This document shows positions 1 to 64,000 of a DNA stretch of 64,000 nucleotides, piece by piece (positions within the stretch are counted from its first letter, which is position 1; every line of letters starts with the position of its first letter). The DNA is taken from the NCBI RefSeq assembly GCF_018977255.1, contig NW_024704768.1, positions 4,216,001 through 4,280,000 of the forward strand. The letters are read 5' to 3'. The stretch comes from Callorhinchus milii (Eukaryota). The notes under the pieces are model-generated. The model searched no databases, had not been told where the DNA came from, and was given only the letters and a program-made list of their open reading frames with translations. The position numbers and the translations under genes were made by a program.

Positions 1-106
1 ACTCGCCATTTTCCATCTCCTTGAAGGTATCGATCTGGATTCGGAAAGGAACCCCTTTCTCCCCTCCATGCTTTCTGGTGGTGAACTCGGTGCTGATACA
101 ATGAAC
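1..106 (-). CDS. TFCP2: TFCP2 exon 6 (partial)
   Basis: [35 protein letters not shown]; TAG| acceptor at 107-108. Confidence 0.93.
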
Positions 107-3100
107 CTAAAGGAAACAGGCAGACGGACAACGTGACAGAGGGAAGAGCTAACGCCGTCAGAAAGCACGCCATTTAGAACCATAGAAACATATAGCACAG
201 GAGGAGGACATCTGACATTTGATCCCAACCCCCAGCTCAGGTCTAAATCCCTGAAAGTCCAGCGCCTTAGGACGTCCTCCCGCTGTGAAAGGCACTGTGT
301 AAATGTCAGTTGTTGTGCCCGTGCTGGCTCTTTTAAGATCAATCCTTTCAAGTCTCATTTACCTGCCCTGTAGTTGACTCCTTTTTCATTATTCATCCAG
401 TTCCCTTTTGAAAGCTGATAAGTAGCTGATACTTAGTAGATTATGCCCCAGTATTCTAATAATTAGTCGGAATTAAGATTTCTCGACTTCCCTCCTATAT
501 TAAAAATGAAGTTCAGATGTTTCTTCTGTATGGCTATTTTGTAAGACCACCTGCCCCATCTTCCTGTTGGGCCTGAAGACCTTTTCTTTTTGAAGACCTC
601 TTCAACCGTTCTCACGGTCAGCTCGCCCCTTCCCCCCAGCTCAGCATCGTGCTCTGCCACTGTCAAGCGCTCTGGGACACTACCCTGCCTGAGAGGCACT
701 GTGTAAATGCAAGTTGCTGTTGACCAATTCATATATAGAGCAACTCTCCAAACACTGCACGGAACGAGGTAACCAACGGAAGTAATTGTCCTACCTGGAT
801 AAATACAGAGGTTCTCTTTGAAGGGTCCCAAAGGAATTCGACTGTGTTTAGCTGAGTTGGGTTAGCTCTGGGGTCAACAATCCCGACCGACAAAGGAATA
901 TCTAAAGCCAACACAGACAGTCGTTACAGTGTGCCTTTCTTTAAAATTCAAATCTAACAATGCTGACATTGCTGTACGCAAACTGGCTGCCGCGCTTCGC
1001 CCACAAAACACGCAGTCACTCCATTTCACAGTATATCCTGCTTGAGACGTCTCGATGACGTGATAAGGCGCTGTGTCAAATGCGAGGATTGTTATTCCCC
1101 GGTTGAGTGGGTGACAAGTCACCTGCTCCCAGATCATTGCCAGGACAGATTTATAACCAAACGTTGGGATCCCACTCTGTGCAAAGCCGTTTTATCACAC
1201 TGACGTGCGTGATGGGAGGTTGCAGGACTGTGATTTCTGATCAGGTGTGCTGAAATTGGGAGCTCGTCGGGTCATAAAAATATAAGAACGAACCGGTCAA
1301 GTCACTGAAAGCAATTGAAATGAAAACAGAAATCGCGGGGAAGACTCAGCAGGTCAGGCAGCACCTATGGAGAGCATCTGATTGCACGTGCAACACGGCA
1401 AACAATGGCAGACACGTTACCTAAATCCAGGATTCTATCTCCAGGCCGGTTCCACCTCCATCCCTCCAACTGCTGGTGCTCTGTGTACTGCAATCGCCGG
1501 TCATGAAACACCACCCGGATAATGCTCTGCATGTAACACACGTGAAGTTGGGAACCAGACGTTTAATATGACCCATTTAACATCAATTTCAAGATCCTCA
1601 CACTCGTTTTCAAATCCCTTCATACCCTGGCACCTCCCTACCTCTCCGACCTACTTACTCCTTCAACCCACTACTCGCTGCCTCCGGTCTCCTGCTTGTC
1701 CCCTGTGCCCTCCGTTCCACCATTAGTGGTTGCACTTTTAGCCACTACGCCCCGAAACTCTGGAACTCTTCCTCAATCCCGCCGCCTCGCCCCTTCCTTC
1801 CCCATCTTCAGGGCGTGCCTATTCGACCCTGCTTACGGTCACCTCTCCCTCCGCCACTGTTAAGCGCTCTGGGACGCAAGTTGCTGTTGAGCGATGCAAA
1901 GTATGAGTTACGCAAAACTTATTAATAATAGGAAATTCCCGACTTAGGCGATTACATATTATATGACTATATTTTATCCAGGCCACACATTCCAGCTGAT
2001 AGATCTCCACTCAAGACGAAGATGGACCAGAAGCAGCCTCACTGTATTTGCCAACATCCCTTCCTCTTCTCACCTTCACATATTTGCCATTGATTTCTGG
2101 CAACTCGCCCAATTTCCGATTATCGAGCATCCGGATTTCATAAGACTGTCCTGAAATCAGAACAAACCAGAATAGTAATGTCATAATAATCATCATCAGA
2201 ATAATAATCCTTGCATTCGATATAGCGCCTTATCACGTCATTGAGGGGTTTCAAAGCACTTCACAGGATGTACTGTAAAGTGTAGTGACTGTATACTTTG
2301 TGGGCAAAATCCGACAGTCAATTGCGCACAGCAGTGTCCCACCAACAGTCATGGATTGAGTGACTAAATTATTAGTTTTTTTGGAAAGGGATCATTACCC
2401 CCAGAAAAGCAACTGCCAATCGACTAACAACCAGGTTCCTACTTACAGCTAGGTAAACAGAGGCATGTGTGTGTGGAGCAAAGAAACTTGCCTAAGGTTT
2501 CTCCCCGCCCGGGAATCAAACCCAGGTCCTCTCGCTTGAGAGGCGTGCGCGCAAACCACTGAGCTACAGGACTCCACTGGGAAAGGGTTCTTTTTGCCTG
2601 CAGGACTCCACAAAGAGAAATTCCTAATGTGAGCGGTACTGAGCCTTACCTTGGTTAAGGTATGTAAGAGTTTCATCGTGGAGCTTGACGGCTGGGGAGG
2701 TGGCTGAACATAGGACATACTGAAAGGGCAGAAGTTTATTCTCATTTTCTGGAGGCAGATTAGACTCTTCCTGCTTGAAGATCGGTAGTGCAAGCACATC
2801 GCTAGATGCAGATCAGAAACAAAACAATAAAATGAATCCAAACACTTTCACTCAAGATTACATTTATATTCACAATAATCATCCTTGCATTTGATACTTG
2901 TGCTTGTGCATCGTTCTGACTCATTTGCCTGAGTCGGAAGATTGTGGGTTCAAACCCCACGCCAGGACTTGGAACTCATATAGTCTAAGATGATACACCA
3001 ATGCAATGCTGGGAAAAAGTGCTGGACTGTTGTAGATGCTGTTCTTTGGATGAAACGTTAAACCGAGCTCCCCATCTGCCTGTTCAGCTGGACGTTAAAG

Positions 3101-6100
3101 ATCTCCTGGCACTATTCAAAAAGATTTTGTTTTTCCCAGGTTCCTGATGTGAAAGGTGCTATACCAAGTGCGAGGATTATTATAATATAGCACCTTATCA
3201 TGCCATTGAAAAAGTTTGGTCACTCAATCCAACACTGTTGGTGGGACACTGCTGTGCGCAATTGGCTGCCGCGTTTCACTCACAAAATACACAGTCAATC
3301 CATTTTATAATATATTCTGTGAAGCGCTCTGAGACATCTCAACGACGTGATAAGGCGCTATATCAAATGCAAGAATTATAATAATTATTATCATTGAGAT
3401 ATCTCAAACCAATACAACACTACATTTGTATCACGTCGGGAGGATGTCCCAAGGGTGGGGTTGGGATTAGGGAGGGTGGAGGGCAGGGAGGACGGCCGAA
3501 GGCGCAGTCGAAGAGGAGGATCTTGAGACAGAATGACAGCTTTAATGACAATTTCAAAGTAAGAGCAGTTCTTCTGTACAGCATCACTGGTCAGGTAAAG
3601 GCCCAAATAACCAGCCTGGAGTCTGGAGGAGCGAGTCTAGTCTGGAGGAGCGAGCGATCAGTCAGTACGCTTCATTGGAAAACAGCTGCGAAAATCACAT
3701 ACACAAACAACCATATGCAACCTTTGCACGATTCAAATTACGGAGCATATCAAGTCACAGGAAAGTATCTGAACCATTCCACCAACAGCAGTAGGATGGA
3801 GATCCAGATCAAATCCTTAAATAAACTTCAGGAACCGAAGAGGAGTAATCCAATGTGCGGCTTTAGCTCAGAGGGCACGACAGGAAGTGGGAAAATACTA
3901 CGCAGAGTGTTGTGGCGAGATCGGAGTCCGAGGGCTGGCTGCTTAACGAGGAGGAATCCGAAGGTCATGAACTGCACGGACAAACGCGGGTTCATGACAA
4001 AAATGGCAGCACAAGCTTTTAATCACAATAAAAATAATAATAATCCTTGCATCGATACAGCGCCTTATCACGTTGTTGAGATGTCCCAAAGCGCTTCACA
4101 GAATATACTATAAAGTGGATTGACTGTGTATTTGTTGGTGAAACGCAGAAGCTAATTGCGCACAGCAGCGTCTCACAAATAGTTATGGAGGGATTATTAC
4201 CCCCGGAAAGTGATCTGCCAAGTAACAACCAGGTTACTGCTGGGTAACAGAGGCACGCGGAGTAAGGAAACTTGCCTAAGGTTTCGCCTCTGGAATGGAT
4301 TTTGCATCCACACAGCGAGGAATAACAACGTCAATCAAAAATAAAGTGAGCGACAGAAAACCCGATACTACAATTGGGACATAGAAAACACACCCCAAAA
4401 AAACCTGTTCTTCAGAGAACGTCAATTCACTTCCACCACTGGAGTAGTGTCTAACCGTTTTTGTCCACCTGCACCTCAATCATACGTGATTCCACTACAT
4501 ATTATTGAGAATGATTGGGAATGACCCTGTGTGGCTTTCCAGTAAGAGTACAAATCGAGGGGAAGAGAGAGACAACCACCACCACCACAAATTGCGTTCG
4601 TATAGCGCCTTTGACGCCATTAGGGTTACCAAGGTGAAATAAGTTGCCCCGTCAAAGAATAAAAAAAAGTGACAAAATGAAACGTACGTCATCTGAGAAG
4701 CACGTTGAAAGGTTTTCGGTGAGCAAAAGGGTTAAAGGCTATTACTCTGAAAAGCATGCTCTACAAATCCCATTAGTGCAAGGGGCTTGAGCACTCAACT
4801 GTGAAGATAGTGGATGACTTTGTTCATATTCAAGCCAAAAGCTATCTGCGTGCAATTGCTGGGAGCAAAGCCAGCCTGTACCTTTTCCAATGAGATGTGA
4901 CCAGGCAAAAACACCCAAAACACTTTACTCTGTAAACAGCACTCGGTAAGAGGCAGAAGGCATCTTCCAAGCTGCTCGACTACGTTACTGACACCTCTAG
5001 TGACAACATAATTTGAAGAAGTCAAATGGGAAAATACTACAAGTACTGGAAAGAATGCATTACCAGGTAGAGATGTGAACCGCTTCTCAAGGGAAAGCAA
5101 CATAGACAAGTCTCTTTACGCACATCAGGGCAAGAATGCAGTGATAACTTTATCATACCAGTTTAAGCGCTCTAAGACGCTACTCTGCGTGGAGAGCGCT
5201 GTGTGAGTGCAGGTTATTGCTGTTACCACTGCACTTGAATGAAGTCTCAATAAACACAAATGTCAACTGAGGCAGAATAATAATCCTTGCATTTGGTATA
5301 GCACCTGATCACGTCTTCAAGATGTCTCAAAGGGCTTCACAGAATATACTGTAAAGTGGAGTGACTGTATACTTTGTGGGAGAAATGAACTAAGGAGCCA
5401 CACTGATCTAAGCCAAGAATGGACCAAACACCGATTCTAACACTCTACCAAACCAAACCAAAGCCACAACAACAAATCACACTGCATACAAATAGCGTTT
5501 CATGTCGGGAAGGACACCCCAAAGCACTGGGCAGTCAAGGACGTGCACCCAAAGCAACGCCAAATGGGATTTATAAACACCAAGTACAGAAAGACGGTGA
5601 AGCTCTTGCACAGATAGGCTTCTCAATTTTCGGCTTGAATATCAGCAGATTCATCTGTTACCTTCACAGTTGAGTGCCCCAGCCCTTCCACTAATAGTGT
5701 TTGTACGGCAAGTTTTCAGAGCTGGAAGCGTTTCATTCACCTAAACCTACTTACGATGCCCCTTTAAAAATAGCCATTTGTTCTAACACCCTGTACGGTA
5801 AATACAGTAATCTCTTCCGTTGCCCATTGCCATTCATTAGCGGCCAATAGCTACTCTCTGTCCATTTGTCTTTCGCTCTTTCATTTCAACGGGCATCATA
5901 AAGTTATTCTATCATGTTCAACCATCAGTGATCACTGTAACCAAATACAACGGGTAGAATAAACTGCTCAGCTGACACAGCAATTCACATCCAGCAGAAA
6001 GCCAAAGGAGAAAGACAGAGAGCTCACTTACAGGCCCGAGGGGCTGTGAGAGAATATGAAGGTCAGTTCAGGTCAGCTGTCTCAGTCGGGCGATCAAAAG

Positions 6101-9100
6101 AAGCTGCGTGTTCAGCATTTATCTTAACATCCTCAACCAGCGGAATACGGCCCCAAACAAACCCGCAGATTCAGGTCATGTTGGCTGCTGCATTTCGCCC
6201 AGAAAATACACAAGTCAATTCACTTCAGTATATTCGGTGAAGCGCTTTGAGACATCACGAAGACGTGACAAGGCTCTGTATCAAATGCAAGGATTATTGT
6301 TCATAGCCGGGCAGGAAGTTATTGAGTTATTTATCAAGTGGCTAAAGACTAGCTAAGACCCCAGGAATACTGAAAACTACTTGATGAAGTGGTTATTAGT
6401 TGAGTGCTCCCTCAAGCACCAGCAAAGCTGTCCGCAGGTCTGTCCAAAGAATCTTAGCTGCCCATCATCAGGTAGGTGATGAGAGGCCATCTACATTGAC
6501 AACCTGCGTTTACACAGCACCCTCTCACGCAGGGTAGCCTCCCAGCGCACTCGACAGTGACAGAGCACGACGCCCAGCTGGGGGGGAGATGATCGAAAGC
6601 ACAGTCGAAGAGGAAGGTCTTCGGGCACGACCTGAAGATGGGGAAGGAGCGGGCAAGGCAGAAGGATAGAGAGAGGAAGAGTGCTCCAGAATTTCGGGGA
6701 GTAGTGGCTGGAAGCACGGCCACCGATGGTGGAACGGAGGTCATGAGGGACAATCATAAGTCTATTCTGAAAAACAGAAATGATCTGTTGCTAAGACCGA
6801 GTCAACAGGTTGCTAAGCAGCACTAAAAATATCCGTCAGCGACTTGGTATGAATAATTCCGCTTTGGTTCAAAGTCCTGAACTCCAGCGGCAGACACACA
6901 CCGGAAGGAGCATTACAAACATTAATCATGGAAAACCCATTAAAGGGTGTGCAAATGACTTTCATGTAGTGCTGGTGCACTCAACACATTGTGCTATTTG
7001 GTAATGAGAGACGCAAGATAGTCAAATCAACAACATACAGTGCTGTCTATCCCTCAGCCAGATCCCACCCTGTTGAGGATAAATAATTACCTGCCAGCAG
7101 GCCAGTGAAAAAATACTAGCCAGTACAATATTTTTTGAAGGGAGTGGGGAAAAAGAGAAAGGAGACAACAAGGAATTCATGGATAATGTATCATCATGTA
7201 GCATACTCTAGGTATATCCACTTGATATAGCGCAGTTTTTGTGGGACACAGCCAGCGCAATTGGCTGCCACATTTCTCCCACAGAATACACGACAGTTAA
7301 CAGTATATTCTGTAAAGAGCTTTGAGACGTCGTGAAGACGCAATAATTATTATTAACGTCAGAAGGATGTCTCAAAGCACTTCACTGGATATACTGTGAA
7401 GTGTAGTAGCTGTGTAATTTGCAGGTGGACGGTAAGGAAAGCGAGACAGAACATCTATTGTGATCAGTTTGCTGCATTGTGTTTATGTACGAATTGATCA
7501 TGGCTTAGCCTCAAGCAACAGTTAGCCCTGACTGTATTTAGTCATGCGGCCATAACAATTTAACGTTATTGCCCTAAAGTCAATCAGGCAGGACATCAAG
7601 TTCAAGCACACTGCAAAGGGAAATAAGGGCTAAAAGATACCAATAAGAGCCAAATCAGCTTGATCAGCTCTCAGGCATTCCTTAAGATTCTGGGTAGATT
7701 GGTTCCATCCAGAGAGCACCTCACTTGCAGATCTAGTAGGTCATGGAATTAGTGTGGCTTTCTGTCAAGCGCTCTCAGACTCCGTCCTGCGTGAAGGGCG
7801 CTATATAAATGCAAATTGCTGCTGTTGTAGTGTGCAAGCCAACAAAATGTGTTCAGGAGGACGGCTGCAAGACATCCAGTGATTTTTCAAAGACTTATGA
7901 TTCGGAAGCCTGAACCTCGATAATAGCTTCAAAACCAAACAGAAATAAAAAAAATAATTAAATCCACGACTGTGCGTGGGGCACAACTATGCGCAATTGG
8001 CTGCCACGTTTGGCCCACAACATATCCAGTCAATTCACTTTACAGTGTAACCTGTGAAGCGCTTTGAGACGTCTTGAAGACTATGTCAAATGCAAGGATT
8101 ATTATTAACAGAATACAGAGTTGTGCATGACAACTTGACAGAACAGGTGGTCCAGTCACCAAGGTTTCCCTCTGCCATCATTGAAAACTGTTTTGGTGCT
8201 GTGGACTTGCTCTCACGTAGACCTCACCATCAATGGGTCCGTTCTGTGCCTCTTCCTCCCACCGACTTTCCACCAACATTTGCAATAAATGGAGACTTCA
8301 ACAACTACTTAGCCATTCTCCTTCTTCCTTTACACATATGGCAAGGTGCATCATTGCCATACTTGCTGATGATTCCACTGTCCGAAACAGCCATTTTTTC
8401 CCCCTCTCCTGGAGATTCCCATCACTTATGATCAAGAAACCCCTGACACTGATCAACCTGCTGTGAATATTCAGCACTGTTTTTAACCGGGGGGGGGGGG
8501 GGGAACAGAAAAGTTTGACCTCTATACTTCTTCCACATTGCACATTTCATCACGTGGTTTCACTATTCAGTTCAACAGGTTTTGTCATCAAACAAGCAAT
8601 AAATCAATCAACGTGAAAGAATCCTATTTTCCCCTGTAGCAACGCTGAACTGGTTTTAGGTTTAAGCGACACGGACTTTCAATGTCGTGCATCAGCCCTA
8701 ACCTGATTGAGTCTAAAATATAGGCACATATCTTGGGAGTCCTGTCGCGTATTGGTTAGAGCACTCGCCTGGCAAGCGAGAGGACCCGGGTTTGATTCCC
8801 AGGTGCAAAAACATGGGCAAGTTTGCTTACTCCACGGTAAGCAGGAACCTGGTTGTGGGTCAACTGATGGGATCAAATGCAGCGATTATAAATATTATAC
8901 CAAATACGGGTATTATTACTATTATTATTATTATCCTTATTATTATTATGTCAATGCAATATTATTATATCAAGTACAAGGATTATTATATCAAATGCAG
9001 GGACTATTATCATATCAATACAATTATTAGTATTATATCAAATACAAGGATTATTATTATTATTATATCAAATCGAGGGATTATTATTATCCTATCAATA

Positions 9101-9572
9101 CAATTATTAGTATTAAATCAAATACAAGGATTATTATATCAAATGGAGGGATTATTATTACATCAAATGGAGGGATTATTATTATCCTATCAATACAATT
9201 ATTAGTATTAAATCAAATACAGGGATTATTATTACATCAAATGGAGGGATCATTATTATCATAGCAATAGAATTATTAGTATTAAATCAAATACAAGGAT
9301 TATTATATCAAATGGAGGGATTATTATTATCCTATCAATACAATTATTAGTATTAAATCAAATACAGGGATTATTATTACATCAAATGGAGGGATCATTA
9401 ATATGATGATGATGGTGGAGGTGATGGAGGTGGAGATGGAGATGGTTTACCTCATGCTGTAGGCTCCAGCTCCGAGCTCCTGGCCGATGCCGGACAAACT
9501 GGCGTCGAAGTCCTGCACCAACCCGGACTCGATCACCTCATCGGGCATCGGCATCTTCAGGGCCCAGGCCAT
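1..9572 (-). CDS. TFCP2: TFCP2 (CP2/LSF transcription factor), 5' part: join(9451-9572, 2650-2801, 2074-2150, 1421-1526, 795-901, <1-106); continues beyond window start
   Basis: Six GT-AG bounded exons join in frame to [53 protein letters not shown]...[20 protein letters not shown]...[28 protein letters not shown], the CP2 DNA-binding domain; synteny with POU6F1 favours TFCP2 over UBP1/TFCP2L1. Confidence 0.95.
795..901 (-). CDS. TFCP2: TFCP2 exon 5
   Basis: [35 protein letters not shown]; 107 nt. Confidence 0.95.
1421..1526 (-). CDS. TFCP2: TFCP2 exon 4
   Basis: [35 protein letters not shown]; 106 nt. Confidence 0.95.
1583..1890 (+). mobile_element. LINE L2 3' fragment
   Basis: [25 protein letters not shown]-like remnant and AAGCGCTCTGGGAC tail; similar fragments at 6490-6750, 12400-12585, 15085-15350, 49100-49500, 49940-50240, 54830-55135, 57000-57200, 62640-62930, 63790-64000. 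Confidence 0.75.
2074..2150 (-). CDS. TFCP2: TFCP2 exon 3
   Basis: [25 protein letters not shown]; 77 nt, canonical splice sites. Confidence 0.95.
2200..2578 (-). mobile_element. tRNA-derived SINE (dominant family), near full length
   Basis: tRNA-like head GTAGCTCAGTGGT...GGTTTGATTCCC, body GGAACCTGGTTGTTAGTCGATTGGC, tail GGCGCTATATCGAATGCAAGGATTATT. Confidence 0.85.
2650..2801 (-). CDS. TFCP2: TFCP2 exon 2
   Basis: [50 protein letters not shown]; CTAG| acceptor, |GTAAG donor; 152 nt. Confidence 0.95.
2915..3145 (+). mobile_element. DeuSINE-like element (SacSINE1/AmnSINE1-related)
   Basis: GGATGAAACGTTAAACCGAG...GGACGTTAAAGATCTCCTGGCACT matches the Deu-domain as I recall it; related copies at 37300-37455 (-) and 41725-41900 (+). 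Confidence 0.6.
8880..9400 (+). repeat. AT-rich minisatellite built from SINE-tail units
   Basis: Repeated TATATCAAAT(GC/AC/GG)A(A/G)GGATTATTATT and TATCAATACAATTATTAGTATT. Confidence 0.85.
9451..9572 (-). CDS. TFCP2: TFCP2 coding exon 1
   Basis: ACC-ATG-G start, [13 protein letters not shown]...GAYSM, donor AG|GTAAAC; 122 nt. Confidence 0.95.
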
Positions 9573-10400
9573 GGTGGGGAGGGAGGGGGGAGTGTGTGGG
9601 GGGAGTGTGTGGGGGGGAAACTGGACACAAGAGAGCGAACCCCCCCACTCTCCCACCCCCCACTCCCGCAGTCAAGCGCTCAAACCCGGGGCGAGGCGAC
9701 TTAACTGAGGCCGAGGCTTCTGTCTGGACCGCTAGGCCTCAACGGCTTTTTTTTGTGTGTGTGTGCGCGCGCGCGTGTGGGAGAGAGAGAGAGAGAGAGA
9801 GGGGGAGAGAAAAAAGTCGTTGCCTCAGAGGGAGGAGGAGGAGGTTAAGGAGAGAGAAAAAAAAAGGAAAGAGACAGAGACAGAGAGGGAGAGAGAGAGG
9901 GAGAGGGGGAACGTGTGACTGACACAGAGAGAGAGAGAGAGAGACGCGCACACACACAGACTGACGGAGAAAGAAGCGCCAACGCCAAGATGGCGTCCGT
10001 CCGTCGCGCGCCTCCTGACAACCTAACCTGCTTGATGGCGAGGCGGGCGGGTGGGCGGGCGGTGCTGGTGCAGCCAAACTTGCTTCGCGCGCGGGGGGGG
10101 TGGGGGGGAGGGCGGGGCGGGTTGTAGCCCCTCCCTCCGCCCCGCCCCCCGCCTCGCCCCGCCCCGCCGACCAAACAATAGCCCAATCGCGGCCCAAAAG
10201 TAGCCCGAAATACCGCGAGGGTCGGGCCCGGTTCCGTAGCCCAAAGTAGCCCGATGTACCGTTCCACGCGGGCCAGTTATGTAGCCCAAAGTAGCCCAGC
10301 GTAGCGTTAGGATGGGCCAATAATGTAGCCCCAAAGTAGCCCAATATAGTACCGCCGTGCTGTAGCTATGGAGCCCAAAGTAGCCCCGTGTATTGCTATC
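9573..10400 (-). promoter_or_regulatory. TFCP2 CpG-island promoter / 5'UTR
   Basis: CpG-rich; YY1-type CAAGATGGCG at 9986-9995, clustered GC boxes (GGGCGG/CCGCCC) at ~10109-10168, CCAAT near 10183. Confidence 0.8.
10190..10388. repeat. Five GCCCAAAGTAGCCC motifs at ~45-bp period
   Basis: Copies start near 10192, 10239, 10284, 10328 and 10373. Confidence 0.85.
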
Positions 10401-11349
10401 ATTATCATTTTATAATTATAATGATAATTGTGCAGCACGAAGATATGTTATAATATTCTTGATATCGCGCGTGTGCTCGTGTGCGTGTGTCTGTGTCAGT
10501 GTGCGGTGGGGGGGGGAGGAAATGGTGGGAGTTTGACCGGCCGGACCCTAAACCCACTGGGTCAGAATACCATCTCCGCCAACAATAATAATAAATAATA
10601 ACACCAATCATAATGATCAAATAATAATAATAATAATAGAGTAAAACTCGCGTAAGTCTGACACCTGTCTCAATCGTGTCGTCCGCCCGAGTTCCGTTCG
10701 ACAGGAGTTTCTATTTCTAGGGTTGACGGAATTTTTCCGAATTTGCGGAGTTAAGTCACGTGCGGAAAGACGCGCCGGGTCCCGACTGAGGTTTTTGTGA
10801 GGTTTTCGACTGTAGGAACTTGCTTTAGGCATAAATTGGCCATTTCTGCCAATCGACAGAAACAAGAACATGTGGGACACCTACAGGCACCGTCCGATCG
10901 GTGCATTATCCCTCCTGACTGTTTTTCTGAAGGTTTGCGAATCGTGATTAAATAGTTATATATATATATATATATTAACACACAGATAAACAACTTTTAC
11001 ATACAGATGAGGATATCTGTAGTCTCGGTTCCATTGTCTATCGGGGAGACCCGTGGTTTGATGTTCTTCAAATTAATCTTGACTAAATAATAGTAATTCC
11101 TGCATTTGGTAGAGCTGGCCTTTTTACGTTGGGAGGCGGAGAGCCTTAAAGAGCTTCACGGGACATATTGCAAAGTGTAGTGACTGTGTATTTTTGTCGG
11201 CAAACTCAGCAGCCAATCTGCACATAGCAATGCCCCACAAACAGCCACGAAATGAGCGATCAATTTTATCTGGGGGATGTTGGCCCAATGCCATAAATCC
11301 TGCTACGGCGGTCTTGCAGAAATAAAGTCCAGTTTAGGTCCCTGTAAAG

Positions 11350-11570
11350 GGAACGTAAACCTGGAACTGTCTTCCTCCCCCAAAAGGCTGTGGACTATGG
11401 CTGAATCCATTCATACTTTCAAGACTGAGGTGGGTAGATGTTTGTTAGGTCGGGGTATCAAGGGATACGGAGCAAAGGCGGGTAATTGGAGTTGAAGTAC
11501 AGATCAGCCACGATCTTATAGAATACCGGAACAGGCTCGAGGGGCTGAATGGCCTCCTCTCGTTCCTCTG
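11350..11570 (+). mobile_element. CR1 LINE 3' end (second family)
   Basis: GAACAGGCTCGAGGGGCTGAATGGCCTCCT tail; other copies at 20075-20240 (-), 29762-29960 (-), 50515-50655 (+), 57600-57680 (-). Confidence 0.8.
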
Positions 11571-11706
11571 ATTTCGCCGGGCTGCTAAGCAACGGTATTC
11601 GTAAAACACAGAGCACAAATTAGTGAAGACTGAGGATTAAATTGTTTTGGTTTCTTTGCAATAACAAAGCAGCAAAATTCTTGCGTACTGTTAAAATAAT
11701 ACTTTT

Positions 11707-11712
11707 TTTATT
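11707..11712 (-). terminator. Probable POU6F1 polyadenylation signal
   Basis: AATAAA on - strand at the end of an AU-rich UTR-like stretch ~2.6 kb past the stop. Confidence 0.55.
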
Positions 11713-12623
11713 TTTCACATCAGCTTCTATTCACAAATAATTAGTAACAGACCACTATTTGTCATCGGACACTATTTGTAGACCGAGTGGAGTTTTTTTT
11801 TCATCGACTTTGATTACTGTTAATTACAACTCTTTGAATTCACACTCGTGATAAAAAAAATTGTTAAAATCCGTAATGGCAGCTGATTAGCTTAATCAAC
11901 CCTGTTTATGCCAAAGATCTGTGTTTAAAAATACAGTAATATACTATCTTACTTCCAATATTATCTTTACGTACATTTGCAGCAATACAAAACAAGAAAA
12001 TGGTGGGAGGGGGAGAGAAAGAACGAAATAGAGAGAGAAAGAGAAAGAATGAAAGAAAAAGGCTGAAGGTTTAACACACATTGATTGAACTCTGATAGAT
12101 TCTCACACCTTCCGGATCTATTTTTCACTCTTTTTAAAAAAAAACTCATTTCAACAGTGTGGAGATCGCACCGAGTTGCAGTTAAGGAACTTTTGCAGCG
12201 AATGCGATCTCCACAGACATTGAGGCAATGCAATGTTCTGAAGGGAAAAGTGGGCATCAAGATAAAGATCTTCCTCCTTCCTGTATCAGGTTATATACCT
12301 GTAAGTGTGTTTGTGTGTATACACGAATCTACGTCTGTGCGCACACACACACACACACATACACACCAACCTGCATTTACACAGCGCCCTTAATGTGGCC
12401 CAGTGTCTTGGAGCGCTTGATGGTGGTGGTGCCTGACACCGAGCCAGGGGGTGTGCGGGAGAAGGTGACCGTAAGTACAGGCGAAGAGGAAGGTCTTCAG
12501 TCGTGAACTAAAAGAGGGGAAGGAGGTGGTGAGACGGGGGGGGGGGAAGAGTTCCGAAACTTTGGGGCGTAGTGGCTGAAAGGGCAAACACACACACACA
12601 CACACACACAGAACGTTCTTTAT

Positions 12624-12995
12624 AATAATAATCCTTACATTTGATATAGTGCCTTTTAAAGTGTCATTGGAGGTCTCAAAGCGCTTCATATTTTAAATAC
12701 TGTGACACAGATTGAACATGTGTTTTGTGGGCGAAACGCGGCAGCCAATTACGCACAACAGCGTCCCCCACAAACAGTCGTGGATTCAGTGACCAAATAT
12801 TATTATTTTTTTCCGGAGGGATTATTACTCTCGGAAAAGCGATCCGCCAATCGACTAACAACCGGGTTCCTACTTACTGCCGGGTAAACAGAGGCGCGTG
12901 TGTGTGTGTGTGTGTGTGTGTGTAGTTAGTAAGAAAAAATGCCTAAGATTTTGCTCTGACCCACCCGGGAATCGAATCCAGATCCTCTCGGAGTG
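12624..12995 (-). mobile_element. tRNA-derived SINE in POU6F1 3'UTR
   Basis: Same family with internal (CA)n and (ATT)n tail. Confidence 0.85.
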
Positions 12996-13622
12996 CTCCA
13001 AAGGGTGTTATATAACTGTAAGTTATTGTTGGTGACGTTGTTAGGATTGTTTTTGCTTACGAACGCTCCCCTCGACCCACAGCAGGTTAAAAACAACTGA
13101 TAGCCTGGCTGGAACAAGTTACTATGATCTTCCTCATGCTTTCCTTTCATATATATTTTAAATAGTAATCTTTGCGGAGTTTTCCTACTTTATCCAACTA
13201 CTTGTGTACGGATCTTTAGTAAAAAAGCATTAACAGTACTTAGTAAAACCTAACACTGTGTTGACTTACAGTATCTGTGGATTATTGTCCATTCTTCAGT
13301 TGCAGAATGCCTCGATTACGTTCAGTCACCGTACGTCGTGTAGGAACGAGGAAATGCGCAGTCTGGCGACCACTTTAGTGTCTCTGGAGCATGGTTTCAA
13401 GGGAGTTTACCGGAGCCCCGTGAAACTTGCTCAAATATTCGTTGTAGAGGCTCAGGGTACGTGGCGGCCTCTTTTCATTTGGGTCTTCACGTCCAAAGCA
13501 TCGAGTCTTTATCACAGAAGTGTCACTTGATCCTATCCCGGCTGAACGCGATCCTCGCGGAATGGTTCAGCGGGACGAAGAGCCAAATCGTGCGCTGAAT
13601 TCTTCAGCCGAGCTTGCAGATG

Positions 13623-14035
13623 TAATAATAATAATCCTTGGAATTTGACCGTGCGCTTTTTTATATCACAGCTTCGAGAATCTCAAAGCGCTTCGCAGGA
13701 CGCGCCGTCAAGTGAATCGACTGCACGGTTTGTGGGCAAAACCGGCAGCCAACTGCGCCCAGCGGCGTCCCCCCAAACAGTCGTGGATTCGGTTATCAAA
13801 TTATTAAGGGATTATTACCCCCGGGAAAAGTGATCCTCCAATCGACTAACAACCGGGTTCCTGCTCGCTGCTGGGTAAGCAGAGGTGTGTGTGCGCGTGT
13901 GGAGTAAGGAAACTTGCCCAACATTTTGCCCTGACCTGAACCGCCCGGGAATCGAGCCCAGGAATCGAATCCGGGTTCCTCTTGCTTGCGAGGCGAGAGG
14001 GACTCTGAGCGCTGAGCTACAGGGGGAAACTCCAC
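13623..14035 (-). mobile_element. tRNA-derived SINE in POU6F1 3'UTR
   Basis: Full head, body and tail. Confidence 0.85.
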
Positions 14036-14281
14036 TCCACTTTAGTATAAAGTATTCAGCACTAACAGTAGCATCTGTGGCAGCACCAGCTCCGAGTGAA
14101 GGCGCGCCACAACATTCCCGACGAGGTAAAACACAACGCAACTGCGTGACTATCCCCGTTCTCTGCCCGACTGTCTCATTTACCCGGTTCAGGTTATCCT
14201 CGCGGTAACGAAGGGCCCAGAGACGCTGCTTTTTTGGGACGGCTCGACTTGGCCGGACGCACGTTCTTCTGCCGGTCGTGT

Positions 14282-14666
14282 TCAACCCGTTCCTGTAGAG
14301 TCGGTTAACGGGGCCAGCAAACCGGAGTCGTTCTGCTGGAGCCTCTTGACGGTGTTCTTCAACGTCTGCCTCTTGTTGCAGAACCAAACCCTCACGACCT
14401 CTCGCTCGTAGTTCAGCTGCTCGGCGATCTGCGTCATCTCCTGTCCCGTGGGGTGGGTGTTCTTCTCGAAGTGCACGTTGAGGGTCTCGAGGGCCTGCGG
14501 GGTGAAGGAGGTGCGGCGCTTGCGTTTCTTCGAGGGTTCGCTCCCCACGAACTCCGTCAGGTTCTGTATCCCCGCCCGATGCCTCACCTCAGCCTCCGTC
14601 AGCCACCGTTCCAGCACCGGCTTAATCTTCTGCGCACTCTTCGGTGTGATGTCTAATTTCTCAAAC
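14282..14666 (-). CDS. POU6F1: POU6 last coding exon (end of POU-specific domain, linker, homeodomain, stop)
   Basis: FEKLDITPKSAQKIKPVLERW...WFCNKRQTLKNTVKRLQQ...GTG-TGA. Confidence 0.95.
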
Positions 14667-17600
14667 CTAGGAGAACGCCAAACAAAAACAACAACAAATT
14701 ACATTTGTATAGCGCCTTTACTTTCGGCCGATTTCCCCCTCCTCCCCCCTCCCACACACACAAACAATAATAATCCTCGCATTTGTTAACAGAGCGCCTC
14801 ATCACGTCTTCGAGACGTCTCAAAGCGCTTCACGGGATACACCGTCAAGTGTAGTGACTGTATTGTGTGGGTGAAACGCGGCAGACAATTGCGCCCAGCG
14901 ACGTCCCCACAAACTATCTCAAAGTTCCTCCTCTTGCTGTTGATGCTCTCGATTTTTCTAACCACACATCTCAAGAGCTGGGCATCAGGTCCGACACCCC
15001 AGTTGTCCTTCTGCTCTGCAGCCCACCCCCCCCACCCGACCCCCCCGCGCATCCCCACCCAACCCCACATCAATTGCAAAATTAACAACACGTGATGTTT
15101 ACAGGGGGCCTTTCACGTCGGGAAGACGTCCCGAGGCGCTGGACAGTCAGGGATCCACACCCGAGCTGGTGGTTGGGATGAGGAGGGGGTGGAGGGCGGA
15201 TAAGGGGGTAACCACAGGCACGGTTGGTCGAAGAGGAAGGTCTTGAGATGGGTCTTGAAGGAGGCCAGGGAGTGGAGGCGACGCGAGGCGGAGGGACTGG
15301 AGATGGAGTTCCAGTGGGGGCGGGGCGGCAGAGAGGCTGAAGTCGATGGTGAATTAAGCCTCCAAAGTAAAACACGTGGAGGTAGGTAGAATATTCCCGG
15401 AACAATTCTGCACTCACCTGCACGGGAGTGGGGTAAGTCGGGTTCAGAGTACTGCGCCTTACATGCTTTAAGTACGGTTATTTCACGAGGGCCTGCTCAG
15501 TTAGTTACATACCAAGAGGGTGGTGTGTGTTGGCTACCTGCAGATGGCTGACTGACTGTACGCTGGGCCTTCTGCAGCGCTCAGCGCTTGTCCAACCTGG
15601 GTCTGGGTCAGACCCAAGGACAGTCGGCGGATCTTGAAGTTCTTCGCAAACTCGCGAATCTCTTCCAGGTTTATCCCATCCACCTCTGTCGGTGCGTTTT
15701 GAGGTTCTGGTACGAGAGGGAAAGGAGAGAGAGAGAGAGAGAGGAAAAAAAAAGGTCAGGATTCCATTCCCCGCGCCCCACTCCAGCCAAAAAATAATCC
15801 GAACAATAACTCGGTCGCTCGCGACGATCTCCTTGCGTTTGATACACCGCCTCGTCGCGTCTTCGAGATGTCTTCTCCGCCGAATATACGGCAAAGTGCA
15901 GTGACTGTGTGTTTCGGATTGATGTACAACTTGGGGGCCACTGCGCGACTGATACAGATCAGACTCGTGCGAGTTGTACTGTGTAATCTGACTGTCCGAT
16001 ACTTACTGCTGACCAGCTGTCCTACGCTGGCCGTGGAGGGAGTGTTGATGGGGGGGCTCAGGGGCTCGCCGGGTGTGGGGGCTGCCACCGGCATCACCAC
16101 AGCCGCTGATGGTGTTAATGTTGCCGTAGTTGCTGCTGGCGTTACACTGGGCTGTGTGACAGGAGCCGCTGTCTGCGGAGTTTGTACCTGTAATAATAAT
16201 AATAATAATAATAATTGACTGTCCAGTGAAGGCAAAATGCTGCAGATGCTGGAAATCTGAAATAGAAAAATGAGATGTGAATTTCTCGTGGAATTCCTCA
16301 GGGGTTCTGCAAACGGGGACGACACCCGGTGAATAATACTAATCGTTGCATCTCACAGCCCGTTGGGAGGGGTCGGAAACTGGCAAATCGATCCAACCGC
16401 AGCCTTTGGAGCTCTGGTTCAGTGTAAGTTTCCTTTTAAGATTTGCGCTTGGGCGACTTCGAAGTTAAGGCTGGATTCAACGGTTTGCCAAACTCTGGAC
16501 GTCCCCTAACGCTGTATTAAACGGGAGTAAATCTGGAGCCCGGGGTGGGGGTAGGAATGAATTTCTCCCTCGTGGCCAGACTGAGTTTCCGGTCAGTAGA
16601 AGGCACGAACACATTACTTATCCCACTTAACCTTTCGGCATCTGTGATGAATTCAGGCAACGCAGCTTAAGCACATCTGGGGCAGCAGCGTCCCCACAAA
16701 CAGCGGGGGATTGAGTGACCACGTTTTTTGGGGGGGAAAGTGATTTAGCTAACAAGCGGGTTCCTACTTGCTGCCGGGTAAACAGAGGCATGTGTGTATG
16801 TGCGTGTGTGTGTGTGTATGTATATGTGTGTCTGTATGCGTATGTGCGTGTGTGTATATTTGCGGGCACGTGTGTGATGGCGTTACCTGTTGTGCCGTCT
16901 TCGCGGACGAGGCCGGGACGCCCGGACTGCTGCCGAGGACGGACATGAACGGGTTGCTGATGACGGTGGCGATCACCTGGCCCTGGGAGGTCAGCAGCAC
17001 CTGTGGAGAGAGGGACTGGACCTGCAGACTCTGGGCCGACAGCGTCACCGGGGTCACTGCCGGGTTCAGCACAAAGGGCAGCGTCCCGATCACCTGGAAC
17101 ACGGGAAGAGCGGACTTGCAGATAGACCCGGAGACCACTTGCCAGGCTTTTTTTTTTTCCCCTTTCCAAGAGGGCGAGCGCGACGACTTAGCGTGGTCCA
17201 ACTGAGTTGGCGGTCCAACTGCCGGCCCCCGGGTCGCATCCGGTCCCCGAGACCGATTTCACCCCCCACCCACCCACCCCACCTCCATCTCATCTGGCAC
17301 CCCCACCCGTTCCCCTCCACTTAACCCGTGATGTTTCTGGAAGGGAAAGGCCAAAGGTACCGCCGCCTTAACGGGACCCCGGTATTTACTCGTCTCAAAG
17401 TCGGGTGAGCCCCCGGTCCTCGGCGGCCGAAAGGTCGCGATCCCTGATCGTTTCGATCGAGCGCCTGATCGGGCGGCCGAGGATGGGATTGCGCAGCGAA
17501 GGGCATCGGGTCGAGGAGCCGGTGCGAGCGGAGCAGGCTCACCTGTCCTTGCGCATTGGTGATGATCTGGTTGGTGATTCCCTGAAGGCCAGGCAGGGCG

Positions 17601-20472
17601 CTGGCTATAACTGAAGTAGCAGCCAAGGATCCCATCAGCGGAGTCTGACTGCTCAGCTAGGGAAGGGAGAGAAAAACATACCGTTCGTCTCAATAATAAC
17701 AACAACAGGGCCTTTCACGTCAGCTGGACAGACGGAGTTACGGACCCGAGATGATGGTAATGTAATTGTAATGGGGGCTAAGCGTTAGGCTGTTACATAC
17801 TTCTTTTCAGTTTCCTGTTGTTTCTTGATAAGTCATTCAAAAACTAACGGTTATTGGGCTGTTAACCTTCCAAGCCAAAGCCCTAACTAACGGGGAGGGG
17901 GGGGGGTCCCAGCTTGACAAGCAGCGGGAAAGCTCGGCCAGACAGCGCTCTCTCTCTCTCTCTCTCTCTCAATGGCCAAGTCATGTGTGGGTTTAGCTGG
18001 TTAGACTCCAGCAGTTACCCCCAACGCAAACTCTGGGCCCCCCACACATCCCCCCAAGGCTTGGCTCTCACCAACCTGCGCCTAATACTCTCTGGGTCTT
18101 TAACGTCCACCTGAACCCGCAGATGGGAACTTCTGTAAAGTAGCGGCTGTGTTCTTTGCAGGTAAACGCAGCAACCAATTTGCACCCAGCGACTTGTTGT
18201 TGATGTGAAGCAGCTTGAGCAACGATTCCCCCAATGGATCTCACATTCAACAATGATGAAAGGGTGGCAGAGTTGGGGAAATCCCAGGAGAGCTTCCACA
18301 GTCCCTTTGATGAGACAGACTGCTCGATAGGAGGAGTCCTGTAGCTCAGTGGTTGGAGCGCTCCCCCTCGCAAGCGAGAGACATGGGTTTGCCACGCACG
18401 TACACACACACGTCTCTGTTTACCAGCAGTAAGTAGGAACCCGGTTGTTAGTCGATTGGCGGATCGCTTTCAGGGTGTAATAATTCCTTTTTAAAAAAAT
18501 AATAATTTGGTCGCTCAATCCACGGCTGTTTGTGGGGACGCTGCTGTGCGCAATCGGCTGCCGAGTTTCGCCCACAAAACATACAGTCAATTCACTTTAC
18601 AGTATATTTCCGTGAAGCGTTTTGAGACGTTCTCGAAGACGTGATAAGTCGCTGCGTCAAATGCCAGGATTATTATTATCATTATTATTCATAATAACAA
18701 CTCACGATTGTGGGGTTCAGGGCCAGTCCTTGTATTGGTTGGATTGAGGTGACCTGGGGTTGCAGCTCAGACTGTTTCGCGGTTACAAGAGGTGTCGCGA
18801 GCGACGGGAGAGCGGTCAGGGGCTGGAGTCCGTGTTGAACCTGTGCGGGTTGGAATGCCGACGCTGCTACAAAGAGAATCGGAAACAGGTGCGAGGCGTT
18901 TTAGAACCGAAGATCGACTACAGCAGCCACAAACCGTCAGGTGGCAAAGGGGAGGAACGGTTAAGTTTACCGCTGCGTAAAAGGGACACAGCACAACAAC
19001 AACAACAACAGAGTGCTTGACGGTGGCGGAGTCTGACCCCAAGCCGGTGGAGGGGGAGAGAGAGGGGGGGAAGTGGGGTGACCGTAAGCACGTTCAATTT
19101 GTTGTCATTGCGGTTGACGATAATAACCCTCACATTATTTTTTCCCCTCTAACCAACCGAGCGACAAGACTTCACGCGACGTGTAACCTACCCTGTATGT
19201 TTGCGAGGGGGAGCTTTAGGATGCCTCCTGCAGTGGTTGGGGTGGTCAGGCCTGACACAGTTGCGAGACTCGCTGTGGGAATGGTCAGCACGAGTCCCTG
19301 GTGACCGGTCACTTGACCGGCCATGTTCAGCGGGATGAGGAGAGGTTGGTTTAAGGAGACGGCTCCAGTTGATGTCATCACCACCGCGGCCAGTCCCTCC
19401 GCAGCCAAAATCTGAGGGCAGAAATCAGTTTCTAAGTCTACTATTAAGACGATAATCTGACAACAACCCTCGCATTGGACCCGGCGCCCGATCACGCCTT
19501 CGAGGCGTCCTCAAAGCGCTTCACAGGATCTGCTGTAAAGTGAATCGACCGTGTATTTTGTGGGCGAAACGCGGCAGCCGACTGCGCACGGCAGCGTCCT
19601 CACAAGTGAGCGAGTTACCTGTGGCATCGCGGCTGTTGAGTTGGGCGCAGACAGCTGGGCTTGTGGTTGCTGGCTGGCCTGCACCTCGTTGGCTGGGGTC
19701 ACGGCGACTGGGACAGCAGCGACTGGTGTTATTGCTTCTGCCTGGCCTGAAAGGAAGTAAAACTGACCGTTTTGTTAAACAGAAATAAATAAAGTGGACG
19801 CTTACCATACAATAATAATATCGATAACAACAATAATCCTGGCATTTGACCCGGCGCCTGAGCACATCTTCGAGACGTCTCAAAGCGCTTCACGGGATAC
19901 ACTGTAAAGTGTAGTGACTGTGTAATTATGTGGGCGACTGCCAGCGGGGGGTGTGGGGGGAATTAGTTGGGGGATTGTTGGCCGGGACACTGTGAGAACC
20001 TCCCTCCCGCGCGGCAGGGGATCTTTCAGCAATTGGCACTTTTTTGTGGACCGAGGTCTGCAAGGCAAATGCTTAGCATAGAAACAGAAGGAGGCCATTC
20101 AGCCCCTCGAGCCTGTCCCGCCATTCCATTAGAACATGGCCTATCTGTACCTCAGGTCCAATTACCCGCCTTTGCCCCGTTCCTCCTTAACACCCCGACC
20201 TCACAGACATCTGTCCACCTCGGGCCCCTCGAAAGCGTGAATGACTCCAGCCACGTAAACACAATAGGTCCTCGCTCACCAATAGGACCCGCGCCTTGGT
20301 TCTCAGGCGCAGGGTCACTGGCCACGCCTGGGGCTTCCACATTCCCGCTGCTTCCGTGTTTTCCCTCCGACGTGGCTGGCGCGGCGCAGAGGGCATTCCC
20401 CTGAAGCCCGGCATCGTCCGCGGCTTTCGACGGCATCTCCTCTTGGCTTGACCGAGTGCCCTGACCAGACAT
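14282..20472 (-). CDS. POU6F1: POU class 6 homeobox protein at the POU6F1 syntenic position: join(20280-20472, 19619-19746, 19192-19411, 18706-18866, 17543-17656, 16887-17093, 16007-16187, 15538-15706, 14282-14666), 585 aa from MSG start; possible upstream coding exon 24201-24261
   Basis: All exons GT-AG and phase-compatible (1758 nt); POU-specific domain INLEEIREFAKNFKIRRLSLGLTQTQVG...SAICRFEKLDITPKS and homeodomain KKRKRRTSFTPQ...VVRVWFCNKRQ; flanked by TFCP2 and DAZAP2. Confidence 0.88.
15538..15706 (-). CDS. POU6F1: POU6 exon, POU-specific domain
   Basis: PQNAPTEVDGINLEEIREFAKNFKIRRLSLGLTQTQVGQALSAAEGPAYSQSAIC; 169 nt. Confidence 0.95.
16007..16187 (-). CDS. POU6F1: POU6 exon
   Basis: VQTPQTAAPVTQP...ASVGQLVS; donor |GTAAGT; 181 nt. 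Confidence 0.85.
16887..17093 (-). CDS. POU6F1: POU6 exon
   Basis: VIGTLPFVLNP...SLQVQSLSPQVLLTSQGQVIATV...TAQQ; 207 nt. Confidence 0.9.
17543..17656 (-). CDS. POU6F1: POU6 exon
   Basis: LSSQTPLMGSLAATSVIASALPGLQGITNQIITNAQGQ; 114 nt. Confidence 0.9.
18332..18690 (+). mobile_element. tRNA-derived SINE
   Basis: GGAGTCCTGTAGCTCAGTGGTTGGAGCG head through GGATTATTATT tail. Confidence 0.85.
18706..18866 (-). CDS. POU6F1: POU6 exon
   Basis: ASAFQPAQVQHGLQP...QPQVTSIQPIQGLALNPTI; needed to bridge phase 1 to phase 0; TAGCAG tandem acceptor, |GTGAGT donor. Confidence 0.85.
19192..19411 (-). CDS. POU6F1: POU6 exon
   Basis: ILAAEGLAAVV...NQPLLIPLNMAGQVTGHQGLVLTIPTA...GGILKLPLANIQ; 220 nt. Confidence 0.92.
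19619..19746 (-). CDS. POU6F1: POU6 exon
   Basis: QAEAITPVAAVPVAVTPANEVQASQQPQAQLSAPNSTAAMPQ; 128 nt, phase 1 to 0. Confidence 0.85.
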
Positions 20473-20483
20473 GGCAGCGGGCC
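20280..20483 (-). CDS. POU6F1: POU6 exon containing MSG ATG (20472)
   Basis: PAAMSGQGTRSSQEEMP...ENQGAGPI; CAG| acceptor, G|GTGAGC donor. Confidence 0.8.
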
Positions 20484-20955
20484 CTGCGAACAAATTAACG
20501 TCAACCATCTACAGCTCCCGTCGAGTCGAGCGTCTAGTCGTTCACCCACAAAACACACAGTCCAGTCACTTTACAGCTTAATCCTTCGAGACGAGGGGAG
20601 GGTGCGACCGTAGGCACAGTCGGTCAAAGAGGGAGGTCTTCACGGCGAGACCTGAAAACAGGGAAGGACGTCCCAGGGAGTCTATTATTATGTGAAGTAT
20701 ATTATATTAATGTATTAAAACAAGGCAAACACATTCAATAGCAATGTACTACTTACCGAGCTGAGAGCAGCCTTAAACACTGGGCAGAATTGAATCTACA
20801 AATAGATCCCAGCGTCAGGTTACATTTCCTGGAACAATAGAGAGGGAAGACATTTGCGTGAGCTGTGACTTTTAGCAGAAATGATGCTATTTGAGGCTGG
20901 TTTCCGAATGTCTAATTAACATTCTGAACAGCGTATATTCGAGATAAAAGAATGT

Positions 20956-20986
<31 letters not shown>

Positions 20987-23900
20987 AAAGAGAAGCAAAA
21001 CAAAGAGAAAGAACAAAAGAGGTGTTGAAAATGATTGCTTGCTGAAAGGAAGGAAACAGCACAAAATGTTGACAAGTTGACATGAATGAGGGAGCGTCTG
21101 CTCAAGAGCAGCAACTGAGAAAGTTTGGGCGGCGTAATAAGAAAACTGTAAACTTGAGCCACGGACAAATACTGCACCAATAAAGGATATTTGAGAGTGG
21201 GAATGTTAATTATCAAATAGGAACCCAGTTGTTAAGTCGACTGGCGGATCGCTTTTCCGGGGCTAACCATTCCTTCCAAAAATAATTGGCCGCCAAGTTT
21301 CTCCCGCAAAACACGCAGTCGGTTCGTTCGACAGTGTATCCCGCGAAGCGCTTTGAGGCGTCTCGAAGAAGTGACAATAAAAGGCGCTGCGTCAAACGCC
21401 AGGATTATTATTAGGATTGTGATATAATTGTTTGCGTGCCCGTCAAAAGGGTGGAGCGAAACTACCGAGACCCTTGCCAATTTGATCAGCTATCTGTTTG
21501 TTTGCTTGCCGAGTTGACGGTCTCACTTGCAAAGTGCCACAAAAGCTCTCGCGGCGGACGGCTTCGGAACTGCTGCCTCGGCGAAGCCACGTCTCACATT
21601 TCCCCTTCTCCGCGTCAGTGTTTTCCTTCCGACTTCTCGCCCACGTTCGCAACGTTCATCTGTTCGGCCGAGATTTATTTACTTTGGCTGCCAGAGTCTC
21701 CGGGACTTTGCCCGCGAGTTCTCGTCACCAACGCCCTCGAACCCGGCAAAGGCTCTCGTCCGACCGACTCACCGCAACGGATGTTTATTTCGCTCCTTTG
21801 CTCATCGTGAGGACGTCTCGAAGCCCTTTACGCTGCCGACTCACCCACTTACCTCCCCCCCCTCTCTCCCCCCACCCGTAGCCCTGCAAACTTGTCCTCC
21901 CCAAATAATTAATCGACTTCTCTCTTAAAAGTTTCTTATCGAATCGGCATCCACCGACCGGCCTTTCGGGCAAAATTGTTTGACGGGAGGCAATTTCGAA
22001 AGGATCTTCCAACAAAGTTCCACAAGTCTATTAAGACACATGAGTCTGACGGCCCCCTTCCTGGCCTGTTGCTGTGTATACTAGTCTCAGTCTAGTGGAT
22101 TTTATTACTGCGTCCCAAATAAAAGCGATACGATACTTGCTTTATCCCGTTTCCATTAAACATCCACGTTGAATTTGGAAGCTTTGACCCTGACGCACTT
22201 GCAGGATAGTTACCATCAGGTTATTGCCCACAAAAGGTTTAAATGCCTGTCTGGATCCAAATAAATTAAAAGCATCATTTAATATGTAAGAGTAATCTCT
22301 TTCAACCCTCTCGTCTGCTGAAATCCACTCAGACGCATAGACTGAATCTGCTCGCAGGAGTGATCTCGCTGCACATTACATCGTGCCTCCAAAAATAGTT
22401 ATTTTACCATCAAGAAGCCCTTCACCCACGAAAAATATGCAGTCAATTCACTTTACGGTGTAATCTATGAAGGGCTTTGAGACGTCTGGAAGACGTGATC
22501 AGGCGCTGTGTCGACTGCGAGGATTATTATCATTAAAGCGAATACTGTATTAACATATGCAGTAAAAGAAAGCATAACATAAATCATTCGCCCACAAAAA
22601 ATGCAGTCACACTCCACTGTACAGTGTGTCCTGTAAAGCGCTTTGAGACGTCTTCCCGACACAAAATCAAATGCAAATATTATTATTCTTATTCTGCCAT
22701 ACCTTGTGTCACTTTTGGAGGAGTGTGGACAATGTTAACTCACAGAAATCCTTTACGCTATGTCTTTATGAAAGCTCAGAAGGTACAGTTGTTATTATTA
22801 GTACGGCAAAATGTTAATGAGGTAAGTTAACTACCTTAGCCCCAGCAAATTACATTAATTACAAGAAATACACATACTTTTATAACTAATACAAGACCCT
22901 CGCAACGCTGGCAACATATAATCCTTGTGTCATTAGTGAGGACATATTAATGAATTATGGAAATTAGGTTAGTTTGAAAATAGACTGCGTCCAAAACTAC
23001 ATAACTGATCTCTATACAACTTTGGAGTGTAACGGTTGTTCATTGGGGAGACCTTTTAATGCTTTATGCTAATTTAACCTAATTTACAAATTAAATTAGG
23101 TTAATTACAAAATCAAGTTTTTCCAATGGAGGGGTAGGGGGTAAAGCCGATGGCCCTCACTGGAGGGAACGGAACAGTCTTGAAGTCTGGGTTAATCATC
23201 GAAAAGGACATTATTTGCCACTACTTGCACTCCCTCATCCCGGTCAGGAACCTGTGCTTGTTAGTCGATCGGCGGGTGGCTTTCCAGCGTTGGTAAACCG
23301 CAACCCCCCCACACCACCCAAAAAAAAAAAAGGGGGTCACTCAATCCACGACTGCTTGTGGGGACGTCGCTGGGCGCAAATTGGCGTTTCGCCCGCAAAA
23401 CGCAGAGTCACTACACTTTACTTTACGTCCCGCGAAGCTCTTTGAGACGTCTCGAAGACGTGGTAAGTGAGGCCCTGCACCCAAAGCAAGATTTATTATA
23501 TTATTATTATTATTTTTATTATTATTTTACTCTGTGACATCCCTGAAGAACAGATCCGTACTTTATCTCCGCGATGAGGATAAACTCTTCAACGGATCCA
23601 CCGGGCAATGAACTCTTAACGTTACCAAGACAGGACTCTATAAACAACCTCAAATTAATGCCATTTCAATTCAAGTAACGTCCTTTCCCAAAGGCCCTCA
23701 ATTCATCGCATTTTTTGGTGGGGGATTAATTTTTTTTTTACTAATCTCACGTCAACTTCCACACAGAGCTGCCTGTCGGCTATCTGTACTTAACACGGAA
23801 AAGCCGCACAAGGATTACGATGGCAATAAATGAAATGCAACGAAGAATGAAAACAAAATGACCGTGGGCCTATAATACGTCTCTGTTCACTCCACCCGCT

Positions 23901-24200
23901 GTGTTGACTAATGTTTCGAGTCGATCAAACGTCATCAACGTGACGGGAATTGAACCAAATGATTATCCGTTGAGTGGGATTATTTCGACGGTGCGAAACC
24001 TTTGTATTTTTTCCTCGTCAAATGGCTGTTGAGGATAATACTAATCCTCCCGTCGACGTCTCAAAGCGCTTCACGGGATGCACTGTGAAGTGTAGTGACT
24101 GTGCATTTTGAGGGCGAAACGAGGCAGCCAATTGAGGCACAACTGCGCAGAATACAGGATAACAGAGAGAGAGAGAGAGAGAGGGAGGGGGAGAGGTTAC

Positions 24201-24306
24201 CTTCTGCTCGACAGACAGAGAGTCCTCCTGCAATGTCAGACCTCCGGTATCCATTGTACATCGCTGGAGGAGAAGGTGTGATCTGCCTCGCCGCATGCTG
24301 GGGAGT
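24201..24306 (-). CDS. POU6F1: Probable POU6F1 upstream exon (ATGs at 24261 and 24254 in different frames)
   Basis: AAG|GTAACC donor, pyrimidine-rich acceptor; the MDTGGLTLQEDSLSVEQK frame resembles the recalled human N-terminus MDPGAGSETSLTVNEQ. Confidence 0.55.
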
Positions 24307-24429
24307 CTGCGGGGAGGGTGCGGGGAGGGGGGGAGTGGGGTGGGGAGGGGGCGGGTAGGAGCGGGAGAGGGAGAAAGAAAAACAAAGCAGTCAGTCTAGG
24401 TGGTAAAATCCGAGCCCAGAAATATATAT

Positions 24430-25115
24430 AGCAGTCGGTTAGAGCCTTCGCCTCGCGAGCGAGAGGATCGGGGTTCGATTCCCGGGCAAGTCGGGTCGGG
24501 GCGAAACCTTAGGCAAGTTTCCTTACTCCCCCCACCCCCCCCCCACCACCACACACACCCACACACACACACGCCTCTGTTTACCCAGCGATAAGTAGGA
24601 ACCCGGTTGCTCGTCGATTGGCGCATCGCTTTCCTGTGGGTAACAATCCCTTCAAATAAAAATGAATAATAAATAAATAAGTAAATAACGCGGTCACTTC
24701 AACCCACGACTGTCTGTGGGGACGTCGCTGAGCGCAACTGGCTGCCGTGTTTCGCCCACAATCACTGCACTTTATCCCGTGATAATAATAATAATAATAA
24801 TAATCCTTGCATTTGATATAGCGCTTTTCACGTCGGGAGAGGACGTCCCAAAGCGCTTCACAGAACACACTGTAAAGTGAATTGACTGTATATTTGTGGG
24901 CGAACGCAGCAGCCAATTGCGCACAGCAATGTCCCACAAACAGTCGTAGATTGAAAATGACCAATTTATTATTGGTTTGGTTTTGGAGGGATTATTATTA
25001 GGCTCTGTGTGGAGTAAGGAAACTTGCCCGAGGTTTCACCCTCTGCCTGGAATTGAACTCAGGTCTCTCACTCGCAAAGCGAGTGCTCTAACCACTGAGC
25101 CACAGGACTCCACGT
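24430..25115. mobile_element. Tail-to-tail pair of tRNA-derived SINEs (+ 24430-24800, - 24785-25115)
   Basis: Family motifs on opposite strands sharing an (AAT)n junction. Confidence 0.8.
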
Positions 25116-25414
25116 AAGCGCTTTGAGACGTCTCGAAGCCACGATCGAGCGATCGTGTCCAATGCGGGGATTATTATTGTTGTTGATGGGCCAAAAGCGA
25201 CATTCTGGTGCATTTCAGTGGAGCCCGGGAGATAATAATAGCAACAACAACAGTCGTGCATTGAGTGACCGCATTATTATTATTTTTATTTATTACTCTA
25301 CAATATATATACAGTCAATTCACTTTACAGTGTGTTCTGTGAAGCGCTTTGGGACGTCCTCCCGATGTGAAAAGCGCTATATCAAATGCAAGGATTATTA
25401 TTATTATTATTACA

Positions 25415-26140
25415 ATCCCAATTGTGGAATAATAAACATGTGAGGCTGTTTAAAAAAATAATTCAAGTTTAAATCAACATTGAAAACCCGCAAATAAAAC
25501 ACTTTGGCTTTGTTTTCAAAGCACCTCGGGTTTTTTTTGCAACTAAAAGAAGATCCACCGGAACCGACCTCTGTGTTAATCCAATTGTAGGATAATAAAC
25601 ATTCAATTTATTTCAAAATAATGATTTAAAGTCAAGCAAAACGTTTTGGTTCTGAAGCTTTTTTTTCCCCTAAACACGCAATTTCCAAAGAAAAGCCACT
25701 GAATAAATCAGTCCGGATCGACCTCTGTGTCTCACCCATTTGTAGGTCAATAAATATAACAGTTTTTTTTAAAGAAAACAAAATAATAACTTAAGTTTAA
25801 ATAAAACCATTTTGTTTGGGTTTAAAATGCCTTTGGTTTCTTAACGCACAATTTCCAAAACACAAACAGAAACAAATCACTAAATAATAAATTTAAACCT
25901 AAATCTGCTGATCTAATTGCAGGAATCATAAATATATTATATATATATATATTTAAAAGATTTTTAAAAAAATATTGTCATTGAAACCCACAAATAAAAC
26001 GTTTTGTGTTTGTTTTTTTAAAACCAGGATAACATATAATGATTTTTTTCCGAAAATAATTTAAATTGAAACGCCCCCAAAAACGTTGGGTTTTGAGCCC
26101 TCCACACGACGATGTTTTTCTTAGCGCACAGTTTCAAGAG
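25415..26140. repeat. Degenerate AT-rich tandem repeat, ~155-180-bp unit
   Basis: C(C/T)A(A/T)TTG(T/C)(A/G)G..ATAAA recurs at ~25418, 25581, 25736 and 25913, with shared CGACCTCTGTGT and CAATTTCCAAA. Confidence 0.65.
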
Positions 26141-26769
26141 CTTTAAAATACACTTAAACCCTCCTCTCCGCTGCCGCCCCAACCCTATTATTTTTAAAAA
26201 AATTAATATACTTTCTACATTTAAAGTACAATTTTTCTAAAATTATACATTATATATAAATACCCTCAAATATAATAATAAATAGGAGGACAAACAGGAG
26301 GACAACCTATAATATAATAATATATTATTGCTCCCTCCCCTCATCTCATTCCCCATATTTAATTAATTTAATGTATATTATAAACTGCTGTGTGCCATTG
26401 GCTGCCGTGTCTCGTCCACAAACGTACAGTCAATTCACTCCTCGTCTCGGAGACGTGATACGACGCTGTATCAAATGCGAGGATTATTTATTTAGTATAT
26501 TAGTATAATATTATTTATTATTATCATGATCAGACATTATATAACCCTGAGCTTGTGGGTCTAATTGGTAATACGGATAAAAAGAGGTCGACAATTTCTA
26601 AAAAATAACCTTTTTGTTTATTTGCGTGAAAAAAAACTTAAAAACAATATATAATAACATTTGATAATAATAAACATTGCATAGCATAATATTGGGCTAC
26701 TTTTGGGGCTACAAATGTACTCGACTGTATTTTAATTTACAGCACCCACACGATAAAAATAACGTCCAT

Positions 26770-28486
26770 GACACACAGAGACACAGACACAGAGACACAC
26801 ACACACACACAGACACACACACACACACACACACACAGACTCCCACACACAGAGATACACAGATACAAACACAAATACACATACACAGAGAGACACACAC
26901 ACACAGATACAGACACACAGAGACAGAGAGAGGAACACAGANNNNNNNNNNNNNNNNNNNNNNNNNNNNNNNNNNNNNNNNNNNNNNNNNNNNNNNNNNN
27001 NNNNNNNNNNNNNNNNNNNNNNNNNNNNNNNNNNNNNNNNNNNNNNNNNNNNNNNNNNNNNNNNNNNNNNNNNNNNNNNNNNNNNCACAGAGAGAGAGAC
27101 ACATACAGAGCTACAGACACAGAGACAGAGAGAGAGACACACACAGAGCTACAGACACAGAGACAGAGAGACACACACAGAGACACAGAGAGAGGAACAC
27201 AGAGACACAGAGAGAGNNNNNNNNNNNNNNNNNNNNNNNNNNNNNNNNNNNNNNNNNNNNNNNNNNNNNNNNNNNNNNNNNNNNNNNNNNNNNNNNNNNN
27301 NNNNNNNNNNNNNNNNNNNNNNNNNNNNNNNNNNNNNNNNNNNNNNNNNNNNNNNNNNNNNNNNNNNNNNNNNNNNNNNNNNNNNNNNNNNNNNNNNNNN
27401 NNNNNNNNNNNNNNNNNNNNNNNNNNNNNNNNNNNNNNNNNNNNNNNNNNNNNNNNNNNNNNNNNNNNNNNNNNNNNNNNNNNNNNNNNNNNNNNNNNNN
27501 NNNNNNNNNNNNNNNNNNNNNNNNNNNNNNNNNNNNNNNNNNNNNNNNNNNNNNNNNNNNNNNNNNNNNNNNNNNNNNNNNNNNNNNNNNNNNNNNNNNN
27601 NNNNNNNNNNNNNNNNNNNNNNNNNNNNNNNNNNNNNNNNNNNNNNNNNNNNNNNNNNNNNNNNNNNNNNNNNNNNNNNNNNNNNNNNNNNNNNNNNNNN
27701 NNNNNNNNNNNNNNNNNNNNNNNNNNNNNNNNNNNNNNNNNNNNNNNNNNNNNNNNNNNNNNNNNNNNNNNNNNNNNNNNNNNNNNNNNNNNNNNNNNNN
27801 NNNNNNNNNNNNNNNNNNNNNNNNNNNNNNNNNNNNNNNNNNNNNNNNNNNNNNNNNNNNNNNNNNNNNNNNNNNNNNNNNNNNNNNNNNNNNNNNNNNN
27901 NNNNNACAGACAGAGAGAGAGACACACACAGAGCTACAGAGAGACACGGAGAGAGAGAGACAGAGAGAGGAACACAGAGNNNNNNNNNNNNNNNNNNNNN
28001 NNNNNNNNNNNNNNNNNNNNNNNNNNNNNNNNNNNNNNNNNNNNNNNNNNNNNNNNNNNNNNNNNNNNNNNNNNNNNNNNNNNNNNNNNNNNNNNNNNNN
28101 NNNNNNNNNNNNNACAGAGCTTCAGAGAGAGAGACAGAGAGAGAGAGAGAGACAGAGAGAGGAACACAGAGACACACAGAGACAGAGAGAGACACACACA
28201 GAGCTACNNNNNNNNNNNNNNNNNNNNNNNNNNNNNNNNNNNNNNNNNNNNNNNNNNNNNNNNNNNNNNNNNNNNNNNNNNNNNNNNNNNNNNNNNNNNN
28301 NNNNNNNNNNNNNNNNNNNNNNNNNNNNNNNNNNNNNNNNNNNNNNNNNNNNNNNNNNNNNNNNNNNNNNNNNNNNNNNNNNNNNNNNNNNNNNNNNNNN
28401 NNNNNNNNNNNNNNNNNACTGCCTCCCTTTTGCTGCTGCCATACACTCTGATAAATTACTNNNNNNNNNNNNNNNNNNNNNNNNNT
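26770..28486. repeat. Compound (CA/GA)n low-complexity tract interrupted by assembly gaps
   Basis: ACACAGAG-type repeats and five N runs. Confidence 0.9.
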
Positions 28487-30744
28487 AAAATTGGGAGTGT
28501 TGTGTAACAGGCAATAAAATGTGTGTCAGAAGTTAATCCACTTTATCCTGTACCCTGTTCAGGAAATATTTGTCTTGCACACAGTCTTTTTTCAAAAGCC
28601 TCCATCTTTTCCTGTTAAAACTTGCTGCGTTGTCTCTATCTTTAAATTGCTTTCCCAAAACCCGAAGGCTGTGACGGCTGAAAACATTCATTTTTTTTCC
28701 CTTAACCCTACAATCTATTCAAACCTAAATTGGGAGTCACCTGCAGTATTTCTGTGTCAACTGCTCTTAACTTTCCTTGCATTCCCATGAAATGAAAACA
28801 ATTGAGAGCAATCGGTGTACAGTAATAAAACAGCAATAATGTCAGTAGGATCCGTATGGTTCGCATTTAAACTTCAGCGTGTATACCTGATCTCAATGTA
28901 AATTGCTTATCTAGGATTTGATTTTGATTGAAAAGCCCTGGGGCATTATTATTTCATACCCTCCTGGTGTGGTCATCTACTCCGTTCTCTCGCAGGATAT
29001 GAATTGCTTTCATGGCTTCCTGTTTGTCTTGTTTACCCGTGTGTGTGTGTGGGGGGGGAGAAAAAAAATGTGACGTCATATTGCAGGAAAGTGAAAGCAA
29101 ACTGCATACCCTGGCCACAAGATGGAGACTTGAGCATGTTAGAACGTATTTTTTTAAAAAAAGGTGCATTTAAAAACACCCACGGGGGTAACGCTAATCA
29201 CCCTTGCGTTTGATACAGCACCTCATCACGTCTTCGAGACGTCTCGAGGCGCTTCAAAGGACCTACTCTAAACTGAATTGACTGCATGTTGGGTGGGCGA
29301 AAGGCGGCGGCCAATTTGCGCAGGGCAGCGTAGTCGCCGTCCGGGGGTGGGGGGGGGGAAGAGTCTCATTCCGCGTGTATTCCCAGTCGCCCATTTACGT
29401 TCTGGCCCCGTTTCCCGAGTGGGGCAAATGATGGCAATTCAAAAAAAAAAAAAGATTTGCGGTTTATGCAGCAAATTGTAGATTCCTCCAAATTCTCTTT
29501 ACTCTTTCATAATGACCTGAACAGCCTTAACTCTTCCACAGAATCGGAGATATTTGCATTGGTTTCTGAATGAAGCCTCGTTCCCCCACTAAATGGCAGT
29601 TGTTTTCAAATCTTGAGCATCGTTAGCTTGTGCGCAACTCTCGAATGAACAGATCGCAATTGGAGTTTATTTTCCTCTAGACAGGGGCAATAGTTGTGTG
29701 GTACCAGTTACTGTCATGGTGACAAATCTTTTTTGGTCGTTTGTAGCGATGACTATCTTTGTTAGGAACATAGGAACAGGAGGCCATTCAGCCCCTCGAG
29801 CCTGTTCTGCCATTCTATTAGACCATGTACCCCAACTCCAGGCACCCGCCTTTGCCCCAAAGCCCTTGATTCCCTGACCTGACAAACATTACCCACCTCA
29901 AATTGAAAATGTGAATGGATCCAGCCATAAGCCACAGCCTTTTGGTGGAGGGAGAGAGTTCCAGGTGGTTGAAAGGGACTCTTGCATTTAGGGACATTGC
30001 TTAGCGTTAATTCTGCCTTGGAATAATCTGCCCTATAAGACAGACTAGAATAAGTTTCTAAATCATATTGGTTTTCAGCAGGATTGACTGAACCTGGATG
30101 CAATGCAGCAATTTCTTTCCTCCAGATGATTCTTGAATATAAGTACAGTTTGTCAGGAATCTGGGTCAGGAATCTAACCTATAATATGAAGGTTTTTCTT
30201 GACACCAAAAAAAAAAATCAGCTCTGTTCTGGAATTCTTGAAAGAACCGACGAGCTTGAAAGGGAAAGATGGAACTCTGTTGATTCTGGATCACCAGCAT
30301 TAAATACAAGGTTATTGAAACTTGCTCGGTCCGTTCACATTAAAACGGTCCCAGAGGATGATTAACAAATGGAATCAGTAAGGGTGGTTGAGACCAGGGT
30401 GTTGGACCCATTCAGTGAATAGTTTGAGGCTGTGAGGGGAGGCAGTAGGGTGGCTATTTTGGAAAGATGAGATCAAATAGGCTAAAGGGCCCTCTTCATC
30501 CAAAGATCTTTGATGATCTTGTGAGTAACAATCAGTTGGTTGCAGTGCTGGAGGGCAACAGGACCCGATGCAACCATAAATAAAAATAAATGGGATGCAT
30601 TCATGAGGAGAAAAATTGGGAAGCGAAAACAATGTGTTGGGATGGGCAGGGCCTGAGAGATCAGCATCAATGTAATGATTGTTTTATTCTTATAAATACA
30701 GAATATCTTCACACAGCATTTGTGTTTTTCTTTGTTTGTTGCAG

Positions 30745-30866
30745 GTCCATATTCTCAACAGCCATGTTATCCCACGCAGCAGGCAACTGTGGCTCCACCA
30801 CACTACCCAACAGTCCAGGTCCCTCAGCCCCCCGCATACGCAGAAGCCCCTCCGTCCTATGCAGAG
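30745..30866 (+). CDS. DAZAP2: DAZAP2 exon 2
   Basis: Strong polypyrimidine CAG| acceptor, GAG|GTGAAT donor; 122 nt, starts phase 1. Confidence 0.92.
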
Positions 30867-33472
30867 GTGAATGAACTAATTTAACCGTACACTTGTACAC
30901 TGCTCCAGAGGTAACGTGTTCCATCTTAGCTTCTACCAGACATTCCTTTGCATAAGTTATGTGCTGACCCTCGCCAATAGTAAGCCATAAAATGCCACGT
31001 GCCTGAGAAACTTGGATATTTTCATCCCAGCTGTGGTCTAACAAGCTCATCAAAAACTCGGGCTTTTGTAGGTTGTGGATCCGAGATTCTGCCGTGCTCT
31101 CGTGTCAGATCTGGAATCGTAATGTTTCTTGAATAGGTCGGAATCCCTTGTCGCTGTAAGAACATAAGAATTCTCTAGGCAAAAGAAGACCGAGGTCCAT
31201 CCAGTTCACCTTCCACCAACCATCCTGGAAATCGCTTGACATGACGTGTCCCCAAACTATCTACTTGATCGCCAGATATTATTTCCTACCAGAAATCTTC
31301 TAATCTGTTCTTGGGCGGGGGAAAAAAATGGTCTGCCTTTTTTGAGGGAAAAAAACACACTTTCTGACTGATTGGGCTTTAAACGAAACGCTGATTTTTT
31401 TTAATATAGGTTTAATTATCCCAATTTTCTCTTTTCACATCAGCATCTAATTCAGTATTGCATTCTGTCCAATGTAATACTGTATGTGGTTGAGCTTAAC
31501 ACCATTTTTGAAGGCTTGCGATTTTTTTTTTTGCTTGCGTGTGATGGTAGAAATAATAAATGTACAATGTGTATTAATTGGCTCTAATCCTAGAACTGTT
31601 CACTCTATTGCCCCAGCAATTACAGCATTTATCGTTAAACGTTAGCACGCTTACTATTTTGTCTCATTTTGTTAGGCGCTTGATGCTTTGAAAATGAAAT
31701 AATTCTCCTCTTTTTAGGGTATCAATTTATCAATTTTCACATCCGTTGGCTCCCAAGGAGGAGAGGTGCTATTGCCAAATCCTTTTGAGAATAGACACCT
31801 CGTTCGCCTACAGGAACTGAAATTAAAATTGATTCTAGAAATTGCATTATTGCTATATGGCATCGTTAGTGTCATTCATTCGGTTGCTCAAAATAAATGA
31901 CTTTTGACCCTTCCGCCTGTCGTGACTGAACATGGGTGGCTGTCAGCAGTGGCTCTTTTTTAAAATTATTGTAGTATCACATGAGATTCAAAAGGGATTT
32001 GGATAGATATTTGAACAGAAAAAAAAATGCAAGCCTATGGGGTAAGAGCGGGGGAGTGCGACTGATTGGGTAGCTCTTTCAAAGAGATGGCTCAGGCACG
32101 ATGGGCCGAATGGCCCTCCTTCTGTGCTGTAATACTCTATGAGATTACAATACCACTTAATGATAAGAGACCAGGTCATGGAAAGCTGACATGGAACTGA
32201 AGATCATTGAAAGTGATTGATTGGATTGCAATTTACTTTAGAAAATTGCTCCAGATAATAAGTGGATTTACTGACAATGTTAGAACCCTGAAGTAAAATG
32301 ACAGCCTTGCATGGTTATGATCTGTACTGGCAATAATTCATAGATTTATAGAGAGCTCAGAAACGGAATTAATTTGCTGTCCTGAAGCAGATTGCAAAAA
32401 AAAAACACGCAATTCTGATATGTCATTATTGGATCGAGTATATCTATTTTATATATATCAGCCAAATGGCCTGTTTCAGAGCTGTAGATTCATTCTATGT
32501 AACCGTGTTCATGTCCGTTCTATGATGCACAGAAGGTTTCCTGAGAAAACTAAATTGGTTTTGTTTGCGTTTCCAGCTGTACGATCCAAGATATGTGCAC
32601 GCTCCAGCTAATGTTGGTGCTGGCTTTCCAGGTGGTATGTATGTCCCGGTAACTGCTCAGATGCCCATGGGGCCAGTTGGTGCTGGGATGCCCATGACCT
32701 ACTATGCGGTGCCACAATTATTCCCTCAATCCTCAACCGTCCTCATGGAGCGAGGGTTCGATCCAGGTGCCAGGTTTGGAGCGGGAGCCTCCGCTAGCAT
32801 TCCGGTAAGTGTTCCCAGCGGCGCTCCTGCGTCCTGCCGTGCGGCTTCTTCCCTCCCGTACCCAGTCTCCGGAGCTTGCCAGACGGCGCTCTCAATGGCA
32901 AGCTGTTCGGTTCTAGCTTGTCTAGACTCCCCAGCAGTTACCCCCAACGCGCACTCCCGACTCGGCTCAGGGAGTACTTGAAGAGTGGGCAAGATTACCA
33001 GAGACGTGCTGGTCTTCAAACAAACATTTACCTGTACGATTTGGGGTCGACTTGGAATATTGCGGTCGAGCCCGCTCGCAGTATTCCAGGGCATTCGCTG
33101 TTGGCGACAGCACAGCCCGGCCTGGCTCATCCATCGGCAGGACCCGGAAGGGCCAACCAGTCACTGAACGTCGGGGAGACATCTCACTCACAGACTCCTG
33201 TTAGCCCCCAAGCCAAAAGCCCTGGCGGGTAGCATGGCTCCAGCTGGCCAAGTCGGCGGGAAAGCTTGACCAGAGAAACATACCGTGGCGCGCAGTCTTA
33301 ATCTGTTGTTTTTTCCCCCTCTTTGTCTTGTGTTCTGCTCCAGCCTCCTCCGCCCGGCTGTCCTCCGAACGCAGCCCAGATTGCGGCCATGCAAGGTGCC
33401 AACGTCGTGGTGACGCAGAGAAAAGGCACCTGGTTCCTAGGCGGTTCGGACGGCGGCTACTCGGTCTGGTAG
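30745..33472 (+). CDS. DAZAP2: DAZ-associated protein 2, join(30745-30866, 32577-32804, 33344-33472); first coding exon not visible
   Basis: PYSQQPCYP...AYAEAPPSYAE / LYDPRYVH...GFDPGARFGAGASASIP / PPPPGCPPNAAQIAAMQGANVVVTQRKGTWFLGGSDGGYSVW-stop, diagnostic DAZAP2 C-terminus. Confidence 0.95.
32577..32804 (+). CDS. DAZAP2: DAZAP2 exon 3
   Basis: 228 nt, CCG|GTAAGT donor. Confidence 0.95.
33344..33472 (+). CDS. DAZAP2: DAZAP2 last coding exon
   Basis: PPPPGCPPNAAQ...GGYSVW-TAG. Confidence 0.95.
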   Translation, partial: PPPPGCPPNAAQIAAMQGANVVVTQRKGTWFLGGSDGGYSVW

Positions 33473-34335
33473 TCGGCAGGAGGGGGGAGGGGAGCTGCGG
33501 TGATCTTCGGAATGTACTACCTTAGAAACATTTAACCTTGCTGACAGTTTAGCAAATAATGGGGTGCATCCTTCTTGGTGACAAAGCCTCTTGGCACCTT
33601 TAAGCTTTTTTCTTCCAGAATTGAGTTTGATTTAGTGTACCTCCTCCCTTCCCCCTCCCCCACCACCCGCCCGACCCCACCACCCCCACCCCCCCCACCC
33701 CCCCCATAGCGTAAACGCTCATAAGAAAACTTAAGCCGAGTGAATTGAGAAAAATGTTTTTGTGCCTTTCAACTTCTCAGTTTTATTTTTTAACATTTTT
33801 AAAAAACTTAAAACTAAAGAATTAATCTGTTGCACTTGTTAATTAATTATCGTAAGGTGGCGGGGGTTAGAAATGGACCTTAACTGACCGAACAGCACTT
33901 CATGATCACACTAGGATTTGCTATGTTTGTTTCGATCGCTTTTGAGGACTGGGAAATGGTCATTTTCAGCACTTAAAAACTGTGGACATCTATCAATGTG
34001 TTAACCTCTGCACACATTATTCTGTTGTTTATGACCGATGTTAAATGCTCAAGAGCGAGGGGGTGGGGTGAGGGTGTGGATGGGGGAAAAGTAAACACAA
34101 AAGCCATAGAATGCTTGTTGTTCATATTCTATTCCTCGATTAAAAATGGCAACTTTTTTTGTTTTTCTCATTGTGAAGTGCGGAAATTCCACTCCTGAAA
34201 GGGTCAATTATCAGCGGTTTGGACCCGAGTAAAGTCGCTTCCCACCCACCGCCAATGACAGTTTTATAAGAGGCACAATAATAAGACAGGACTTTTACAG
34301 TCTGGGTGACTGACAGACAGACAGATGACCGTGGA

Positions 34336-34341
34336 AATAAA
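34336..34341 (+). terminator. DAZAP2 proximal polyA signal (distal AATAAA candidates at 35964 and 36060)
   Basis: AATAAA after AU-rich 3'UTR. Confidence 0.55.
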
Positions 34342-37300
34342 TGTTCTAACGGATTGATTTCACACTATTTTCCGATTAAAAATTCTAATCCCAATCAAGA
34401 ACTGTTTTAATTTCAGTTTGCGTGGCACTAAATCGATCTCACGTTGGAAGGTGCAGTGCAGTGCATCATCCGGCGAGCACCTCACGTGTCTAGTTCAGCG
34501 CCTCAAATGGGTACGTTCCCACCCGAATCACTGTAGGATGAACGTGACCTTCGGCTTGCGTCTCGGTTCCGGTTACAATTGGCCGAACTGGATGGGGTGG
34601 GCAAGGTTTTTTCTTTTGTGCTTGTAACACGAGGGCAGCAGTGTGTCGGGCAAAGGCTTCCAGGCGTCTAGAATGACTGAAAAGCGTTTTTGCCGTCACA
34701 GAATCAAAACTGGAGTACCATTTAACGTTGAGCGGACAACCCGTAGTTGGGAACGAGACACCCTCAACAGTGACCTTAACTCAATTAAACCCAAAACGGA
34801 GCCTTTTATCATGTTGGAATGCCATCACGACCTTTTCTTCAGTTCGGGCCTGACTCGAATGCCGGGCGTCTTCCCGCTCTTCCTTTTATTCTTCAGGCAA
34901 ACTCTCCTTTCAATAGCTTCCCCCGCCGCGCTCAACAACAGCAACGGGGAAAAAAAAATAAAGTTGGAAAGCCGAGGAGGGTGCAACCTCGCGCTCGTAA
35001 TCCGGCTGATTCTAATCGTCACCACAATTGGGGGGGGGGCGGGGGGGGGAGAAATCCATCCCGTCTTATTCCCAGGAAGCAGCAAAGACAAAATGTGGCC
35101 GGGGTGGACTGTTGGCGCCCACGATTTGAATTCTGAAACTTTTTAAAACCATGCCCCAACTTTTTAACGCATCACCACAGCTTGGTCATAGTGCCCTTCA
35201 CCAGGGCTGGTGGCTCGGAGCCCCTATATCTTTGGATGTTTGGCTTTTAATGGTCTTTGATGGGAGGAGAAGCCATTTTTTTAGTCCATTTACGATGATG
35301 CCCACAGTTTTTTTGGTTAGGGTTTCGGTGTTGTTTATCGGCAGCTGACCTCCGTATTAATTGGCATCTTGTTCCACAAATTAATTCAGTTTTGTTTTAT
35401 GGGTGTTTTTCTTTCAAACAAATGACTCTTTTATTCTTTTACATAGGCTGCCTTTTAAGTCCGCCGAACCGAGTGTTTAAAACGTGTGTTTTTTTTTGTG
35501 TGGTGGTTGTACTGTTTTGACTCTTTCCCCAATTAAATTAAATGCAAGTGTGTGCGCGCGCGTGTGCGCGCGCGTGTGTGTGTGTGGGGGCAAATTAGCA
35601 ACACAATACCATTTTGTAATGGAGCGTTTAAACTCACTGAACGTTTCCGAATGGTGATCAGAAAATGCCCTGCAGTCGAGAGCGTAAAAATTAGCGAGGC
35701 GAAAGGAGACCAAGGTCCCACCTACAGTTAGTTGCAGTGTTTTTCAGAACGACGCGAAATTGCTTTGCAATGCACTGTATCCTCGTAGAAGAGGGGACGG
35801 CAAAGGAAGTTGCCTAATTGATCAACCGGAAAGAGATTGTTCTTTGGGAGGAAAAAGTGGATAAGTGAAGTAGTCCCTATTGCAATATAACTCGGCAATG
35901 AATGCAACATCGCAGCCCATGTAGGAGAAACGAAAGGTTCATTTGTTTTTTAAAAAAAAAAAGAATAAACTGAAGTAAATGAAGTTGTAAGGCTTGAACG
36001 TTAGTTCAGGGATCTTTAATATGGTTCTGTTCCTAATTCTTGTTTCGGTGTTTTTTTTAAATAAAAATACCCTTTGAAATAGTCCTGTTTCTGCACTTGA
36101 TTCGCCCGACCTCGGTTTCCGTGGCTGGTGCGGAATGTTTGTTGGTGTCCGTCGCGGTCTGTCACAGTCTCCAAGCGCTGCACAGGATATTATAATAACA
36201 ATCCTTGCATTTGATATAGCGCTTTTCACGTCGGGAGAGGACGTCCCAAAGCGCTTCACAGAACACACTGTAAAGTGAATCGACTGTATATTTGTGGGCG
36301 AACGCGGCAGCCAATTGCGCACAGCAATGTCCCACAAACGGTCATGAACTGAGTCACCAAATTATTATTACAACTCAATATTAAAAGCACAGAGACCTCT
36401 GGGTCTGTACAAGGCTTGTTCCGCTACACCCAGATGAATGTCTCCGGGTCTCAGACTCGCATCTGATCCCAATACTTGATATCCGTGAGATTTGCAAATA
36501 ACTCCTCAAACCACTTAGAACATAACAACTGCCGAGACGCAAGAAGCCCCAGGGTCCATCCCGCTCACCCTCTACCCTCCTGGCAGTCGCTTGCACGGGT
36601 CACGTCCCACGTTAAGCGCTTTGGGTTGGTTTTCGACCCCGAAACTTTTTGATGAGTTTATTTGGCATTTTTAAGAGATAGTTTGTCGGGATGGAATGCG
36701 CTCTCTCTCTCTCTCTCTCTCTTCCCCCTCCCTCCCTCCCTGGAGGACTAACAATAAATTAACAGTAAGTCGTCGATCAAGTTTACTCACCGGAAAGTTG
36801 AGTGGATTTATTGAGAGAGAATTCCGTCAGCATTTTGTTTCAAAAAATAATAGCTTAATGACACCAACGTACAACTCGCCCACAACAGATAAAAGACCTC
36901 ACAACGCAAAGTAAAAACCCTTAAATACATTAAATACATTCGTGACCGATGCATATCATGAAGCTCACTGTTAAAAAAAAAGCATTCCCCAGTGTTTGTA
37001 TAACAAAATAATAAGTATCTTTACAGCGCCTTTCACCTCGGGAGGACATCCCAAAGCGCTTCACAGGGTTGACTGTAAATTGCAGTGACTGTGTTTTGTG
37101 AGCAAACGCAACAGCGCACAGCAAAACGTGGAATAATAACAATAATACATTTAGATATATATATATATATATTGATAGAGGGCCTTATTATGCCATTGAG
37201 ACGTCTCAAAGCGCTTCATGGGATATAAAATGTGAAGTGACTGTGTATTTTGCGGCAGGCAGTCAACCGCGGACAGTAATATGCCACAAGGAGAGCTGTG

Positions 37301-37667
37301 GAGCAAATGACCATTTCTTTTTATTTGTTTGTAGGGATTATCGGCCGGGACACCGGGAGAGAGGAACTTGCTTTCTCTTTTCCAACAGCGCCACAGGATC
37401 TTTGACGTCCAACTGAAACAGGCAGGACCTTGGTTTTAACGTCTCATCCAAAGGGACAGACTAATATATTTCACTGACTATCGGAAAGCTCGCTGCTAAT
37501 AATTTAACGTCTTGGCATCCGTTACAGCCGCCGTAACATCAAAGCAATTCACGCGCAAATTCTGTCGCGCTGTGTGTTTGTTGGCAAAGGAAGGTTCCTA
37601 CGAACGGCCAAGAACGATCAATTTATTCGGAGAGACCCCTCTTTTTCAGTAGCGTCGCGGGAGAATA

Positions 37668-38005
37668 GTAATAATCCTTGCATTTGATATAGCGCCGTAT
37701 CACGCCGTCGAGACGCCTCAAAGCGCTTCACAGGAATCTACTGTGAAGTGAATCGACGTGTATTTTCAGGCGGAGACGTGCGGCAGCCAATTGCGCACAG
37801 CAGCGTCCCACAAACGGCCATGGATCGAGTGATCGCATTATTATTTTTCTTTAGGGGTGGGGGGGAAAGCCCGGAAAAGCCATCCGCCAATCGACTGACA
37901 ACAGAGGCGTGTGTGTGAGGAGTAAGGAAACTTGCCTAATTAAGGGAGTGGAACCCAGGTCCTCTCGCTTGCGAGCCGAGGGCTCTGACCACTGACCACT
38001 ACAGG
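37668..38005 (-). mobile_element. tRNA-derived SINE in SMAGP 3'UTR
   Basis: Family tail, body and head motifs. Confidence 0.8.
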
Positions 38006-38104
38006 AAACAAATACATCCTTTGCATGTTTGCATCCGAGCTTGTGCCGGGCGCATCTTAATACATTTTAACGCTAAGCCGGGCTGTTGCGGAGAAGGCCT
38101 CGAG

Positions 38105-38277
38105 TCACATGAAATACTCCATCTTCTCTTCCCTCGGGATCTCCTTGATTCTAAGCGAGGTGACGTCCTCCTCTGAAGAGTGCTCGTAGGTGATGTAACT
38201 GCCTTTCTGGTGGTGCATGTATCTGCACACCAGCCCAGCCAAGCACAGGATACTGACTACCAAGATCGTGATCACAG
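38105..38277 (-). CDS. SMAGP: SMAGP last coding exon (TM and cytoplasmic tail)
   Basis: Hydrophobic stretch followed by KGSYITYE and EYFM-TGA. Confidence 0.93.
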
Positions 38278-39046
38278 CTGCAAGAGTTAAGAGCGGTCAA
38301 TACAACATGAGATGACTTTTTGCCCAGCTCCTTCCCCAAGGCGAGATCCGCCAATCCACCAACAAAAGACTATGGCTTTTTGCTGGAAATTTGTCAATGA
38401 GGAGAAGCTGTTTCCTCTGGCGGGCGAGCGGGCGGGCGGGTAACCAGAGGACACAGGTTTAAGATAATTGGCAAAAGAACCAGAGGGGAGACCAGACGAG
38501 GAGACTTTTTTTTGCCCAGAGAGTTGTTACGGTCTGGAACCCACGGCCTGAAAGGCTGGTGGGAGCAGATCCGATGGTAGGTTTCAAAAGGGAATTGGAT
38601 AGGGACTTGGAAAGGAAAGGAGCATTGTGCAGGGCTTTGGGGGTGAGAGCGCGGGAGTGAGTGGGACAAGTTGGTGGCTCTTTCAAAGAGTCGGTCACAG
38701 GCACGATGGGCCGAATGGCCTCCTTCTGTGCTGTAGGATTCTACAGGAAATGGATCCATACTTAAGCAGTTCCTCCGAACACATTCTTACCTCCAATAAT
38801 CACAGTGTTGATGTGCTCAGTGTCAGACCATGGGGTTGTGAGTTGATCCTGTACACCTGGGGGAACAAGCGAGCAGGAAAGTCTTGAAAATACAACAATC
38901 TGTCGTCCCTCGGAGGGCACCATTGAATCCACATGTTCAAATCCCTCCACGGCTTAGTCCCACATTTTGTGGGCGAAATGTTGAGCATCTCGGGCGGGTA
39001 AGTGATGCTTACCTGGTGGGGTGGTTGTGGAAACCGTTGTGTTCAT
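38105..39046 (-). CDS. SMAGP: Small cell adhesion glycoprotein, join(39013-39046, 38791-38856, 38105-38277), 90 aa
   Basis: MNTTVSTTTPPG-VQDQLTTPWSDTEHINTVIIGA-VITILVVSILCLAGLVC-RYMHHQKGSYITYE...KMEYFM-stop: S/T-rich ectodomain, one TM helix, band 4.1-binding motif, EYFx PDZ tail; synteny between DAZAP2 and BIN2. Confidence 0.92.
38398..38745 (+). mobile_element. CR1 LINE 3' end
   Basis: TRGHRFK...QRVVTVWN...FKRELD remnant and ACGATGGGCCGAATGGCCTCCTTCTGTGCTGT tail. Confidence 0.85.
38791..38856 (-). CDS. SMAGP: SMAGP second coding exon
   Basis: 66 nt phase 1-1, canonical sites. Confidence 0.88.
39013..39046 (-). CDS. SMAGP: SMAGP first coding exon (exon starts 39083)
   Basis: ACA-ATG, MNTTVSTTTPP, G|GTAAGC donor. 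Confidence 0.85.
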
Positions 39047-39299
39047 TGTGTTATAATAACCCGGCAATAACACACAATGGGACCTGTGGGAGGGTGTGGG
39101 TCTGTCTCTACACGAGATTGTTTCTGTCTCCTGGGACTGTTGGTCGTTTGACGTTCTGGCTTCTGAAAGAAACGGAAATCAAAATGGTAGAGAGGAAGTG
39201 GAGATATCTTGGAATGCGTCTCTCTCTCTCTCTCCCTGGAGGGACATCCTGCTTTCCTAATTCCGGAGAGTGTTAGGCGCAGGTTGGCGATTCCAGGCC

Positions 39300-40190
39300 A
39301 ACTGATGTCCTGACAGACTGTCTGACTGACATTGTCTTGGATGAGAAGGTAATGTTCTACAACTGAATGTCAGCAAGACTGAGGTCCTCCTGATTGGCTC
39401 GCGCCAGCGCCTCAGCACCTCAGACGCTGGCAGCATCAGCGTCCACGGTTGCACAGTCCACCTCACCAAGTCAGCCAGGAACCCGGACGTCTTGTTCGAC
39501 CCTCAACTGTCCTTTCTCCCCCATATCTGTGCCATGACCCGCTCTGCCTTCCCCCACCTCCGCAACATCGCCCGACTCTGCCACTGCCTCACACTCAAGC
39601 CGCCCAAACCCTCATACGCTCCTTTGTCACCTCAAGGCTCGATTACGCCAACTCCCTCCTGCTCGGCCTCCCCGACTCTTTCCTCCACAAACTGCAGATC
39701 AACCATAACTCTGCAGCTGGTGTCCTCTCCCGCACCAGGCTCCGTGACCCCATCGCCTCCACCCTCTCCCGACTCCACTGGCTCCCCATCCCCCAGAGAA
39801 TAGAATTTCAAATCCTCGTTGTTACCTTCAAGGCCCTCCACGGCTTTGCCCCCTCCTACATCTCTGACCCACTCCCTCTGCTCGGCAGGTCTCCTGCCCG
39901 AACCCACCCTGCCATCAGTCTCGCTGCCTCCACCCTTTGGAACTCCATCCTGCAATCCCTTCGCCTCGCTCCCTCTCTTGCCTCCTTCAAGGCACGACTC
40001 AAGACCCTCCTTTTCGACCGTGCCTTCAGCCGCCCTTCTACCCCCTGTGTCCTCCCTCATTCCAACCCTGCCCACCCCCCCATCCCCTCCTCCCCACCAC
40101 CCATGCTCAGGTCCTGATCCCTGACTGTTCAGCACTTTGGGACGTCCTCCCCACGTGAAAGGCGCTGGTAAATGTTAGTTGTTATTGCCT
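39300..40190 (+). mobile_element. 5'-truncated LINE L2 (ORF2 C-terminus and 3' tail), frameshifted
   Basis: FVTSRLDYANSLLLGLP...LHWLPIPQRIEFQILVVTFKALHG..PSYI, typical L2 ORF2 C-terminus; ends GGCGCT...GTTGTT. Confidence 0.88.
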
Positions 40191-40675
40191 CGTTTCACTC
40201 ACTCACAGTCACTACGCTTTACAGTACAGTACAGTACAGTCCTGCGGAGAATCACCTTGAGTCATGAAAGGACTTGAAAGCCACTCCTTAAAAGAAACAC
40301 ACCCAACTGTGTTTGCTTACTGCACACACACAGCCTCCGTGAACCCGGCAATGAGTAGGAACCCGGTTGTTAGTCGAGTGGCGGATGGCTTTTCCGAGGG
40401 GTAATAATCCCTTCCAAAAAAACAATCGTATATGAAAAAAAAGCACATTTGGTCACTCAATCCACGACTGTCTGTGGGGGCTCTGCTGTGCGCGATCGGC
40501 TGCCGGGTTTCACCCGCGAAACGCACAATCAATTCACTTTACAGTACATTCTGTGAAGCACTTTGAGACGTCTCGGAGACGCGATTAGGGGCTGTCTCGA
40601 AGGAGAGGACTATTATATTACATTGTTATGTTGTCGGACCGTGACGACAAGTTCAAACAAAGCAGAGAAACTTAC

Positions 40676-41050
40676 CGGGTTTCCCACCGCCAGCCTCCAA
40701 ACTTTAAACGGCAAATCAAACACTCCTCCCTCTCCTCAAAGAGAAAAGACTGAGCGAGCGAGTGAGAGCGAGAGCGAGAGAGAGTCACTGTGCGTGTGTG
40801 TGTGTGTGTGGCTGTGTGACTGACCGGGTAAAGTCACCCCCGGCCACAACAGGGTCCATATAAATGCTTTCAAAGTAACTCTTCTCCTGTCGTGTTCTGC
40901 TCTGTTCCTTCCACGTTGATCTCTCGTACACAACCACCGGGAAGTTCCTCGGTCTGTGTGCGTGTGAGCGCGTGGGCTTGCGTGTGAGTGCGTGTTTGTA
41001 TGTCCCCAGATCGCTGTTGCTGGGCTGATCTTGACGTGACTTGACGGCAA
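40676..41050 (-). promoter_or_regulatory. Probable SMAGP non-coding first exon and promoter
   Basis: Consensus donor CCG|GTAAGT at 40674-40675, non-repeat CpG-containing upstream sequence with ETS-like CCGGGAAGT (~40937) and TGACGTGA (~41032). Confidence 0.5.
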
Positions 41051-41724
41051 TTAATGATGTAACTAGAATTGGGATCGGCTTAACCCTTTAACTGCTACGG
41101 CCTGATTCCTTGCTCAGTAATAAAAATAGCACAACCGCAAATAATAATCCTTGCCTTTGATACGCTGCTGCGCGCAATTGGCTGCCACGTTTCGCCCACC
41201 AAATACACAGTCACTGCACCTTGCCTTATCCCCTGTGAAGCACTTTGAGACGTCTCAACGACGAGATAAGACGCTATATCAAACGCAAGGATTATTGTTA
41301 TCCCTGAGCTCTGAGAGGCATCGAAGGGCCTGACCTTAATTTGGCAGCTTTAAGGTTAATAGTTCTGACGAGGACAATTTGGGTGTGAAACATTGACTTA
41401 GGGTTTCTTTGGAAACCGCTTGTAACTTTGGTATGTGGTGCCTCAGGTTCTCTACCGATGTTTGTGTTAACTCTTACACACAAACACTGTTCCGGGTCAT
41501 TCGGTCACTCAATCCACGGCTGTTTGTGTGGGGGACGCTGCTGTGCGCAATTGGCTGCCGCGTTTCGCCCAGAAAATAGGCCATCCATTCACTTGACAGC
41601 GTATCCCGTGAGGCGCTTTGAGACTTCCCGACGCCAAGGATAAGGTCCCGGGTCAAACGCACGGATTATTATTATTATTATCGCTGTACGTTCGATGGTT
41701 GGCGCGCACCGCGAATGGGAAACA

Positions 41725-41837
41725 CCGTCCTTCGGATGAGATGATAAACCTCACTCACTCCCCCCCCCACCCCGTCTGTGCCCCGTTCAGACGGACGTTA
41801 AAGATCTCTCCCGCGACACTGTTCGGAAAGGAAGGGA

Positions 41838-41868
<31 letters not shown>

Positions 41869-41900
41869 GGTGTCCTGGCCGACAATTCCCCTCGGATAAA
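41725..41900 (+). mobile_element. DeuSINE-like core fragment
   Basis: CGGATGAGATGATAAACC...GGACGTTAAAGATC...CGGTGTCCTGGCC. Confidence 0.6.
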
Positions 41901-42164
41901 ACTGGCTGTGTGTGGACGTCACTGAAGGCAAATTGGCTGATGATATGATACTCAGACTCCCAGTGGTTGGAATGTGTGATTTACACCGCGTGTGCGTGTG
42001 TGTGTGCGTGTGTGAGAGCCTCCGAATGTGACCAATGATATGACAGTTGACTCGCCGTATCAAAACCGCGTGAGGCAAGTGTAAACGGGACAAACGGGGT
42101 GGGTTATTATTGCTAAAATCAGTTGAGTTCAGATGCCCAGACATTGTACTCAGAATGTATAGGG

Positions 42165-42600
42165 TGGAACCCCTGTAGCTCAGGGGTTAGAGCCCTCGCC
42201 TCAAGCGAGAGGACCCGGGTTCGATTCCCAGGCAGGTCAGGTCAGGGCGAAACCTTAGGCAAATTTCCTTACTACACGCACACACGCACACACACGCACA
42301 CACGCCACACACACGCGCCACACGTGCCACCACGCATGCGCCTCTGTTTACCCGGCAGTAAGTAGGAACCCAGTTGTTAGTCGATTGGCGAATTGCTTTC
42401 CAGGGGTAATAATCCCTTAACGAATATACATTTTGTCACCCAATCCACGGCTGTTTGTGGGGACGTCGCTGGTGGCGCAATTGGCTGCCGTGTTTCACCC
42501 GCAAAACGGACAGTCACTCCAGTTGACAGCGTATTCCCGTGAAGCGCTTTGAGACGTCTCGAGGACGCGGTGAGGCGCTGGATCGAATGCGAGGACTATT
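42165..42600 (+). mobile_element. tRNA-derived SINE, full length
   Basis: A box GTAGCTCAGGGG, B box GGTTCGATTCC, internal (CA)n, family tail. Confidence 0.88.
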
Positions 42601-44127
42601 GTGATCGTGATCACCATTGCCCAAACCTGGCCACTGGAAATCGGAATGAAAGGAAAGAGTTAACTGCACTGGAAATGTACCTCTCTTTACGTGTGGTGCT
42701 GAAGGTCCGCTCACCTGTGGCCAATTACCTTCAACAGAAAGGCCACATTCTTTAGTCTGCCAGGAGCTGAGCTGCCAGGAGCTCAGGGAAGGCGGGCGCA
42801 AGACACGTGTGAACCCCAAAACACAAGGACATCAAGAGTCATGTTTTGCCTCTGCTTAGACCACCCCCCCCCACAACCAGACCACCCAAACTGCCTCGGA
42901 TTTCATCCCCGCGGTATAGTGCCCCACAAACAGTCGTGGATTGAGTGACCACATTTTTTTTTCTCTGGAGGGATTGTTACCCCCGGAAAATCGATCCGTC
43001 AATCAACTAGCAATCAGGTTCCTACTTACTGCCGGGTAAATAGAGGCCCCCGCGCACGCGCGCGTGTGTGGAGTAAGGACATTTGCCCTGACCCACCCGG
43101 CAATCGAACCTGAGTCCCCTCAGTCTAACTGATACGCTAGAGGACTTGGTTGTGTATAACCAAATGCGGAGGTGACGTGACACAGAGATGAATGACCGAT
43201 TAATCTGTTACTTTGGTGAATTTGGACGAGAGGAATCTTGAGCGGAAGACCAACCAGCGAGCCAGCGAGCAATCTCCTCACCCTTCAAAAGAGCATCAAA
43301 GAGATCCTTAACAGTGACCTGGCCGGTAAGAGTACATCTTATCTGACCTCTTTCCTCTCCAATCTGTCATTTGGCTAAATCAAGACCTTAAACAGGAACC
43401 CACAGTGCTAAGCCTGAGGCAAGTTTCCTTGCCTAAGGCTTGGCACACACACACACACACACACACACACCTCCGTTTACCTACAAGTTGTTAGTCGATT
43501 GGCGGTCACTTTCCGGGAGGCAATAATCCTCAAAACACACAGTCGCTCCACTTTACGCTATATCCCGCGAAGCGCTTTGAAACGTCTCGACGACGTGATA
43601 AGGCGCTGTATCGAAACGGCAGGATTATTATTATTATTATTATTATTATTATTGTCGTTAAATGCACAGGAACAAACTGGAAAAGGCAACGCAGGGGGAG
43701 ATTTTATTTCTGTACAAAAAAAAAACAGTCTTGAGCAGAAAGGTTTTCCGCGCGTTAATGGTTATCCCAGAGGTGAGAGAAAGAGAAAAATTAACTTCAA
43801 AGCCCTCAGCTGGCAATCTGACACTCGGCGACTGACAGCAGGTTGCTGGTGGCAAGCTAAACGGGGGTTTATAGCCGGTTAGACTCCAGCAGTTACCCCC
43901 CCAACGCATACTCTGGACTCCCCTCAAACCTTGGCTCTTGGCTCTACTACGCCTAACACTCTCCGGAATTAGGTAAGCGGGAGACTTCCCTCCAGGGGGA
44001 GGGAGACAGACAGACAGAGAGAGCGAGAGAGAGAGAGAGAGCGTATTCCATCCCAACGATGTCTCTCTGGGGTCTCCAGGTGTAGACGGGAGGCCCGGAA
44101 TTCTCAGTTGGGTTTGGAGACTCTTAA

Positions 44128-44517
44128 CAACAACAACAACAAGATTCCATTTATAGAGCGCCTTTCACGTCAGGAGGACGTCCCAAGGCGCTGCACAGTT
44201 GGGTCATGACCCGAGCAGGGGGGAAATGGTCAGGGTGAGGGGAGGGAAGGGAGGGAGAGAGGAGGGGGAAATGGTCAGGGTGAGGGGAGGGAAGGGAGGG
44301 AGCGAGGAGGAGGAAGAGAGTCGAGAGGGGAGCTGAAGGCACGGTCAAAGAGAAAGGTTTTGAGACCGGCCTTGAAGGAGGAAAGGGAGGAAGCAAGGCG
44401 AAGGCACTGGGGGATGGAGTTCCAGAGCCTCGGGCTGAGAGGCTGAAGGCCCGACCACCGATAGTAGGGCGGTTGGGGCGGGGGACGTGGAGCAGACCGG
44501 AGCCAGAGGAACGGAGG
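44128..44517 (-). mobile_element. LINE L2 3' fragment nested in an unclassified repeat
   Basis: L2 3' ORF remnant plus (GTT)n tail, flanked by TTAA. Confidence 0.75.
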
Positions 44518-44732
44518 TTAAGCGACGGTGATGGGTTTCCGCGTGTGTCAGACACCCACCCACCCACCCCCCACCCACCCGGCCGACTAGCTGAGCCCCC
44601 CCCCCAACCCCCAAAAAAAAATCGCTAGTGATTTCAACAAGTCAGTTAATGGCAGAAAGACTGGACAGTGGTTTAAAACTAATTGAGTGAATGAGTGAGT
44701 GAGTGAGTGAGGATACGTCCTGTTAGCTGCTG

Positions 44733-44738
44733 TTTATT
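44733..44738 (-). terminator. Probable BIN2 polyA signal
   Basis: AATAAA on - strand ~800 bp past the predicted stop. Confidence 0.5.
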
Positions 44739-45556
44739 ACTCTATCTGTCACAAAATATTTCCTGTTACCCAACGTAGCTTTGCCCTTCACACTCTGCAG
44801 CTTTTAACTCTCTCGCCCTCCCTCACGCCTTTAGCATATCTGAAAGTTATCCTGTTCTCTGGAATATTTCCGGGTGAGATTTCCGACCTCTGGGGGTGGG
44901 GTGGGTGGGGGGGGGGGGGAGAAATAGGGGTAAAAGAGCAGGTAAGCGGAACTGAAAGCTCTCTTGCTTCCGAAGAAGAACCGGCACAGGCACGATGGGC
45001 CGAATGGCCTCATTCCGCGCAGTAAATTGCGGTGGTTCCAACGCAGAACCCAGACGAGAGTGGGACACGGCTGGTCGGTTGCACTCCGGGATGCCACTCT
45101 GCGTGAGTTGTTGTTTGTGGCTGTGGATTGTCCGTAGAAAGACGGCGTCCGGATCATTTTTTCGTTTCGGGAACGAGTTTCGGGTTGTTTTGAACAGTTG
45201 GAGCGCTCTCTGGGTCAGGGTGCGGGCTTCTGTGCGGGTCGGCGAGCCGGGCTCCGAAACACTGCCTTGAGATGAGCAACGAAGCTTCCGGGCGTTAATT
45301 GCGATCGATCAGCCTCTCTCCGCAGTCACCCTGGGAAGAAAAAAATAGAGTAACAATAATAATAATGATAATCCTGGTATTTGACGCAGCGACTTGTCGC
45401 GTCTTCGAGACGTCTCAAAGCGCTTCACAGGATACGCTGTAAAGTGAATCGACTGTATGTTTTGTGGGCGAAACTCGGCAGTCCTCTCGCTTGCGAGGCG
45501 AGGGCTCTACGGGCCACCACTTTTGGTACCTCGTGTGTGGATCCTGCGGTGTCTTG

Positions 45557-45706
45557 TTACACGTTATAGATGACTCTGTTGCCTTCGTCCTCCACCGAAG
45601 GCGGCTCCTGAGTAGAAGACCTGTCGAAGTCTGTTCTTTCGTCATCTTCACCATCGCTGGCTTCGCGTCCGCACTCCTCACCCGCACGCAATGTCGTGAC
45701 AAGCTC
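45557..45706 (-). CDS. BIN2: Probable BIN2 exon 11 with stop
   Basis: CAG| acceptor, acidic [27 protein letters not shown]...VIYNV-TAA. Confidence 0.6.
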   Translation of the reverse strand, partial: ELVTTLRAGEECGREASDGEDDERTDFDRSSTQEPPSVEDEGNRVIYNV

Positions 45707-45927
45707 CTGCGAGGAGAACAACGCAACGTCAGTCCAATTCAGGTCAGTGCCATTGTCCTGACCACTGACTGTCCTCTTCATTGGATAATCCCTTTGAATC
45801 TGAGGAGGTGTCTTTCACGTCGGGAGCAAAGTCTCAAAGCGTTTCACGGGATGTATCGTAAAGTGTAGTGACTGTGTGTTTTGTAAGCAGTTTTATCTGG
45901 AGAGGGATTTTTAGTCGGGACATTGGG

Positions 45928-45959
<32 letters not shown>

Positions 45960-48376
45960 GGACGGAGACAGAGAGAGAGACAGAGAGAGGCGAACGCCAC
46001 CGACTGAGTCAGCCGGAGAGCTACGTGGCTTTGTGAACAGCCCTTGAGATTAGTTTGTGCCCAACAACAATATTAATAATAATCCTTGCAATCGTCGTAG
46101 CGCCTTATCATCACGTCTTCGAGACGTCTCAATGCGCTTCCAGGTGCACAGCGTAAAGTGTAGTGACTGCGTGTTTTTTTTTGTGAGCGAAACCGCGGGA
46201 AGCCAATTTGCGCACAGCAGTGTCCCGCAAAGAGTCGCAGAGGATTGATTCGAGTTCCCCACTCCCCACCTCACCTCGGTGGGTTGCTGTGGTGAGATGT
46301 TGGTTGGGGCTGGTTCGGAGCGAGGCTGTGGGTCACTGGAACAGTCATTGACTTTGGCTGCAGGAGCCTCGCTGGACACCATGAGGTTTTCAGAGGAAAG
46401 CACGGCATCAGAGAGAAGATTGGAAGAGGCTAAATTATCAGCAGAAACTTGCGTGTCGGAGTCTGGAAATGAAACATTGGGAGTTGGGGAGCTGATTGGC
46501 ACAGTGACCACTCTAGATGATGGTGGTTCGTCTGACGAAGCTTTAGAGGTAGCTAGGACTTCAGGAGTCGCGGAGGTTAATTGCAAGCATTCCTCGTTAG
46601 AGGGTTGACCATTGGAAACGAGCACATCAGCGGAAACCTGGAACGGGGACTCGAGCTGTGAGATTTCAACGGACGCACAGCTGACTGGCACAGCCAACTG
46701 GTTGGATGGATGTTCCTTGGAAGAATCTGAGTCTGCAGACACCTCACCCACAGGCTGACTGCAGGTAACAGGCAGAGACAAACCCCCGGGAGACAATCCT
46801 GGAGGAGAATCGAGTGGAGAATCGGCAGAAGATTCTTCACTTGACGACAGAGATGAAAGGGTTTGAAGGTCCTCAATGGCTGTGTTGGCTGGTATGGTGT
46901 TGGAGACACTGAGCGTCGCTGGTGTTAGCGAAGAGACCGAGGCACAGTCGGGCAGGTCAACCAACGTTTGCTCTGAAGGAGATGGGTGGCTTCTGGGTTC
47001 CTTGGCTGGACGATCCCTGCCAAGGTCAGAAGGTGTCGGAGTTTCCGAGGAGACTGCATCTCCGCCGCTCGCTGACGAGGACGATGACATAGCAGAGGAC
47101 ATTGGGTCTGGCGATGAGGGAGGGGACTGAGAACACGGAGCCTGGTCTGAGGGAAAGTGAGAGGGCGATAGGGCATGGCTAGACAATGGGAGGTCACTAG
47201 ACAATGGGAGGTCACCAGACATTGGGAAGTCACCAGACAATGGGAGGTCACCAGACATTGGGAGGTCACCAGACAATGGAAGGTCACCAGACATTGGGAA
47301 GTCACCAGACAATGGGAGGTCACCAGACAATGGGACATTGGTAGACAATGGGTCATCGCTAGATAATGGGAGGTCAGAAGACGATGGAGCCACCACACTA
47401 GATGGAGCCTCGTTGCTCGATTCGATCAGCTCGGGCATGGCCTCCCAAGCTGGCGTAGCTGGAACGTCGCCGGGCTTCGAAGGGGATAAGACCTCGTTCT
47501 TCGCTGACGGGTTGGTGCTCGCACTCGGCGGCTGGTCTGTGCTGCCTTCGGACGAGCTGGAGTGCCTGTGCATGGTTTTCACCGGAGATGAGATGATCAG
47601 TGAACGCCTTTTGCTGCAAAACAACGAGAACTTGGATTTATACAAAACCCATCACCCAGGACAGCATCTGGGAGCGCAATAGACACAATACACGGCAGCC
47701 TCAAATATTTATTTCCTGTCAATCTCCCGGTTGCCTTATAATAATAATAATATTAATAATAATAAGCCTTGCATTTGATACGGAGCCTTAATAATAACAA
47801 TGATAATAATTTAATAATAATTATTTGGGGAGGACAAGTTGACAGGGCTACGGGGAGAGCGCGGGGGAAGTTGGGTTAATTTGGACAACTCTTTCGAAGT
47901 GCCGGCACGGACACGATGGGCCGAACGGCCTCCCTTCTGTGCTGTATAACTCCGGGATTCTATAACTCTAACCCTCGCATTCGATTCAGCGCCTCATCGC
48001 GTCGATGAGACGTCTCAAAGTGCTTCACAGGATATACTCTCCAGTGTAGTGACTGTGTATCCCCTCTCCCCCCCCTTATGCGAAGGTTACCCTTTAAACG
48101 ATCTGCTATCACAACCCTCAGCGTAAAGTAATGACCGAATGAAAGCCGTTACCTTGAAACTCCCTTCACAATGAAGATTTTGTTGCTGTGCTCTTTCTCC
48201 TGTTTGGTCATCAGGACGTACATGTCCTGGTTCAGCTGCAAAAAGGCAAGATGATATAATAACAATAATAATACTAATAATAATTAATAATAATGATCCT
48301 TGCGCTTGGGATTATTACTCCTGGAAAGTGATCCGCCAATCGATTAGGAACCAGGTTCCTACTCACTGGTAAACAG

Positions 48377-48413
<37 letters not shown>

Positions 48414-49760
48414 GAGTGAGGAAACTTGCTTAAGGTGTCACCCTGACCTGAGCCGCCCGGGCATCGAAGGCGGTTAATCCTACCTTGCTCATCTCTTTGT
48501 AGAAAATATCCCGCAAGTTTGATATGTTCTGAAAGATGGTCACATAACACCCGATACGACTGTGGGGAGAACGTAAGAAGATGAGAAATGCTGGACGCAA
48601 AAAAATACCCGAGACCCATCCGGTTCACCTTCCACCTTCCTGGCGGCCGTTTGCCCACACGTCCCCAACTCCCTCTTGTCCATCCTACAACCCCATCATG
48701 TTATTTCCTGAAAGAAAACTATCTAATCTGTGTTTGAAGGGAATCAACATGTTTTCTGTTCAACCGTCTCCCTCCCCGGGTTCTCTACTCGCTCACTGAA
48801 ATAGTGCGTCCTAGATTTGTTCTGCGTTTCAAACCCCCCCCCTCCTCCCCCTCCCCACCCCCTTTCAATCACAGGCCATGTGTCCTCTGGTTTGATTGTT
48901 CTGTATCTCTGTCCCAGACCAATTCGGACCTGAGCGTGAGGAAGCTCCTCTGAGGTGGGACCAATCTTTGAGCAGATCTTTGAGGCTATTTCTAACTATC
49001 AGTAAGAACCTGTTCCACAGCACAGGAAGTTCTTCCCGAAGTTGAGTGTTCAGTTCTTCAAACCCGTTCTGTGCGTTGATAAACTCTTCCTCCGCCTAAA
49101 CAACATCAACGACAACAAGTGACATTTAGGCGCTGGACAGTCAGGGATTTGGACCCGAGCTGGAGGGTGGGGGGCGGTCGGGGGGGGGGGGGGGTGTGGG
49201 TGTTGGGATAAGGCGAGGGCGGAGGGCAGGGAGGGTGGGGGAGTAAGAAGGTGACCGAAGGCGCGGTCAAAGAGGAGGGTCAACAATAACAATAGTGTCC
49301 CGGAGCGCTTGACAGAGATGGAGACGACACTGAGCCGGGTGGCGGGTCGGGGAGGGAGGGAGAGATAGAAGGACCGTAGACATGGTCGAAGAGGAAGGAA
49401 GTCAGGAGCGACCTGAAGATGGTGAAGGAAGGGGGCGGGATGGAGGGATCGAGGGAGAGTGTTTCAGAGGCTCGGGGCGTAGCGGCTGAAACCGATGGCA
49501 GAGAGAGAGAGAAAGAGAGAGAGAGTTTGTGGGTGGGGTGTTAGGTGAGGAGGGGTTGGGGGGGGGTGTGGGGGGGGTATCACCTTTGTGATTTTGGTTT
49601 CGTCCTTCTTCTTCGCGTTCTGCAGAGCCTCCAGATGGTGTCGGCTGCTGTCATAATCCACCAGTTTCCTTCCCCGCTTTGCGATGCGCTTCTAAAGGAC
49701 AAGCGATGGAAACCGGTCACTGAGATTCCCTGAGTCTGACACTACTGCCCCCGGCTTCAC

Positions 49761-49795
<35 letters not shown>

Positions 49796-50854
49796 CCTCG
49801 CACTTGACCCAGCGCCTTCTCACGTTGTTGAGGCGTCTCAAAGCGCTTCACAGTGCACGCCGTAAAGTGCAGTGACTGTGCGTTTCACGTGTAGTGGCTA
49901 TGCCAATTGCGCCCAGAGGCGTGCCCACAAAACAGTCGCGGCGCTGGGTGGGAGGTGACCCCCAGGCGCCTTAGGTCGAAGAGGAAGGTCTTCAGCCACG
50001 ACCTGATGACGGGGGGAAGGAACGGGGGCAAAGGCGGAGGAATTGAGGGAGAGTGTTCCAGAGAATGTTTCGGAGGCGTAAGTGGCTGTGAGCGCGGCCA
50101 CTGATGGCGGAACCGAGGGCACGAGGGACAGGCAGGAGGCTGGACAGAGCCAGTCGAGCGGAGGCAGCGGGTAATGGGGGGAGTAAGCAGGTGGGGTAGG
50201 GAGGTGTCGGGGAGGTACGGGGAAGGGATTTGGAGGGACTCACCTTGAACTCGGGGAACTGGCTGACGTAGCTCTCCATTGTCCTCAAAGCCTGGTCAGA
50301 CAACTTCTCTCCATAGTCTGCCCACAGGAGGTCGCTGTTCTGCAAGGAAACATTCGGCCCTTGAGACACCGAGAGAGACGCTTTGCCGGAGCTTTATCTT
50401 TCTTCTGCTCCATCAAAAAATTCGACATGTTTCATGGCGGACTTTTGGCTTCTCCTATCTCCCCACCGCTCCCCTGCTCCACCAATAACCCCTGTCCCCC
50501 CCCCACACCGACCCTTCGAGACTGAGGTGGATCGAGTCAGGATATCTAGGGATATGGGGCGAAGGCGGATAATTGGAGTTGGTGTACAGATCAGCCATAG
50601 AATGGCAGAACAGGCTCAAGAGGCTGAATGGCCTCCTCCTGTTCCTATGTTTCTAAGATGTTCATACTTCCTACCAGGGACTGAAATTCCATCCAGGTTT
50701 AGATTTGACTATTATATATATAATTTTTGCCCAGCCGGGGGGTGTCTGACACGCACGGAAACCCATCACCGTTGCTTAAGAGTCTCCAAACCCAACTGAG
50801 AATTCCAGGCCTCCCGTCTACACCTGGGAATCCCAGAGAGAGACTGTTCGGATT

Positions 50855-50885
<31 letters not shown>

Positions 50886-53800
50886 ACTCTCTCTCTCTCC
50901 CCCTGTCCCTGGTTACTAATTCCGGAGAGTATTAGGCGCAGGTTGGCAAGAAAGAAATGCGGTCATGTGAGCTACAGGAATCCGCAAAGTAAATGTTGAT
51001 GATGGAGAGATCTCTCACCTCGAGGATCTCGTGCAGTTGCTCCTTGCCCTGCCACTCGGGCTCGTAAACGTCCTCCAGTGTCTCTGAGAGTTTCTTGGCT
51101 GTTTCGTGCATCACTGAGAGAAACAGACAGGTTGCTGGTCACGCACAAGACAATTGGTCACATCAGTCCCTTCCCTTCTCTCGCGTCTTCTTCCAAACCA
51201 CTCGAATAAGCCTCGCATTGGACACAGCGCCTCATCACGCCGTTGAGACGTCTCAAAGCGCTTCACAGAAAATAGTGTAAAGTGAATTTAACTGCATATT
51301 TTGTGGATGAAACGCGGCAGCCGATTGCGCACAGCCCTGTGCTACAAACAGTCATCGATTGAGTGACCAAATTATTATTGATTATTAACCCCCGGGAAAG
51401 CAGTTCGCCAACTGACTAACAACCAGTTTCCTACGACCCACCTGGGAATCGAACCCGGGTCCTTACCACATCGTTGAGACTGTGAGCTCAAAATCCCTGA
51501 CGATGCAGTTTATTGAACTGAGGTGTTATGTACCTTTGACAGCATTTATATAAGATTTCAGGTCCTTGTGAAGGCGAGAGCTGTCGTTCTGCAGAAAGAA
51601 AGGTAAAAGGCAGTCAGTCAATCCGTCAACCGATCACAAGAGCGATGAGAAATGTCCCTTTCGTTCATTCAATCTCATCTCAATTCGATAGCTCAGGGGT
51701 TAGAGCTCTCGCAGTTTTCCGGGCAGTTCAGGGCGAAACCTTAGATAACTTTCCTTACTCTACGCACGCGCGCACACACGCACACACACGCACACACACG
51801 CAAACACGCCTCTGTTTACCCCGCAGTAAGTAGGAACTCAGTTCCAATTCCCTCTCCCAAAAGTGAGGTCACTCCATCCACGACTGTTTGTGGGACACCG
51901 CTGTGCGCAATTGGCCGCCGTGGTAAATACACAGTCTCTACACTTTACAGTACAACCCGCGCAGCGNNNNNNNNNNNNNNNNNNNNNNNNNNNNNNNNNN
52001 NNNNNNNNNNNNNNNNNNNNNNNNNNNNNNNNNNNNNNNNNNNNNNNNNNNNNNNNNNNNNNNNNNNNNNNNNNNNNNNNNNNNNNNNNNNNNNNNNNNN
52101 NGCCTAAGGTTTCGCCCTGACCTGACCGCCCGGGAATCGAACCCGGGTCCTCTGGCCCGCGAGGCGTCTAACCCCTGAGCTACTGGGACTCCACCAATGA
52201 ATGAATGGGGTGTAAACGAATGGCTCTGGGACAGTACCCTGCACGAGGGGCACCATATAAATGTTGTTGTTGTTGTTGATTTTGCCCCCGTTTCCGGGAC
52301 TGTATACACCCCCTACCCCCCCACCGCACCCCACACCCCGCCCCCCCCCCCCACCCCACCCCACCACACACGATATTGCCCCCGTCGTTATGCACCTGTT
52401 GTTTGGTGAAGTTGTTGGCGCACTGTTCAAACTGTTCGTCTTTCGTCTCCACCGTTTTGCCAATCTTTTGGAACACCTGAAGCGGCAAATAAACAAACAG
52501 ACAAAGGCGTCAATGACAAGAACAACAACTTGCACCTCGCAGCGTGTGGGACAGGGCGTGAAGGGATTTGTAGGTGAGCGTGAGGGTCTTCTTGGAAATC
52601 ATAGAATCTTACAGCACAGAAGGAGGCCCTACGGCCCATCGTTTCTGTGCGGGTTCGTTCGGCAATGTTTGTGGGACATTGCTGTACGCAATTGGCTGCC
52701 GCGTCCGCCCACAAATATACACTCAATTCACTTTACTGTGTGTTCTGTGAAGCGCTTTGGGACGTCCTCCCGACGTGAAAAGCGCTATATCAAATGCAAG
52801 GATTATTATTATTATTATTATAGTGTCCTCTGGTTACCGACCCGCCCGCCCGCCCGCCGCCAGTGGAAACAATTTCTCCATCAAAACCCCTCATAATCTT
52901 GAGATCTAACGGTTCAAAGCAGAACAATGTCTAAGGCACGCAGGAAAGGACGGGCTGGGGTGGGCTGGTGGAACACTCCCTCGTCTGTTAATGATTATTC
53001 GAAACACATGGAAAGATCTTTTTCTTTCTTTCTTTCTTTTTTTCTTTCTTTTTTTCTTTCCGGTCAAAGTCCGGTTTTAGATGTTAATACACCAAACGAT
53101 AATTCACAGACAACCACACGGCCTCATTGATACACCACATCCCCCTCACGATCGCACCGACCTACACACCGAGTCTGTAGCTCAGTGGTTGGAGCGTAGG
53201 GGACTGTTTGTGGGGGACTCTGCTGCGAGCGACGAGCTCTCGTGTTTGGCCCACGAATATATCCTGTGCAGCGCTTTGAGGCGTCTGAGAGACGTGAAGA
53301 GGCGCTGCATCCAATGCAAGCGAGAGGACCCGGATTCGATTCCCGGGCCGGTCAGGACACACCTGGCGAGACCTTAGGCAAGTTTTCTTACCCCACACGC
53401 CTCTCTGTTCGTCCTCGCAGTACAATACAATATAATATTGCTTTACACAGCGCCTGGACAGTCAGGAATTTGGGAGGGGGCGCGGGCGGCAAGGTGGAGT
53501 GGGTGTTGGGAGTAGGTAGGGTGGGGTGGGGGTGGGTAGGAGGGTGGTCAAAGGCTCAGCCGAAGAGGAGGGTCTTGTATAATAAGTTGGATTCGATCGG
53601 CAGATGTGCTCCACCACTGTCAAGCGCTCTGGGACGGTACCCTGTGTGAAGGGGGGTGGTGGGGGGTGGGCCGTGTCAGTGCAAGATGTTGTTGTTGAAA
53701 GAACGATCTCCCTATAAAACAACTGGAGGGAAAGAGAGGGAGTGGGGTGGGGGGGTGGTGGGGGGGGTGGGGGGGTGGGGGGCGAAACGTAGTGCATCAC

Positions 53801-55497
53801 AATGTGTAACCACAACTTGCTTCCAATCAGCCCGAACAGCATGAGTTTGGAATGGGTTGAGAACAAATTGTTTTACAGCCCTACAATTAGTTTTTTTTTA
53901 TTACCATGAACAATTTCTGTGCAGAAAGAATTATGCTCAGAGTTTCGCTAAACGATGGTTTCTGCAAAGTCATCCAGCTGGCTCCCCCTCAAAACCAGTA
54001 ACAGTTCTCCTGTGCGTTTTGGGTTGACTCCCTTTGCAAACAGGACATTGGACGATACATTAATATTAATAATAATAATAATAATAATCCTTGCGTTTGA
54101 TATAGAGACTCATCACGCCGTCGAGACGCCTCAAAGCGCTTCACAGGCGACGTCCCCACAAACAGCCGTGGATTGAGTGACCAAATTATTATTGATTCTT
54201 TTTTAAAGGGCTTATTACCCCCAGAAAAGCGATCCACCAACCCACTAACAACCGGGTTCCTACTTACTGCTGGTAAACAGAGGCGAGTCTGTGTGTGTGT
54301 GTGTGTGTGTGTGTGGAGTAAAACTTGCCTAAGGTTTTGCCCTGATCTGTCCCACCCGGGAATCGAACCCGGGTCCTCTCGCTTGCGAGGCGGGGGCTCT
54401 AACTTGAGCTACAGGGTCTCCAATCTGATGTGGTGGGGGGTGAGGTGGAGAGAGGGGGATGTGGGATAAGCAGAAAGCCTCACTTCAGCTGATGAAAGGG
54501 GAGCGGACAGAGGAGTTGGGGTGGGAGGAAGAGTGGGGGTGGGAGGAGGAGTGGGGGGTGGAGAGGAGGAGTGGGGGGGGGAGGAGGAGTGGGGGTGGGA
54601 GGAGGAGTGGGGTGGGAGGAGGAGTGGGGGGGAGGAGGAGTGGGGGGGAGGAGGAGTGGGGGGGAGGAGGAGTGGGGGGGGGGGAGGAGGAGTGGGGGGG
54701 GGAGGAGGAGTGGGGGTGGGAGGAGGAGTGGGGGTGGGAGGAGGAGAACAGAGACATGGGGTGAGAGTTCTGCCACCTTCAGAAACCACAGAGCCGAGAA
54801 GCCCACAGCTATGGAAAGCCCCCACTTGTATGAACTCTCACAGTTTTTTAAGCTTCCGCCCCACCATCAAGTGGCTGAACGTGCAGCCGCCATGCCCCCA
54901 AAGTTCTAGAAAGCTCTCCCCCCACCCCCTCTCCTCCTCCATCTTCAGGTAGCGCTCGAAGGCTTTTCTCTTCGACCTAAGGTGTCTACGGTCACCTCCC
55001 TCTCTTCCCACCCCCCTCCTCCCGGCTCGGTGTCCTCTCCGCCACTGTCAAGCGCTCTGGGACGCTACCCTTCGTGTGTGGGGGGGGGTCGGGGGGGGGG
55101 ATGGGGGCTGTGCGAATGCAAGTTGTTGTTGTTTGTAGCTCTGTGTCGGCATTGCTCCCCAGTGTGTCACCCAACGAGCGAGGGGGAAACTCCGGTGGCT
55201 CACTCATGGCAAATTATTGGAGATTGGTTCACCTTCGGGTTCAAACAAGCGAACAGCAATAAAACTCAGCCCTGATTGAGCCCATTTATAAGCTAAGAAC
55301 GATTCGATGACAATACACAGTGTCCCTGGTCATCTGGCTGAAACTATCAAGTTAATCATTGCAGCCGATAATGTTCTCTTTAAAGTCTAGGAGCCCGATT
55401 TTCCAGGAGGCTTCAGTCTACAGCGCCGTTCTCAGCATCAACAGCTTGAGACCGCAGGTAAGGACCACGGCCCCCATCTCGGGTGGTTAATAATAAC

Positions 55498-55530
<33 letters not shown>

Positions 55531-58509
55531 CCTGGCCTTTGACACAGCGCCCGATCGCGTCGTCGAGACGTAGCATAGGGCTTCGCGGGACACACCGTGA
55601 AGTGAGGCGACGGCATTTTGTGGGCGAAACGCGGCATTCGTTGGAGCGCTTTTTCACATCGTTGGGAGGTCTCAAAATTATCATTATTTATTTTTCGGGA
55701 GAGATTATTACCCCCGGAAAGCGATCCGCCAATCGACTAACGACCGGGTTCCTACTCACTGCTGAATAAACAGAGGCGCGCGCGTGTGCGCGTGTGCGAG
55801 TGAGTGAGTGAGTGAGTGTGGGGTAACGAGGCGAGCGAGGTAACAAGGTTCCACATCTTCTGGACTGAGTGACCGAAACCTTTTTTTTGGAGCGCTCGAT
55901 GAGAATAACCCTTGCATTCGCTGTGGCGTCGAGACGTCTCAAAGCGCTTCGCAGAATCCACCGTGAAGTGCAGTGACTGTAGAGTTTGGGGTGGGGTGGT
56001 GGGCGGGAAACGAGACGCGGACAGCCAGTCAATGTCCCTCCCCAAACCGTCATGGCTTATTCGACGCAAAACAAGCGCCAGCAACGCTGGAACCACCCTC
56101 CGCGCTAACTGTGCGAGGCGACACTTTGCGAGCACTTTGATTCCAACCCAAACATCACTTAACGCGCACAATCTCGCCATCAACCACACCTTTTCCTGTC
56201 GCTCTGTTGCATGAAAGTTGCAAACGTATCAGCAGCGCAGAAAGGGTGAGTGTGCCAAGGCAGGATATTAAGCATTCCACCGCAGACTACGTTTCTTCGC
56301 TAAACGTGAAAAATATATATAAATACGCAATGTCAGTCCGGTGTTGAGAGAGAGTCGTGTGCGCTGGTAAGAGTGCTGGAGAGGTTGATAATACTAATAT
56401 GAGAGCGATAATACTAATATGAGAGCGATAATACTAATATGAGAGCGATAATAATCTTTGCATTTGATGTAGCGCCCCATCACGTCTCCGAGACGTCTCA
56501 AAGAGCTTCACGGAATTTTTCCTCAGCCATGTGGGTGTCTGACACGCACGGAAACCCGTCACCGTTGCTTAAGAGTCTCCAAACCCAACTGAGAAGTCCA
56601 GGCCTCCCACCGACATCTGGAAACCCCACAGAGAGATTGTTGTAATGGAAGGCTCTCTCTCCCTCTCTCTCCCTGGAGGGACGCCTCCTGCTTACCTAAT
56701 TCCGCAGAGTATTAGGCGTAGGTTGGCAGGAGCTGAGGGGGGAGGATTCCCTGCCCCTGAGTGACTGATCTGACCTTCGCGCCTCCATCGCAGCATCGAA
56801 CTGTTGCTCACAGTTCGTTCCTCTAACACTGGGGATCAGCCTCGTTGCTCTCCTCTGCACTGCCCTTAGGTCTTGGCCACAGACCCCTTATGTCGTGGTG
56901 ACCAGAGCTGTAGAGAGTATTCAAGGTGCAATCTGACCAAAGCCCTAGCTCTGCCCCGAGTAAATACTGCACCATCTGTAACGACCACCACAACAACTTG
57001 TGCTTAGACCTTGACGGTGACAGAGCACGAGCCCGGGGTGTGGTGGGGGGGGTGTGGGGAGGGCGGTGACCGTAAGCTCGTTCGAAGAGGAAGGTCTTCA
57101 GACGGGGATGGAGGGAGGGATTGAGGGAGAGTGCGGCAGAGTTTCCGGGAAAGGGTAGCGCCTGAAAGCCCGGCCACCGCTGGCAGAGCGGAGGGGGCGA
57201 GGGGCATGCAGGAGGCCGGGTGGAGCCAGTCGAGGGGAGGCCGACGACAACAACAGCTTGCATTTATCTCGATAGCGCCATTCGCACCGAATAAAAGTCA
57301 CGTGGCAGAGGCGCGAAAACGTCGATCTATTTTGCGGGGGGAAAGATTCAAACGCTATCTCACAACAGGAAATAGAACCCACGTGGTGGGGTGGGGGGGG
57401 GGGGGTTTCAGAGGGGAAAATAATCAATCATCGTTTTATTATTATTATTATAATAATGATCACGCACTCTGTCTCCCTACGCACTTCCCCCTCCGCCCCA
57501 CTCTCTCCCCACCCACCCACCACCACCACCATCGATTCGAAACGGACTCTCACTTCACGGCTGTTTGTGGGACGTTACCGCGAGGAAATTGGAAACCTAG
57601 GAACATAAGAACGTAGGAACCGGAGGAGGCCATTCAGCCCCTTGAACCTGTTCCGCCATTCCACTAGACCGTGGCTGATTTACTTTAGTAAAAGTGAATC
57701 CATTCACTCCGCGGCGTATCCCGTGAAGCGCTTTGCGACGTCTCGAAGGCGTGATAAGGCGCTGGTATCAAATGCCAGGATTTATTGTCGCTATTTATTA
57801 TTTAGATCTAATTCGAATAAACTGGCGGCCGGGAAAACACACAGGATTAAACGGATTGAGTTACTGTGAAGCACGTTGAGACGAGGTGATATGGCGCCAA
57901 GTCAAACACAAGGCTGATCGTTGCAGTGCTCAGAAGAGCAATGCTCATAGGATCCTACAGCACAGAAAGAGGCCATTCAGCCCATCGGGCCTGTCCCGGC
58001 TCTTTGGAAGAGCCACCAACTCGTCCCACTCGCTCCCCCGCTCTCACCCCCAAAGCCCTGCACAATTCTCCTTTCCTTTCCAAGTCCCTATCCAATTCCC
58101 TTTTGAAACCTACCATCGGATCTGCTCCCACCAGCCTTTCAGGCCGTGGGTTCCAGACCGTAGCAACTCTCTGGGCAAAAAAAGTCTCCTCGTCTGGTCT
58201 CCCCTCTGGTTCTTTTGCCGATTATCTTAAACCTGTGTCCTCCGGTTACCCGCCCGCCCGCCCGCCCGCCAGAGGAAATCATCTTTTTTGAGGCGGTGGA
58301 GGTGGTGGTGGAGGGGGAAAGATTTTGCTACGCGAAAGCAGTCGTGGTTATAAAGAAACACCCGCTGGATTAGGTCAACCGCTCTCTAATCTCGCGAAAA
58401 ATGAAGAAGTATTGTTTTTTTTTACCATTTCTTGTGCTCTCATGAAACGCTTTTGGACTTGCTTGGCAAAAAGTCCTGCACCTCCTGCTTTGGTTGGTGT
58501 CTCTGCCAT
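45557..58509 (-). CDS. BIN2: Bridging integrator 2 (N-BAR protein): join(58426-58509, 52396-52476, 51534-51588, 51019-51113, 50244-50339, 49584-49691, 49010-49095, 48484-48559, 48153-48235, 46275-47613, 45557-45706), ~750 aa
   Basis: [28 protein letters not shown]...[30 protein letters not shown]...[25 protein letters not shown]...[10 protein letters not shown]: amphiphysin-type N-BAR, long S/P/acidic tail, no SH3; frame closes at 2253 nt. Confidence 0.93.
46275..47613 (-). CDS. BIN2: BIN2 exon 10 (large low-complexity exon, 1339 nt)
   Basis: Begins [13 protein letters not shown], open for 446 codons, ends PTE|GTGAGG. Confidence 0.88.
47179..47378 (-). repeat. 18-bp coding minisatellite in BIN2 exon 10
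   Basis: About 11 copies of AGACAATGGGAGGTCACC (+ strand) encoding S(G/S)D(L/F)P(L/M). Confidence 0.92.
48153..48235 (-). CDS. BIN2: BIN2 exon 9
   Basis: [27 protein letters not shown]; 83 nt. Confidence 0.93.
48484..48559 (-). CDS. BIN2: BIN2 exon 8
   Basis: [25 protein letters not shown]; 76 nt. Confidence 0.94.
49010..49095 (-). CDS. BIN2: BIN2 exon 7
   Basis: [28 protein letters not shown]; 86 nt; weak donor AG|GTTCTT. Confidence 0.9.
49584..49691 (-). CDS. BIN2: BIN2 exon 6
   Basis: [36 protein letters not shown]; 108 nt. Confidence 0.94.
50244..50339 (-). CDS. BIN2: BIN2 exon 5
   Basis: [32 protein letters not shown]; 96 nt. Confidence 0.93.
51019..51113 (-). CDS. BIN2: BIN2 exon 4
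   Basis: [31 protein letters not shown]; 95 nt. Confidence 0.93.
51534..51588 (-). CDS. BIN2: BIN2 exon 3
   Basis: [18 protein letters not shown]; 55 nt. Confidence 0.92.
52396..52476 (-). CDS. BIN2: BIN2 exon 2
   Basis: [27 protein letters not shown]; 81 nt. Confidence 0.93.
54068..54420 (-). mobile_element. tRNA-derived SINE
   Basis: Head, body and (ATT)n tail. Confidence 0.85.
54510..54748 (+). repeat. G-rich ~18-bp minisatellite (GGAGGAGGAGTGGGGGTG)
   Basis: Direct reading; lies in BIN2 intron 1. Confidence 0.9.
56387..56452 (+). repeat. 3x 20-bp tandem GATAATACTAATATGAGAGC
   Basis: Perfect triplication abutting a SINE tail. Confidence 0.9.
57948..58280 (-). mobile_element. CR1 LINE 3' end, close copy of 38398-38745
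   Basis: Near-identical reverse complement over ~330 bp. Confidence 0.85.
58426..58509 (-). CDS. BIN2: BIN2 exon 1 (H0 amphipathic helix)
   Basis: ACG-ATG-G, 84 nt, |GTAAAA donor. Confidence 0.93.
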
Positions 58510-58619
58510 CGTCCTGTCTTGCTCCTCTCTTTCGCTCTCTCCTTCTCTCTCTCTCTCTCTCTCTGTATCTTTCTCTTTCTGTCTCTCTCCCACGTCTTGT
58601 GACAGCTCTCCTCTCCTCA

Positions 58620-58780
58620 GTTGATCACCTCCCCTTAACTCGCTGACTGTTCTTGGACTAGGAAGTGAGACAGTTCAGCCCCTCTCTCCTCCCGTCATGC
58701 TTCATATCCTGTTTCAGATCTCAGATAAAGTCAGATAAACTCTCCTTTCTTAAAACTTATTACCCGCCAGCAGATATTCT
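58620..58780 (-). promoter_or_regulatory. BIN2 proximal promoter with ETS/PU.1 and tandem GATA sites
   Basis: AGGAAGTG 58660-58667; AGATAA at 58723-58728 and 58733-58738; 150-230 bp upstream of ATG. Confidence 0.65.
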
Positions 58781-58837
58781 TTTATTGGGTCCGGATGAGC
58801 GCAAACACAGCTCGATTTAAGTTAAAAAAATAATAAC

Positions 58838-59225
58838 AATACTAACCCGGGCATTTGATACAGCGCCTTATCACGGCGTTGAGAAGTCTCAAAGCGCTTC
58901 ACAGGATACACGGAGACTGTGTATTTTGTGGGCTGTGCGTAGAGGCGTCCAGCGTCCCGCAAACAGTGGCCAGATTATTATTATTATTATTTTTTTATTA
59001 GAGGGATTATTATCCCCGGAAAGAGATCCACCAATCGACTAACAATTGGGTTCCTGCTCACTGTTGGGTAAACAGGAGCGTGTGTGTGTGTGTGTGTGTG
59101 GAGTAAGGAAACTTAGGTTTACTAAGGTTGCGCCCTGTCCCGTCCCGTCCTGTCCTGTCCCGCCCGGGAATCGAACCCGGGCCCCTCTTCCTTTCAAGGC
59201 AAGCGCTCTAACCACGTGGGACGCC
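58838..59225 (-). mobile_element. tRNA-derived SINE
   Basis: Family motifs. Confidence 0.8.
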
Positions 59226-60030
59226 CACGGAGTTTCAAACCAACTGCACAGATTGTGACTTTTGACTCTTTTTTACACACCACAACACAAATATTGGTGA
59301 CTCCAATTGTGCACCTGCTGTTTTTCCTTATCAAGTAATAACCATAACAGCACTTAACATTCCTGCTCAGATCTGTATAGACCGGGTTTGAACCGGTTGA
59401 CTTGCAAGTTCATCACGTGAATCGGTATCAAGGACAAGTTAACGAGAGTTCCACACATCCAATCGTACGCCTCACGTCTAATACAGCGCCTTATCAGGTG
59501 GCTGAGACGTCTCGAAGCACTTGGGGTGATTCAAGCGAAGAGTGAAGTGACTGCGTATTTGTTGTAAAACCAAAATGGCAGCCAGTTTTCACGCGGGAGA
59601 AGCGGAGGGAGCGGCTGGTGGGTTGGGGGGTGGTGGGGGGGGGTCAGTAAGCAGTTCGGAGAGGTAGGGAGGTGTCAGGGTCTGAAGGGATTCGAAGACG
59701 AGTGTGAGAGGATCTATTCAAAAGCACAGTCACTGCACTTTACGGCCTATCCTGTGAAGCGCTTTGAGACGTCTGCATAAGGCGCTACGTCGAATGCAGG
59801 GATTATTACGATGAAATCCGTGCACTTTGCGCTGTTGTAAAGGCAGTGATTTGCCTCTGGTAATAAACCTGCGTCAGTCAGTAGGAATGCAGTAAATAGT
59901 TCGTTGCTTCCCGACACTTTCGACTTCGTGTACGGAGGAAAGGCCGATAGGGTTAGTGAGGGCAGAGTAACTCACACGGGTGTCTACCACATCAGTCACA
60001 GAACCTGTGGCATAAACACGTGCAGGAAGT

Positions 60031-60468
60031 AATAATAATAATAATAATAATAATAATGCATTTGCTACAGCGCCTCATCACGTCATTGAGACGTCTCAAA
60101 GCGCTTCTCAGAATACACTGTGCAGTGTAGTAGTGACTGTGTATTTTGTGGACAAAAACACGGCAGCCAATTGCAAGCAGCGATGACCCACACACTGTGG
60201 TGGATCGAGGGACCAATTTTCTTTTTGAAGGGATTATTAGCCCCGGAAAGCGATCCGCCAATGGACTAACAACCGGGTTCCCGCTTACTGCTGGTAAACA
60301 GAGGCGAGTGTCTGTGTCTGTGTGTCTGTGTCTGTGTGTCTGTGTGTGTGTGTGTGTGTGGGGGTGAGTAAGAAAACTTTCGCCCTGACCTGACCCGCCC
60401 GGGAATCGAACCCGGGTCCTCTCGCTTGCGAGTCGAGGAGTCTAACCCCTGAGCTACGGGGATCTCCA
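60031..60468 (-). mobile_element. tRNA-derived SINE, full length
   Basis: Intact A/B boxes and tail; dozens of further truncated copies across the window are not listed. Confidence 0.88.
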
Positions 60469-61734
60469 CAGTGTTAAGTATTGCAAATAGGTCCTGGAAG
60501 GGCAGACCAGTCACTCGGGGCATTTAACTCCCGGGCGGATCGCTGGCTTGGATGCTCTTAAGCACGGTGATGGGTTGCGGTACAGCTCCTGATCACGTCT
60601 TCGAGACGTCTCAAAGCGCTTCGCAGAATAGACTGTAAAAGTGTAGTGACTGCGTACTTTGTGGGCGAAACGCTGCGTGGCGTGTGATAAGGCACTCCAT
60701 CAAATGCAGGGATTATTATTATTATTATCATCATCATCATCAACGCATTAGGGGAAGGAGACACTAGAATTAGAGACGTAGCGACATATAATGTGAAACC
60801 AGAGCGCAGATGGCAGTCGAGTGGAATCTTGTAGCTCAGGGGTTAGACCCCCCCTCGCCTCGCAAGCCGGAGTGGACCCCGGGTTCGATTCCCGGGCGGG
60901 TCAGGAAGGGGCGAAACCTTAGGCAAGTTTCCTTACTCCACACACACACACACACTCACACACACACACACACACACACACGCTCACACGCCTCTGTTTA
61001 CTTAGCAGTAAGTCATTAATCCCTCTCAAACTCCCCTCTAACCCCCGGAAAAGCGATCCGCCAATCGACTAACAACTGGGTTCCTACTCACTGCCGAGTA
61101 AACAGAAGGCGCGTGTGTGTGTGCGTGCGTGTGTGTGTGTGTATGTGTGTGTGTTTCGCCCCGACCTGTCCTGCCCGGGAATCGAACCCGGGTCCTCTCA
61201 AAATCCCTCCTGCTTTAAGATTCCCAGCCAAGGACACACACACGCACACACACACACACACGCGCACACACACACGCACACACACACGCGCGCACACGCG
61301 CACACACACACACGCGCGCACACACACAAAATGTTGCCTGTGACCGAGGTTGAGCCGGAAGGCGAAAACAGAACTTTACTTTGGGGAAGTTCCCGAAAGA
61401 GCAAATCACACGATCGCTGGTAATTTCGGACGTGTTCTCATAAGCGCTGGGACTACGGCGCTGCGTTGGCTGTTTCTTTCGAGCCAGAGATCTGTCGAAA
61501 TCTGTGGTTTCCCGTTTTATGCCAAACACTTGAATTTTTTACCCTCCCCATCCCCCCCTCACCCCCAACTTCACCCAACTTCACCCAAAGGACTTGCGAC
61601 ACTCTCTCTCTCTCTCTACCTTGTATACCTTGTATACTTTGCTCTCCTCATGTCTGTCTCCTCCACCCCATCCCACAATTTTTTTGGGGGTTGTGGGGTG
61701 GTGGTGGGGAGGGGAGGGGGGTGGGGTCAACCGG

Positions 61735-62018
61735 GTGGGTGTCTGACACACGTGGAAACCCATCACCGTTGCTTAACAGGTCTCCAAACCAAACCAAACT
61801 GAGAACTCGCTGCCTCCCACCAACACATGGAATCCGCAGGGATAGATCGTCGGAATGGAAGGCGTTCTCTCTCTCTCTCTCTCTCCCTCTCTCTCTCCCT
61901 CTCTCTCTCCCGGGAGGGATCGCCCCCTCCTTACCTAATTCCGGAGAGTATTAGGCGCAGGTTGGCCAGAGCCAAGGCTTTTGGGGGGAGCCCAGAGTGT
62001 GCGTTGGGGGCAACTGTA
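61735..62018 (+). mobile_element. Unclassified ~300-bp interspersed repeat
   Basis: GGGTGTCTGACAC..GGAAACCCATCACCGTTGCTTAA...(CT)n...CTTACCTAATTCCGGAGAGTATTAGGCGCAGGTTGGC; at least 7 copies in the window. Confidence 0.75.
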
Positions 62019-62527
62019 AGGATTGCTATCAGGAGTGGTAGTGTAAAGGAGCATTTACAGTGTGTTCTGTGAGACGTCTCGAAGACGTGATAAGGCACTA
62101 CATCAAATGCAAGGATTATTATTCTTCTTATTATTATGAAACTCAGTCAGTTCAGTTTTCTTTTTAAATTCATCATCATAATAATCCTTGTATTCGACAC
62201 AGCGCCTCATCACGGCTTCGAGGCGTCTCAAAGCGCTTCACAGGATACGCTGTAAAGCGAACCGACTGCACATTTTGTGGGCGAAACGCGGCAGCCGATT
62301 GCACACAGCACTTGTTATGTTCATACCAGATTGTGGTTGGCTTTTACACCTGATGATTCATTGCTCTGTTCTGTTCACCCCCCCCCACACACACACACTC
62401 CCCCCCACACACACCCCCCACACGCACTCACCCACACCTCTCTTTATGCCTCCAATCGAACTAACGTTCCGCCCTCTATGAACCTCATACAGTCTGTGTC
62501 CGTCTCTGTGCTCGCGCTCACCTCCAG

Positions 62528-63504
62528 GACAAAGTTAGAAGGAGACGGACGGAGAGGACGGGATAGGAACAGTGGCTCCACCATGGCCCCGGATCAGGAG
62601 AAGTCAGAGAGAGCAGGTAACCCCGAGTGCCTCCACCACGACAACAGCAACTTGCATTTTACACTGCGTCCCCTTCACGTGGGGCGGTGTCGCGGAGCGC
62701 TGGACAGTGGCGGAGTCTGACCCCGAGCCCGGGGGAGAGAGGGAGGGAGGAAGGTGACCGTAAGCACCGTCAAAAAAGGAAGGTCTTTAGGTGGGATTTG
62801 AAAGGGGGAGAGGGAGGGGTCGAGGCGGAGGGATTGAGGGAGACAGGGACAGTGTTTCGGGGGGTAGTGCGGTGGCTGAAGGCACGGCGGAGGGAGCGCG
62901 GGGCGAACGGGGGCCGGAGCCGGCCGAACGGAAGGATTTTGATTTCTCCGCCGTCTGCACCTTCTCTGCCTCTCGTTCACTCGTCCTTTTCCGTCTCTTG
63001 AAGGTGATGTGGAGCTCCGTCAGATTCAGTTTATCACAGATCAGGAGCAGAGAGAGTCAACGGGTAAACAGTGTGACAGTCAGGGCTCTGTCCATCAGTG
63101 TCAGCCAGTGTGTGCGTGTGCACGCGTGTCTGTCTGTGCTTGTGTGTCTGTGCGTCTGTGTGTGTGCCTGTGTCTGTCTGTCTGTCTGTCTGTCTATGTC
63201 TCTGTCTCTGTCTGTTTCTGTCTGTGTTTGTCTGTGTCTGTCTTTCTCTGTCTCGGTTTCTGTCTGTGTCTTTCTGTGTCTGTGTCTGTGTCTGTGTCTC
63301 TGTCTGTATTCTTTTGGGAGAAATACTAATCGCGATGTTGAGACGTCTCAAAGCGCTTCACGGGATCCGCTGTAAAGCGGTTTGACGGTGCTGTGTAGTC
63401 TTTGTCTGGCATTCAGCCCAACAGAAGGTGTTGCAACCAACATTCTTCCCTGTTTGATGTCAAACATCTTCTCCGTTTCAGACACTGCCATCTCCGTTAC
63501 TTAA
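62528..63504 (+). CDS. Unassigned candidate small multi-exon gene: exons 62528-62616 (ATG 62583), 63004-63063, 63482-63504
   Basis: Three polypyrimidine-AG acceptors, donors CAG|GTAACC and CGG|GTAAAC, CCACCATGG Kozak, phase 1-1 compatible; [38 protein letters not shown]-stop. Confidence 0.4.
63108..63306 (+). repeat. (TG/TC)n compound microsatellite
   Basis: TGTCTG-type repeats. Confidence 0.9.
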
Positions 63505-64000
63505 CCCTGGTGTTTCCCAACGTGTTCCCTTCGCTCGCCCAACACTTGCCAACTCCACGTCGCCCCACCCTACCTGCCCCACCACGGGCTTTCAGTCAGA
63601 GAGCACCAGCGCAGACACCAGAGAGAGAGAGAGAGAGAGGGAGAGAGAACAGGGAAAGGGGGTTAGAGTAGAGGGAGACAGACACACGATGTCCTTCATC
63701 TGATAGGATTCAAACAAAGAAAAATTTCACTGGGAGCAGTTGATAACAATAATAATAATGATAATAATAATAATAAAATGATCACACACACACATCTGCC
63801 TGTAACCAACCTCTCTGCCTCACCCTTTGGAACTCCATCCCACAGTCCCTCCCTCCCTCCCTCCTTCCCTCTTTCGCTCCCTCCTTCCCTCTTTCGCCTC
63901 CTTCAAGGCCCGTCTCAAGACCCTCCTCTTCGACCCACAGCAACCTTCGCCCCCCCCCCTCCCCCAATGCCCACCCTGATCCCCACCCTCAGCTCGGGTC

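Follow-up and report, generated by a model that had tools for sequence, protein, structure and literature searches.

The POU6F1 gene of the elephant shark (Callorhinchus milii) encodes in its last coding exon a linker, homeodomain and tail that resemble those of its paralogue POU6F2. It is highly probable that cartilaginous fishes kept here the residues that POU6 possessed before the two genes split, and that bony-vertebrate POU6F1 acquired some 18 changes, together with a new short tail, in a single early burst. Ancestral retention combined with asymmetric bony divergence had been proposed in a first-pass annotation of this DNA and was borne out by site polarity, trees and rates, with the amendment that shark POU6F1 proved to be an intermediate and not fully ancestral.

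The window analysed was the whole 64,000-nucleotide stretch of C. milii DNA, C27:4216001-4280000. On its minus strand, nine GT-AG coding exons running from 20472 to 14282 (Table 1) give a translation that equals exactly the RefSeq protein XP_042200116.1, named POU6F1 of Callorhinchus milii. The gene is the ordinary POU6F1 of this chimaera, already known and correctly named. Pfam detected a Pou domain (E 7e-30) and a Homeodomain (E 1e-17), which marks the product as a class VI POU transcription factor, and the best solved-structure match was POU6F1 itself (3d1n, 172 bits; the next 75). The peptide quoted in the first-pass annotation was found on the minus strand of the window and corresponds to the last exon (14666-14282); the gene span proposed there, 14282-19411, includes this exon but left out the first two coding exons. 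In exon 8, 46/48 residues are identical to macaque POU6F1 and 45/48 to human POU6F2. A remnant of the 36-aa POU6F2 insert was sought in the last intron, where the best scores (23-25) were matched by 99-126 of the 138 control stretches.

Table 1. Coding exons and domains of C. milii POU6F1 and neighbouring genes identified in the window.
Feature	Position	Strand	Remarks
POU6F1 coding exon 1	20280..20472	-	start codon at 20472; exon chain reproduces XP_042200116.1
POU6F1 coding exon 2	19619..19746	-	exon chain reproduces XP_042200116.1
POU6F1 coding exon 3	19192..19411	-	conserved N-terminal block, present in POU6F2 too
POU6F1 coding exon 4	18706..18866	-	exon chain reproduces XP_042200116.1
POU6F1 coding exon 5	17543..17656	-	exon chain reproduces XP_042200116.1
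POU6F1 coding exon 6	16887..17093	-	exon chain reproduces XP_042200116.1
POU6F1 coding exon 7	16007..16187	-	exon chain reproduces XP_042200116.1
POU6F1 coding exon 8	15538..15706	-	POU-specific domain, first two thirds
POU6F1 last intron	14669..15537	-	no trace of the POU6F2 36-aa alternative-acceptor insert
POU6F1 coding exon 9	14282..14666	-	end of POU-specific domain, linker, homeodomain, tail, stop
Homeodomain positions 1-60	14348..14527	-	R5, C50, N51, R53 identical across POU6 groups compared
CP2-family gene, downstream neighbour	1..9572	-	exons near 9572-9453, 2812-2642, 1535-1419, 914-792, 118-1; runs off the window
DAZAP2, upstream neighbour, two exons seen	32568..33469	+	Pfam PF11029, E 1.1e-12
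BAR-domain exon	50235..50393	-	best solved-structure match BIN2, 40.8 bits; BIN1 38.2

Last exons were compared over 110 aligned residues comprising the end of the POU-specific domain, the linker, the homeodomain and four further residues. The C. milii POU6F1 exon is identical to human POU6F2 at 96/110 and to C. milii POU6F2 at 95/110 positions, but only at 84/110 to macaque and to coelacanth POU6F1 and at 83/110 to gar POU6F1; Heterodontus POU6F1 shares 105/110. Thus the claim that a gene in the POU6F1 position carries a POU6F2-like linker, homeodomain and tail proved correct, and the human sequences quoted in its support matched database rows (human POU6F2, the POU6F1 chain 3d1n and macaque POU6F1). 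When the databases were searched with the last exon, the best 13 rows were POU6F1 of cartilaginous fishes (C. milii and 12 sharks and rays), and among the matches listed none of the 107 other rows was named POU6F1. The POU6F2-like pattern is common to all 13 proteins. Residues 1-400, on the other hand, found coelacanth POU6F1 as best bony match (151 bits; best POU6F2 132), and the 36-aa insert occurred in 0/15 cartilaginous POU6F1-type proteins.

Polarity of the last-exon sites was determined on an alignment of 55 POU domains (13 cartilaginous and 12 bony POU6F1, 6 cartilaginous and 9 bony POU6F2, 6 cyclostome and 9 invertebrate), hand-picked for taxon spread out of about 490 proteins. Group majorities differ at 28 sites. 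At 18 of them cartilaginous POU6F1 agrees with POU6F2 and bony POU6F1 differs, the bony majority state being found in 0/13 cartilaginous POU6F1 proteins. The shark state is present in at least five of the nine invertebrate POU6 proteins at 13 of these 18 sites, and the bony state, carried by at most one of the nine at each of the 18, is never the invertebrate majority. Sites 78, 79, HD15, HD36 and HD62 are without invertebrate polarity; over these five, the shark state was seen, in descending order of the counts, in 6/6, 5/6, 3/6, 3/6 and 1/6 cyclostome rows, and at site 78 the bony state occurs in 3/6. At four further sites (two before the homeodomain, HD27 and HD55) cartilaginous and bony POU6F1 agree against POU6F2 and most invertebrates, although two of these four residues are also found in one or two invertebrates and some cyclostomes; the remaining six sites show other patterns. 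The four POU6F1-specific derived codons start at 14602, 14548, 14449 and 14365 and are spread along the exon. Since invertebrates mostly carry the shark state and these four residues are present, the likeness to POU6F2 is mostly shared ancestry, and the exon keeps its POU6F1 marks, a signal carried by just 110 columns and four clean POU6F1-shared sites. The tail motif common to C. milii POU6F1 and POU6F2 has no outgroup counterpart and was left out of the trees.

Phylogenies computed per domain joined shark with bony POU6F1 in both parts of the protein. Support was 97/94 in the last-exon tree (55 rows; the bootstrap not fully settled) and 99/99 in the N-terminal tree (34 of the 55 rows, 325 columns), which places two lamprey genes with POU6F2; cartilaginous POU6F1 as a clade of its own was unsupported in the last-exon tree (49/0). 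These topologies bear on gene conversion, the alternative raised in the first-pass annotation, by which POU6F2 would have overwritten the last exon of POU6F1, whole or in parts, in an early cartilaginous fish. A copied exon would account for the 96/110 identity to POU6F2 behind a POU6F1-like N-terminus, and for a tail motif shared with POU6F2 and absent from outgroups. AU tests, however, rejected a clade of cartilaginous POU6F1 with POU6F2 in all 4/4 runs (21 rows, p 0.009, and 0.015 with shark POU6F2 only; 17 rows, cyclostomes removed, p 0.019, and 0.029 under a mixture model), so that conversion of the whole exon is rejected. Furthermore, the 18 POU6F2-like sites are distributed over all five intervals that the four POU6F1 residues delimit in the exon, hence five separate conversion tracts would be needed, and most of the POU6F2-like states are already present in invertebrate POU6. 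The two genes lie on different contigs. The last exons of C. milii POU6F1 and POU6F2 differ at 27/36 four-fold sites (16/22 in exon 8) and their longest identical DNA run is 23 nt, which argues against any recent conversion; such saturation is compatible with a conversion that took place more than about 400 million years ago. We therefore regard conversion as quite unlikely, although very short ancient tracts may be compatible with the data.

Branch lengths locate the change. In the last-exon trees the stem of bony POU6F1 measures 0.31-0.36 changes per site and later bony branches 0-0.05, whereas the cartilaginous POU6F1 stem is about zero and the POU6F2 rows are near zero. In the N-terminal tree the stems are 0.38 (bony) and 0.11 (cartilaginous). 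Relative-rate counts of bony against cartilaginous POU6F1 favoured an excess of change in bony POU6F1, with p<0.05 in 16/18 comparisons for the last exon, 9/18 for the homeodomain alone and 0/18 for the preceding exon, the comparisons sharing data and hence not being independent. After the stem, the last exon hardly changed: macaque and coelacanth POU6F1 are identical at 109/110 positions, macaque and gar at 105/110, and eight derived residues are found in 120/120 bony-type proteins, a protein set that HD60 helped to define. The derived states are common to bichirs, sturgeon, gar, teleosts, coelacanth and tetrapods, so that the burst would fall on the bony-vertebrate stem, after the cartilaginous split and before the ray-finned and lobe-finned lineages separated. 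With amphioxus as outgroup, C. milii POU6F1 has 10 private changes and C. milii POU6F2 has one, implying that POU6F2 is the more ancestral; judged by these residues, shark POU6F1 is a partly derived intermediate and POU6F2 the copy closest to the ancestor. The course of events would thus have started with the POU6F1/POU6F2 split, after which ancestral last-exon residues would have persisted in cartilaginous fishes, and the POU6F1 exon of early bony vertebrates would have gained its roughly 18 changes, along with the short tail, before strong constraint resumed.

The elephant shark is well known for slow protein evolution, and POU6F1 might simply lag in a lineage that is slow genome-wide, without any special event. 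N-terminal root-to-tip distances are indeed somewhat shorter in cartilaginous (about 0.34-0.55) than in bony POU6F1 (about 0.56 and up). This explanation is nevertheless very unlikely, given that the excess of 0.31-0.36 sits on a single internal branch followed by the short bony branches of 0-0.05, that rates do not differ in the preceding exon, and that the last exon of POU6F2 is identical in the human and four shark rows.

Hidden paralogy, in which shark and bony "POU6F1" would be different copies from whole-genome duplication left by reciprocal loss and the long bony branch would stand for longer time, was judged on the neighbouring genes. The POU6F1-like synteny claimed for the locus was found, with a CP2-family gene downstream and DAZAP2 and a BIN2-like gene upstream. 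The CP2-family gene, which we take to be TFCP2 from its position and N-terminus, was found by a family search of the C. milii genome; two short stretches of it, used as queries against PDB and Pfam, gave no match. The BIN2-like exon of the window was missed when the genome was searched for BAR family members. Human POU6F1 lies among TFCP2, DAZAP2 and BIN2 as well. Both the CP2 and the BAR families have paralogues elsewhere, CP2 matches being found on contig C2, 0.87 Mb from POU6F2, and on contig C6, and the margin of BIN2 over BIN1 is just 2.6 bits, all of which would suit hidden paralogy. The kiwi provides a comparison: its gene model fuses POU6F1 to the downstream CP2 neighbour, and this CP2 part matches the gene in the window better than the C2/C6 paralogues in 3/3 exons (94.8 vs 78.9/75, 65.4 vs 61.7/60.5 and 64.8 vs 54.4/50.3 bits), which argues against hidden paralogy. 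In addition, DAZAP2 adjoins the gene, and in sheep POU6F1, TFCP2, DAZAP2 and BIN2 are grouped within one 1.08-Mb region in an alphabetical list (PMC12717993). A longer time span should have stretched the shark stem too, yet its last-exon length is about zero. The assembly yielded just two genuine POU6 loci. Hidden paralogy thus appears most unlikely.

Three POU6 last exons were found in the C. milii assembly: that of the window and those on contigs C2 and C163. The C2 copy (C2:16181696) is a canonical POU6F2 with the 36-aa insert and 91% identity to shark POU6F2, so that a true POU6F2 locus separate from the window, one of the checks proposed at the outset, does exist. The copy on C163 was considered as a lost third ohnologue and discarded, as it matches a Lampetra fluviatilis protein with 97.7% identity along 213 aa; its contig is nearly devoid of the repeats of the C. 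milii genome and is likely lamprey contamination. A sequencing-run search with a C163 stretch gave no RNA run among the matches listed. Misassembly of a POU6F2 exon into POU6F1, suggested by the resemblance itself and by such foreign DNA, is practically excluded and was dropped, since the same protein pattern is shown by 12 other cartilaginous species and thus by all 13 proteins (Heterodontus 105/110), and the corresponding exon of the true POU6F2 on C2 has just 74.5% DNA identity.

With the retention of ancestral residues in sharks and the bony burst as the preferred reading, the altered positions hint at what might have changed. As in class VI POU factors, the POU-specific domain and the homeodomain, joined by the linker, would grip an AT-rich octamer-type site. 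Homeodomain residues R5, C50, N51 and R53, the main DNA-reading positions, are identical in all POU6 groups aligned, and because these base-reading residues are unchanged the core DNA site is likely common to POU6F2 and to the POU6F1 of sharks and bony vertebrates. Besides the linker, the bony changes concentrate in the helix 1-2 region and towards the end of the recognition helix, at HD13-36, at HD52 and from HD60 onward, with a short new tail in place of the longer one; they would more likely affect spacing tolerance, dimer geometry or partners. Mammalian POU6F1 is described as preferring a variant octamer (10.1101/589754), and POU6 proteins as able to bind DNA as dimers (PMC10436210). In Oct4/Oct6 homodimer preference is switched by a single residue, POU residue 151, where the recognition helix ends (MORE dimer; PMC5286379). 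In our alignment this residue falls on HD59, a T in all POU6 rows, and the bony I-to-S change lies at the adjacent HD60; with the switch residue unchanged in POU6 and the change one position further, the parallel to the MORE-dimer switch amounts to no more than a lead. Changed dimer geometry or partners in bony POU6F1 would therefore be a lead, not a result. Full-length structure predictions were of too poor a quality for a comparison of the recognition-helix end (mean pLDDT 49.6 for C. milii and 39.1 for macaque, with the POU-specific domain unfolded in both); in them the helix runs to HD67 in C. milii and to HD62 in macaque.

Few DNA-binding modules of animals are as conserved as POU domains. 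That some 18 changes became fixed on a single short branch, with near stasis afterwards, therefore suggests that function changed when bony vertebrates arose. POU6F1 is a neural and muscle transcription factor, and sharks offer a natural intermediate for testing this change. Tentatively, the burst might represent delayed neofunctionalisation, in which selection reshaped the linker, the surface of the homeodomain and the tail in the bony ancestor for a new dimer mode or partner. Such a scenario, equally tentative in its timing, would place the change long after the genome duplication that produced POU6F1 and POU6F2, and would leave sharks with two biochemically POU6F2-like factors. If true, shark POU6F1 would be a living pre-change control and the switch testable by domain swaps.

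The concern that the gene could be misnamed POU6F2 holds only in part. NCBI names 13/13 of the cartilaginous proteins POU6F1 or POU6F1-like, and in whole-protein BLAST against 22 bony proteins POU6F1 was the best match for 12/13 under both settings, only a 326-aa model going to POU6F2, so the risk for full-length proteins is small; against the primate pair alone POU6F2 won for 1/13 or 3/13, depending on the setting. C-terminal, domain-only shark fragments would be called POU6F2. Asymmetric divergence among POU classes was described by Gold et al. 2014 (PMC4245813), in whose tree all invertebrate POU6 proteins grouped with one of the two vertebrate genes, a placement that the authors remarked on and corrected by hand (PMC4245813). 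The asymmetric divergence of POU6F1 would explain this grouping; the word "shark" is absent from the main text of that paper (PMC4245813). Elsewhere amphioxus is reported to have a single Pou6 and vertebrates two genes (PMC9953854). In the literature searched, with subscription journals mostly outside its coverage, no paper on the evolution of chondrichthyan POU6F1 was found among the matches listed. The case is real and, as it appears, unreported so far; the process, asymmetric duplicate evolution, is a familiar one, here with a late and sharp timing.

Compared with bony POU6F1 (Brn-5, mPOU; PDB 3D1N), the C. milii gene has the same neighbours, shares four derived last-exon residues, joins it in the N-terminal tree (99/99) and, like it, has no 36-aa insert. 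It lacks the 18 bony changes and the short bony tail, and keeps a longer, POU6F2-like one. POU6F2 (RPF-1) is close in the last exon (96/110) and has a similar tail, but it is a paralogue on contig C2, its N-terminus branches apart, together with two lamprey genes, and, unlike C. milii POU6F1, it carries within the POU-specific domain the 36-aa alternative insert described in PMC10436210. The single POU6 of invertebrates (amphioxus, hemichordate, echinoderm, annelid, nemertean) shares most of the "POU6F2-like" states, with 86/110 identities for amphioxus, and differs in the start of the linker and in the lack of POU6F1-specific residues. Asymmetric evolution of duplicates, which has reportedly been treated for sox15 as well, likewise leaves one copy ancestral and the other changing. 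In POU6, the asymmetry would have arisen mostly in one lineage well after the duplication and, unlike in other such cases, the sharks preserve the intermediate.

The genome assembly of Callorhinchus milii contains a third POU6 copy on a separate contig (G000:C163), which, judged from its sequence, is likely to represent lamprey contamination. The POU6 gene on this contig shares 97.7% identity across 213 aa with a Lampetra fluviatilis protein, and five further exons show 89-97% identity. Repeats shared with the window occupy 470 bases of C163 versus 11,461 of 80,000 bases on C2, the contig of the same assembly carrying the true POU6F2. For a 1.2-kb stretch of C163, 20 sequencing runs bearing four organism labels each contained 50% or more of its words. 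The gene's two most N-terminal matched exons run in the opposite direction, which may reflect a local inversion or a misjoin.

Two lamprey POU6 genes (among the lamprey protein rows P0228, P0229 and P0232) carry a longer homologue, 51-56 aa, of the POU6F2 insert, the alternative-acceptor insert in the POU-specific domain, and none of 5000 shuffles reached an equal score. In the N-terminal tree both join POU6F2 (99/97); the grouping covers these two genes, lampreys having a third POU6 gene and hagfishes POU6 genes of their own. Among 110 bony POU6F1-type proteins, only the Latimeria model P0362 (UniRef H3AZ14) has an insert at this position, 39 aa long and weakly similar to that of POU6F2 (12 of 5000 shuffles reach an equal score). 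It is either an artefact of gene prediction guided by homology or a relic, in which case the insert is older than the POU6F1/POU6F2 split. The RefSeq kiwi model labelled POU6F1 (XP_013798693.1, P0363) is a misassembled fusion with the downstream CP2 gene and also contains duplicated exons.

Within the homeodomain of C. milii POU6F1, the residues at HD15, HD33, HD41 and HD60 are unique to this species among 13 cartilaginous POU6F1 proteins. Elasmobranch orthologues of the gene might be X-linked, given the homology reported in PMC12952989 between the X chromosome of the zebra shark and a portion of human chromosome 12.

Positions of the features discussed (window coordinates unless another contig is named)
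Feature	Location	Strand	Remarks
POU6F1 gene	14282-20472	-	
Homeodomain	14348-14527	-	
Open frame, 533 codons	46053-47651	-	Ser/Pro-rich, short tandem peptide repeat; adjoins BIN2-like exon; probably a large BIN2 exon
POU6 gene	G000:C163 (112,449 bases)		
CP2-family paralogue	C2, 15.31 Mb		
POU6F2	C2, 16.18 Mb		

On C2, a CP2-family paralogue and POU6F2 are 0.87 Mb apart. This pairing mirrors that of CP2 and POU6F1 on the window's contig (C27), and the two pairs likely constitute a duplicated block.
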